A DNA stretch of 64,000 bases from Utricularia gibba (Eukaryota > Plantae > Magnoliophyta). Of this stretch, positions 1 to 64,000 are shown piece by piece. The notes under the pieces were generated by a model, which had not been told where the DNA came from, did not search any database, and saw nothing but the letters and a program-made list of their open reading frames with translations. Numbering within the stretch: the first letter of the stretch is position 1; every line of letters begins with the position of its first letter. A program made the position numbers and the translations under genes. The stretch covers positions 186,001 through 250,000 of the forward strand of contig NEEC01000018.1 of assembly GCA_002189035.1 (NCBI GenBank), in the 5' to 3' direction.

Positions 1-1510
1 TATATTTAATATACAATGTTGATTCTATATGAATAAATTATATTTTTGAAAGTTTTCAGTAAAATAAAATGTATAATTAAAAATAAAATATAATATAAAA
101 CAATTCATTTTGCTTTTTTACATTTAGACTAAAATTTTTGTCAAATTAATTTTGTCATTCAAATTACGTATATTTTATCTTATTAACAAAAATCATTTAT
201 ATTTTACTCTATCAATAAAATTGATCTGCGTTTTACCTTATCATAAATTCAATTTAATTTTTAATTCTTTTATATGATGTAAAATCGAAAAATATAAATT
301 ATAATAAAATAAATATACAACATAAGTATTATATAATGTAGATTTTCTATGAATGAATTATATTTTAAAGATTTTAATATAAGAATATATAATTAAAATC
401 AAAACATTATATTTAAAAGATAACATTTCATCTGTTTTGTGGTCTCAATAGATTTCATTTATTTGACTAATAAAGTATTTTCTTGATGGTTATCTCTCAC
501 CTTTGATTGAAATTTCATTGTCATGCATGATGATGGGAGCATTGCTGAATTTGTATTTGGCAATGAGCCTCGCGCAACAGAGTAATCATTTGCCTCATGA
601 TCCCAATGATTTCCCTCATATGATGAATATCTAAATGTCGAGTCATTTGAAATATAAAAATTCCTTGGTAATAGAATAATATTTCGTCGTGACAGAAGAA
701 TGAATGAAACATTGAAGATTCTTATTCATGAATGATGGATTTATAGAATTCAAATCAATGAGATTTGATTCATATGCCTCATTTTAATGACGTCTATTTC
801 TTTGTTGATGATTTACAGGTCTCTTATGTTTTGCTGTATTATCACCACCAAGTTTAATTTCTACGTTCAAATAGATTAATTGAAAGTCGAAAAGGAACCC
901 ACTCTTGTTTATTTCATACTAGATGAATATGAAATTTGCAAATATTTATCAAGAAATATATTTGATAATAACCATTTACTTTATCTCGTGCATTTATTTA
1001 AAACTTATGACAAATTTTCATATAAAATAATATATTAGTTCAGAATTTAAATCAATATGACTAATTAATTTACCTTTTGTGCATAACTGCATGGATATTG
1101 ATTTATTTGCTAAATTTTGCAATCACATTCCTTTTTGAAATTTAACTATACAAGTTTCTAATGAATTTATAGCTTCTAATGAATTTCAATCCTAAATATC
1201 AAATCCTATTCAAATTTAAATATTAAATTTTAAATTCAAAAAATATTAATGTATTACAAAAAGACATTTTACAATTTTGTTAAGAATATAAATATGAAAA
1301 TCATAAAGCTAAGGTAAAATTGAAAGATCCAATTTTTTGGTAATTAACAAAGCGCTTAAGAAGTTTGAGTAAATTGCAAAGTAAATAAAAACGTTAGGAT
1401 ATTTGCCCCATTTCCCTGGAATTGGCCACATGGATGTCTCCATACCAGAATTCAATATGCGCCCCCATGTTGAACCCCAGTATAGTCGACTCATCTAAAT
1501 TTTTGATTTT

Positions 1511-1530
1511 ATAATAAATAAATAAATAAA

Positions 1531-1559
<29 letters not shown>
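1511..1559. repeat. Compound microsatellite (AAAT)n + (AT)n
   Basis: Directly visible: ataataaataaataaataaataaatatatata...tatg. Confidence 0.9.
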
Positions 1560-1561
<2 letters not shown>

Positions 1562-2016
1562 TAGAAATATAAAATTTATTTTAATAGATAGATCGAAATC
1601 AATTTTAAAATATGAATATGGAATTAGATAAGCTTGGGCAAACCCATTCATTCCTTCGTTTGTGTTCTAAATCGCTGCGCTGGTTCAGCATCGGATGGTG
1701 AGCTTCGAACCCCAACTGCTTACCACTTCAACATTATTGAATTACTCAAATTACGCAAATAACTCTTACTGTTGAGTAAAACAAAAGAGATAAGCGTTAT
1801 CTTTTATAATTCTATTGGCCTCCTAATCTTTGTTAATCTGTTCGACTTGTGGGGACCAAACCGCAACTCCCCTCAACCCCAAGTATAATTATAGTCACTG
1901 GTTGCCAAGAGACAGTCAATATGAACATCGGATTATGATGATGGTACAGTCAAGTCCCATTGACAACCTGTCACTAGATCCAGGGGGCCCTCCTACTCCT
2001 AGAGGACAAGCACTCA

Positions 2017-3201
2017 TCAACTTGCTTCATTGAATGCCATAACCTGAAAGAAAACACACAAGGAAAAGTTTGCTGGCTGGACTCTCTTTTTGGACAAATT
2101 GCGACATAATATAGAAAAGGAGGTACCTTGTCACAGACGGGGCACCTGTTGCTTCTTTCCATCCACTCATATATACACCCCAGATGATAATGGTGACCAC
2201 ATTCTGTGATAATTTTGGGGTTCTCCAATGTGTATTCTGAAAGGAAGAAATCCATCAGTGGCGTCTCGGAATCAAAAACTGGTCAAACCATGTACACTCT
2301 TTCATTATGTTTAAGAGATTAAATGATCAAAAGCCGACAACAAGAACAAAACATGTCATATTGCTCATGGTACTTTCTCAGAGCAACAAAGCGACATAAT
2401 TTTGCTTACCATCAAGACATGTGGGGCAGACATCTTCATCTTCTGAAGAAGTATAAATATGGGAGAATCCTTCCGCTGACTTGATCGTGGATAACGCAAA
2501 CGATGATTTCAAATAATCATCCTTTGGATCTTCTTCACATGCAACCTGAGTCCATTTGTTTTTAATACTCAAATGTTCAGGTTGTGCATCAACTTCACTT
2601 GCTGTAAATGCTTCAGCTTCCTCATATGAGTGGCTCGAGCCTTTGTCCCTTCCAGAAACCTGCCCGTCACGCTGCAATCCCAAATATCTTGGATCTGCAT
2701 CATAAGGAAGAGGCTGGGGAGGCGGTCGAAACACATTGACTACTGAATTGTCTAGTGAAACCATAGGGATAACAGATGGTGCCACTGGAGAGGATGATGC
2801 CAACGCATGCTGCTCTCTTCCCTGGAAATATGAACAATATTAAAGAATGCGAAGATAACCATGAAATGGACACAAACTTCATGCGAAACATCTAAGGAAA
2901 GCCATAAACCTTAAAGCTTCAACTTATCATTTTATGACTAGTGACAAAACAACATGCTGTAAATTGGAAGTGTTCATGGACGTCAATGCCTAAATGACAA
3001 AGTGCTAAGGAACCCTTCAGACGGCCTACATAAACTTAGAAAATTCATGAGACGCAAGAAGAATGATTTCAGGTAGCAACATACCATATGAACAAAGTCC
3101 CTAAGGAAGAATCGAAGAAACATGCAATTCCTATAATCTGCACTGTTTTCAGCTGTCAAATCTTCATACTCGTCCCTCATGGAGCAGCAAGAAGCACCCA
3201 T
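2017..3201 (-). CDS. RING-H2 (C3H2C3) E3 ubiquitin ligase, At3g02290-like; 4 coding exons, about 221 aa
   Basis: Exons 3201-3085, 2821-2410, 2236-2127 and 2043-2017 have GT..AG borders and consistent phases. N-terminus MGASCC..NC, conserved PPQPLPYDADPRY, RING CPTCLDEYTLENPKIITECGHHYHLGCIYEWMERSNRCPVCDK, C-terminus VMAFNEAS*. The exon 2 acceptor is inferred (see findings). Confidence 0.92.
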
Positions 3202-3990
3202 TTTCATAAGAGACAACAGTTAAAGAAGAGCCCCTGCAATGTCCTACAAATTGCACTTGATCGTAAGTAGAGCTGATGATCAAGTGAGACAAAGTCCCAA
3301 TTTCTATAACATGAATGGCAGAGAGGTGACAAAAGATCGCATAATGTCGGCCAACAATACGAACCAGCACCCTCTCCCCACAGAAACTAGTCCCAAATAC
3401 TTTTTTCTAGAGAAGCACCAATAAGGTGAACTCTCCTGCAAGATGACAGCGAATAGAAATCAGCATCTCTAACAAGAAACAAATAATTCTCCGGAACGTA
3501 AATCCAATTCGGCTAACCGAGATTAGAACATATAAAAACCGAAAATTTTGAGCAATCATTGCTTCTATTATCAAAACATATGCTTTTAATCGATTGATCA
3601 TCAAAAGCCAAACCCCAAGAAAAAAACTTAGACAGAGAACGTCCCGTCCCACCCAGATTATATAAATCTCAGCAACTGAGGGATATAACCAATACGTATG
3701 TAAAGAAACAGAAAACGAAATCCCAAAGAGGCAGCATGATTCTGAAAACCGAAAGGAATAGGAAGAGGCAAGGGGAGTCACCGGAGAGAACGTATTCAGG
3801 GAAAGACTGAAGGGGTCGTCTTTGAAATCTTCTGGAAAGAAAAGGGAGCAGAGGCGCGTTCCTGGAACTCCACCCACCTCAATAACAAGACTATTGCCTA
3901 TTGGCGTATCTAATCCACATAACAATAATATCTGGGGATTAGTAAAAAGATAAGATAAATCAATATCATCAAGTACGGCACCCACATTCA

Positions 3991-3996
3991 CACGTG
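3991..3996. promoter_or_regulatory. G-box (CACGTG) upstream of the RING gene 5' region
   Basis: The hexamer sits at the border between the RING 5' region and AT-rich intergenic DNA. It is a single short motif and its function is unproven. Confidence 0.25.
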
Positions 3997-6131
3997 CCAG
4001 GGCATCGCATGGAAGTAAATTACATTTATCAGAGATATTTGAAAAGTTTTAAAACTTTTTTTATTATGAAATTATATATAATTTTGTTTTTGTTTGAAAA
4101 ATACTCAAGATTATTATTTTTGAAATAAATAATATAACTCATTCAATAATAATATTAAGAAAATTACATTAATAAAATAAAAATTTAAAAAATTTTACAA
4201 AATGTAAATAATAAATGATATAAATTATTCAAAAAATAAAAGTATAATAACAAATATTAATAAAATATTTTAAAATTTTAAAAGCCTATTAACTATAAAA
4301 ATATATAGAATTTTTAAAAAATTAATCTACAATTCTTTTAGAAGTTAACCAGAATTTTAGTTTACATATTTAGTAAAATTATCTAAATGTAAATTTCCAT
4401 TAATATATAACAATTTCCTATAGTAAATGATTTATTATAGTAAAATTTAAAATTTAAAATATGAAATTTTAAAGTAATATTTTTAAAATATGATGCATGA
4501 AAAAATAATTTAAATGTACATAAAAAAAGAAAATTTACAAATATTTTAAAATACAATAAATCAAATGAAATTTATATTATCACTCTAATCTTATCAATAC
4601 TATTCTCTACTTTTCCAGTATTACTTATCTATTTTCATATGGTCTTTCCTAAATCACCATCACACAACATAAATTATTTTTTTCCCACTTTACATGTTAA
4701 AACGCATTATGATAAACAGAAAATTTTATTATCATTACAATAAAAATAAAATTTTATATTAAATAAATTTATAAACTCTAATTTTCATAAAATATAAATT
4801 AAACACAAGATAATAATGAAATTTCAAGATCGATCACAAGAAACAAATGTTTCCTATGTATCTTAACTCATATAGGATTACATAATGATTTTCATCTTAA
4901 TCGAAGGTTGAACTAATAGGGATACACAAATTTAATAATTAAAGTTGAGTTACAAAGTAGAAAGTAAATAGTGTTGGATTCGGTTTTGATTTTGTTCTTT
5001 AAGTTGAAGAGTCTTCTTTCAGAAAATCGCATTCATCTTCTTGGTGCCCCTTAATCTCCCCTTGTGTATGCTTTGCTCAATCCCCTTTTTTTTCCTTCTC
5101 TCTCCTCTAAAATATCTTCTAATGTCTTCCTTCGGCTAAATTGGCAAAATACACAAGAAAATTTACTTTGCAAAGTAACTAAGTTTACTTTCAACATTTG
5201 CAAAGTAACTAAGTTTTCAAAAAATATTTTTAGCATAACTAATATTATATAACAATTAATTATCAATATTATTTTAATGAATTACTAAATCATTTCAAAA
5301 TTTAAAAATATTATCATAATGCAAGAAAATTTTAAATTAGTATTTTAAATAAACAAATAAATATTTTTGGCATATGATAAAAATATGTAAACTAAACAAA
5401 TAATGCCTATTTATGTAGAATACTTGAAATTATTACTAAATTTTATGAATTTTTTTTGAAATTAAATAAATATTGTAAAAAAATAAAACTCACACTCGAT
5501 TATAATTATAGAATCATAAAGAATGCATTTCATTTGGAACTTTCGGATTAATCCCCTATGACTGGTGGTCTTTACACTCGATTAAAATAAAACTCACTCA
5601 ATTTTTGACATAGGCGAAGATTTTCACCTATGATTGATGGTCATCTTTTGTCTGGGTGGCGCCTCCCTCAAGTTCTCGTTGGAACTTTCCAATTAATCCC
5701 CTTAGTCCCTTTAGAGTGAAACTCTCCAACATGCATTAGTCCTCATCCGAATCTAGGGAGGCTTTATATGAAAGGATTACCCGAGGCTCCTTTTGATTTG
5801 AAACTCGTGCCCTTATGTTTTCGAGTGAGTCGTTGAAGAGGTCTGGCATTATCGGTCGTTCCCGTGACCTCCACTAGCCAGATATCGTGCCCTCCGAAGG
5901 TACCAGTTTCTCAACTCCTCCCTCTGGCCATCCTCCGAGTCTCCACTCATCCCGGCTTCATCCTCGACTACCCAAATAGCTCAACCCGTGGCCCCCAAGA
6001 AAAAGAAAAGGGTTAAGGCACTTACCCATAAACCCTCTAAGAAGCAAAGAGGTAGTTAGGTTCTACTTCCCGTTTTTCAAACTCGAAACGGGGTCTTATG
6101 GTTTTTCCGCTCTCTACTTGCAGCTGAAGAT

Positions 6132-7300
6132 ATGGCCCGCAGAAGTGCCTTGGAAGATTCGGTGATGGCCCGCTTCTCGGCGGAGATGCAGAGGGTACAG
6201 GAGTTTGAAGCGGTTCCTTCTGAGGTCCAACCGAATGTTGATGATCCCCCTGTCGAGGAAGATCGAATAACAGAGGTCTCCGAGGCGCGTGAACCGACTC
6301 CTCCTCTGCCAGCCGAAAAGGGGAGGGAAAAGATCCCGACTTCACCCGATCTTAGCGAAGCCCCGGCTTGCGGCACAGGGCTTCTGTTGGTGGGCACCTC
6401 CACATCGGCTCCCCCGAACGAAGCACAAGGAGGCCCCGCTCCGATAGAGGTTGAAGACGATCCAGCTCTTCCTCCGTCTTTAGTTCCTACTAAATTAAGA
6501 AGGATGCTAGATGAAGCTGTGCCGAGTCTTCCGGATGTTCAGGTGAAAGTTATACTGAAGCGGATTTGGCAGGTATGAGCCCTTTTCCTTCTCGGTACCA
6601 TTCATGGCCGATTCCTAACTTAATAGTCTCCCCCCAGGCACTGACTTTCAGATGGGGAATGGCCAAGAAGATTGGCTCCCAACCGGAGGAAGTTCTTCGC
6701 CTCCAAAGACATGTGGAAGCCCAGGATGCCAAGATGAAGCTGATGGCAGAGGAAGGAAGCTCATTGAGGAGCATTCTCAGTAAGCGCGATTGACGCGAGG
6801 AGGAACTGCAGAATTTAATTGAAGAGATGGGAAAGCGATTGACGACGCCAAATCGGAGAGAGAGGGCTTCCGAGTAAGATTTGAGGAAACGGAAGCCGAA
6901 TTAAATGAGGCCAAAGATCGCATCGCGACTCTAGAGTCCGAATTATTAAATCGAGAGGCGTCTCGACAAGATCTTCTGGAGAACTTCGTCAACTCAGCAT
7001 GCTTTTCGGAGTTATCCGATATCTATGCAGGGGATCTGATCGATTTGCTTCTCTATCGGCAAAGGCGTCAGATCAGCCAAGAATTCGGATTGTCCATTAT
7101 GGATCCACGCTTCGACAGGGTCAATCCTCTGACAAAGGATGAGAATATGCTCGATGTTATTGCATATGCTCATCCTACACTTGAACTCAGATTCGAGGCT
7201 GATCGGGTGCGCTTGATTACCCTTATCCGGGCTAGAATCGGGAGAGAGAACGAGGCCAAGCTGCAGGCAAGGCTTCGAGGGCATGTTGGACCTTCGGTTG
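6132..7300 (+). pseudogene. Decayed antisense ('extra') ORF of the Tat-like element: acidic/Pro-rich region then coiled coil, with one intron
   Basis: ORF 6132-6572 joins in frame through a 65-nt GT..AG intron (6573-6637, CTAAC branch-like motif) to ALTFRWGMAKK...; an in-frame stop at about 6791 and a frameshift precede the heptad-like EETEAELNEAKDRIATLESELL. Confidence 0.55.
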
Positions 7301-7739
7301 GTCCCGCAATGATCTCCCTCCTCCTCCTGAAGTTTAACTTCCTTATCTCTTTTTTTGTTGAACTGATGTTTTTGTCCTTGATTTTGGGGTTTTTGGGTAC
7401 TTTGAGATCCCGGTTCGGGATTTTTCTTTCTAATTTACTTATATTTTGCTTCTATTGCTTTCGTCTTTACTGATATTTACGAGTTGCATGATTCGTCAAC
7501 TCCGGTCCGGGCTTTTCGCTCGAGTACTCTCTTATAATCGCCCGATTTCCGCTAAGGACATGCTCGGAAACCCCTTAGGCTTAAGCCATCTCCCTACTCC
7601 GAATACGTCTTCAGCTGGTTGGATCTATGCTTTCAAGGCATAGCTGGATCGGCTTCGGGCAGGTTTACTCTCCCAATATTCGGCAGCATGCCCTTTATTT
7701 AGAGTTTTTTCGGTGTGTTATACGAACGGTATTTAGGGG

Positions 7740-8460
7740 GGACTGGTGCCTAAGTTGTGTTAGGGCTGGCCCTTGTTATCAGTGTCTGGGTTTTGGGGGG
7801 AGTCCCTATTCGGTTTGTTGTGCCCAGGGCGGGTTTAAGCCTGGGGGCTTACGCAGACGGTTGCAGGGGAAACTGATACCCAAACTATACTAGGGCTTAC
7901 CCTTATCACTGGAGCCTAGGTTTTGGAGATCACCTGTTTAGGAGAGAGCCTCGAGTCGGTTTGTTGTGCTCATAACGAGGCTTAGATTTGGAAAGTTCGC
8001 CAAGGCTTTTGTGACCTGGGGGATAGGTGTCTTTTTGACAACCCTTTGGTTGGACTTTTTGATTTTGGATTACCTTAGTGTTTCCTTACTCGAGCTGAAC
8101 CGCTGCTAGGGAAGTAGACCAAGGCCCCTCATGGGTTGAGTGACTTCCCCAATCCGATTGGGCCCTCTTCTGGCCAAAATCCCATTGTTTTGAACATGGG
8201 TATAGATTTGCTTTGGGTGCTCTTGCCGTCTCGAGGTTCGGCAGTAAGATTTGAACTTAAGGGCTTTTTCGAGGCTTATCCTTATCACTAGGGCCTGGGT
8301 TTTGAAGATTTTACATTTAGGGGGGATCCTGAGTTGATCTGTTGTGCCCGACAGGGGGCGTTGATTAAGAAGGTTTGCCTAGGCTTACATGACTTGGCGA
8401 GGGCTTATGGTTTAGATTTGGAGAGTTTGCTTGGGCTTATGCGATTTGGCTAGAGCTTAT
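7740..8460. repeat. Degenerate direct repeats in the Tat-like spacer
   Basis: Recurring blocks: cttatcact..gcct(a/g)ggtttt and gtttgttgtgc at about 7780-7830, 7900-7975 and 8280-8350, plus gggcttat repeats at 8390-8460. Confidence 0.6.
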
Positions 8461-8483
8461 GATCTTGCTAACCCATCTCCGCT

Positions 8484-8950
8484 TTGGAGGAATTTATAAC
8501 CATCCATGTGTTTCGACGAAGAATATACCGAATCTAGAAAGGACAATTTTTACGTGGAAACCGCCGTAAGATGGAAAAACCACGGAGCTATCGGAGCTCG
8601 CCGGAGAAGATTTTTTCTAGACCGAGGTGCTGATGAGAATGATATAAGCTGACGATTTCTCCTTGGTCCCCCCTTTCATTATAGTTCCTTCTATTTATAT
8701 AAGAGGACTATCTGGCCAAATCCCCACTTCTGCAAGTGTCGGCTACTTTTACACCTGCTGTGCGATCTCACTTTTCAGATATTGGCCGCCTGTTCTGCCA
8801 TTATTTGGCTGCTTTTCAGACTGTGTCATACGGCCGCCGCTGTCGAATCTATGACACAAATCGGTCTGTTGGCTAACGGTATCCTGCTAGAGTTTCTTTT
8901 TGCAGCCTTTCAGGAGTCAATTGCCCCAGCTGATTTATACCCCATCAACA
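8484..8950 (-). mobile_element. Tat-like LTR (about 470 bp)
   Basis: On the minus strand it starts TGTTGATGGGG, has TATATAAATAG near 8700 and the R/U5-type motif GTGGTTTTTCC..GGTTTCCACGTAAAA. It is homologous to 23930-24458 (shared 17-mer GCGAGCTCCGATAGCTC) and to 38045-38238. Confidence 0.65.
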
Positions 8951-8992
8951 ATGCTTCTGGATAGGAAGATCAATGTTAAATTTGTGTAAGCT

Positions 8993-9014
8993 TATATATA
9001 TATATATATATATA
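8993..9014. repeat. (TA)n microsatellite
   Basis: About 11 TA units, directly visible. Confidence 0.9.
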
Positions 9015-11448
9015 ATATAATGACATTATGAAATATTCTATTGGCTAACAATGGTGTGTATAAGTAAAGCTAATGAAATTCACTACGGAACATGAAAACT
9101 TTTATGATTGAGCTACTATGATATTTAAGAGAGCTTTACATTCAAAACCTAGACACAATCATCATATGTCATCATGATGGAGATTGAGATGGAAGGAAAG
9201 TGTTCCAAAATGTGTTATGAGGTTTTGGGTTTGCTATTGAAGGATTTTAATACTGTTAACCTGTGTTTTGTATTGATGCGACTCACTTGTATGGATGATA
9301 CAACTACAAGTTGTTGGTTTGTGTTGGTGTTTGATACTAAAAACTATATTTTCTCAATTGTCTATGCATTCAAATACGGAAAATCAATAGACGGTTGGGA
9401 ATTTTTCCTTCTTAATCTCTCTAATGATGTTATTCATGATTGAAAATATGTTTGTGTCTTCAATATGGTTTTGAGTTAATCGATGTTTACGACATTTACG
9501 CTTTAGCCCTCCCCTCCCCTCCCCCCACCCCTTCTTGTGGCATATGTCGATGGTGCAATTTACATACTAGAAAAAATTGTTATTACATATTAATTTGAAA
9601 TCAAAGTGCTTGAGATAATGAATCAAAAGAGCTTTCTATGATAATACTGAGATTGATTCCAATATGACCATGGATGAGATAGCAATATATTTGATTGATG
9701 CATATTACTATTTAGAAAGAATAAACAAAAAAAATTAGTATTACTATTTAGAAAGAATAAACAAAAAAAAGTAGACATTATTTTATATTAATAGAAATTG
9801 GTAAAAAATTTGTTTTATTATTAGTTTAATTTAATTTAGATAGCTTATTTTCCCAACATACAAGTATACACTTATGACTACAAATCACGTTGAGTTTATG
9901 AACAACATTTTACGATCAACAAGATGTTAACCTTCAATTGCACTTGCAAAGGTTATACGATTTACAATTTAGTTTCACATATTAATAGTTTCTAATGTCA
10001 CCACAACTTTTTAGGTGACCTTCAAAAAGACACGTAAATATTTCAGATGTCACAGATCAGAGACACTATCACAAAAGAGAAAGGGGATTCTATTGTGACA
10101 CAAATCTATATGAAGTATCAGGAAGCATCAAAGCAACTAACAATGCTTAGATGCATATCATATGATGTGAACAAGCAAACATGTAACGTGCAATCTTGGG
10201 GTCAACATTCCATGCGAACATATTGACTTAATGTTTGAGATCAAACTTGTGACTACAGTATATGACATATAAATAGATATCTTTATTCTAGTGTGCAAAT
10301 GATAAGTCCTGTAAAATTAGTTAGTACAATTATTTAAAAATTATCAATTTAATAAATATTTTACTTTACAAGGTTGTCAACAATCTTGATTAAATCCTAT
10401 ATTGTGAAGACAATTGTGTATTACCTGACATCGAACTTAATGAATACATACAAAGGTGAAGTTTCGTCCTATACGTGATGAGAGCTAGTGGGCAGAATCA
10501 ATATTTGAGCTCATTATTGACCCATCAAGAAGAATAAAGTTGGATTACAACTAGGCTTAGAGGATCAGTAGATTTTCATAAAAGAGGAAGAGGAAAGTTT
10601 AGAGTAACATAAATTAACGAAGAAGACACATATGTTAGGCAAGATGACGTTTTTCCAATCAACGCACTATTCTTGCTAACCAACTTATAGACATTTGTCA
10701 TTTGAGAGAGTACAACCCACTCAAGGGCAAATACTTCAGTTATTTGACTATCGTTGTCCTTTTCCCATCCAACTCAATTGTCATTCACTGATGAGACTAT
10801 AGTTAATAATTGAGTGACGCGTCTACATTGTACTTCCTTTTTTAAAAAGGTAAAAAGTATGTTTAAGAAAAAAAAACAGAAATAAATTACAGAATCCATA
10901 AAGTATCTTGTCATATTCTTGTTATTATTTAATTTTATAAAATGCATTGTAAAAAATCCAAAAATATACACTATTATTTCAAAACTCATTTAAATAAACT
11001 ATTTTATATTTTAAGTTCAATGATCAGTAAATTGAAACTTCATAAAAAGTTAGGGATTTATATGAATTTTATGATTTATGAATCATTATTATGCATTTTA
11101 CTAACAAAAAATTTAATGTATTTTATGCATTTTCATAAATTTGATTTATTTTCACATTAATTTATAAATTAATTTTACGTAATAATAATTCATAAATTTA
11201 TGAATTATGAATTTATTCATAATATTAATTTTGTATAATATTAATTCACATTATTCTTTACGTTAACTAATTTACTGTGTATATTATGTAACATTGTTTT
11301 TATATTAATTTAATATTGCATGATATTAATTCATATTATTTTCTATGTATACTTTATGAGTTAATATACATAAATCTTAAATTTACGCATTTAATGGATA
11401 ATTTATTAATTAATTGTATTTTAATATTTTCTTACAGAGTATTGAACC

Positions 11449-11723
11449 TTTATTATAGAAGTATCAGTATTTTGTAAAGTAATTCATAAATCTAACACAT
11501 TTTACGAACAAAAAAAAGTAAGATAATTTAAAATTTAGAAAAAAAATTCAAATAAATGCTAAACAAAAATACTAAGACATATACACCACCGATTATCCCC
11601 ATCCCACCCCAAGGTGACAACCCGCTTCTCGTGTTTCAAAGTAGGCTTTCAACAACAATTACATGACATGTGTATTATCATTTATTAATTTATGCTAACT
11701 GCAAATACCAGTTACCGGTATCC
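11449..11723 (+). repeat. Copy 1 of a 275-bp direct duplication flanking the solo LTR
   Basis: Runs tttattatagaagtatc...gttaccggtatcc and aligns end to end with 13012-13287 at roughly 90% identity by eye. Confidence 0.95.
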
Positions 11724-13008
11724 TGTCATAACCCGGGTAGAAGTATGTTGCATTTCGATGATAATTCAGCATGCAGAGGAGCTAAGAGGGACGAATATGG
11801 AGTGGCTACGAGGAACCCCTCTGCCTGGCTGTCCGCGCGCAAAGAGTCGGTCGGATCCGAACACGGCGTGCAACTCTTGTCAGAGGTGTACCGAACTCTT
11901 GGGCGAACCCCGAGAGTGCTTGTGGGAGGGACCCACTCGAGCTACGGGACTCTGTGCGATCGAGCAAGCATGCATGCCCAAGGGATGGTAAGTGACGCAC
12001 TGGATGCTGGGTAGAGAGTGATCGCGAGCCCAAGTGATAGGTGAGACATGGCTGGTGAGGATTGGTCCAATGGGGTGTTGGAGAAGGGCCCAAGGGCCTA
12101 AGAAGAGTAAGAGGGCTGACCTTTCGTATACTGAGCCCGTAAGGTGAAGGGTTGGAAGATGAAAGGGCTCAGAAGCCCAACAGTCAGGAAGTAGTATATA
12201 AGGGCTTGGCATGGTGCCGGGTTAGGGATTGGAAATTAGAGAAGGAGCGCCACCATGCCGAGATATGGAAGGAGAAGGTCACGATTTGGCAGGAGGGGAA
12301 GGAGCCACACGAAGGTAATGGGAAGCATGAGCCGGATCGTACGAACAAGGGCCGAAGGGCCGTAAGTTGATGAGCCTGAAGGGGCGGGGTTGGACCCTTC
12401 GCCGAGGTATCTTCGATGGCAACCCAACGTGAGTTTGGGGGTAGATATCGCCATGAGCTCCAAAGGGAGCAGGGTTGGGACGGATCACCGTGACTGGTAT
12501 CCCTCTCGACGGTAACATGATGTGCCATCCCGGGATGCATGCCCCTTGTGACCAATGGGTCTTTACGATATGTGTGTTTATGTTCTTACGATGATATGTG
12601 TTAATAATATGCTTATGATGATATGTGTCATGCTTATGGTGATGTGTTTATGGTTGGTAGTGTGGTCTACTCTATGCATATGTTGACTCCCTTACGAACT
12701 TATGTGTAGGTGAAGGTTCTGATCGTGCAGAGACTAGCGGAGAGGCGGAAGGGCTGACGGAGTGAACTCGGAGGATTGGGAGACTGGGAAATAGAAGCTG
12801 CTGTTTTGTTCGTGTTTTCCTTTATGTTCTTATGTGATTTCATGGATTATGTTGAACCTTCTTTGCCGTATTTATGAATAAGATATTCCCCAATAATCTC
12901 ATGTCCATGTGGGTTAAACGGATCAAATCAAAGCTACCTAGAAGACAGGCCACGTTTCTGGGTGGAGTAACGACCATGGCTGCCAGGCCCTCTTCTTGGG
13001 TCATTACA
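11724..13008 (+). mobile_element. Solo LTR, Ty3/gypsy Tekay/Del-like (1285 bp)
   Basis: Ends TGTCATAACCC...GGGTCATTACA (TG..CA with an imperfect terminal inverted repeat). GC-rich, with no PBS, PPT or internal domains. Orientation and lineage are tentative. Confidence 0.75.
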
Positions 13009-13011
13009 CAT

Positions 13012-13287
13012 TTTATTATAGAAGTATCATTATTTTGTAAAGTAATTCATAAATCTAACACATTTTACAAAAAAAAAAAGTAAGATAATTTAAAATTTAG
13101 AAAAAAAATTCAAATAAAATGCTAAACAAAAATACTAAGACATATACACCACTGATTATCTCCATCCCACCCCCACGGTGACTACCCGCGTCTCGTGTTT
13201 CAAAGTAGGTTTTGAACAACAATTAAATGACATGTGTATTATCTTTTATTAATTTATGCTAACCCCAAATACAAGTTACCGGTATCC
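13012..13287 (+). repeat. Copy 2 of the 275-bp direct duplication
   Basis: See 11449-11723. Confidence 0.95.
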
Positions 13288-13908
13288 AGCTGTCGGTTAA
13301 CGAATTGATTTAAAGCACAGCTTTGAAGTAAGAGATTTTTCATGCGAATGAAATAAAAGATACGTTTTTGCTGAAGCAAATGAAATGAGAGGCAGAGATC
13401 TTACGCAAGAGACCAGAAAGACAATGCTTTGCCCTCATTAGAGACTCGCGGAAGGTCTCTCCATCAACATCGCAGAGTATATGCAGTGCACCACAAGAAC
13501 TACAACATCCTTCTTGGATGAGCGCAGGAGAAGGATCCTACAACGCTCATGCCAAGATTTAACTTGGTTCGTCTTTGGGAACCTACTAACGAGGTAGATG
13601 TTGAGATGCTCATGGTGTCAAGTGTGAAGATGAGGCTCGTACTGCTGCAGTTGAGCCCTCCAACCACAAAATTTGTGGAGAAGTAATGATGAATAGTTAA
13701 ACCGGGTAAAAAGGAAGCTGTTTCAGCCATTCCAGGTGTTGGAAATAACTGCAATCAATGCTATCATCAAACTTTAATGTAAAACTGTGCTCGATTTCTA
13801 CTCCTACATGTGAGCAATTCACTCAAAGTTAAATTCTAGAAGCATAGTTTACAAATTACGGCCCTGCACTACTATTTTGTGGATCAACCAACCAAGCAAT
13901 CAATGCTA

Positions 13909-15359
13909 TCACCACAGTGTGCTTACCCCATCCGACATCAGAGAAGATGCGGCGGCAGCAGCAGTTGAAACAACTCCCGTAGAGACTCCCGGCTTGGATA
14001 GGTGAAGCAGCCTGAAAAATAAGTGATTGATGGCAACTGAAAGAAACAAAAAGAATACTTCGTAATGAAACTTACTCATTACAACTTACGCTGCAAGATA
14101 TTCACAGAAAGAAGACATGGCTAAAGCAACCTCTGAATAGTTTTCAGATGATGCAGGAGCTGTAACTTCAACAAGCTGAATACCGGGTGTCACAGGAACA
14201 GCTTCATCTGTCATGTGCAACTTCGGCATTTTGTTGATCGAAGAAACAGTCACAGTTATCTGAGCACCTCTGTAGAAACAGAAGGAAGATCCCACTCGCA
14301 ACAGCTCATGGTCCAGCTTGTACCCAAGAGCGTAGAACAAACGGAGTGCATTTTTGCTTACTTTGCTTTCCACCATAGTTCTAACAAGCACCGAGATTTG
14401 TTCAGCACCAGACCCTCGCATAGCACCACCAATGTGTCGGACCATCCTGACAAGTTCTCAACATTTTGCATCATACTCTATAAGCGGAAATATGAGACAT
14501 GAAAGAGCCCTCCCTCCTTACCAAGTTGGCTCAGGACGCTCAAGATCACAGAGAAGCCGAACTTCTGATGATACCAATCCTGCAAGACCGAGAAGGTGAA
14601 TCTCATAATCTGCTAAAGTGAGGTACAGTTTTCACAATACTAGTGCTCAATAAACTAAAACCACAAAAATTGTATCTTGCAGCATGATATTACACCTCAC
14701 TTGCACCTGGATTTCACACGGCAGGAGGAAATTACTATATCTTGGAGACATGAGAAATAGTAGTCAAACTTCATGCGTGTTTTATATGATGTTTCGCTGC
14801 AATTTTGTGAAGCATGCAGATGTAATTTCCTAAGCAACATGTTAGGTTTTTCAAAAAAGAAAGTTGCATATGCACTTCTCTTCAACTTCAAAATTTCAGG
14901 GACATACTGAAATGAAATTACACCCAATTTTGAAATAATAAAACAGTAGCTAACACAAAAATATATAAAAAAAGTTCTACAAAAGATAAAATGAAGTTCA
15001 ATACCGAGATTAGGGACACTTTTCAAGCACAATTCATGAGTCCTCAAAATCTCCTTATGAACGCCAGTGAGTCCTAGAAGAAGAATCTCCAGAGCCTCCA
15101 CATGCTGCAGAAAGACATCCAATAGCTAATAAACATTCAAGAAAACGGAACCAGCGAAGCTACAGAAAAAAAACTGACAAAAATCTGAACTTCAAAAATC
15201 GCATTTTGCATCACGTATATAAAAAATAGAGCACCCTTTAAGGTGTGACTTCATTGTTCTGAAAAAGGTGAAAGGTACTCAAATTGCAGATCATTCGCGA
15301 AGACAAATTCAAAAAGCTCTTACTTTGGTCTCGATGATTCCCTGAACCACGCACTCCAT
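13909..15359 (-). CDS. MED18: Mediator of RNA polymerase II transcription subunit 18; 5 coding exons, 217 aa
   Basis: Exons 15359-15324, 15104-15005, 14579-14522, 14446-14090 and 14011-13909 are all GT..AG and in phase. The protein MECVVQGIIETKHVEALEILL...HIGGAMRGSGAEQISVLVR...LGYKLDHELLRVG...VPVTPGIQLVEVTAP closely matches plant MED18. Confidence 0.96.
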
Positions 15360-17129
15360 TTGGAACGTTTGCCCTGTCGGAAATGAATGCTTCGTCAATT
15401 GGGAATAGGGCTTTAGACAGCAACAATTGTAATAAAAAAAGAATTACACAAGCCATTAGTGTCTTTTCTACCACAAAATTTTGCATAAAAATAACGACGG
15501 TAATAGTTACAATTAACAGCTAGAACTGGTTCAGTTTATACTCAATCGCCTGTTTAAAGCTGGAAATTCTCAGTGAGACTCTAAGCAGCCATTGGCGCAT
15601 TAGAGCAATGGATTATCAGCCTGCTTTAATCTTGAAAATGCAATCACTACGATGAAGATACAAAGCAATAGATTCCAGAAACACTAATGCCGTCACAGCA
15701 ATAAATTTATCAATTAAGAAAGAAGCAAAACCGGCTGTCAGCGAATCGCAATAGTGTTTCGTCTCTAAATACTTCAAAATCGACACGGAAAATGGAACCC
15801 GAGACTTGACCTTGACCACTTGGTGCTGCCTATCCGATTCCAATCAGCCGACCAGAAGAAGTACTCTGGGGAACTGAAAACTTGGGGAATGAAGTTAATT
15901 ATTTGAAGTATTTATTTTCTGATTTTTAACTGAATTTTTTTTATAATGAATTGAATTGGATTGAACCCATGAATATATTATAAAAAATAAAATTAATTGT
16001 TTAAGTTTAATATTTCTAAATTTGATAACTTTTTTTCATTTTTTTTATAAAAATTATGAAACTCGAAAACAAAAAATAATGGTTTACATTTAATCAAATT
16101 GAATAGTGAACTCAACATATGATTTTAAATGTAATAAAAATATCAGTATCCAAAATGTCAATTATCATCCTCTTTTGGATTTTGTGGATTTCTCTAGCAC
16201 CTCGTTACAATGACTACGGGTAGGGGTTACTCACCCATATTGAACAAAGAAGACAATGTCAAATATTGAATTCAAAGAAGCTGCGACGATGGCTTCCTTG
16301 GAACAAAAATAGCGTGCTTAATTGTTGGTCACAAAATATTAAGGAATTCCAGCGGGAACCGGGTGTGCTGCCATCGTGATACTCTCCTCTTATGATGGGT
16401 TCATCATGAGCATCTCGACCGCTTAGGTAAAGACAAGTGTAATAAAAGAAAATCGTTTTTTAAGATGTTGGAGATCAGATACCTTCATTATTGCTTTTTC
16501 TAAAACACCCTTTATGTATTGTTGGCATTATGGTCGCCTGGGGTAGAAGTGAAGTTAAAGAGGCAAAAGAAAAACTCAATTGCGAGAAGAGCACAATAGA
16601 AATTGAAAGTAAAAGGTAATAAATTAAAAAATATTTTTAAATACCTTGTGACATATGTAATCAAGTGTGTTTTTGCACTACAAACTCTGTAAAATGCTGC
16701 ATGAAAGTAGTGAATACTCTTTTGAGCTCTTTTTCTTGTGGAAGAGCTTGCCATCAAACTCAACATGATATCAAATCAAACAAGATTGTCTACCAGCAAA
16801 ATCAAGTGTTAAGCTGATAAGTGAAAATTTTGCAAAGTGGGTATAAATTATAATTTTGTATCAAATAAAATTTTGAACGCCTACTCTTCACAAACTACGT
16901 ATCAAATAAAACTCCAATCAAGGAGGTGTGATCTATTGTTTACCCCATATTCAATTGTGAATATACCAGCGACGAAAAGATCTAGAGAAGCAGTGAAATG
17001 CCCCGACAGCCCCGATCAACCAAATGATTTCATGGGAGATGAAAAAAAGAGAGCACCAGGGAAGGAAGCAATAAGGAAGAAACGACAAGAAGCATGTTCA
17101 TTCTTGTAGAAGAACAAGGAAGTCGGCTT

Positions 17130-17760
17130 CAGGCAAATATTGATTCTGGTTAAGACTAGCAAAGAGTACTCATTTCATTCTCTTTTTTTTTTTCATTTTC
17201 TAACACCCTATTTATGGCTATTTCCTTTAACTTGTGATAGTAGTTATGAACTTGTCTAAGTCTTCGGTTTATGAAGTTGAAAGGCTTGCTTTCCATATGA
17301 ATGGCTTAACTTATGTGTGATTCTTCAGAGATAAAATAGGTGAATGTGGGTTAGCTTAGGTTCTGAAGTTCATGTGAGCTTGGAGTCTTTACCTAATTAA
17401 TTATGAGATAGATCGAGGAAGGAGAAGGAAAAAGCACTGAATTTGAAAAACCAAAGTTGGAGGTACATTAAAAGGTTAGTATGTAAGTTTATAGGTTAAT
17501 TTTCTCAAACGAAGAACAGTCTAACCAGATAAATTTAGTTTTATTTACCTTAAGAGATGATACACTTATATATAAGATAGTTTAAGAAACCTTAGAATGT
17601 TAATAACCAAAAAATCATACAAATTTCTTGGATAGATCTAAATCAGTTTGGATTGAAAGTTTCATTGAAGTTTTAGGATCAAAAGCTAAACTAGAACCCT
17701 TCTAGATTTACTGAAGCATTACCATCTAAATTTGGTTAATTTATTATTTAGTGGTCGGAG
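17130..17760 (+). mobile_element. Degraded Athila-type LTR fragment
   Basis: Composition and the motif tatgaatggcttaac resemble the atgagtggctaa motif of the LTRs at 61661-62489 and 62810-63958. No termini were found. Confidence 0.3.
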
Positions 17761-17910
17761 AATCGATATATAATTTATATCTTTATTGTTATATTATTAT
17801 TAGTTTTAGGTACAAATTTATTGTACACTTTCTTTTGATTTGTATGGATTAGGTATTATATATTTATTGGAGATGAACATTTATTATTGTGATGACCTTA
17901 GAAGTTTTCG

Positions 17911-18318
17911 TTCCAATGTGGAAAGGTAATTTTATGTCCATAATTGAACAAAGGGTCGTTCAAATCATTGCTTGTCATGATGCACAACTAGCATGTGATA
18001 CTACTTATGTTTATCCGGCGATGACTATTAATTGTCACGATTCCTTTATCAAGAAGCTCCGTCGATATGCGATTCTATTTGCGTTTAAATGACACTGCAA
18101 TGGTGACTATTAGTTGTCATTATAATGTTTGATGATGAAGTTTATAACAGCAAGTGCTTTAGCCTTGTTACTCCATATTAAAGTAGCTTATCAAGATGCT
18201 CATAACAATTAATGGTTAGAGCATAGCTGGTATGTATGCCAAAACTGATTGAGTTTGGTACTTAACAAGTGAAAAGAACGATAGTTTGAAAACACAAAAT
18301 TACCTTTCCACATTGGAA
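17911..18318. mobile_element. Putative MITE defined by a perfect 23-bp terminal inverted repeat
   Basis: 17911-17933 TTCCAATGTGGAAAGGTAATTTT is the exact reverse complement of 18296-18318. No clear TSD. Confidence 0.55.
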
Positions 18319-18521
18319 GTAAAATAAGAACTATAGGAAAAGGTGGGGATTGTTACTTCTTAAAGCTTCTAGAAGACTAGCGGGCATGCACTTGAAGCAA
18401 GTGCTCTAGCACGAAAAACGGTTGCTCATGTGCTAGAGGTGTTGGCTCATCAGGCAGGATAATGACCTGTTGGTTGGACATGGGCTTCTGCAATTTCTCA
18501 TCCGGTACTGATGTTTGTACA

Positions 18522-18661
18522 TATTAGAAATAGTCATCATTAGCTACTAGTAGACTCTGTAATTAGCTGTTAGTCTATAAGTAGAAATTAGTCGTTACAC
18601 ATTAGATATATAAATACATCTCATATATGTAATAGATATAAGAATTGTTTGTTTTCTAGCA
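18522..18661 (+). repeat. 5' LTR of the copia element (140 bp)
   Basis: TATTAGAAATAGTC...TTCTAGCA; about 14 substitutions relative to the 3' LTR over the first ~125 bp. Confidence 0.9.
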
Positions 18662-18674
18662 TGGTATTTGAAGC
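18662..18674 (+). other. Primer-binding site (degenerate tRNA-iMet type)
   Basis: TGGTATTTGAAGC immediately after the 5' LTR, compared with canonical TGGTATCAGAGC. Confidence 0.7.
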
Positions 18675-18799
18675 ATCTTGCCGATAACCCATTTGGTGCT
18701 AATATTACCCAGGATCTGTATTACGCCCCTCCTACTCCATCTTCTCTTCTCGTAGACTTCACTTCTCCATACTATGTTGGTCCTGGTGATACTTGAGAA

Positions 18800-21700
18800 C
18801 TCATTCTCACTCACCCACCACTAGATGCCCACAATTATCCTCAATGGACTCGTCATGTTCACATTGGTCTTTATACTCGAAATAAATTGCCTTTTATTGA
18901 TGGCACCTTATTGGAATCATCTCTGAATGACCCATCTCACTATCATTGGCATAGATGCAACTCTATTCTTTTGGCCTAGTTTAATCGATGCATCGAACCC
19001 TCTATTCTCTCATGCATCTTCTTCAAATGCACTGCCTATGAAATTTGGGTTACTCTTGAGCGGCAATTTTCTCGCCCAAATCATCAATGGGTCTGTCAAA
19101 TTCATATTTCTTTGAGACTCTTAATACAAGGGAGTAGTTTAGTGGGCTCATTTTTTACTCAACTTAGTGCCCTTTGGGAAAAACTCCTTGTTGTGAGACC
19201 TTTGCCTCTTTGTACTTGTGGAAGATGTAACCCAGATTGCTTTGAGATTTTCCACATCTGAATCAAACGGAACCAATGTTACAAATTCCTCAATTTGTTA
19301 AACTCTGAGTTTGACTCTATCCATTCCAACATTCTTCTTCTCGAAACTCTACCATCTATGGGCTCCATTTATGGCATGGTACTCCAAGAAGAAAAGCAGA
19401 TTAGAGATACACAACCACTTCTTTTGCTACCACCTATGTCTGCGCTTGCTATACCACCAAAACCACATCAAGCACAATCAACATCGAAAACACTCACTGT
19501 GGAATGTCCAACCACAAGGAAGAGTACTATAAAATTGTTGGATACCCATCCAAAAATCCCAAAGATAAGGGAAAGCGGCCGAAAGCATCAAAAGAAGAAT
19601 CTTCTTTGTCCAATGCTCATCATATTACATCATAGGAAGGAGATAGCCACAGCCAACAACAAGAGAGTCGTGATAGCTTATCCGTGTTAACTTCAGACCA
19701 AATCAAAGCTATCATGATTCTACTATAGAAACATCTAGAGAGTGCTGATAATCTTCACTCCACCTCTATTGCAGTGAACTCTACCTCCTAGCAAGGTCAT
19801 TTTGTAGGTATTTATTTTTCAAAAAGTATCTTGAATCGTAATCCAAAACATGATACTTGGATAATTGATTCAGGTGCAAACGACCAAATTTGTTTTGATC
19901 TATCTTTATTTTCTAGTTATAACAAGATAAAATAGTATGTTCGTATATCTAATGGGTTGACAATTTCTGTAACACATATAGGCACTGTTAGAAGTTCACC
20001 TACTATAATTTTACGACATGTCTTGCATATTTCAAAATTTACTGTCAATTTAATTTCAGTGCATAAGCTCAACATATAAAATAATGCTCGTGTTATATTT
20101 GAAATTAACATCTATCATATCCAGGAATTGTCTATAAGGACAACGATTTGTATGGGTAAACAAAATGATTCACTCTACTACTTGGACAATATTTTAATTT
20201 GATTCTCTTCTGCTTCAAACGTTGTTATGCCAACTGTTGAGAATTCGATACACTCTATTTCCAATATTCGCTTATGTAGACAATTTGATATTTGGCATTT
20301 TCATTTAAGAGATCCTTTGCATGATGCACTAACATATATCACAAAGTATTCTCCACACATTAGAAGTTCACGTGATAAAATATGTCTTATGTGCCATCTT
20401 GTAAGCATCAAAGACTTCCATTTCATGTTAGTTAAATTGTCTCAAAAGAGAAATTTGAAATTGTTCACATTGATACATGGGGACCATACTCACATTAATC
20501 TTTAGATGGTTTTAATTCTTTTTTAACCATTGTTGATGATTATTCTAGAGTTACTTGAACTTATCTCATGAAAATCAAGGAAGAGGCTCGTGACCTAATT
20601 CCTGCCTTTATATCCATGGTTTGCACACAGTTTGATAAAGTGGTTAGATTATTCGATCAGATAATGCTCCTAAATTCAATTTGAGAGAGTATTATGCATG
20701 CCATGGGATTTTCGTCATAAATCATGTGTTGAAATGCCTCACAAAATGCAGTGATCGAAAGGAAACATCGACATATACTTGTAGTGGCATGAGCTTTGAT
20801 GTTTTAAAGCCATCTACCACTTTATTCTAGGCAAATGCAGTGCTAACACTAACACACCTCATCAATCAAATTCCATGACGATCACTTGGTTACATTACCC
20901 CATATGAAAAACTCACTGATAAAGTACCAATGTTTAGTCACTTACAAGTTTTTGGCTCACATTGTTTCGCCTCAACTCTGAAATCTTCTCACAAAAATTT
21001 GATCCATGTGCACGCACATGCTTTTCATTGGATATCCTCATGGAATCAAAGGATACCAATTATATGATCTTCATACTCACAAAATAATTGTTTCTCAAGA
21101 TGTCATTTTTATGAAAACATTTTTCCTTTCAATCCTAAATATCATCAATTTTTAAATATTCCTCTGTTATGAAATAATTTTCTACTAAATACATAGTTGT
21201 CTACTAATTGTGCTGTAGAGGCACTGTTTCCTTGTACTTCTTCTACAAGAATTTTTGGCACACCTCCACTCTTCCCAACTCCTTTTGATGATATTTCTAT
21301 AGGTAATCATAAGTATGGGGCCGAGACTAGTCACATGGATCACATGGGCCCTCCTTCATTATTTGAACCTTCTTCACATACAAACTCCAATGAAGGTGAC
21401 AACTAGCAAGATAATTATGTGAATCCTGTGAATCATGACTTCTCCTCTCACCATTGACCTCGACGTCGAACTCAGCTACTGAGACGATTTAATAATTATC
21501 ACTCGTCATACACCCCTCATCTCAAGGAAAGCCGTGAAGGGTTTACTACAATTCTCTCACATATTGATGAACCCACCTCTTACAATCAAGCAATTCGATG
21601 GAAACATTGGCAAGAAGCTATTCAAGTAGAACTTCATGCCCTTTCAGACAATCAAACGTGGACTATTACATATATTCCATGAGGCCAGCTTACAATCAGA

Positions 21701-23149
21701 AATCGTTGGATATTTAAGACCAAACTGCAATCTTAAACTGCAATCTGATGGGACTATTGAGTGCCACAAAGCACGTCTTGTCGCTAAGGGATATAAGCAA
21801 ATCAAAGGCTTTGACTATAAGGATACCTTTAGCCCTATCGAAAAACCAGCCACAGTTCGTGTGCTCTTCTCATTTGCAGCTATGCAAGGATGGAATCTCA
21901 AGCAACTAGATATCAACAATGCATTGCTTAATGGTGAGCTTAAAGAAGTGTTATATATGGATATTCCAAAAGGTCTTCAACTCACCAACAAGGAATCATA
22001 ATTGCCAACTCCAGAGAATAAGTTGGTATGCCATCTTCATAAGTCCATTTATGGCTTGAAACAAGCCTCTTGCTCATGGAATTCAAAATTCACTGAAGTG
22101 CTTCTAAGCTATAGGTTTATTTATTCTCCATTCAACCATTCACTTTTTACGAAAGTTGAAACATATAGGAACATCCTCGCACTATTGGTATATGTGGATG
22201 ACATCCTTCTAGGTGGATGGGATTCACATACCATTATTCATTGCACCAAATTTCTTGAGACTAATTTCAAGTTGAAGGATTTGGGGAGGCCTAAATATTT
22301 TTTGGGACTTCAAAATTTCCCAAACACCCTCCAAAATCAGTATTTCGCAATGGAAACATATTTTAGATATGTTCAGTGAGTATGAGATCTCTTGATATAA
22401 ATCGATCGTAACTCCATTGGAAAGTGGCATAATTTTGCATCAAGAAGAAGAAAAACTATTGACAGAACCTCAGCACTATCAAAGTCTAATATGCAAGTTG
22501 ATAAATTTATCATTCACTTAACATGATATTTCTTATACTATTCAAGTTCTATCACAATATATGGAAAAACCCATTCAAACATATATGAGTGCAGGTTGTG
22601 AGTTCTAAGGTATTTAAAAGGTAATCCTGACTTGGGGGGTCTATTTTTATAAGACAAGGGACCTCATGATTTAAGGCTTTTGTGATAGTGATTGGGCAAA
22701 ATGCCTAAATACTCACAGATCAGTTTCTGGGTATACGGACATAATCTTGTAAGTTGAAACTCAAAGAAACAAAACACTATAGCTCGGAGTTCGACTGAAG
22801 CAGAATATCGTGCTATAAGATGGTCAGCTTGTGAAGTTATTTGCTTCAAGGCCTACTTACCAGTTTTAACATCCATATGCCAAAGCCTACTCTATTGTTC
22901 TGCGACAATCAATCTGCAATACAGATTGCAAACAATCTTGTTTTGCATGAAAGGACAAAACACTTCCAAATTGATTGGGATTTTATTCAAGATGAAGTTT
23001 CTAGAGGGACAATTCTCATTGAGCATGTTGGATCAAAGGAACAAATAGCACACATGATGATTAAAGGATTATCATCTCACCAGCATGAATTTCTTGTCTC
23101 AAAAATGGGGATGAAGAACATCCATGCTCAACTTGAGGGGAGCTATTAG
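18800..23149 (+). pseudogene. copia gag-pol pseudogene with many stops and frameshifts
   Basis: gag N-terminus LDAHNYPQW..NKLPFIDG, protease WIIDSGA, RT KARLVAKGYKQIKGFDYKDTFSP, SIYGLKQAS and LLVYVDDILL, RNase H LFCDNQSAIQIANNLVLHERTKHFQID. Confidence 0.9.
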
Positions 23150-23277
23150 AAATAGTCATCACTAGCTACAAGTAGACTCTATATTTAGCTATTAGTCTAT
23201 AAATAGGAATTAGTCATTGCACATTATCTATATAAATACATCTCATACATGTAATAAACATAAGAATTTCTTCTACA
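23144..23277 (+). repeat. 3' LTR of the copia element
   Basis: TATTAGAAATAGTC...TTCTACA, preceded by the PPT. Confidence 0.9.
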
Positions 23278-23929
23278 ATTTCCATTCGGCTTCTACATTC
23301 TTTGTTTTTAGCTACAAGGGTGGTACTTACATTGTAGATTCCCCCAACCTCCTGATTTTGCTTAATGACTATTTCAAATCATGTATTGGAAAATGGAGCA
23401 AGCAGGAAACAATGGCTATAAATCAAAAGAGGAGTTAGGAAAAAAGTAAGACAATCATAACCTGATAAGGGAAAACTGATCAACTACTTGCTGGAGATAT
23501 CTATAATACTTATATATTAGAGGCATTAAAGGAGAGCATGAGATGTACATCTGCCATGCCAAGTGAGCCTTAGTGATGGTGCCGTCAAGTTTCAAGTTTA
23601 TTGTGAGGCCGATTACCTTGTGGGCGACCCTCCACATCCTCTCTTGAGTGTCCACACAAAGGGACCAGGTTTCCCTTCCGCAACTCCGTGTTATCAGAAT
23701 CCCAAATACCTCCCAAAGTCCTTTCAAATTGAATGATTTATACTTTTAATAGGTAGTAGTCATGAGAAAAAAAGGGCTTCAAAAAGAGTATTGGAAAATA
23801 CCATATGAGTCACCAAAAAATAGAATTTAAGAATATTGGTAGAGCTCGAAATAGGGCAAGAGCCACATGGAGTGGGAAGATGAGAGGCTTACAAATTGGT
23901 GAGTTGGGAAATAAAGAAACTGGCTCATT

Positions 23930-24458
23930 CTAAACCAAATCAGTTGACACAAAGACTTTTTAATTGTACTGAAAAATTGCTACATGCCGATAGATCGATA
24001 AGTATCAAAACTCAATAGCGGCAGCCGTTTTTCAGTTTTGAAAAGTAGCCGAATTACAGGGATGTCAGAGTAGTCGATGGTTATTTGTTAGCGGGACACA
24101 GTATGGCTAACAGGCGTAGAAAGTAACAGACACCTGCATAATGTAGAATTCGGACGGATCAGCCTCTTCTATAAATATAAGAATGCTTGAAAAAGAAGGG
24201 GGGAGGGGGAACTCTCGACATTTTGAACTCGTATCCCTCTTTTCCTCCGTTAATGAAATTCTCATTCCCAGCGAGCTCCGATAGCTCTGTGATTTTTCTG
24301 TTCTGTGGTGGTTTCCATATAAAAATCTTTGCATTCCTTTATTTCTTTCGTTCTCAACATCAGCATAAAATTGGAACATCACATATTAGAGTCTATGAAA
24401 CCCCATTGACGACTCAAAATTCAGTCAAAACCGACAAATATGATTTTCAACCGTAACA
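23930..24458 (+). mobile_element. Tat-like solo LTR or LTR fragment, same family as 8484-8950
   Basis: Shares blocks agcggc(a/g)gccgt, gaaaag(c/t)agcc and TATAAATA, plus the identical 17-mer at 24271-24287. Ends CCGTAACA. The 5' start is approximate. Confidence 0.6.
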
Positions 24459-25464
24459 AATGTCAAAACATTGAACAAAAGGATTGTCAAAATTTCTAGG
24501 AACTCTCTAAAAATTGAAATTGCAATAAAAAATAATAATACTGAAAAATTTCCCTTTTAAGGGAATTTGTGCCGAAATGCATCAGAAGCCAAAAATGGCA
24601 TCTAGGAAACCAAATGGGACAATCATGATGTGCACAACATGGATTTCATTTGCAATCAAATGAATTTAATTCAAATAACGATTTACCATGTGAAGGTACC
24701 ACAACCCCATGAAAAGGCACTCACCCCTCATCGGGCACCATACAAAAACTTTCCTCTGTAAGAATTGAACCTTTAGCCTATGCTAGCATTTGCCTAAAGC
24801 ACAAGAGGCTTGTGTTACATAGGTTGAAAAATACTTCTTTGTTTCTCCTTTTAAAATTCAGGTTATCCTTACAAGACAGAAATGTTATCAATATGTGATA
24901 AGGGACCTTTACTAAAGACTAGCCTGATAACGGTTTAGATTGGATTAAACACAATAAATAGGCTTCCCATCTTGAATAAGAAGCCTGATAGAGGGTAACT
25001 ACCATAAGCGTTGGGATTGTCATTCCTTTATACTATTCAAGGGCGATCAATGTCTTTTTATTAAAATGGAGTAACATATTGGTGTTTGTAGAGGATGTTG
25101 CTAAAGGGGAAAGTTACAGTCTAATCATATAAAATTTGGGTACGTATATAAGGAAGAAAAAGGAAGAATATAAGGATCAACTTTTGATAGAAAAAGTGCA
25201 ACCTCCAAGTTTGAGATGACATCCTCTGAGCACGTTTAACTTTTTTCAATGAACTTTGCTCATTTTCTTCACTGGGTTTCTGGTTTTTCTGAGTTAGTAG
25301 CGTTGTTTGACTCACTACTTTTCAAATACTTTAAACCATTTAATGTTACGAAAAACAACCAAAAATCACAACATTTCCCTCAACCCTTGTAATAATGTCA
25401 ATTACATATGGAAACCATCTTAACTGCTGAACTTATCGACCTCCATACAATTCAAGACTATTAT

Positions 25465-28400
25465 CTAGGGGAGCATTGACTGAAATATCAGTCCTTGATA
25501 TGGAAGACACACTTGTGTCTTGGTAAAACCCACTTGGTATTTGGCCACCGTCACGCAATGGAACTTCCTCCCTTTAATCCCAGTGTCTTTAGTATATTCA
25601 CTGGTGTTGATAGGTAGATCTTTAACTGGTGTCCTCCCTTCCAGAACACTAACAACTGATGACATGGAGGGTCGAAGAGTTGGTGATGGACTTGTGCACA
25701 AAAGAGCCAACTCTAGCATTCGCATGGCTTCTTCTTTTGAGTAGTTTGAGCCAAGAGTTGGGTCCATAAGATACAGCAAAGTCCCTTGCTCATGCAACGC
25801 ATTTGCCTGAACATGCTGCTGAATGTAAAATAATTGAAGAGAAGAAAAGCTGATACACGCACTTCACTTACCCAATCAAGTAGAAAAATGGACTCGTTTG
25901 GCCTAGAGTTAAAAATGCTTTTTCCACTGACAATTTCCAGCGCAACAACTCCAAAGCTATAGACATCGGCTTTATCTGTCAAATGGCCTCTCATGGCATA
26001 TTCTGGAGCCATATATCCTCTACAGGGGCAGAAGCAAAACATAAAACGGTTTTCTATTGCATCTCATGTAGTGTAAGGAAAATGACGGTACCTAGTTCCA
26101 GCAATTCTTGTGCTGATATGAGTATTTTCTTCTTCATCAAACTTAGCCAAGCCAAAATCCGATATCTTGGCATTCAAATCCTTGTCCAGAAGAACGTTTG
26201 TACCCTTAATGTCTCTGTGGATGATTTTAAACCTGGACTCTTCATGGAGATAAGCAAGACCTCTAGCTATTCCAATGCATATCTTCATTCTTGTTGGCCA
26301 GTCGAGGTGTAACCTATCTTCCTCGCTACCTGTTACGAAGAAAAAGACACATGAGGGAAACGCCATCATTAAAAAGGATATTCTTGGATGGATATAAGTT
26401 GCTTATTTACCAAACAAGGCCCGAGCAAGACTGTTGTTTTCCATGTATTCATATACCAAGAGCAACTGGTTTACTTCTATACAACAACCGTAAAGCCTAA
26501 CAAGATTAGGATGCTTTATGGTAGAGATCATGCTGATCTCGTTCAAAAATTCTCGGTTCCCTTGCTTGGACTTTGAGGAAAGCTGTTTGACTGCAATCAA
26601 AGTGCCATCAGACAAAATGCCCTGAAAGAATCAATCGTGATTCAGAAAAAGAGTTTCAAATCTAAAAATCCATACTTAACTAAGTGAAAGCAATGCTCAT
26701 AACTGTACCTTATATACTGGTCCAAATCCACCCTCACCAACTTTGTTGGCAACATCAAAATTATTTGTGGCAGCTCTAATATGTGCCAGTGGGATATTTC
26801 CTATCGGTAAGTCGGGTGCTCGATTTGCTATATTATGCAGTTTAAAAAATGAGATTTCTATCATTATCAGCATAAAGTTATGAAACAAAAGAAAATTAAT
26901 CATTACCAGACTTTTTTCCAAGAAGTCCTTTTCTCCAGAGAATCAGAACCAGTAATACAAAGAAGATGAACACACAGGCAGAAACTACAATTCCTGCGAT
27001 GACTCTGGCAGGAAGCTGTGGGGACTCTAGAAAGTACCAGAAAAATCTTTTAGTTAGAAATAAAAGGAAAGCTAACAAAAATAGAAATTAAAGAAATGCT
27101 GCTGCATGTACTTGACGTTACTGCAATGGCAGAAATCAATGGTCCATAGACTCCTTTATACGGAATGTTTGATGTCCCTTTACCCCTCCAGTATAAATGG
27201 ATCTGGAGTGTGCTGTCATTGACAAAAGCATCAAATTCCTTGTATATGCCTCTACGTACACCGTTGGCTTCTTTTGCAATGTCAAAGTTCGTCAAAACTA
27301 CATTCCCCTGTCATGTAATTTTAGTGAAGTGTTTTTTCAACATGGGAAACTGATAACTGTCAACTTACTTGGATTTTCACATCAAAAACCCTTCTCCCAA
27401 GGCTTCCAAAACCGGGGGCATCAGCAATCATTATTTCTGCAAAATACAGGCGAACTTTGTATCTACCTTTGCGCAGGCAATAACCATAATACCGAAGCGA
27501 AGAAGGGGATTGACGTCCGGTTTGGTAAAGGTCAGAATTCCCAGATATCAATGGTGAGCTCGTGTATGGAGTAAACGTCATACTCCGATTCCCCATGAAC
27601 GCACCCGTGCTTGTAAAAAACCATCTATTTGCATTATTATATTCAACGTGTGATATACCATCACCATTCGTGTTCTCATCGTATGTATTCTTTTCAACGA
27701 CTGCTTTAGGTCCTCCACAGTTAATGAAAAATGAAGATCCTGAAACACAGAAATCAACACACATGTTTCACATTTATCAATTAAAAAATTCTTTAATTTG
27801 ACCTGTGAAAATCCATTACTCCTTTGTTTTCCTGGGCACTGGAGGGCTTGAGTCTGGCACCAATCGTTTCTACATATAATATCTACAATATCTAAAACAC
27901 GCCAAAAAAAAAAGGAACAGTGCGTAGGGTTTCAAAAAACCTACTTGTTTCCTGATGAATTCGAAAGACTAGCCACAAAGTTTCTGCACAGTTTAGCAAT
28001 CCCCTTTAGTAAGGACATCTTGATCATTACAAACGATTATAAGAACTTACAAACTAGAAGCCTCGGAGCAACTTATCGGTTTTTGTGGTGGCATCGTGAA
28101 GTTATTGTATGAGAGATCCCTGTGGTTTGTCATAGAATTCCAAGTTAAAAAAGATATTTCAGCCCCAATTATATGAAATTCTTACATGTAATTATTTCTA
28201 GCAGAGATCCACTCAGGTATTTTTCCAGTTAGTGAATTTTGGGACAAGAACCTGTAGAGAATTAAAACCAACCAGTTAAGAAAAATCATTAGACTCAGCT
28301 TTGGGGATAATCAAAAAATAAACAACCAGAGGCATTGATCTTATCAAATTGATGCCGACTTACATGGTCAAATCCTTTGTCTTAGGGATGACTTCGAAAG

Positions 28401-31400
28401 TGTTGGGAATTTCACCAGACAAGTTGTTGAAACTCAAGTCCCTAAAGATTAATAAAAGAAGAAAATGATCACAAACCTCTATTTTTCTTTAATAGAAAAA
28501 TGATAAACCTCTATTAAAGAAGAAAATGTTGAACCAACATTTGCACACCAAGTACATCAAAAGTTCATTTTCTGATGTGGTATTTTAATACAAAATATTC
28601 ATACAATGTCGTGAGGTTTATCATTTTTCCCACGTATGCAGGAATCGAACCAGTAATTGAGCAATTTTTTAATCCCCTGCATCGATGATAAGCAAAAATG
28701 AAATTATTACGAAGATACTAAGACAGTGGAGATTAGTTAAGAAAATGCCTCTTACAGATATTGAATCTCTGCGGTATTTTCAAGATTGGGGAAACCTTGG
28801 CTTGGTCCTGCGAGATCTGAAATCCTCCTAAAAATCAAAACCATCAGACAGTTAATGCTGTTTATGAAGTTGAGTTTAGAGAAACACAAACTTAGGTGAA
28901 GCGTTATTGGAAGATGATTAGAGCATTCAATACTCTTACAATTCTTTTAACTTTGTTAATAGAGCAATTGTGTCAGGAATAGGACCCTCCATGGACGTGC
29001 CTTGCATGTAACTGGGATATATAAATCAACCCACACCCCATATGAGTTTCATTCCATGAAAATTTCCAAAGACTTAATAAATGAGATGCCTCAAACTCAC
29101 AACAGTTGAAGTTGACTCCAGTTGCCAATGAAGTCAGGAATTCTTCCAGTGATCTGCATCCCATCCATCCGGCTGCATACACATCAAGCATTACTCATCC
29201 TGGCGGACTACTTAGACATATCATGTTATGGATCCCAAAATGTTGTGCCATTCTTACAAATCTGTCAAGTTCCTCAGATTGGCATAAGAAGTTGGTATTG
29301 GGCCAGTCAGATTATTTGAGGAGAGCAATCTGCAAACATTTTCAATTTATTTGAGCACTCTCTTAACTACAAACCTTGCATTTATTCATGGAAACAAGTA
29401 TAATGGACCGCAGCGCACCAAGTATCAAGTTAGAAGAGGTAAATGTTCTTCAAATGAAATGAGCAATGAGGGAAAATAGCTATCTTACAGTCTCCTTAAA
29501 TTCCTCAAATTTCCTAGGCTGTTTGGAAGATTTCCTTCAAGAAAATTACCATCCAAAACCCTGCAAGTTGTGTAGCGAATAGAAACCAGATGTTATATTT
29601 TCCAAGATGCGAGTTCCATAAATCTCATCCATAAATACCCATTTAATTTCATTTACACAACAAAGGCAAGACAACCCACACTTTTGAATCATTAAATGTT
29701 CATCACTCACAGCTCTTCAAGATCAGCAATTTCACCAATCTCGTCTGGGATTCTACCACTAATACGGTTTCCAAGCAAAGCACTGAAAAATAAATTGCAA
29801 ATCAATTAATTTTCTAGAAAAGCTGTCGATGGTCCTAGGCTTGAAAACAGAGCTTACAATATTTTGACACGAAGCTGTCCATACGCACTAGGAATTGTTC
29901 CATTCAAGAAATTCCGGGAGAGATCACTGCATGATGAAAAAAAAGGTCATAATTTTGCAACTTAGAATCTCATGGCACAAACGTATCTAGCTCTTACTTA
30001 CATCTCCTGTAAATATGTAAGATTAAGAAACTCCAAAGGCAACGTTCCCCCAAATCAAGACCCTTCAACACGCTGAGCATTGCAAAATAATGACCAAAAA
30101 AACACAAGGGCTCAGGAATAACATATTAGAGTTGAAGAAAGGAAAGGGCATGGTGCGTACATGTTAGTGACATGACAAACAGTAGAGTTCTGGAAGGTGC
30201 AGTTACACGTTACATCGCTCAGTATCTGAGGGTCTCTTTGGATGCTAAGATCAAATCCACTAGCTCTCCTGTCGACGCAAGCATGCCGTGTAACATTCCA
30301 GTACTTGTTTTGCAGCGTCGAGGAAATCGTTCGAAGAGCACCAACTGTTTGATAAAATAAATATGGATGGATATGTTTGATAGATAGCTTAAGATTGGTT
30401 TTGAGAGATATTTTATTTCATAAGAAATTACAAATTGATTTAAGATAATTTTAAATCTGTTAATAAAAAATATGAGAAACCATATGCTTTATATTGAAGT
30501 ATGTATTTATTTTCATTTTGTCTCTTTTTAAATCCAATTAGGTTTTTCCGTTTGTTCAAAGCTCTATTATCTTTAGAAAATGATCCCATACCATGTAATG
30601 AAATGAAATTTGTATCTTTCTTTTTGTGCTTCCAGAGATGACACACTTTACACAAATCAAGTGTTATTTTAAAAAAATAATCGCCATAGTTGTCTTCTTA
30701 ACTATTATCTAGAAATACATGATTTTATTTACATTTAGATTTTTTTATCTTAATTTCTAACATAAATTAAGATAACTTATTTTATTCAAGATGTATAAAA
30801 AAATTGAGATAAATGACTTAATCTCTATACTATAAATAAAAAGTATAATTCAAATATCTTTTCAGTACTAAATATATTTTAAATATAAGTTTAGAGATTG
30901 TATTTTATTTTAAGTTATGTAACTAAAATGTTGAACATATATGAGGTAATTCAGTCGAGCAGGGCATGCTTCATGCTCAATGCTCATTATCATTTCGACA
31001 TCAACTGGGCCTACACTATTTTGCAAACTTTTTCAATGGATTTGTTTGAAATGAAGATTCCCATTTTTTAGAATCTGGATATGTGCATCCGGGGGAATCC
31101 TCTATATTTCAATTTACTTGTATTTTACAATTGGAATATTATTATCATTGACAAAGTTTCAAATCCTGAAGATCTATAATTTGTAAAGTCTACTCTAATA
31201 TTTTATTTTTTGTATAAATAATTCATCTTTATGTTCAATTTTTGAGGTGATGATACATACCACCTGCATTATTTTTTAATTTTATAAAATGTATTTTGTT
31301 ATAAATTGTTCAATTAATAAATAGTAATTAAAAATATTGTGATGTATGGGTATACTTTGAATTCATGTATCCACGAATCCGAGTATACATCTCCGGATTC

Positions 31401-31620
31401 TAATCTGGAAAGAAGTTAATTATGTAAAAATTATATTGCAACCCATGCAGAAGGCAGATATCTAAAGAAACCGGGCGAGAGCGCGGCGGCAGTAGAGTTG
31501 GGATAGCGTACCTTCTTCTTCAGACAGAAGCTGCGCGGCGCAGGAGCAGGAGCATAGCAGCAGCGCCAAAGCACCCGCAAGAGCAACTCTTTGGATCAGC
31601 CAAAGACGAGAGTTCTCCAT
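25465..31620 (-). CDS. LRR-malectin receptor-like Ser/Thr kinase (LRR-VIII-2, At1g53430/At1g53440-like), 24 exons; frameshifted in exon 3 as read
   Basis: Exons: 31620-31512, 30344-30161, 30072-30002 (71 nt), 29926-29858, 29782-29711, 29560-29489, 29329-29258, 29172-29101, 29011-28940, 28827-28756, 28676-28605, 28441-28364, 28251-28186, 28119-28051, 27983-27945, 27869-27820, 27739-27369, 27307-27112, 27026-26907, 26827-26709, 26621-26411, 26329-26092, 26019-25872, 25806-25465. Features: signal peptide then AQLLSEEE, 72-nt LRR exons, malectin FINCGG..LRYYG, a TM helix, and kinase GEGGFG/AVK/HRD/DFG/APE intact. Restoring 1 nt gives 994 aa. Confidence 0.9.
31071..31400. mobile_element. Putative 330-bp MITE in intron 1 of the RLK
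   Basis: Imperfect TIRs GAATCTGGATATGTGCATCCGG / CCGAGTATACATCTCCGGATTC (16 of 22 match), with TA on both flanks. Confidence 0.4.
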
Positions 31621-32905
31621 TACCTCCAGGATCTGAGAGTCCGGATGATGAGAGACTTCTGTACTAATGATTTGTTGTATTCAAAACTACGACAAATGTG
31701 GCTGCCATTCAGAAGCTCGTCAAACGTCGTGGGAGAGACCCACCGATGTGTTATTTTAATAGGCAATCATTCACATTATTTTAAGAAACATTCAACGACA
31801 AACATCATGCCTTAACAACCGATGTTGACTCTCAAACAGAAGAAATGAAGCTCCCAAAGAAAGAAGATGAAGAAGCAGAAGAAGTAGATATTAGAAAGAG
31901 CTAATAGACGCACTGTTTATGTTTCGAAAAGTAATAACGCACGTCATTCACAATCGCTAATACTGTCATAATTTTTTATTTGTTTACATATTTTGGTACT
32001 TTTTAATATTTTAATTGAAAATTTATACCATTATTTTTAATTTACTCAAAAAGTAATTTTTTTTAAGATGAAAATACATTAGACTTGAAAAACCTCTACT
32101 CAGTTTTGTTACTTTATCTCATATGTATGGTATTAGGATATGACTAATGGCAAAGCGTATGGTGATCCCTTGCTAAGGTATATTCCATCATCCAAGGCTA
32201 TAGAAATTTTGACAAAATGTATAATGGGGCATGTGGTGTACACTTTAGAGCATTCACATTGGTATTCAAAATTAAGTGATATGATAATAGTGGACCCACC
32301 TTGAAAAGTATGTAAGAGGATGTGAAATCTATCAATATTATGGAAAATTGAAAATTGCTGTCATTGTAACCCTATAGTTCACACTCCCATCCTATCCCTT
32401 TGTAAGACCTTTCACTTTGATTCTAGGATAGCGACATTAAAGGAAAGAAAATTATTTTCTCCAACCTGACGGGGTGAGAACCCAACTCCTAATGACCTCA
32501 TAACCCAATGGCAAGATATATGAGGGGCTTCAGTTGAGAATGATGTCCCAACTTCAAGGATCCTTGTTTTGGCTGATAGAAGATTGAGGTTATTTAAGAG
32601 AATTTCGTTGGATACCTGATGGATCTATTAATAGCATGTAATTATTAGTTATCTTGGTAAGATAAATATATCTATTTTTCTCACACCACACTCTCACCTT
32701 ATATGATATTTTTCGTTTTGGATACTCAATTTTCATGATTTTATGTTCTTTTTCGAAAAAAAGGCCTCATGTAAGATTGTGAGTATTTCTCTATTTAAGT
32801 GTGTCCCTTCCTCCGCCCGTAACTGTTAATTGCCATTTTCTAGTTATTTATTAGATGTTATTATGTATTAATCTAGTGTTTAGTTGTCCAATTTAGGATT
32901 TATAT

Positions 32906-34108
32906 TGATAAATATTGTATTTCCTTAGAAAAATTCTATTTTCCTATTTTGTATATATTTTTTGTTTTTTTTTCGTGTGTTTTGACCGAGACATGTCAAG
33001 AGACTGTCGTAGAGTGTTGCAGGAGTATTGCAGGTGGCTAGACTCTGACTTTTCATGCCTTGTACGCGACTTGGAACGATTGTGAGCTGAAGACTTACAT
33101 TAGTCAAGGCCGTGACTTACGACATGTCAGAGTCTGCAGCAATGATTAGGTGCTAACTTGCATGCAAAGGAAAGCTGATGGTGTACGCAAGACAGAAGGA
33201 ATGATGGAAAGGAGACCCAAAGGAGTTAATGCACATGGGGAGTGAGATAAAAACCCACTTGGAATACTTGTTTGAGAACTTTTTGAACCTTTGTTTCTAG
33301 ACTTAGAACTTTTGAGTTCTTCCTTTCTTCAAGGAGGAAGAACACTTAGTTTCCAATTTCATTTCTGTTTTCATGGCTCTTTGTGGCTAAAACCCTTTAA
33401 TTTCTGGGAGAAGATGAAGTTTCCTTCCAAGTCTTGAGCAATACACTCGGTTCTTCACAGAATTCACTTCGGATTCTGCATACTTCCCCGCATCTTGTTG
33501 CAGTCTTTCTGTAATGACTCTTAGTCAAGGTCCATGAATAGCAGGCCTCTCCTCACGGATTTTGGTGAAGATCAAGGTGAAGAGCACCAACTCCAACACT
33601 GTGTTCAAGGGAAGTAGCAGATTGTTTGTGGCCTAGGTATTGCGACAGTGGACAGGTTGTGACCTCGTACCTGCCACTGGCTATTGGCAACAGCTGGGCA
33701 CACGTGTGCAATTCGGTTTTGAAGGCAATCAAAGGCAATCCTCTTGATATCAGAGTGTAAGGGAGAGTAGGCTATTCTTTGCTCCTATAGCCAGCTATTA
33801 GGAAGAAATCAATGAAAACCGAGGGAAGGATCGACAAAGGAAGGAGACGAAATCTTATTCCTAGGAATTGCGTCCCGTAGTCAAGGTCCATCACTTAAGT
33901 TGTAACTTTTATTTCTACATTACACAAACCCCCTTTTACAAAACCGTGACATTTTGTAAAAGTTTCTTACAAAACACTTTTCACGAAAAACAATTCCCTG
34001 AGATCGATACTTGTACTATGCTTTTTGGTGTTTTACGTTTTAAATATTTAAAATTTGTTGAAGAAACTATTTATATTTCCATTGTTTTTTATGTTCTTTC
34101 TTCTATCA
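32906..34108 (+). mobile_element. Athila-type LTR (about 1.2 kb) with a degenerate PBS-like tail
   Basis: TGATAA...CTATCA termini, U5-like caattccctgagatcgatacttgtact, followed by aattgcgacttg. No TSD. Confidence 0.4.
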
Positions 34109-37100
34109 AATTGCGACTTGAGCATGTTTTAGATTATGTTTGATGTACTAGTTGCACTTCTCTTCCACAACAATAGCTAAGTACCATGTGGTGCTTTGGG
34201 ATGAAAAGAATAATTATATTCATTGTTCATTAGACTAACTTAATTGTATAATCACATTGTCTTCTGAACAAATCAGAATAGATTCAGGAGAGTGGGTTGT
34301 GATATTCATTTTAAAACAACTCTAATTAGAGAAATATCAAAGATTAGGGGAAGACAAATGTTTAGGTAGACTTGAATTTTTGATATATTAGATGAATGAT
34401 TTTTGGTTTGAGATGGGATAAATAATAGAAAATTTTTATTGTTTTTACTGCATTTTATTGTAGACTATATTAGTCCAAGATTAGCCTTAACCTTTATCAT
34501 AACAAAAACAGATTATGTCAATCTCCACACAACAAGCACAATGCTTATTGTATTCTTTCTTAATTCACTATGTTTGTATTTTTCATATGATTGATTGTAA
34601 ATTAGGCTTATAAATTTATTTGATATGTGGAATTATATATTTACGATGTGTGCAAATTTTCTATTTATTAGTAGGCATTATTACCTCATTACTATGTTAT
34701 TTAATTTGTTTATGTAACATTTTACATTCTGTTGCATATAATGACTATGCAAACATAAGTTTAGCCAAACATTGAATAATATGGATTGTGGTACTTGGTT
34801 GTTACCCCATTGTTTTCTTGCATCTCCAAAGATCCATAACATCAAGCATACACTATAATGCACACTATTCGGTGTTTGCTTAAACATGTAAAGATCCACA
34901 AGTTCAAGCAAGCATTACAATTAGCACTATACTTTGTCCAAAAATACATCATTAACTTCTCTCAATTGAAAATAGAATTGAAGGTAGATAGTGTAGTCTA
35001 CTACTATGTCAAAATATCTAAGAAAAATCATAATATGCTCTTTGGAATCCCACATTATTCTCTAGAAAATGGAGTATGTTCAATCATGGTGATCAGTAAT
35101 GATTGAAGCTGAATTCTTCATATCTTGATTGATGGTAATGCAATTGAACCAAGTTTTCTTACATGTCTAAAATTTTCTTCCAAGTGGAGGTCATCATAGG
35201 AACTTATTGTAGTTATTTTAGTATTAGCCTATTTATGAATATACTTGATTCTTGATTCTTCCTCGCGAAATAGTTCATTAATTTATCAATTTCTACTATA
35301 TATCTACATTTATCTTTTATGGTGTTCTCAATCAAAATCTTTTGTGACTTCAAATCTATCCCTTCAAATCTATCAATCTGCATTCATGTGTTGGCTTGTT
35401 TCTCAAAAACCCCATCGGTCTCCTTACAATGTTGGAGGTGAGTTTTCACCTTACTTTGTAGATTGAGGATTGCACATGTCATAAATCATACTCTTGTTGT
35501 ACGATATTTTTGGTGTTGAGCATCTAACATTTACAATTTCACATTCTCTACTTTCGGAAGAAAGGCCTCATATAAGATTAGAAAAAATCACTCTATTTAA
35601 ACATGTTCCTTCCCCTATTCATAACCAATTTGTGATACCATCATTAGGCTCATACCCTTACAACAAATCCTCTTTCAACATTCTATATCATTTGTACAAA
35701 GAATTTGGGTTTTTCTCCTACTTCTTGAGGGTGATCTTCAAAAGTTTTGTTTTCTTGGCATCCTTGCATAAGTACAGATGATGGACATGTTTCATTAGCA
35801 CGTGGTTGCTTGTGCATTCATAGATTATTTTCGAACTTTCTGTTTGTTTTTCTTGGATCTGATAATGCACCTATATTTCCTCCCGAGAACTCCAAACCTC
35901 AATTTGATTATAACTTTAGGCTTGATCAGTCTTGTATAAGCTCTTGATAAGATCGAATACTATGCCTTTCGTACGAGGCTACCCATTCACACAAGTGAAG
36001 ATTTGCTTATCCATATTCTTCTTTCATATAAGTTAGTAAAGTTGAATTAGTAGCCCTCCTTTGATATTTTCTTAAAGTCTATTCTAGTAGACTCTCATAT
36101 TCATGTATGACCAAATGGTTATCCTCTTATCTAAAATGCTTTATGTATATGTTTTCCTTTTATTCTCGTACATTTATCGACTTACCAACATAATAATCCA
36201 ATAAATCCTATCAATTTCCAAATCCAATGAATACAATTGGATTGAATTCGTATGCTTATACATGTTACATAAATTAAGAGTATTTTCTTGTGCAAACACA
36301 TAAAATAGAAAACATTCAGAAAAGAAAATTAAAAGAAATAAAATTCTTTACAAATGGGCTCAAAAACATGATGATAATTATACAAGTGTACAATAACCGT
36401 TGATGAAATAAATAAAAATTTCTCCACAAGGAATTGTGAATGTTCTTAAAGTGGACTCAAAATAGTGAAAAATAAGAAAAAAATGGGTTTAAAAAACAAG
36501 TTGAAGCTTACCCCAATGTATATGTGTTTATAGCTAAAAGAGTAACTTGTTTGTATAAGTTTTATGGATGTTATTTCAAAAGTAGTGTTATTTGTTGACT
36601 TATTATAGCACTATTTCTTATTTAGTAAAATTATAGAATCAATTATATTATTACTGTTATTTTACTTATCCTGGTAATCAAGTTTTTCTCACATTCGATC
36701 ATAACATCTACATCTCACACATCATAGATAGTTTACACTAAATGTGTTTTTATATTGATATCCAATTGATCCATTGTTATTAGCTATGCTAGGTCAATCT
36801 TTGATTTTTTTCATATGATCTATTTGTTTGTGATAATGAATAGCACGTTAATAAGGAAAATATTATGTAAAATAAAATTAAATCTTTGTTGGTGATCACA
36901 TCTTTTCATACAATGAAAGATGTGAATCTTTTGTTAAGTTTTCTTCATGAATTTGAATTAAATATACTATACAAAAATTAACTCTAAATCTTCGTTTAAA
37001 TCTCAAATCTTGGGTTTAATCTTCATCTTTAGATGCCTTAATCATCTTAATTTCACCCTCACGTAGATCATTATAATTTTTTTCTAACTTAAGCTGAAAT

Positions 37101-38044
37101 CATCTTACAAAATGCATTTTACATAAAAAAAGATCAAATTAATACAAAACATTTAAAATCATTTAAAAATATAGGAATGCTAACTAAAAGATATATAAAA
37201 CGATTTAAAAGAATTGGGTGTTTTTAATAAAATATCTGTGTCGGACAAATTTTTTTACTATTATCAAAATATGTGTAGTTTATAAATTTCTTGCTAAAAT
37301 ACCTATATTTTTTTACTATTAGCAGGGTGTTTGCTCAACAAACTTTATCGAATAGTACCTATTAATGAGAGATATGAACGAAAAGCTTATAGAAAACTCA
37401 TTTTTTCTGATTTATATGAAGCCGGTAAACAAACTGCGAATTAATGGGTAATTGAACCTATATATACAGAAAACAATAATTGATCCAAATTTTTGAAATG
37501 GAGATTTTAATTTTATTTTTGTAATTTCAGATTTTCGGCAATCTATTAAGTTAATATTTAAATTATGTATTGCTATGTTTATGGGAAAATACATTTTGAG
37601 AAATAATTTAATAAAATAGAAGTTAAAATTTTCTATTTCTTAAAAATGAAATACTATTCAAATCAATAAAATAGAATTCAATTATATTTGAAAAAAAAAC
37701 TCTTCAAAATGTATCTTTATTAATATTTTGAATTTTTGGCATTAAAATATATTATATTTTTTTGATCTCTCTAAAATTTCTATTTCTGAATCCAATTCGG
37801 AATCTGAAATTTTCCAAATTTCCAATTAAAAAATCATGAAGACTTTTGAAAGCTTTTTTAGTAATAAAATATTTGATTAAAAATAAAATTAAAAGATATA
37901 ATCAAACTACAGGTATTTTGATGAATAAAAAAACAATAGGCATTTTAGAAAAAACATTCTAACATAGGCAATATATTAAATTCATCATAAGAATTGTGAA
38001 AATTTAGAAATATTTGTGATAAAATGCCATTTATCACTAATCGA

Positions 38045-38238
38045 TACCCCAACATCTGCAGGTGTTGGTTACTTTTGTGCCTGCTATGCGACCTTGCTTT
38101 TCAATGCTCCTTTTCACAGTCCGATATGTGTCAAACTTCTGATACATATCGGACTGTCGACTGACGTTAACCTATCAAGACTCCTTTTGGCAGTCTTTCA
38201 AAATCCGATCATCCCCAACCGATTTACACTCCATCACA
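38045..38238 (-). mobile_element. U3 fragment of the Tat-like LTR family
   Basis: ccccaacatctgcaggtgttggttacttttgtgcctgctatgcg aligns to 8722-8765, and the end gatttacactccatcaca aligns to gatttataccccatcaaca (8950). Confidence 0.65.
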
Positions 38239-39599
38239 ACCTATCTCATAGCATGAAAGACAGCTGAATTTTATGCACATCAATCTTATCATTAAGCATT
38301 CACGAACACTTCAACAAAAGTTTTCAAGAACCATTTGCAACTTAGGAACAAATAACGACTAGCATTCTCTAAATAGTCCATGCTAATCCATTCATGCATA
38401 GACACTATTTGTTGAATGACTATCGTTATATCCACACTAGGATTGCAAATAGTCAATAGCTAAGGCTTGTGCTTTCTTACCAATGTCTAAAAACTAGACT
38501 ACAATGTCATAGTGCTTCATGCACCACTGCATGATTTCTCTACGCACCAAGTGCGATGCCCTATATACCAAATGAAGAGTAGTGAGGATTTCTTTTGCGT
38601 TGCACATAGACAAGCACTGCAAAAAAAAAAAAAAAAAAATACCCAGAGTTCTACCAGTACATCCTTCACTCCGAAAATCTGCAAGAACACCAAGACGTGA
38701 GCCATACACAATGGCGAAAAGTGTGATAGTGGCATAGTGAAGCTAAGATCTTTATAAGGAATGGGGTGGAGGCAGCTTCAACCTATAATGAAAATGCTCG
38801 GTGCTCACACAAAAGATGGTGGTGCCAACTCTTTGCGGAGGTTCGGAATCAGAAGAATGTCCTGGTAATTTATCCCACATCACATAGGTTTTTGGAATTG
38901 AAAAACATGCTTGCAACTAATCTGCATAAATACCTGAACTCAACCTTGGAAATGTCATTTTCAGTGTGTCGTTGATTCAAGGTACACCATAGATGATGAA
39001 GAAGTGAAGTGGTAGATTATGTGCGGTATTGGGTGTTTGCTGTCGAGTGGTTTTTGCGGTGCTTCATCAGGAGAGTATGATGGAAGAGGAGGATGAAATA
39101 CTCATTGGAAATAATGCATTGTCATTAAGAATAATGAAGTGCCAAATGCAATTAATGTGCACAAAGAGGAATTGAATTCACATTGTGTAACTTCCAAGTC
39201 CTAATAAGTGGTGGTTACTTTTTCTTAATGATAATAATAATTTTATAGTGAGTTTTAATTGGAAAAAATGTATTATTTTATAGGAATTAGCATCTTACCA
39301 GGAATTTCGACATTTTAGTAGTAATCTAAGCTTTATTTTTACTGAAAAATTTGGAGTAAGTCAATAATTTAGTTTAAATCTTGTTCTTATTTTATTATTC
39401 TAAGTTAGCAGCATACACAAGTATTTCACATCTCAGGAGTCTATGACGAGTCATGCCTACTCTAAGAAATGAGACAGCAAATGGAAGTCTATGATAACAT
39501 AAAAAAGAGGGAAAGAAAGGAAGGTATACATGAATCAAAAAAACGGAAGGAATAAAAGAGGAAAGAGAGGATGAAAAAAAAGATGGGGATGATGAAAAA

Positions 39600-40000
39600 A
39601 AGGAGATGCACTAATTAAAAGTAGACTGCTTAGCATTTTATTTGGATTTAACTCTCCTATCATTTATTATTTATTTCTTGCTTGCAAGACTGACTATGAA
39701 GATATTTTTAATTTAGTTTTATGCAACTATTATATTTATTTTTAGCATGAGTGGTTAAATTAGGTTGAAAATGAGGATTTGCTCATTGCTTTCAATCCAA
39801 TGTGATCGAGTTTGTTTATTATTTTTGTAGGAAAGTTGGATAAATCCAAGAGGATAACTACCTAACTTAAAGGTAGACTAAAGAGTTAGATAGTAGAAAA
39901 GGTATGGGCAGACTTAGGCTCTCGTGTGGTAATTAATCTGTTAGGAGATATAGAATAAAAATATTGGTGAGTATACTATCACTAGAACTTTGAGGTGTTT
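39600..40000 (+). mobile_element. Degraded Athila-type LTR fragment
   Basis: catgagtggttaaa motif and an aggtagactaaagagttag block similar to the 58650/61661 LTR family. Confidence 0.35.
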
Positions 40001-40694
40001 CATTTTTTTTGTATGGATTAAAATTTAAGTTACAACATCTCTTTGTCCTTATCATTACTATTGCTATTTAAGTTTCACTTTTTTTTTTCCGAATAACCTC
40101 ATATGATTACCCTTTAGACGATTAAGAAGATAAGAAGATTGACATTGATTGTTCTCAAAACTGAATTCCACAAGTGTGCTCAACTATTGTCAATGAGCAA
40201 CGATGGGTACGAGGTCATTATCTATCTATTAATGAAGTATTCTGATCACAAACAATTCTTTATTAGTAGGGTTAGAGATGATGCTTTTTACCTTGCTCTT
40301 CATCAAAATTCGTGAGAAATGGTCAGCTATTTATCAATCATGACTAACAGACGTTATAGAAAGACTGTAATATGATATATGAAAATATGCCAAATGTGAA
40401 AAAAATTCAGAGAATAATTGAGATTTATGCTCTTGAATTTGAAGGAAACTTCTCAGACATTAAGATAGTTCAGCCACAAATGGCCATAATAAACATGAAC
40501 GAAATTGCAAAAAAGAAAAGTATTTTTCCTTCCTATGGTGGAGAGTAAGAACAAAAGTGATAGTGCCAAAAGTTCAAAAAAGGTCCGATCTAAGGTGTTC
40601 TAAGTTTACTTTAATTCACATCCCATGTTCTTTTGCTTCCTCTATTTCATTTCCATCATTCTTTCTATTTTGCTTGTACAGCCGGATTTTTTTA

Positions 40695-41037
40695 TTCGTG
40701 CAAGTTAGCATCTAATTATTACAGTAACCTTCTGACATGTCATAAGATATGAGTCCTGAACACTATAAGTCTTTCACCCACAATGGATCCAAGTCACATA
40801 CAGGTAATGAAATATTAGTGTTTTATCTCTTGCAAATCTCCTTCCACGCTTCAGCATTGTTTCCTGCTACTTTGAATGAAAGTACATGAAAAATAACATA
40901 AAAATATATAGAAATAATAATAATTGAATATTTCTAATAAAATATAATAGTTATTAATAAAACTCCTAAGTAGGTGATGTAATCCTAAATTAACATAAAA
41001 TAATATATAATAAATATATTAAAAATGACACTTAATA
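40695..41037 (-). repeat. 3' LTR of the Athila-type element
   Basis: Alignable to 52522-52848 (ctgacatg, cccacaat, aaatgacacttaa blocks) but strongly diverged. Confidence 0.6.
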
Positions 41038-41195
41038 GTCCATCCCATTATTTTGTGATAATAAATCAGCCATTCATATTACACAAAATCCAATGTTTCA
41101 TGAACGAACTAAACATATTGAGATTGATTTCCACATTTTATGTGAAAATTTTGATAAAGCATTCCTAGTTCCAAAGGATGTGCCTTCAACATCAT
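41038..41195 (+). pseudogene. Isolated Ty1/copia RNase H C-terminal fragment
   Basis: [30 protein letters not shown]. Confidence 0.8.
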
Positions 41196-41199
41196 GTTC

Positions 41200-41990
41200 T
41201 CCAAGAAGAAACTCTAGGCATGGTCCTTTCGTAACAGCACGTTGTATTTCAGAAATCCAAAGATCCATCTCTTCGTCGATAGTGATCTTCTCAGGGGCAT
41301 CTTCTTCCTATACTGGAGAAGGGATGAATGTAAATCAGGGATTGCCTTGTCCTTACCCTCTTCTCCAGCAATTTCCATCGGTTGTGGGGTGCTGTGGGCT
41401 CTCGAGAGCAGAAATTGCTGCTGGGGAGTTTGGCACTGAAGGTTTCAGCTCGTCAATAGCAATAGTAGCAGCAGCAGTAGTTGGGTACCACTCCAGGTAC
41501 AACACTAGAGACACAATAATCACAGGTGTGGCCTCAATAAGTGCATATTCCGGTGCAGCGCCTAGAGATGGTTCATGCTCAGGGGAACGGAAGCTTCTAC
41601 TGGGTCACTGGTGCAGCGACTCTAGGTTCCATGGGATGGTACAGCAGCAATAGTTTTGTGCTTCGGATTCGCTGCCTTAGCAGCACTTGTGCTTGGGTAA
41701 CTAGAGATGTGGAGTGGCCAGTCATGGTGAGAAAGAAAATTGGAGAATTTCAGGCGACAAGAGGAGGAATTGAGGCATAGGTTACAGCGTGAAGTGGGAT
41801 AATAGTCGGTAAAATGGGATTTCAAAAATAATGGAGTGGGAGATTGAGTGTGGAACCATTAAAAGAGGAAGTGGATGTGTGGGGTAGGTGAAATTAAAGT
41901 AACCTGAGGTAGTGGGTGATAAAAATGAAGAGAGAGTCATGGGTTACCTCTCATGCAGTGCCAATTTATAATCTTTGACTGATTGTAACA
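41200..41990 (-). pseudogene. Probable Athila extra (env-like) ORF relic
   Basis: Lies directly downstream of the integrase, with coding-like broken frames (e.g. [22 protein letters not shown]). The identity is inferred from position only. Confidence 0.3.
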
Positions 41991-41994
41991 CCTG

Positions 41995-44900
41995 TTAAAG
42001 GGCCTCAACTAGCAGTAAGCTGCACACACTATACGGCTGAAATTTCTCATAAAATGGCTTCAGTCGATGTCTATTAAATTTAATGTTTTTCCCTGTCTCA
42101 AATGAACGAATGACAACAACACCAAATGGGAAAACATTCACAAATTCACAAGGTCCAAGCCACTTAGAATGCAATTTTCCCGGAAAGAGTTTCAAAAGAG
42201 TATCAAATAAGAGAACTCTTTGACTAACAAAAAATTGTTTTTCATGCAACTTACTGTGGAAGCCTTTTACCTTTTCTTTGCTAGTCAGTTTGCATGACTT
42301 GACGGCCTAGTATGCCCCGTGATGAAGTTCAAAAGGAAGATTGCCTTACCATAGATCATTTGATATGGAGACATTTCTATGGGATTCTTGTAAGCAGTAC
42401 GGTATGCCCATAATGCATCATTGAGCCTTAAGCTCCAATCTCACCTATTTGGATTCACGATACACTCCAAGATACTTTTCACTTCTCTATTTGATACTTC
42501 CACCATGCCATTTGTTTGAGGATATCTAGCTGTGGATAGGCAGTAGTTGACTCCATACTTAGTCAATGTACCCTTGATGGTATGATTCACGAAATGATTC
42601 TATACTTAGCCAATGCGCTCTAAAATAATAATCTTGGGATATCCAAACCTTGGGATTAAAATGTTAGTCAAGAAGTGACCCACAGTTTTTGCATCATCCC
42701 TTTCACAAGCAATGGCTTCCATCCATTTAGAAACATAATCTACCGCAAGAAGGATGTAGAGGTTCCCATAAAGTCATAGAGGTTCCCATAAAGTCAATGC
42801 CTGATGCATCAAAGATCTCGCACATGATAATGGGTTGAAGGGGCATTCAATTTTTGTATCCAAAATTTCCTCTTCTTTGATAATTTGGGCATGTTTTGCA
42901 ATGAAGGTAGGCATCCTGGAATATTGTAGGCCAATAAAAGCTAGCCTCCAAAACCTTCTTTGCAGTAACTTTTGCATAAAAATATCCACCACAAGATAGC
43001 TCATGAGAATATGAAAGAATAAAGTACACTTCATCTTGGGGGATGTATCTCCTAATAACTTGATCGACATCAATTTTCTAAAGATATGGGTCGTCTCAAA
43101 TGAAATTCAGGCTATCAATCCTCAGTTTCTCCTTCTGGTAGCGCTGGAAATTTGCAGGAAATTGTCCAGTCATTAAATAATTTACGATTTCAGCGTACTA
43201 GAGACTCTTGTCATGGATCCTAAATAAGCATTTGTTAGGGAAGCTGTCATTGATAAGACTTCACTTTTCTTCAGAAGTGATGTAGATAAGATGATCTACA
43301 ACTAGATTCTCGCATCCTTTCTTGTCCTTGATTTCCAAGTCGAATTCTTGAAGCAATAAAATCCATCTAATGAGTCTAGGCTTTGAATCCTTCTTGGTGA
43401 GGAGGTATCTCACTCAAATAAGATCGAATAGACTCTGACTTTAGCTCCTAGCAAATAAGATCGAAATTTGTCCAGGGCAAACACAATGGCCAATAGCTCC
43501 TTTTTTATAATAGTATAGCTTTTTTGAGCATCATCAAGGCACTTGGACGCACAATGAATCACATGAGATTGTTTCTCCATCTTTTGTCCCAAAACTGCAC
43601 CTAGGCCAACCACTTCATAATCTCCTTCTTGACCACTTCAATCATTGAGGGGTTCAATCTCCTCTAGACCTGACGAATTGGCTTTGTTCCCACCTCCAAA
43701 TAAATGTGTTGACTACATATAGATGAGGTTATTCTTTTGATATCTGCCAATGTCCAGTCAATTGTCTGTTTGTGCTCCTGGAGCATACTCCTGAGTTTTT
43801 CCTCCTGTTCTAGGGTTAGTGTATTAGAGATAATAATAGCTAAAGTCTCATTTTCGCTAAGAAATAAATATTCTAAGTGATCAGGCCGGGTTTTTAACTC
43901 TAGTAATGGGGCATGAATAACATAAGGAATCAACTGTTTCTCAGACATTTCCAATCTTAGAAAAGCAACATCAGAAAAATGAGATTTTTCAGGCAAATAA
44001 TCAAGATAACTCAAAAGTTCAAATGAGAAAAAAGAAATACTATTAGAATGAAAGTTTTCTGTAAAGCATGTGAGCAAGGGATCTTGCTTATGAACCATCG
44101 TTAAGTATTCTACATCTGTGTCAGATGTAGATACTGAATACATCTCATTAATCTGGTGCGAGTACTACATGGCTTTGTCCAGAATGAAGTGTAGCACCTG
44201 TCCATTGAACACTAGAGAGATTTCGTTGTCTTGTACATCAATTTTGGGGCCTGTAGTAGCCATAAACGGTCGTCCCAAAATGATGGGCTCTAAAATCATG
44301 GGATTTTCACTCTCCATGGGACTAAAAAGTTAGTAGGAAAAATCAAATATTTAACATGAACAAACACATCATCAACTCTACCATCAGGCTTCACATGTGA
44401 TCTATCAGCTAATTGACAAACAACACTACTAGCCTCAAATTTACCTAGCTTAGATGCAAGGGAAAGATAAAGAGACCTAGGCATAACATTAATCGATGCT
44501 CCTAAATCACACATGGCAACTGAAAATTTTGTCTCACCAATAGTCACATGTATGGAAAACATACTTGGATCCTTAGACTTTCGTAGAATTCTCCTTTGAA
44601 TAGTTGATGAAATATTTTCAGTCAAGGGTATCACCTCTTTCACTTTTGTCTTCTTCTTGGGGTCACACAATTCTTTTAACATTTTTTCATACTTGGGCAC
44701 TTCCTCTATCATATCCATCAAGGGGATGTTCACATTGACCTTCTTCATCATCTCCATGAATGCGTTCAATCCACGTTTGTCTTTGCTCTTCCTTCGAAGT
44801 CTCATAAGAGAAGGAGTTGGAATGACCAAAGACTTGGATTGATCAACTTATTGTGTCTCCTTCTCCTTTGGATTTTCGAGTGGCACCGGTGCAGTAGTTT

Positions 44901-46049
44901 CCTAGACTGGAGAACCATCAAGATTCTCTAAAACGATTTCCTCATCCACATCATCATCATTGTCCAAGAGTTCTAATTTTTTTTCTTTAGGTGTCCTCCT
45001 TAGTCATGGACCCTAGGTAAGAGTCCGGAAGATCCTTCCTGCTTCTCAAAGATATTGCTTTGATGTGCTTTGGGTTCTTCACTAGCTAGGATGGCAGTCC
45101 TCCTTGCGTCTCTAGATGGTTCATGGCTTGCACCAATTGGGTGATTTGAGTTTGCATGCTTGTGATTCGTCCATCAATGTCTTATTGTGCAGCATGCATT
45201 TTCGTGGTGCTCTTGGCAAGAGACTTCACCATAAACTCCAGATTATGATTCGAATGATAAGGAACAAGAGGTTGATCGAGAACTCCAATGATCTGTAAAG
45301 GTTGACACGAAATGGTGATAGTTTTCTGAGGGACATCAGAAGGATTCCCTAGTAATGGGGCTTGACCAGGAGGTACTGATTGTCTCCAACGGAAACTAGG
45401 GTAATCTCTTCTTAGCATCTGGTTGTTTCCATAATTGTAGGTTCCTCCATGATTCTAGTAGAATGTATTAACCTCTTCTACTGGCATCTCATGTATCATA
45501 GGCCCTTGATCTGAATGAGAAGAAGTTAAAAATCCTTGATAAATTCCTTGTTGTTGGAGAAGTGAGTGAAAACCAAGCTTCAAGATATCACTCATAGCAG
45601 CAAATTAAGCTAAAACTTTAGAATTGTCCAACTTGTGTACTGATTTGATTGGCTGTGAAATTCCTTTGGGTGATTAATATGAATGGTCATATCAACTGGA
45701 ATTAAAATAAGAATTAGCAGCCATTTTTTCTATCAATCTTTGGGCGTTAGCACTGTGGTGGTTCTCTAGTAATGACCCATTACAAACGGCATTCGATCAT
45801 GGGGGTCAATCCTTGGTAAAAATGCTGTAATATTTGACCTTCAATAAGTCCATGCTGTGTATAAGTATTACAGATCCGGTTGAATCTATCATATTACTCT
45901 TGCAAATTCTCTCCTTCACTTTGTAGCATGGTGGCTAAAGCTCTTCTTCCTACAGAGGCTCTTCCTAGGTACGCATATCGATCAATAACTTTCTAAACCA
46001 TTTATTGCCAAGTTGTAACACAGAGCAGTGGTAGTCCAGTCCGTACAAC
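41995..46049 (-). pseudogene. Athila gag-pol pseudogene (gag core, protease, RNase H, integrase) with the RT deleted
   Basis: gag EGENLQE*YDRF..HGL..FYQGL; protease AMCDLGASINVMP..QLADRS; RRLNPSMIEVVKKEI fused directly to the RNase H segment GLGAVLGQ..KELLAIVFALDKFRSYLLG; integrase GFYWPTIFQDA and LKLFPGKLHSKWLGP. Confidence 0.9.
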
Positions 46050-47300
46050 TGTTGGGTTTCTCGTAGACATCGTATGTCTCAAAAGCAGCGGAATTTTAAA
46101 ATTTTGAGAAACCTCAAACGCAGATCTTGGAATACGATATACATCAGATGAAGGGATGTTCAAAATACCTTTCAAATGACTCCGTTGTTCACCAACTGCC
46201 AATAGCAGACGGCCTCTATGGTATCCACACGTGGAGCACTCCGTCGATAACCTTCTCAAGGCTCTTGAATGATGGTCGAATTCCTCAGGTACTAGTAGAT
46301 AAGAACGCCTCCTTGTGGATCAGTCTCAGAGAGCACGGAGACCTTGGAGCAAATCTCAAAATCTAAATCTTTTTTATAGATATTTTGTGACATATCAAAT
46401 CATATCTCTATAAGATCTTTTATTTTGAGTTTAATCAATATTAATCTCAAAATAGCTATCTATTTAATTTATCCACTTTACCAATTACATCTCATGTAAT
46501 TGTGTCATTCTATTTTATATCGATGAGTGAACCCACTATTGTGTGTGACCCTATAGGCTTCTTCAATCAAGGCTGTAATAATAGATTTATTAATTAACTC
46601 TTAATTAATCAAATCCATCATTATCAATCATGAGTGATGTCTAGCAACATATCATTATTCCCAAGATTAAAGAATAATTAGGTGAACTGATTGAGCCTTT
46701 TCATGACCAGCCACCATGCAATGAACAGATTTCATCATATTTATATCTCATTCGATACCAGAACATGAGTTTGTGTCTTTCTAATGTATCGAACTTATAA
46801 TTGCATTCAAGCACTAACACTCAATGACCTACTCAAACAATTTGAGTGTCATTACCCTTGGCCCAGGACTTACTGTTAGGCTTTGATGCAATTACTTGAG
46901 ATATGATCTCATAGCTAACATGAGTGATGTATCCTTTATTGATCAATCAACTATCTCCAATCTTAAGGAGTCACATCCCTAGTCATCCATACTAGGGAAG
47001 CCATGGTTAGGCTCCCATTAGTAATGAGCGAAAATGTGAGCTTAAGATCAAGATAACTTTGTTGACCTCAAGTCTAAGTTTACTTGCACGGCTATCATAT
47101 TCGAGATCTTGCTACTGACACTTGGTTAGCTTCCCATAGTAGCATCTCGAAGATGAGTCATCTAGTGAATTGATTCTCTAATCGACACCCATACATAAGT
47201 TCTAGTAATCTCATTACATCAATTGTGAGAAGCATTGCCTAAACAATTTAGGGAACTCAATGTGTGAAATGTGATATCCTCATTTCACAAATACTTGCAA
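46050..47300 (-). mobile_element. Ty1/copia Angela-like LTR, 5'-truncated, inserted in the Athila gag
   Basis: The minus-strand end is GAGAAACCCAACA at 46050. It is an inverted homolog of 59327-60578 (about 85-90% by eye). There is no PBS. The lineage call is from remembered LTR motifs and is tentative. Confidence 0.65.
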
Positions 47301-47366
47301 TTTTAGAATACGTGGTGCTGTGTCAATTAACTTATGTTGCCCGATTTTGGTGACTGTTGAGGGGAC

Positions 47367-48711
47367 ATGGATTTTTTCACAGAGGGTCATGTCATCTTGA
47401 GTGTGGCAGCAGTAGTTTTGTCTGAATACTTGGTGCAGATGAATGTGTTAGTATACTTACATTGGAAGAAATACCGTAGGGGATATAGGGTGCAACGCAA
47501 GTATTCGCTTACACACAAGATTCCTAGACAAGTTGAGTTTATTAGTAGGTTTGCGAGTGATGTGAATAGCGCATCCATTGAGAATTTGAGAATCAGCCGA
47601 GATGCGTTGGGTATTTTATGTAGCCTATTAGAAAATCATTCTAACTTAAAGGCTGGAAAATATGTAACGGTTCCAGAGATGGTTTGTATTTTTTTAGGAA
47701 TATTAGGTCATCATAAAAAAATGCGGGTGCAGAAGCATGTCTATGGGAGGAGCACCGAGACTGTGTCTAGATGCTTCCAAAAGGTGCTACACGCGGTGCT
47801 TTGCCTCCATGAGGTGTTGTTAGAGACCCCTGTAGTTGCTGCAGAATGTGCATCCAAAGGGAAGTTTAAACACTTCCAGGTAGACACATCTTTCATGCTT
47901 CATTTTACGAATGTGTATCCTAAAAATGATTATGCATCTGTAGGGTTGTGTTGGAGCCATAGATGGTACATACATCAGTATACGAGTTAACAACTGTGAT
48001 GCTGCAAGGTAAAGAAATCGAAAGGGGGTGATATCCACCAACGTGTTGGGTGTATGTGATGAACACATGAAATTTATATATGTGCTTGCTAGGTGGGAGG
48101 GGTCTGCTGCAGATAGTCGGGTGCTAAACGATGCACTCGCACGATCTGACGGCTTCCGTGTATGTCCAGGTATTTCACTTGTTTAGCCCTTGCACATGTG
48201 ATTCCGATGATTTTAGGCACCATGTATACGTGATGACACAGGAACATATTACCTATGTGACAATGGATACGCCAATAGGGAGGGCTTTTTGGCACCATAC
48301 CGTGGGGTCCGTTGCCACTTGAAGGAGTGGGGTCAGGGAAGTGGTGCGCCACAGAATGCAAAGGAGCTATTCAACATGCGGCATGCATCAGCAAGAAATG
48401 TGATCGAACGAGCTTGGGGCTTGATGAAGATGCGGTGAGGTATACTACGGACGGCTAGCTACTATTTCGTAGACACACAGAAACACATTGTATTAGCATG
48501 TGCTTTACTGCATAACCTCATTCGAAAGGAGATGGTGGTCGATCCCCTGGAGGATCAGGTTCCATTGGACTTCCAGGATGAAGCTGGGGATAAGAGTGAT
48601 TCAGAAGACGTCACGACATCTGCCGGAGGCAGTCAGGCATGGAATAGGTGGCGTGACCAGCAAGCCGAGAGGATGTACACCGAGTGGCTGGCATCCCGCA
48701 GACGCCGCTAG
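47367..48711 (+). pseudogene. PIF/Harbinger DDE transposase (3 exons, two premature stops)
   Basis: Exons 47367-47879, 47944-48169 and 48242-48711. Motifs GCVGAIDGT, RNRKG..TNVLGVCD, WEGSAADSRVL, YYLCDNGY, ELFNMRHASARNVIERAWG. Stops are TAA at 48010-48012 and TGA at 48436-48438. Confidence 0.93.
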
Positions 48712-48950
48712 TGTAGCACTGTATTAGTAATTGTCGTGCTAGTGGTTTTCTTGAATTCCCGTTCAAGACCTATCGTGTCGTTTTGTACTGTATTGCTAAG
48801 CACAACTATGTGCTTAGCAAAGCCATGTCCCAAAATCCCGTTTGTACTCCAACTTGAACTTGAAATTGCCGAGTATTTGGTAGTTGCTGCACAAATTGTT
48901 GGGATTGTACCATACTGTCATGTCTTAACATGATGGATCATTGGAGCCAA

Positions 48951-49385
48951 CACCGCGATCTTCAGTTGAGGTGCTACAGAGACTTGATGGACACCACATT
49001 TGTTGGTAGCACCACATGTTTCATCGTATCCGGTGCTGATAAAAATTAGATATTAGATGAGTGGGAAGCTGGTGCATAGTAGGAGGGTAGTTGGCAGAAC
49101 AGGAATGCGCCTTTTCACCAAACACCGTGATCTGTAAACTCTGGTGCTTCGGAACGCCTGGGCTATGCCCCGTTTAGTGCTGCACCGCATGCTTCCTCAT
49201 ATCCGGTGCTGACAAGATTTAGTAGTACATGCGTATGCACTTGGAGCATATTATCGTGGGTGATTAGTAGTACAATAATACTCCTTGTAATTAAACACTG
49301 CGAAAACATAATCCAGTGTTTATAAATACCTGAGCTACGCTACGCATTCTGCAGCACCGCGAAATGTGTATCCGGTGTTCTGAGT
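48951..49385 (+). repeat. Degenerate ~172-bp tandem array (2 units plus a partial third) between the transposase and ORF3
   Basis: Units start with CACCGYGATCT at 48951 and 49123. TATCCGGTG occurs at 49027, 49200 and 49369. Confidence 0.75.
49321..49328 (+). promoter_or_regulatory. TATA-like box upstream of ORF3
   Basis: TATAAATA lies about 350 bp upstream of the ORF3 ATG/acceptor at 49679. Confidence 0.35.
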
Positions 49386-49678
49386 TCCATAAACAAATCG
49401 GCAAAAAATATTGCAGTTATCTAGCATTAAATGAGAAGGGCGGTTGACAACCGCCCAGTGCTATTAATATCCCCACTGCGCACAATAAAGGCGCTTGACA
49501 TTGTGCACTTTCTAAAACAACTTCATTAACTCCTCCCATCCAACTCCACCCTTTCGGCAAACGTGCAGCAGCACCGTGAAAACCGATCCTCGAAAAATTC
49601 TCAAGAACAGCGTCGCGACTAACACGTGTTTCAAATTCTTCGTTGCCATCGTTGACTAACACGCTCCTTGTTTTCCAG

Positions 49679-50536
49679 ATGTTGAAGTGTGAGAAACTAC
49701 ATATTCGCTTCTCAATTCATGACAGTTACACGATATGGGATAAACAGCCGGGTGAAACGTCGGACGGCGAACCGTCATCCAGAGGTGGAACATCGGGATT
49801 CACTGTCACCACCGAGCACTTTCGGTGTGGATTGCGACTCCCCCGCCCCTTTCTTGGTGCAGATACTTGCTGCACTCCAGATCCCATTCTCCCACCTCAC
49901 ACCACGTTCTGTGGCGCACATTCTCACATTTCTGCAGATCTGTGAAGAAGAGGACATACCCCTGGAAATGCGTGTCATCTTTGCGGTTTCTGTTTGTGTC
50001 CAACACAAGGGGAGTCCGCACTACTCGCTTCATGGAAAACCTGGTGTGGTTCTTGTTATAGACGTGAGAAAGGCATATGATGATTGGTGGACCAGTTTTG
50101 TATGGGTATGCCCACCCACCGCTATAGAATGGTCAACAACGTTGATAGTGTCAGAGAGTGTAGGACACCCATCCGGTAACCATACAGAATAATTTCGGTG
50201 TTGCACACATCTTGTGCAACAGTACTCATGTTTGTTGATGTTTTTGTTGTAGGCATAGAGGTGTTGCCGAAACGTGCGGCAAGGAGGTTCGTGAATTTGT
50301 TCTCTTGCAGAACAAAGTCCTTTGGAGGACGTCTTGCCCCCTTCGTCAATGCCCCTAAGACACAGCATCTGTGGTGCGGAACCCCTCGACACCGTCGACA
50401 ATGTACGAGTACAAATGATGATCCTGAGGAGGTGACCCATGAAGAGCAAGAAGATGTGCAGCCAGAAGTCAGGGGCAATACGGATGGGCCAACACCGATC
50501 TGGAATCACGATGACGGGTGTGGTGCTATCCTTTGA
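49679..50536 (+). pseudogene. Third ORF of the PIF element: Transposase_28 / 'putative gypsy-type transposon'-like domain plus acidic tail, spliced, one frameshift
   Basis: Reads KLHIRFSIHDSYTI..PGE..HFRCGLRLP[frameshift at the C-run 49840-49844]APFLVQILAALQIPFSHLTPRSVAHILTFLQIC..GSPHYSL..LVIDV..DDWWTSFVWV. An in-phase 77-nt intron (50176-50252) joins it to GIEVLPKR..DDPEEVTHEEQED..*. Confidence 0.7.
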
Positions 50537-50624
50537 AGTGCTCATATCAGTTTAAAAGATGATTAGAAGACGAAATACATCTAGTCCATGACTCCAACAT
50601 AAGGCGGAGCACCACACAACAGAT

Positions 50625-51675
50625 TTAAGATCTACTTTCGGATACTAAACCATGCACAATAAGCTCTCTCTCATAGTCGCTAGAGGCAAGGAAATAGCGC
50701 AACCTCGCAGGGTTGGAACTAATCGTCTCTGCTATGGTAAAATGTTCGATGGCAGTTAATTGCACCGGCATACCTCTAATGATCTCCCTTGCCTGATGCT
50801 GATTATCCACCAACTCCCGTGCTTGCTGCACCACTATTAATCCCAAGTGACGTAGCTCTTTGCATGTGCGCACGTTAAGCTCCTTGATTTCTGTGATAAA
50901 CTGCACATCATCATCGATTCCCCTTGGTCCCATGCCGCTTTGTCCAGTGCGCCGCGTCAAGTCGGTGGTATTGTGTGATTCAGAGTCCCTACTAGGCGTG
51001 ACGTTCACACCCTCTGCAGCGCAACCAATTGGGGCACAAGGTGTGTCAGCATACGATAAGTTCATATCATGTCTAGTGCTATCCGGGTCCAGAGGGCAAT
51101 CCGAAGATACTTTCAGATTCTCCCCCACATCTTCCATGAATTTCCTCTTCTTGGTCATGGCTACATAGCTCATCGTTTCTTCTCCTGTAGCCTGATCCTT
51201 TCCAAAGATTTCTTGCCACTCCATGTAATACGGCCACGCCTTGTGTCTTAGGGCGCACAGTCTGGGTGCATGCTGACATAATAACACGGTCAGCACCGGA
51301 TATAACACAGCAACAACAGGGCATACATACCTGATCAATCTCCTTCCAAACCTCATCGTCTGCGTCTACGGTGTAGGTCAGCTCACTAAGACCGGTGCTT
51401 GACCATGATAAAAAATCTACAAGGAGGTAGTAGTCTTTTTTCCAGGTGTGAACCTTGCTAGATATATGGGGGTGTGCGTGGATGTCGGTTCTAGGTCGGA
51501 GTTTCAAAAACTCTATCTCTAACGCTCGATGATACCCACCCCTAAAACCATTCTCAATTTTCTAGACTTCTTTCACTATCTGCTTCAAAGCGTGTAACAA
51601 GTCTTTCTCTTCATCTGGCTTCCAGGCGCGTTTCGTTTTTTTGTGAGACTCTTCCACCACGTTTGGGCTATGCAT
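50625..51675 (-). pseudogene. PIF/Harbinger ORF1, Myb/SANT-like DNA-binding protein (one premature stop)
   Basis: Motifs KRAWKPDEEKDLL, ENGFRGGY, HISSKVHTWKKDY, ADDEVW and AWPYYMEWQEIFGKDQATG. Intron about 51273-51330 (short, inferred). TAG at 51562-51564 replaces a Trp. An upstream exon is possible. Confidence 0.88.
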
Positions 51676-51899
51676 ACCTGCAATCTGTGCTGGAGGAAAG
51701 AAAACAGCAAGAACAAAGCACCTACACCGAACACTTACCACAAGTAAACCGTAAAATTCACTCAAAATTCAACGGATTTCAAACGAGAAACTCTGTGCAA
51801 CGAAGGGAGTATACAAACTAGATGTAACCCATGGCTCTTCAGTCTCAATTACTTGTGAAAACGAGAGACTCGTCAACCGACAGCACCGTGACAACGCAC

Positions 51900-52047
51900 T
51901 GTGAAAGTCGGTGGACGAAGAGGGTAATGGTAATAAAGAGGAATATGTCTGAATGAGTAAAGTGGGTGTGAAAGTCGGTGGACGAAGAGGGTAATGGTAA
52001 TAAAGAGGAATATGTCTGAATGAGTAAAGTGGGTGTGAAAGTCGGTG
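51900..52047 (+). repeat. Perfect 67-bp tandem repeat (about 2.2 copies)
   Basis: gtgaaagtcggtggacgaagagggtaatggtaataaagaggaatatgtctgaatgagtaaagtgggt starts at 51901 and 51968, with a partial copy at 52035. Confidence 0.95.
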
Positions 52048-52247
52048 CACAAGTGTGAAATTCTATATTAGTAAATTCCCATGAAAATTATGTATAAACC
52101 CAATTTTATATCCACCTACCAAACGTGGGTTTATTTAAACCCAAATAATGTAAACTCATCAACCAAACATGATTCATAGAGACTAAATCCACAAAACCGG
52201 GTTCCCTAAACTCAAATATACTAAACCTGGGTTTAGTCCAAACCCAG

Positions 52248-52262
52248 CAACCAAACGCGCCC
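52248..52262 (-). repeat. Right terminal inverted repeat of the PIF element (GGGCGCGTTTGGTTG on the minus strand)
   Basis: Matches the GGGCNCGTTTGG-type PIF/Tourist TIR and is flanked by TAA. Confidence 0.85.
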
Positions 52263-52476
52263 TAATGGTTCTTAGTAGTGAGCCATGATTAATGATCAAT
52301 AGAACTAGAAAATTTACAGGATGAAGTTGCTCATGTTCTCCGTGAACCATAGGGACTCCAGTAGGTTGTTGAGCGGTCATTTCTTTGTCAGTAGATGAAC
52401 TGGAAATTAATTCTTGCTTTTTCACCAGAAATGTGCGCTCAATCTCTGAATCTAAGGGGCACAAGATTTCCTGCAA
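52263..52476 (-). pseudogene. N-terminal part of the Athila gag, separated from the rest by the nested insertions
   Basis: LCPLDSEIERTF motif, located between the 5' LTR and the PIF TIR. Confidence 0.7.
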
Positions 52477-52521
52477 GCTTTACCAACCATTTCTATCTTG
52501 TGTGCGCCACCAGTTTTCCCA

Positions 52522-52848
52522 TGTGTGCAAGTAAGCTCTCAATCATTGATGTAGACTCTGACATGCTATAAGTCAATGGCCCTGACTAGTGTCAGTCTTC
52601 TACCCACAATTGATCGAAGTCGCATGAAAGGCACGAAACGTTAGTGTCTGGTCTCTTGCAAGTCTCTTGTAACACTTCATTTTGGGTGAAAGTGCACGAA
52701 AAAAGACAACAAAATATGTGCAAAATACAAAAATGAGATTTTTCTAAGAAAATAGAATAACTATCAATATAAATCCTACATTGAGTGACTTAACACTTAA
52801 TTAATATGTAATAATATATAATAAACACTTAGAAAATGACACTTAACA
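52522..52848 (-). repeat. 5' LTR of the Athila-type element
   Basis: The minus strand starts TGTTAAGTGTCATTTT and ends near CTTGCACACA. Homologous to 40695-41037. Confidence 0.6.
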
Positions 52849-52984
52849 AACTCCAAAGGGAGTGGGGTTGGGACGAGTCACCTTGGCCACCTTCTTACAG
52901 CAATATGACGTGACGTCATGGGACAAACGGATTGAGATCAAAGCCACCCAAAATATTGATAACATTCCTGAGTGGGGTAATGAA

Positions 52985-55750
52985 TAGTCCTGAGCATGGA
53001 TACGGGTCAACTGGGGTGAGCCCCAAGTCGAGTCGTTGAACCTGACAAGTTACCTAGGTAACTTGTGAAAAAACGAATGATTTATAGCTCAAATTGTTCC
53101 CAGCCCAATGATTGCTCCAAGACTAATGACTGTTTCTTAATTGCTAATATGGCTTTTGTTTTTATTTAACATATAGTCTTCCAAGTTAACTTTTTGTACA
53201 CTCACGCCCTTGTTTCTCCATAAATCATAAAATTCAATGTTCTTCAATCCTTCATATTCTATTCAAAGTTCCAATCATTTTTTCTACAAGTTAACTTTCT
53301 GTACACTTCCCATATCTTAAATCTGTTTGTTTCCCCCTTTTTTTGAAACCCTAGTTGAGAATCAAAGAGTTGTTCATATTTTGTGTTTTAACCTTTCATC
53401 TCACCTTTTTACTTTGATTTAATGCAAAAGATCCATTGAACCAGTCAATTCCATTTGCTTTTCTTGACGTGAATGAATCTGAAATTCATGGAAAAAGCTA
53501 GACAACATCAACGAAAAGAAAGGGCGGCAATGTGTAGCATAAGCATTTCGAGCATGATACAGTAAAAAAAGGGTAATTTGTAAAATTTTCGTAAGGGATA
53601 TGAGCATGGTAAGGGTAGTTTAACTATGAATTATAATTATCATATTATGAATAAGCATCCTGATAGATGGGTGGGAAAGGACGGGGAGGAAAATCGTAGA
53701 CATAATACTTTGAATGTTAAAGGTAGTAATCTTTATGTTTCTAAAAAGTTTTTTTTATTTGTATAAAACTCAAATTGATTATATGCTTACTTTAATTGTT
53801 AGTGAACATTCTTTTTGTGAAATAGAAAATCCAATCATGCAACATTCTTTTAAAGCACACATGCCGCAACAATATTTTCCATTTTCCAGAAGAAAAGTCA
53901 TTAGAATTGTGTTTCAACAATTTTAGGAGAAAACGACTTGTTTAATTTCTTTATTTCAGTTTGAAATGTAAATTTGGATTAACAATGGATTGTTGGCATG
54001 ATGGGAATGGGGAGGATTATATAGTAGTTAAGGCTAATTGGATTGATGATAAGTGGCTTATGCAAAAAAGATATTTGGCATTTAGAGAATTTGATACTCC
54101 TCATTCAGGTGCTAGGATTGCTAAGTTAATTATAGATCATGGAATATTGTATCATTGATCGTATTTTTTCAGTGGCTCTTGATAATACTTCTAGCAATTC
54201 TTCTGCAATTTCAGCCTTGAAAACGTCAATGAATCCCATTCTAAAAAGTTCTTTTTTCTGTACTCACTGTGCTTGCCATATATTGAATTTATGTATTTCG
54301 GTGCTTTTATGGTAAATGATTTTTTTCATGTTCTTGGGACCTTTTAAAATTCAATTAAGTTGATGAAAAAATGTAATCCTAAGAGAGCTATATTTAAGTG
54401 AGTTTGTGAAGCTCGTATGATTGCTCAATTAGGTGGAATTCTATTCTTCATATGATTAATTCTTTGCTACCTTAGAAGCATATTATTCCATCTTTTATAT
54501 CAATACATGTTGATCCTATGATTGAGCTAGATTCCATGAATTTTACTAAACTTGAATGTTTCTGTGATTTGTTATCTACCTATGAAAAATTTATGTATTC
54601 ACTTAGTGGATTAGACTATACTATCACTCATTTAGTGTTGCTTGCTTTAGTTGGTATCTCTAAAGATTTTAAAAAATGTCTTGATAAAGGATTTCTTACG
54701 GAAGTTGTTCATAATATGGTTGACAAATTTGCAAAATATTTTCAAAATATTCATGTTCTATTTCTTGTGTCTAGCATTCTTGATCCAAGGGTGAAGGCTT
54801 CCGGTTTGCAGGCAGGTTTAAAAATGTATTGTGATTATGCTATTTTTCTTAGAATTCCAAATATTGAGTCTAATGCTTTGGTTATGTATGATTTAGCTAT
54901 TAATGCTTTGAATCATTTATATGATTTATTTGAGATTGAGTCAGTAGCTCAAGCACTAGAGCAGAGATGGATGCATGTGCTTGAAATGGGTTGGAGGACT
55001 TCTATGCCATGGTGTTTGGTTCTCCGTGCACTCTTTTAAAAGATAGTGAAGCTGCATCATATAATGCAATTCACTAGGAAAAACATAAAGGAGATGAACT
55101 AGATATATTAGGATGGTGAAAGAGTCAAACGTCTATTTATCCTACATTGGCTACAATAGCAAAAGTTATTTTTACACCACTATTGCTAGTGGGAGTGCCT
55201 TCAATTTACGTGGCTGCATCCTAATTCCCCACCGTGAGAGCTTGGCAGATAGCATATTGGAGGTGTGCGTTTGCTTAAATAATTGGGTGATTGCTAATTT
55301 GAGATTAAATAATATCACAATAGATAAATGAGATGATAATGACGATGCCTCAGAGAGTTCTGAAATTGATTAATTTTTTTAATTTAATTTTTATGTTTTT
55401 TTATTTAATATTTATAATTTGATATTAATAAAAATAAATTTTTTTAACTTCGCATGTATTATACATAGCCAGTCCTTAGCCTAATAAAAGAAGAAGGAAA
55501 ACTTTATTATATTTTTAAATAGATCATATATGAATAAAAATAGAACAATATTTTTTAAAAAATAAGACGAAAATACAGGTTGGTGATTTCATACCCAGGA
55601 TAGCTCAATGAGTCGACAAGTAACAAGTCAATCTAGGTACAATATGAGTTGGGGGTCAAAACTCGTTAACCCATCGTCTCATGAACCGATGATATGGCCA
55701 TGACTCATTTGACTCAATACCTCATGAGTCCTGACCCATGCCCAAGTCTA
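52985..55750 (+). mobile_element. hAT-superfamily DNA transposon, degenerate
   Basis: Imperfect TIRs TAGTCCTGAGCATGG / CCATGCCCAAGTCTA (12 of 15), subterminal GGGTCA/GAGTC repeats and an internal transposase relic. An 8-bp TSD is not preserved. Confidence 0.75.
53700..55331 (+). pseudogene. hAT transposase pseudogene
   Basis: GLTMDCW..YIVVKANWID..W.MQKR..F..PHSGARIA, VALDNTSSN, CACHILNL, SILDPRVK, and the dimerisation region ELDILGWWK..YPTL..SGSAF..L.D.ILEVCVCLNNW. Confidence 0.85.
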
Positions 55751-56559
55751 GTTACAACTATGGTGGCTAGACCTCATTCTAGAGTCGTTGCATCATGAGG
55801 GTGCACGAATTCTCAGCATATCCCATGTTAGCAATAGCTTAGTCACCAAAGCCACATCATCAATGGACCCAACAACACTCCACTTCCAGCCTGCTTTGAT
55901 ACCCACTTCTAATGGTAGGTTTATTTCCTTGCAATGCAGACACTCTTAGCCTGTGGCCTTCATTTCTATATTTCTTATAATATTGGGGATCCTTATTTAC
56001 ACTCTGCATAATCACATCTTTTGCCACTTTGATATCATATTTAGTTCTGTCTGATCGATAGAACATCCCCCATCTTGGACTATGCTTATTTTATATGACT
56101 TACAGAGGATACATATCCAAATATCCAAAGAAAATGACTGGAGATCCCAATCATCCTAACTCTCTTCCCATCAAGTTAGGATTGCTCTTTGGCGATGCAT
56201 ACCACTATGGGCCCATGGTGGTGGTGCTTGGTTTAGTGCTTTTTTCTTGATTTTTGGAGTGAACTCCCGATAGATCTTGATTTAGTCCGATAATTTTCCA
56301 TAGATAGGCAAAAGTTCCCAATTCTTGTATCTGATATAGGGTTACAATCTATCATACATTTTTAAAGTTAGAAAACTTGATCAAGATCTACAATCAGACC
56401 TGAACAGCCTTTTATAACTTATACAACAAAATATTTTTGTAGAGACTTCAAACCAAACCCCCCCCCCCCCCTCCCGAAGGGGTACGAAGATGAACAAGAG
56501 TGAAGTAAATGAAAGAATGTCAACCTAATTGAATAAATAGATTTAGTTACATAATTTTC

Positions 56560-57150
56560 TTTCATTTAACATTTTTAGGATTAGACTTTACTTTTCATGT
56601 TTGCTTAGTTTCTCGTTTCAGCAATGTGACTATGAAATACAATTATCTTGATTTTCTGAAATTAGTTTGCTTAATTTTGACATAAGTGGATAGATATTGT
56701 GTGCTGTAGCTGAGGGATAGAAGGGATGTATGGTGCGTTAGTTTGAGAACTGTAACTTGAGAATGTTGCTTGTATTTATTCAATATTTAAAGATACATCT
56801 TAGAGGTGAAAAAGGAAAAGGACTCCTAACATAGGAAACTTAATTTAGAGGGAAATCAAAGGTGTACATAGATACACCTAGATTATCTAGAGTTAGAAAA
56901 TATATTAAAGCTTGATAGAAAAAAACTAAGTCAATACATCCCCCTTGAAATCCTTAAGCCATCTATGTTTTAATTTTATTGAATTAAAGATTTAGTATTT
57001 TCTTTATTACTTTCTATTATTTCATATCGCTGTGTTTATGTATTGTTATTTTAGCTAAGAGGTACAATTGATTGTGAAATCGGAATGCATGAACTTTCAC
57101 ATAATATGTACTAGTTTACTTGAGTTTTTACCAACCCATGATAATTTTTT
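56560..57150 (+). mobile_element. Degraded Athila-type LTR fragment
   Basis: Blocks such as cataagtggatag, ggaaacttaatttagagggaaatcaaagg and ccccttgaaatccttaagcc resemble the 58650/61661/62810 LTR family. Confidence 0.35.
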
Positions 57151-59107
57151 TATTTGTAGATTTTTACGCATTATAATGTTTTAAAATTGATATAATTCAA
57201 AAAGTCCATTTATTCTGAGATGAATTGGATTTTTCATTTTTCAATATCGAAAATCCTCATCTGTTATCAACCACATGCTTTTCCTATTGCAATCCAAAAA
57301 CAAGTTGCGTTGTTTGCTTCCTTTTATTTTATTTTCTTTCAATAAATTTCTGTTTGTGAGTATTTGTAAAATAGATTTTAATAGAATAAATCTTGATGTT
57401 TTACATTATGATGTAATCGAAAAATAAGTATGAGAAAGCGACAGCTAACATCTCCTTCATTGTTTCAACAAATTGACCAAAAATATCGTGCTAATTGACC
57501 AAACAAATTGACTTTGTCTCCAACTCCAATTCGGGTTATGTTCGTTGTCAATTTGAAAATTCACAAAGCTTTGCTCTCATTTTCATCTTCATAATCCCTT
57601 TTAGTCTCTTCTTTCTTTGAATGAAACAATGAAAAAGATTGATATTTGGTGCATGGCTGTTTTCATGGTCTCACATTTTTCTTTAATAATCAAAACATTG
57701 ATCATTGTTGTAAGAGAACACTTCTCTTCCGCAATGATAATTCACCCATCTGTTGTCATTATTATGATTGTAATGAGACTTGTTGTCAATCATTTCTCTA
57801 TACAATGTTGTTTTATTGGTGAAAATGGTCCACATAAGTGCCATGGTTTTACATTCGACACTTGCACAAGCTTGCTTCGATTGATCAGTGAAATATTTGC
57901 ATGAAGCTCTAAATTCTAGACGAGTTATCAAATAATTACCTGATGTTTATATAATTCGCAGTCAGTCATTGTTCTTCATGTTTGCAATTCCAGACACTTG
58001 ATTCTTTAGGATAAAGAACTCCTTCCCTCTCCTAGAGTCTTATTCCAGAATGTTTCTCCCGATGCCTACTTGTTGAAACCTATTTTCTTCTACACAATGT
58101 TATTAAAAAAGAAAGCACATTTGAAAAATTCAATTTTGGTAATGAAGAAAATGGTATTGTCCAAATCTTCCAAATTAGAAGGCGAGTGAGCTACAGTGGA
58201 ATAGATCCGAACAGGAGTCATTTCTCACAACATCTAATAGTTTGATTGCCCAAACAGGCTTTCATACAGATCGACATTTTGATTTATTTCGCCCATAAAT
58301 TCTCTCGACTTAAGGACTAAAGATTACATCTTGATTAATTTTCCGACCTCTCTGCATAAATATATAGGGAAGAAAATTGAATATAAAATGAAGAGATAAC
58401 TTTTCGAAAATAAAACTAAAATAAAAGAAAAAATGAATAGAAGCCCCAAAAGTAAAACGATTCTCGATAACATAACCATAAACTTAGATCATAAATCTGT
58501 AAATACACATTCAGTATCAACATAATAAAAAAAGATCATCTAGGTATATAATATATTATTTTTAAATTTTTCTAGAAATAAACTACATTAAACTGAAAAA
58601 AAAATTATAGAATTATAGAAAAAGAGTGTATTTGGAACAAGGTGACATATGATAACACATATTATTGAGTGATTGAATATAGGAAAATGACTCATGTTAT
58701 ACTACAAAAATTAAGTTTTCTTACCTAGTTCTATATTTTTGCACATAATATCGTAGTTGTGTTATTTTAATTTTAGTTGGAACTAAATCTATGATTTAGT
58801 CCCAACCTTCTAATAGTCTTCCTTGAGCAATGCAGCACATGTCGACAACACAAATCCCAAAGAGCCGAATATGAACAATGTAGTAGCAAAGAATGAGGTA
58901 GAAGTCTGAACAAACCAGGATAGATAAAGGAGGAGAAAGTAGTGAAACCAAGCTTAACAACCCTAATTAGAGGTAGACCAAAGATTAGGAGGAAAACAAG
59001 AGTTTGGGTAGACCTAGACCTTGTGAGTTAGTTGTTTGATTTATGGTTGTATGAGCTTGTTTAGTGATGAGCATACATCTCCCAGGAGTCCCAAGGCATC
59101 ACCCATT

Positions 59108-59200
59108 GGTGAGGATTTCATTGAAATTTTTATGGACGATTTTATAGTATATGGGGACGATTATGAGTCATGTTTAGACCATTTGATATTTACTTTGAAT
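59108..59200 (+). pseudogene. Ty3/gypsy reverse-transcriptase fragment
   Basis: EDFIEIFMDDFIVYGDDYESCLDHL (Athila-type FMDDF catalytic motif), fused to the truncated 5' LTR. Confidence 0.8.
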
Positions 59201-60578
59201 TGTCATCAAATTAATATCATTGATAAAATCCTCTATTTGATCTATATGCTATAGAAATTATGATGAGATCATAATGTGAGATTCTTCAAAGCATTTATAT
59301 TCAAGTTAAAAACTCCCTAGCTAGAGTGTTTGTGAAATGAGTATATTATAAATACGGATAAGCTAGCACACATTGAGTTCCCTAAACTGTTTAGGCAATA
59401 GTTCTCACAATTGATGTAATGAGATTACTAGAATCTATGTGTGGGTGTCGATTAGAGAATCGATTCACTGGATGACTCATCTTCAAGATGCTACTATGGG
59501 AAGCTAACCAAGTGTCATTAGCAAGATCTCGAATATGACAGCCATGCATGTAAGCTTAAACTTGAGGCCAACAAAGTTATCTTGATCTTAAGCTCACATT
59601 TTCGCTCATTACTAATGAGAGCCTAACCATGGCTTGCCTAGTATGGATGAGTAGGGATGTGACTCCTTAAGGTTGGAGATAGTTGATTGATCAATAAAGA
59701 ATTCATCACTCATGTTAGCGATGAGATCATATCTCAAGTAATTGCATCAAAGCCTAACCGTAAGTCCTGGGCCTAGGGTAATGACACTTGAATTGTTTGA
59801 GTAGGTCATTGAGTATTAGTGCTTGAATGCAATTATAAGTTCGATACATCACACACCCATGTTCTGGTATCGAATGAGATATAAGTATGATGAAAGCCAT
59901 TCATTACATGGTGACTGGTCATGGAAGGGCTCAATTAGTTCACCTGATTATTCTTTAATCTTGGGGATCATGATATGTTGCTAGACATCACTCATGATCG
60001 ATAATGATGGATTTAATTAATTAAGAGTTAATTAATAAATCCATCATTACGGCCTTGATTGAAGAAGCCTATAGGGTCACACACAACAGTGGAGTTACTC
60101 ATCGATATAAAATAGAATGACACAATTACATAAGATGTAATTGGTAAGGTGGATAAATTAAATAGAGAGTTATTTTGAGATTAATATTGATTAAACTCAA
60201 AATAAAAGATCTCATATAGATATGATTTGATATGTCACAAAAATATCTACAAAAAAAATTTAGATCTTGAGATCTGCTCAAAAGGTCTTCGTGCTCTCTG
60301 AGACTGATCCACAAGGAGGCGTTTTTCTCTACTAGCACCTGAGAAATTCGACCAGCATTCAAGAGCCTTGAGAAGGTTATCGACGCAGTGCTCCACGTGT
60401 AGATATCATAGAGGCTGTCTGCTATTGGCAGTTGGTGAACAATGGAGTCCTCTGAAAGGTATTTTCAGCATCCATTTGTCTGATTTATACCGTATTCCAA
60501 GATCTGCGTTGGGGGTTTCTCAAAATTTTTAAAATTCCGCTGCTTTTGAGACATACAATGTCTACGAGAAACCCATCA
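59200..60578 (+). mobile_element. Angela-like copia LTR nested in the Athila-type element
   Basis: Inverted homolog of 46050-47300, ending GAGAAACCCATCA. The left boundary is approximate. Confidence 0.65.
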
Positions 60579-61660
60579 GAAACCTCTGCTCAAACACTCA
60601 CAAACCGAAGGAATGAAAAAGGCTACTGCTGCAAGGAGCGAATTAACATGGTTTATGAAAGGCTTGGGCATTTGTTAAAGGAAGTGAAGGAACTGAAACA
60701 GGGAGTGAAGGACTCCTCAGTGATCAAGTAACATCATTCCATTGCCTCATCTTTATTTTTATTTTTATTTTTATTTCTATTTTTATTTTGATTTTTATGG
60801 TGTTAGTCTAAGTTAGGAGTAATTTAGTAGTGCAATGTTATGATCAAGAGAATTTTGTGAATGGTTGAGGAATTTTCTTACAAGTATGAGATGTTTCTCA
60901 TGATGCACGAAATGCATGAATTTCGTTATGGCCATTTATGAACCAGTGAGCATGTTTTCCCTTGCTTATTTTCATGAGGTAGCAGCATGCTCAATGTAGT
61001 CAGATTGGTGAATTCAAGATTTTTTTTAAGCAAATTGGCATGTGTTAATCTTTCTTGGAGGATTGGTTATCGCAAAATCCGTAGACAGCAAAAATAAACG
61101 GGTCAGAAAAGCATCATGACCAGAAAAGCGATGAGACCCACGTCTTGAAAAGCAACACTCAACAAAAGAGCGTGTGTGGACGGCAGAGTAAAGAGCATAG
61201 GGAGGTTATGAGAACAACTTAGAGGTGTAGAAGGGACCCCCGACGAATAAGGTGGAGAGTGCATTGCCCACACTCACATACAAAGAGGGGAAGCAAAAAT
61301 TACCTGAGTTGAACTCTAAATTCTCCCTGGTCTCGATCTCTGTAGAAAAAAAAAAGAGAAAGAAAGAGAATGAAAAAACAAAAGAGAGGAAGAGAAAAAA
61401 ATAGTAGTGACAACCACCATCCTTTGAAGGTAAGCATATGTTATTCTTGCTCATTTAATCTTCGAATGCACCTTTTAGGATGAAACTGTCATGTATGCTT
61501 GAGTGACACCCTCACATGCACACTGGCACCCCTTCAATTCATGCATTTTGAGCTGAATGTTAAGCATCCAGATCAATGTGTATGAGATTCATTAACTATT
61601 TGCCTCCTATTAGTCTTAGTTAGTACTTGAGGACAAGTATAGTGTCGTTGTAACATAATG

Positions 61661-62489
61661 TGATAACACATATTTTTAAGTGATTAAGTACATGAAAAAG
61701 ATTCATACTATGCTACAAAAATTAAGTTTTACTGCCTAATTTTATATTTTTGCGCATAAGTACCGTAATTGTGTTATTTTAGTCTTAGTTGGGTCTAAAT
61801 CACAGATTTACTACGTGAACAATTTGTCTTTTCTACTTCTGTTATGCATTGCTTGTTGTTTAACTTTGAAACTTGAATGTTGCTTAGGATATGCGATGAA
61901 AACGTTTTCCTTTCCCCTATCATGAGTGGCTAAGCACTTAGGGAGTGCCTTAGGGTGAAAGGGGGATAGATGTGCTAATCAATCTTTAGACCTAATCAAC
62001 CATAATTCATGTCACTTCCTTAACAAACTAAGATAGATTCAGGAGGGGGAAGCAATGAAACCTAGCTTAACAACCCTAATTAGAGGTAGACCAAAGATTA
62101 GGGGGAAAACAAGAGTCCGAATAAACCTAGACATTGTGAGTTAGTTGTTTGATTTATTGTTTGCATGAACTTGTTTAGTTATGAGCATACATCCCCCAAG
62201 AGTTCCAAGACATCACCCATTTCATTCCAGGAACAACCGAGTTCATAAAGTTCTTACTTTTCTTTACTATATTTTATCGCAACTCTACCTTAGTCCTAGT
62301 TAAGACCAAATCTACTAACATGACATTGATTGCATGCATGGACTAATCACATGATAAGCACCTGCTCTTCGTGTTCAACCCTAATCACTATGCTCATAAT
62401 TTTTTTATGCTTGAATGTGTGTTAGGTTATAAATTTATTTGATAGGAAGAATTGCAATTTAACGATGTTTCTAAATTTTTCGTTTATCA
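61661..62489 (+). repeat. 3' LTR (829 bp)
   Basis: TGATAA...TTATCA termini. The first ~450 bp are homologous to 58650-59107. Confidence 0.8.
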
Positions 62490-62809
62490 ACATATTGTTT
62501 CCTTTTTTTTATATAAATCTTAAAAATTGGCTCACTTGATCAAATTCTTAGCATGTTAATCTAAAGTATTATTATTATAGCATTATTCTTTATTTTTTTT
62601 AAAATTATAGAATAAATCATACTAACAAAATCATTTCATCTTTTATAGTAACTCATATTTTTTTCATATTCGTTCCAAATCTCTACAGCTTACACTCTAA
62701 CAAATAAATTAAGCCAAATATATCTTGACAATAATATCAATTTGAATCATTTTATTTAGATACTTGAGCACAATCTTAGATTCATTCATACGACTTTAGA
62801 AATTGTTGG

Positions 62810-63958
62810 TGATAGCACATTTTTTTTCAGTAATTTTAAGTTAGGAAAATGACTGTTATCACTATGTAAAACTAAGATTTTGTTAAATATTTGACATTTT
62901 CATGATTAACTGTTTGATTAGGTATTTTATTCTTGATTGGAACTACATCCTACATTTAGCCCCAATCTTTATTCTAATCACTTTCTTTCAACAATGCAAA
63001 TCCAATGAACCTAAAGTATACAGTGGAATCAGCATGAAAAGAGGACAAACGAAAAGAAATAGAAACACCAAATCCCAAAGTTGTAAACAATAGATTTTTG
63101 GAATGGTGGGAGACATAAGAAGGACATACCACTTAGAACAACACAACAATTCTAGAGAGGGGAGTTTTTTGGAAAAAAATCTCAAAAGAAGAACCAGGAA
63201 GAAGGAATGAAGAACGAATTTTACCTTTAAAGCTCACCTTTGGTTAGCGGGAACACAATTCCTAACTTGGAATAGTTTTAGCATTTCGTGTGAACTATTT
63301 ACGATTTCAGTTATTGTTTATTTTGTTGTTTTCAAGTTATAATATAAACATGTTGTGGATTATGTTTTATGTGTTAGTTTTATTTCCTTTCGATATGAGT
63401 GGCTAAATACATGTGATGCCTTGAGGGAGAAAGGAGTGTACATGATTATTGCTTATTAGATTACATTAACTCGATAATCACTTTAATTTCTTATCAAACC
63501 AAAATAGATCTAGAAGTGAAAAGTAGTGATATTGATCATAAGCTACTCTAATTAAATATAGACCAAAGATTATAGGAAAACAAGAGTTTAGGTACACTTG
63601 AACTTTTACTTGTTAGATTAGTGATTGTTAAATTGGATGGGAAAAGTGTAATAATGATCATACCACTCCTAGAAGCCTCAAGGCATTGCATTATCTTATT
63701 TTAGTTAGTAGTCAAATTTACATGTTTATTACTTTGTTGTATTTTATAGTAGACTTGCATTGGTCTTAGCTTTGAGTACATCTTTAACTGTGACAAAATA
63801 CTAAATGCATTCACTTTCACATAGTAAGCATCTTTGTGTTCAACTTTAATCCATTATGCTCGTATTTGTTTCATGATTAAATGTGCATTAGGTTTATAAA
63901 TTTATTTGATAAGAAAAATGTGCATTTTACTGTCGTTTGTAAAATTTTCCATTTATCA
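62810..63958 (+). mobile_element. 5' LTR of a further Athila-type element that continues beyond the window
   Basis: TGATAGCACAT...TTTATCA, homologous to the 61661-62489 LTR and followed by a PBS. Confidence 0.75.
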
Positions 63959-63961
63959 AAT

Positions 63962-63979
63962 TGGCACCATTGACAAGGA
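63962..63979 (+). other. Degenerate Athila-type primer-binding site
   Basis: TGGCACCATTGACAAGGA compared with the typical TGGCGCCGTTGCCGGGGA, 3 nt after the LTR end. Confidence 0.7.
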
Positions 63980-64000
63980 GCGATATTTGATTATCGTATG

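What the first reader, a model, noticed from the sequence alone, without database searches (positions are those of the whole stretch)
47367..51675. PIF/Harbinger transposon carrying a third, spliced gene with a Transposase_28-like domain: candidate accessory (anti-silencing?) module
Seen: the arrangement is transposase(+), ORF3(+), ORF1(-). ORF3 (49679-50536) has an acceptor with a TGACTAAC branch-like motif before its ATG, an in-phase 77-nt GT..AG intron and an acidic tail. Its core is F..GLRLP..PFLVQIL..L.I..S.LTP....I..F..IC...G..Y.L...LV......W...FVWV. No LTR, PBS or other retroelement sequence flanks it, and its composition matches the rest of the element. Established: PIF/Harbinger elements canonically encode two proteins. 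This motif pattern is that of the Transposase_28 (PF04195, 'putative gypsy-type transposon') domain in antisense extra ORFs of Tat-type retrotransposons, whose function is unknown. Arabidopsis VANDAL Mutator-like elements encode accessory VANC proteins that counter silencing by binding repeated motifs in the element's non-coding regions. Inference: a three-gene PIF lineage that acquired or shares this domain as an accessory factor, possibly a chromatin or anti-silencing protein. This copy is decayed (one frameshift in ORF3, stops in the other two genes). I do not know of a described PIF family like this but cannot exclude one.
Basis: partly seen in the sequence, partly recalled or inferred. 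Interest (0 to 1): 0.88.

Follow-up and report, generated by a model that had tools for sequence, protein, structure and literature searches.

The report
Three-gene Harbinger transposon, dead truncated copy
This is a worn-out, cut-short copy of a many-copy plant cut-and-paste transposon (PIF/Harbinger type); besides its two usual genes, the family carries a third gene whose domain is otherwise known from a side-gene of Retand retrotransposons, and I found no paper describing this arrangement.

Summary
Window 47302-52262 is a 5'-truncated PIF/Harbinger copy: a DDE_Tnp_4 transposase (+, two in-frame stops), ORF3 (+), a Myb/SANT-like ORF1 (-, one stop), and a right TIR followed by TAA.

ORF3 exon 1 gives a near-threshold Transposase_28 (TRP28) hit. 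The hit is cut short by a frame break in a C-run. ESM-Atlas features agree with TRP28.

Contigs of three DNA runs of the same species show a many-copy family. ORF3 exon 1 lies in about as many distinct contigs as the transposase and ORF1, so it is not a one-off capture.

A second, older ORF3-like relic at 38549-38904 differs mainly at third codon positions. That points to long purifying selection on this gene type, but the relic is not shown to lie in a PIF element.

Other copies run on in frame past 50527. This copy's "acidic tail plus stop" is therefore probably not the gene's true end.

The intron, expression and the anti-silencing role remain untested.

The scan found three-gene Harbingers before on other DNA of this genome. 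Those notes describe a TRP28 + phosphatase-like gene; I found no phosphatase-like part in this copy. No paper I searched describes TRP28 in a PIF element.

The parts
47302..52262 (+). PIF/Harbinger family copy, 5'-truncated (no left TIR, no left TSD)
   Evidence: Family contigs match from about 47302 (loose end before 47332). The right end is at 52262: contigs diverge after it with low agreement. GC is raised over the whole span. No left TIR anywhere in the window.
47367..48711 (+). Transposase gene. Exons 47367-47879, 47944-48169, 48242-48711. In-frame stops at 48010-12 and 48436-38.
   Evidence: DDE_Tnp_4 scores 27.5 bits (above the 24.8 cut-off) on 48241-48435 and 21.1 bits on 48013-48171, colinear on the profile. 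Frames and motifs.
48951..49579 (.). Spacer upstream of ORF3, with two degenerate copies of a ~173-bp unit and repeated CAGCACCG / CACCGYGA motifs
   Evidence: Direct repeat 49009-49049 / 49182-49222 at 83%; 118 nt at 71%. All 6 CAGCACCG sites of the window lie in this element (0.26 expected). 5 of 7 CACCGYGA sites do too.
49679..50175 (+). ORF3 exon 1: TRP28-like module, with a frame break in the C-run at 49841-49849
   Evidence: PF04195 E 6.5e-5, 23.5 bits. Atlas features 0.96 to TRP28 clusters. Conserved against the relic at 38549-38904, with third codon positions saturated. Some other copies have two extra letters behind 49844, which keeps the frame.
50176..50252 (+). Predicted 77-nt intron of ORF3 (GT..AG)
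   Evidence: Read from the sequence only. Without splicing, the frame stops at 50190. No RNA contig covers it.
50253..50536 (+). ORF3 exon 2 as read in this copy: a basic half, then an acidic half, stop at 50534-36. Breakpoint against other copies at 50527/50528.
   Evidence: Open for 93 codons; P about 0.006 given composition. No Pfam or Atlas recognition. Seven X5 contigs run on after 50527 with a shared unlike sequence that keeps the frame open and is absent from the window.
50625..51675 (-). ORF1 (Myb/SANT-like). Exons 51675-51331 and 51272-50625. In-frame stop at 51564-62.
   Evidence: Myb_DNA-bind_3 E 0.012, 16.9 bits, profile positions 50-95 of 96. Frames.
51900..52047 (.). Perfect 67-bp tandem duplication (2.2 copies) in the 3' subterminal region
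52243..52265 (-). Right terminal inverted repeat (20 nt, starting GGGCGCGTTTGG on the minus strand), followed by TAA
   Evidence: Contigs of other copies diverge at 52263.
38549..38904 (-). Second, heavily decayed ORF3-like relic (exon 1 only), with no transposase or ORF1 beside it
   Evidence: tblastx E 5e-26, 41-70% amino-acid identity in four colinear pieces. Nucleotide identity is about 59%.
46049..47295 (.). Very-high-copy LTR-like repeat abutting the truncated 5' end of the element
   Evidence: Summed depth is 10-15 times that of the element. An inverted partner at 59367-60579 is 92% identical.

Best explanation
Window 47302-52262 is a dead, 5'-truncated copy of a many-copy PIF/Harbinger DNA transposon family.

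Shown or well supported:
- Members of the family carry a third gene between the transposase and the convergently oriented Myb-like ORF1.
- The first exon of that gene encodes a Transposase_28 (TRP28)-like module. This domain is otherwise known from the antisense extra ORFs of Retand/Tat LTR retrotransposons.
- In this copy the gene is broken by a 2-nt loss in a C-run.

Probable:
- The gene has also lost its 3' part at 50527/50528. The 'acidic tail plus stop' would then be a linker cut short, not the natural end.

Inferred, not shown:
- The intact protein is a nuclear DNA- or chromatin-associated accessory factor acting in trans on transcription or silencing of family copies, not on the cut-and-paste chemistry.
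- The reasoning is that the same domain is kept by elements with unrelated transposition mechanisms.
- A possible target is the repeated CAGCACCG / CACCGYGA motifs in the element's non-coding parts.
For: Element identity: DDE_Tnp_4 above the cut-off on one exon and colinear on another; a Myb_DNA-bind_3-like ORF1; a TIR followed by TAA.

TRP28 assignment:
- Pfam E 6.5e-5 over profile positions 17-58.
- 69 of 100 nearest Atlas clusters are TRP28.
- Read across the break, the spacing G-4-P-9-L-12-P-x-8-F matches 5 of the 6 conserved TRP28 positions reported in PMC11963269.

Family-wide presence, as X1/X5/X6 contig counts:
- ORF3 site 50071: 12/27/22.
- Transposase site 47994: 13/29/20.
- ORF1 site 51034: 11/30/13.
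- Thousands of pieces were laid at 80-99% identity over the whole stretch.

Coding constraint: against the relic at 38549-38904, codon-position identity is 0.66/0.72/0.40 (Fisher p 1.5e-6). dN is 0.37-0.41 and dS is saturated.

Truncation: 7 X5 contigs continue past 50527 with one shared sequence that keeps the frame open and is not in the window.

Motifs: all 6 CAGCACCG sites of the window lie in the element's non-coding parts.

Literature: TRP28 is kept in 97% of recently active Retand clusters and is predicted to bind DNA (PMC11963269).
Against: - The Pfam score is below the gathering cut-off.
- No homologue was found in any protein search. So there is no alignment and no usable structure (pLDDT 49).
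- No RNA contig covers ORF3, and the intron is unverified.
- The relic used for the selection test is not shown to be PIF-borne, so the constraint may date from another context.
- Contig counts come from unitig-like contigs. No single contig was shown to link ORF3 to both neighbouring genes.
- Exon 2 is unrecognised by Pfam and Atlas.
- The sequence after 50527 in other copies could be a local divergence or a small insertion, not missing exons.
- The function is argued by analogy only.
Confidence: 0.6

Rival explanations
1. ORF3 as read here is complete: a two-exon, TRP28-only gene with a basic patch and an acidic tail. It would define a PIF lineage distinct from the TRP28 + phosphatase-like three-gene Harbingers noted elsewhere in this genome.
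For: - The frame is open for 93 codons after the predicted acceptor (P about 0.006).
- 18-20 X5 contigs cover the ORF3-ORF1 gap at 50571 and 50592.
- No NIF/FCP1 hit in any ORF on the ORF3 side.
- A one-letter loss at 50321 and a one-letter gain at 50336 in other copies would restore the same frame if they co-occur.
Against: - Seven contigs diverge at exactly 50527, seven bases before the stop codon, and stay open in frame.
- The tail has no recognisable features.
- No contig was shown to bridge 50527/50528 in the window's configuration.
Confidence: 0.3
2. Passive cargo. A piece of a Retand extra ORF, or of a host gene with this domain, was captured once by an ancestral PIF element. It then hitch-hiked through amplification with no function for the element.
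For: - DNA transposons do capture gene fragments (general knowledge).
- The selection signal comes from a relic of unknown context.
- The copies seen are decayed, and frame-changing indels are common at the C-run.
Against: - The gene has its own predicted acceptor, ATG and intron, and a spacer with repeats.
- It lies in about as many distinct contigs as the two core genes.
- Earlier notes on this genome report the same domain in several Harbinger and MULE families (not tested here). That fits retention better than accident.
Confidence: 0.2
3. One-off nested fragment of a Retand/Tat element inserted into this single PIF copy.
For: The domain is typical of Retand elements (PMC6317226, PMC11963269). 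Gypsy-like remnants lie nearby in the window.
Against: - ORF3 is covered by many contigs of other copies at the same identity range as the rest of the element.
- No LTR, PBS or TSD surrounds it.
- Its composition equals that of the rest of the element.
Confidence: 0.03
4. Chance open reading frame with a spurious domain hit.
For: The Pfam score is below the cut-off. Two minus-strand frames are also open across 50030-50545.
Against: - Independent Atlas support.
- A frame-specific conservation pattern against the relic.
- Matching spacing of conserved TRP28 residues.
Confidence: 0.02

Closest known systems
Canonical plant PIF/Harbinger elements (PIF, Pong, MtPH families)
   Same: DDE_Tnp_4 transposase; a separate Myb/SANT-like ORF1; a Tourist-like TIR with a TAA flank; VNTR-like subterminal repeats; internal-deletion derivatives.
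   Different: Canonical elements encode two proteins (PMC2836001, PMC5543537 abstracts; PMC2213677 mentions no third ORF). This family has a third gene between them.
TRP28 (PF04195) antisense extra ORFs of Retand/Tat LTR retrotransposons (Grande gene23, RIRE2, Retand)
   Same: The same domain signature; unknown function; often next to tandem-repeat arrays; kept across the lineage (PMC11963269, PMC6317226).
   Different: Here the domain sits in a class II element, in the same orientation as the transposase, with predicted introns and no LTR, pol or PBS around it. Sequence similarity is too low for any phmmer hit.
VANC anti-silencing proteins of Arabidopsis VANDAL (Mutator-like) elements
   Same: An accessory gene of a DNA transposon beside the transposase, together with repeated short motifs in the element's non-coding regions (PMC5735166, PMC10398659).
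   Different: No sequence relation was tested or shown. VANC is linked to MAIN/PMD-type proteins (PMC13547354), not to TRP28. Binding and hypomethylation are untested here.
Three-gene Harbingers and MULEs with a five-exon TRP28 + FCP1/NIF-like gene, noted earlier in this genome by this scan
   Same: The same genome, the same position of the extra gene between transposase and ORF1, and the same N-terminal domain type.
   Different: This copy has no NIF-like part. Whether that is a deletion or a different lineage could not be settled, because I could not read the other loci.

Membership tests
PIF/Harbinger superfamily | DDE transposase of the DDE_Tnp_4 / Plant_tran type | tested here: met
   27.5 bits against a cut-off of 24.8 on 48241-48435. 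21.1 bits on 48013-48171, colinear on the profile.
PIF/Harbinger superfamily | Second gene encoding a Myb/SANT-like DNA-binding protein | tested here: inconclusive
   Myb_DNA-bind_3 scores 16.9 bits, E 0.012, below the 23.6 cut-off. Only the C-terminal half of the profile is matched. The motifs look typical by eye.
PIF/Harbinger superfamily | Terminal inverted repeats and a 3-bp TAA/TTA target-site duplication | tested here: inconclusive
   The right TIR is present with TAA beside it. The left end is missing from the window.
Transposase_28 (PF04195, TRP28) | Profile score at or above Pfam's gathering cut-off | tested here: inconclusive
   23.5 bits against 26.2, E 6.5e-5, profile positions 17-58 of 69. 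The first 16 positions lie in another frame because of the break.
Transposase_28 (PF04195, TRP28) | Conserved positions G21, P25, L34, P46, N47, F55 (PMC11963269) | tested here: met
   Read across the break with the spacing of the copies that have two more letters there, G, P, L, P and F fall at the right distances. N47 is R. The comparison was done by hand, not by alignment to the published set.
Transposase_28 (PF04195, TRP28) | Language-model feature neighbours are TRP28 clusters | tested here: met
   Score 0.96; 69 of 100 hits; recognition 2513.
Retand/Tat extra ORF | Antisense position between pol and the 3' LTR of an LTR retrotransposon | tested here: not met
   ORF3 lies between the PIF transposase and ORF1. 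No LTR, pol or PBS flanks it.
TRP28 + FCP1/NIF fusion gene of earlier notes | C-terminal NIF/FCP1-like phosphatase domain | tested here: not met
   No Pfam hit at E up to 1 in 50198-50536 or 50255-50536. Only about 90 nt lie between the ORF3 stop and the ORF1 stop.
VANC-like anti-silencing factor | Sequence-specific binding to the element's non-coding repeats, causing loss of methylation | not testable with these tools
   I could show only motif enrichment in the non-coding parts.

The most novel reading that the evidence does not exclude
TRP28 is a portable transposon accessory module that has moved between class I (Retand) and class II (PIF/Harbinger and, per earlier notes, Mutator-like) elements. 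It would work as a sequence-specific regulator or anti-silencing factor, binding the element's own repeated non-coding motifs (here CAGCACCG / CACCGYGA). That would make it a functional counterpart of VANC with an unrelated fold.
Probability: 0.15. Interest if true: 0.85.

Novelty: new variant of a known kind. Interest (0 to 1): 0.58.

Why it matters
PIF/Harbinger elements are textbook two-gene transposons, and TRP28 is a domain of unknown function treated as a hallmark of one retrotransposon lineage.

A PIF family that carries TRP28 family-wide shows the domain is not tied to reverse transcription. It points to a role in something all transposons face, such as transcription, chromatin or silencing.

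It also gives a small DNA-transposon context in which to test what TRP28 does.

Tried and rejected
Searches that came back blank:
- Word-index protein searches with the ORF3 167-aa ORF, the ORF1 243-aa ORF and the transposase 207-aa piece.
- Exhaustive phmmer of the ORF3 core against 1.84 billion representatives: 0 hits. The whole-library E-value is harsh for a 109-aa divergent domain, so this says little.
- Metagenome scans with the ORF3 core and with the 22-mer that follows 50527 in other copies.
- Exact-protein look-up of the ORF1 piece.

Analyses that led nowhere:
- AlphaFold on the single ORF3 core sequence gave pLDDT 49, too poor for a fold search, so none was run.
- ESM Atlas on the N-terminal 57 aa and on exon 2 gave no recognition.
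- Pfam on the nearby gypsy/copia-looking ORFs and on the relic gave no hits.

Readings I considered and dropped:
- The apparent joint 48106 to 48241 in the possible-RNA run X10 is not a splice. The contig holds 113 unaligned letters between the two blocks.
- The inverted repeat 49007-49027 / 50508-50528, which ends at the breakpoint, is at the level expected by chance. The flanks do not support an inversion.
- Summed depths from contigs were not used to rank parts of the element, as the tool warns against it. Contig counts at variant sites were used instead.
Full report
**What is there**

The GC-richer block at about 47300-52260 (GC 0.45-0.49, flanks 0.35-0.39) is one transposon copy.

Transposase (+ strand):
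- It starts at 47367 and stops at 48711.
- Two short GT..AG introns (47880-47943 and 48170-48241) restore the conserved blocks around GAIDGT and YYLxDxGY.
- Two in-frame stops remain, at 48010-12 and 48436-38.
- The exon piece 48241-48435 scores 27.5 bits on DDE_Tnp_4 (cut-off 24.8).
- The piece 48013-48171 scores 21.1 bits on an earlier, colinear part of the profile (weaker versions).

ORF1 (- strand):
- It runs 51675-50625, with one intron (51330-51273) and one in-frame stop (51564-62).
- Its first exon gives a sub-threshold Myb_DNA-bind_3 match (E 0.012).

Ends of the element:
- The right end is a 20-nt TIR at 52243-52262, beginning GGGCGCGTTTGG on the minus strand, followed by TAA.
- Contigs of other copies diverge from one another exactly after 52262.
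- No left TIR exists anywhere in the window.
- Family similarity starts at about 47302, directly beside a 1.25-kb very-high-copy LTR-like repeat at 46049-47295.
- The copy is therefore 5'-truncated.

**ORF3**

- TGACTAAC lies at 49653-60, followed by a pyrimidine run and CAG, then ATG at 49679. This suggests an upstream non-coding exon.
- The reading frame changes inside the C-run at 49841-49849.
- GT at 50176 and AG at 50252 (77 nt) carry the frame into 50253-50536.

The part after the break gives PF04195 at E 6.5e-5 and 23.5 bits, over profile positions 17-58 of 69. That is below the 26.2 cut-off because the first 16 positions sit in the other frame.

ESM-Atlas features of the same 109 residues place it among TRP28 clusters: score 0.96, 69 of 100 hits.

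Read across the break, the G, P, L, P and F residues fall at the spacing of five of the six conserved TRP28 positions in PMC11963269 (G21, P25, L34, P46, N47, F55). N47 is R here.

Exon 2 is open for 93 codons (P about 0.006 given composition). Its first half is basic and its second half acidic. Neither Pfam nor the Atlas recognises it.

**Is ORF3 part of the family?**

I laid Logan contigs of three DNA runs of the same species, from three studies, at 80% likeness or more. The whole stretch, ORF3 included, is covered by thousands of pieces at 80-99% identity.

At sites where all other copies differ from the window, the numbers of distinct contigs are similar across the three genes:

| Site | Region | X1 | X5 | X6 |
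|---|---|---|---|---|
| 50071 | ORF3 exon 1 | 12 | 27 | 22 |
| 47994 | transposase | 13 | 29 | 20 |
| 51034 | ORF1 | 11 | 30 | 13 |
| 50358 | ORF3 exon 2 | 8 | 19 | 3 |
| 50571 | ORF3-ORF1 gap | 11 | 18 | 18 |

This rules out a one-off nested fragment. It does not by itself prove physical linkage on single molecules, because the contigs are short.

At the C-run, some copies have two more letters behind 49844, which keeps the frame. Others have one more behind 49845. The break is therefore a variable, decay-type indel at a hot spot.

Changes between copies are dominated by C>T and G>A. That is the expected mark of methylated, silenced repeats.

**Was it ever under selection?**

A tblastx of the element against the window found a second ORF3-like relic at 38549-38904 on the minus strand (E 5e-26).
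- It aligns only to 49709-50054.
- It is riddled with stops and frame breaks.
- It has no transposase or ORF1 beside it.

Over 104 comparable codons:
- Identity is 0.66, 0.72 and 0.40 at codon positions 1, 2 and 3 (Fisher p 1.5e-6).
- dN is 0.37-0.41 and dS is saturated.

This gene type, including the N-terminal part upstream of the Pfam domain, therefore evolved as a protein for a long time.

Two caveats apply. The relic's original context is unknown, so this is not yet dN/dS within PIF copies. Its frame break at the same C-run is of a different kind (one letter, not two), so the two breaks are independent.

**Is the gene complete here?**

Probably not. Seven X5 contigs match up to 50527 and then continue with one shared sequence (agreement 0.95). 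That sequence keeps the ORF3 frame open, whereas the window reaches a stop seven bases later. The sequence is nowhere in the window and was not found in JGI metagenomes.

Earlier notes of this scan, on other DNA of this genome, describe many-copy three-gene Harbingers and MULEs. In those, the extra gene has five exons and joins a TRP28-like domain to an FCP1/NIF-like domain. I could not read those loci.

In this copy no NIF-like part exists. My best reading is an internal deletion at 50527/50528. A distinct TRP28-only lineage remains possible (about 0.3).

**Function**

Nothing here tests function. Three things are established:
- TRP28 is kept in 97% of recently active Retand clusters and is predicted to bind DNA. 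The related Grande protein is nuclear (PMC11963269; PMC6317226).
- DNA transposons can carry accessory anti-silencing genes that bind repeated non-coding motifs (VANC: PMC5735166, PMC10398659).
- All six CAGCACCG sites of the 64-kb window lie in this element's non-coding parts (0.26 expected). Five of seven CACCGYGA sites do too.

I infer, at roughly one chance in three, a nuclear DNA- or chromatin-binding accessory factor acting on transcription or silencing. The argument is that a domain shared by elements with unrelated transposition chemistry is unlikely to serve that chemistry.

**Expression**

One run guessed to be RNA (X10) holds a 241-nt contig on the transposase and a 716-nt unspliced contig on ORF1. 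Both are from other copies, and none lies on ORF3. This shows neither expression nor silence.

**Novelty**

No paper in the searched library combines Transposase_28 or PF04195 with Harbinger/PIF, or describes a third PIF gene. I rate it a new variant of a known kind: a transposon accessory gene. The scan has already met it on other DNA of this genome.

**What failed**

All protein homology searches were blank. As a result there is no alignment, no usable structure (pLDDT 49), no census of copies, and no tree.

Noticed in passing
window 38549-38904 (- strand): A heavily decayed relic of an ORF3-like (TRP28-like) exon 1. It shows 41-70% amino-acid identity to ORF3 in four colinear pieces and sits in an AT-rich region with no transposase or ORF1 nearby. 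Its original element is unknown.
   Followed up: partly
window 46049-47295 and 59367-60579: Two copies of a ~1.2-kb repeat in inverted orientation, 92% identical over 1221 bp. The unit starts TGTTGGG. Its summed contig depth is 10-15 times that of the Harbinger family. It looks like an LTR, and the left copy abuts the truncated 5' end of the Harbinger copy.
   Followed up: partly
window 49031, 49204, 49352, 49569, 51291, 51881: The 8-mer CAGCACCG occurs six times in the 64-kb window (0.26 expected), and all six are in non-coding parts of this element. Four are in the spacer upstream of ORF3, one in the ORF1 intron, and one upstream of ORF1. The related CACCGYGA lies at 48951, 49123, 49355, 49572 and 51884.
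   Followed up: partly
window 51900-52047: A perfect 67-bp tandem duplication (2.2 copies, 100% identical) in the 3' subterminal region of an otherwise old copy. It is either a recent local duplication or a VNTR of the kind described for Medicago PIF elements.
   Followed up: no
window 49617-49626 and 49654-49663: The 10-mer GACTAACACG occurs twice, 37 nt apart, just upstream of the ORF3 ATG. The second copy holds the branch-point-like TGACTAAC.
   Followed up: no
window 47000-52500 (table 1): Differences between family copies are dominated by C>T and G>A: 219 and 222 places in X5, against 25-112 for the other change types. This is the pattern expected from deamination of methylated cytosines in silenced repeats.
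   Followed up: no
window 41093-41653 (+) and 41995-44143 (-): ORFs that look by eye like a copia-type RNase H end (TKHIEID) and gypsy-type pol/integrase pieces. Pfam gave no hit on these fragments, so they remain unconfirmed.
   Followed up: partly
window 50321 and 50336: Relative to much of the family, this copy has one extra T in a T-run and one C fewer in a C-run, 15 nt apart in ORF3 exon 2. If the two differences co-occur, only five codons change and the frame is kept.
   Followed up: no
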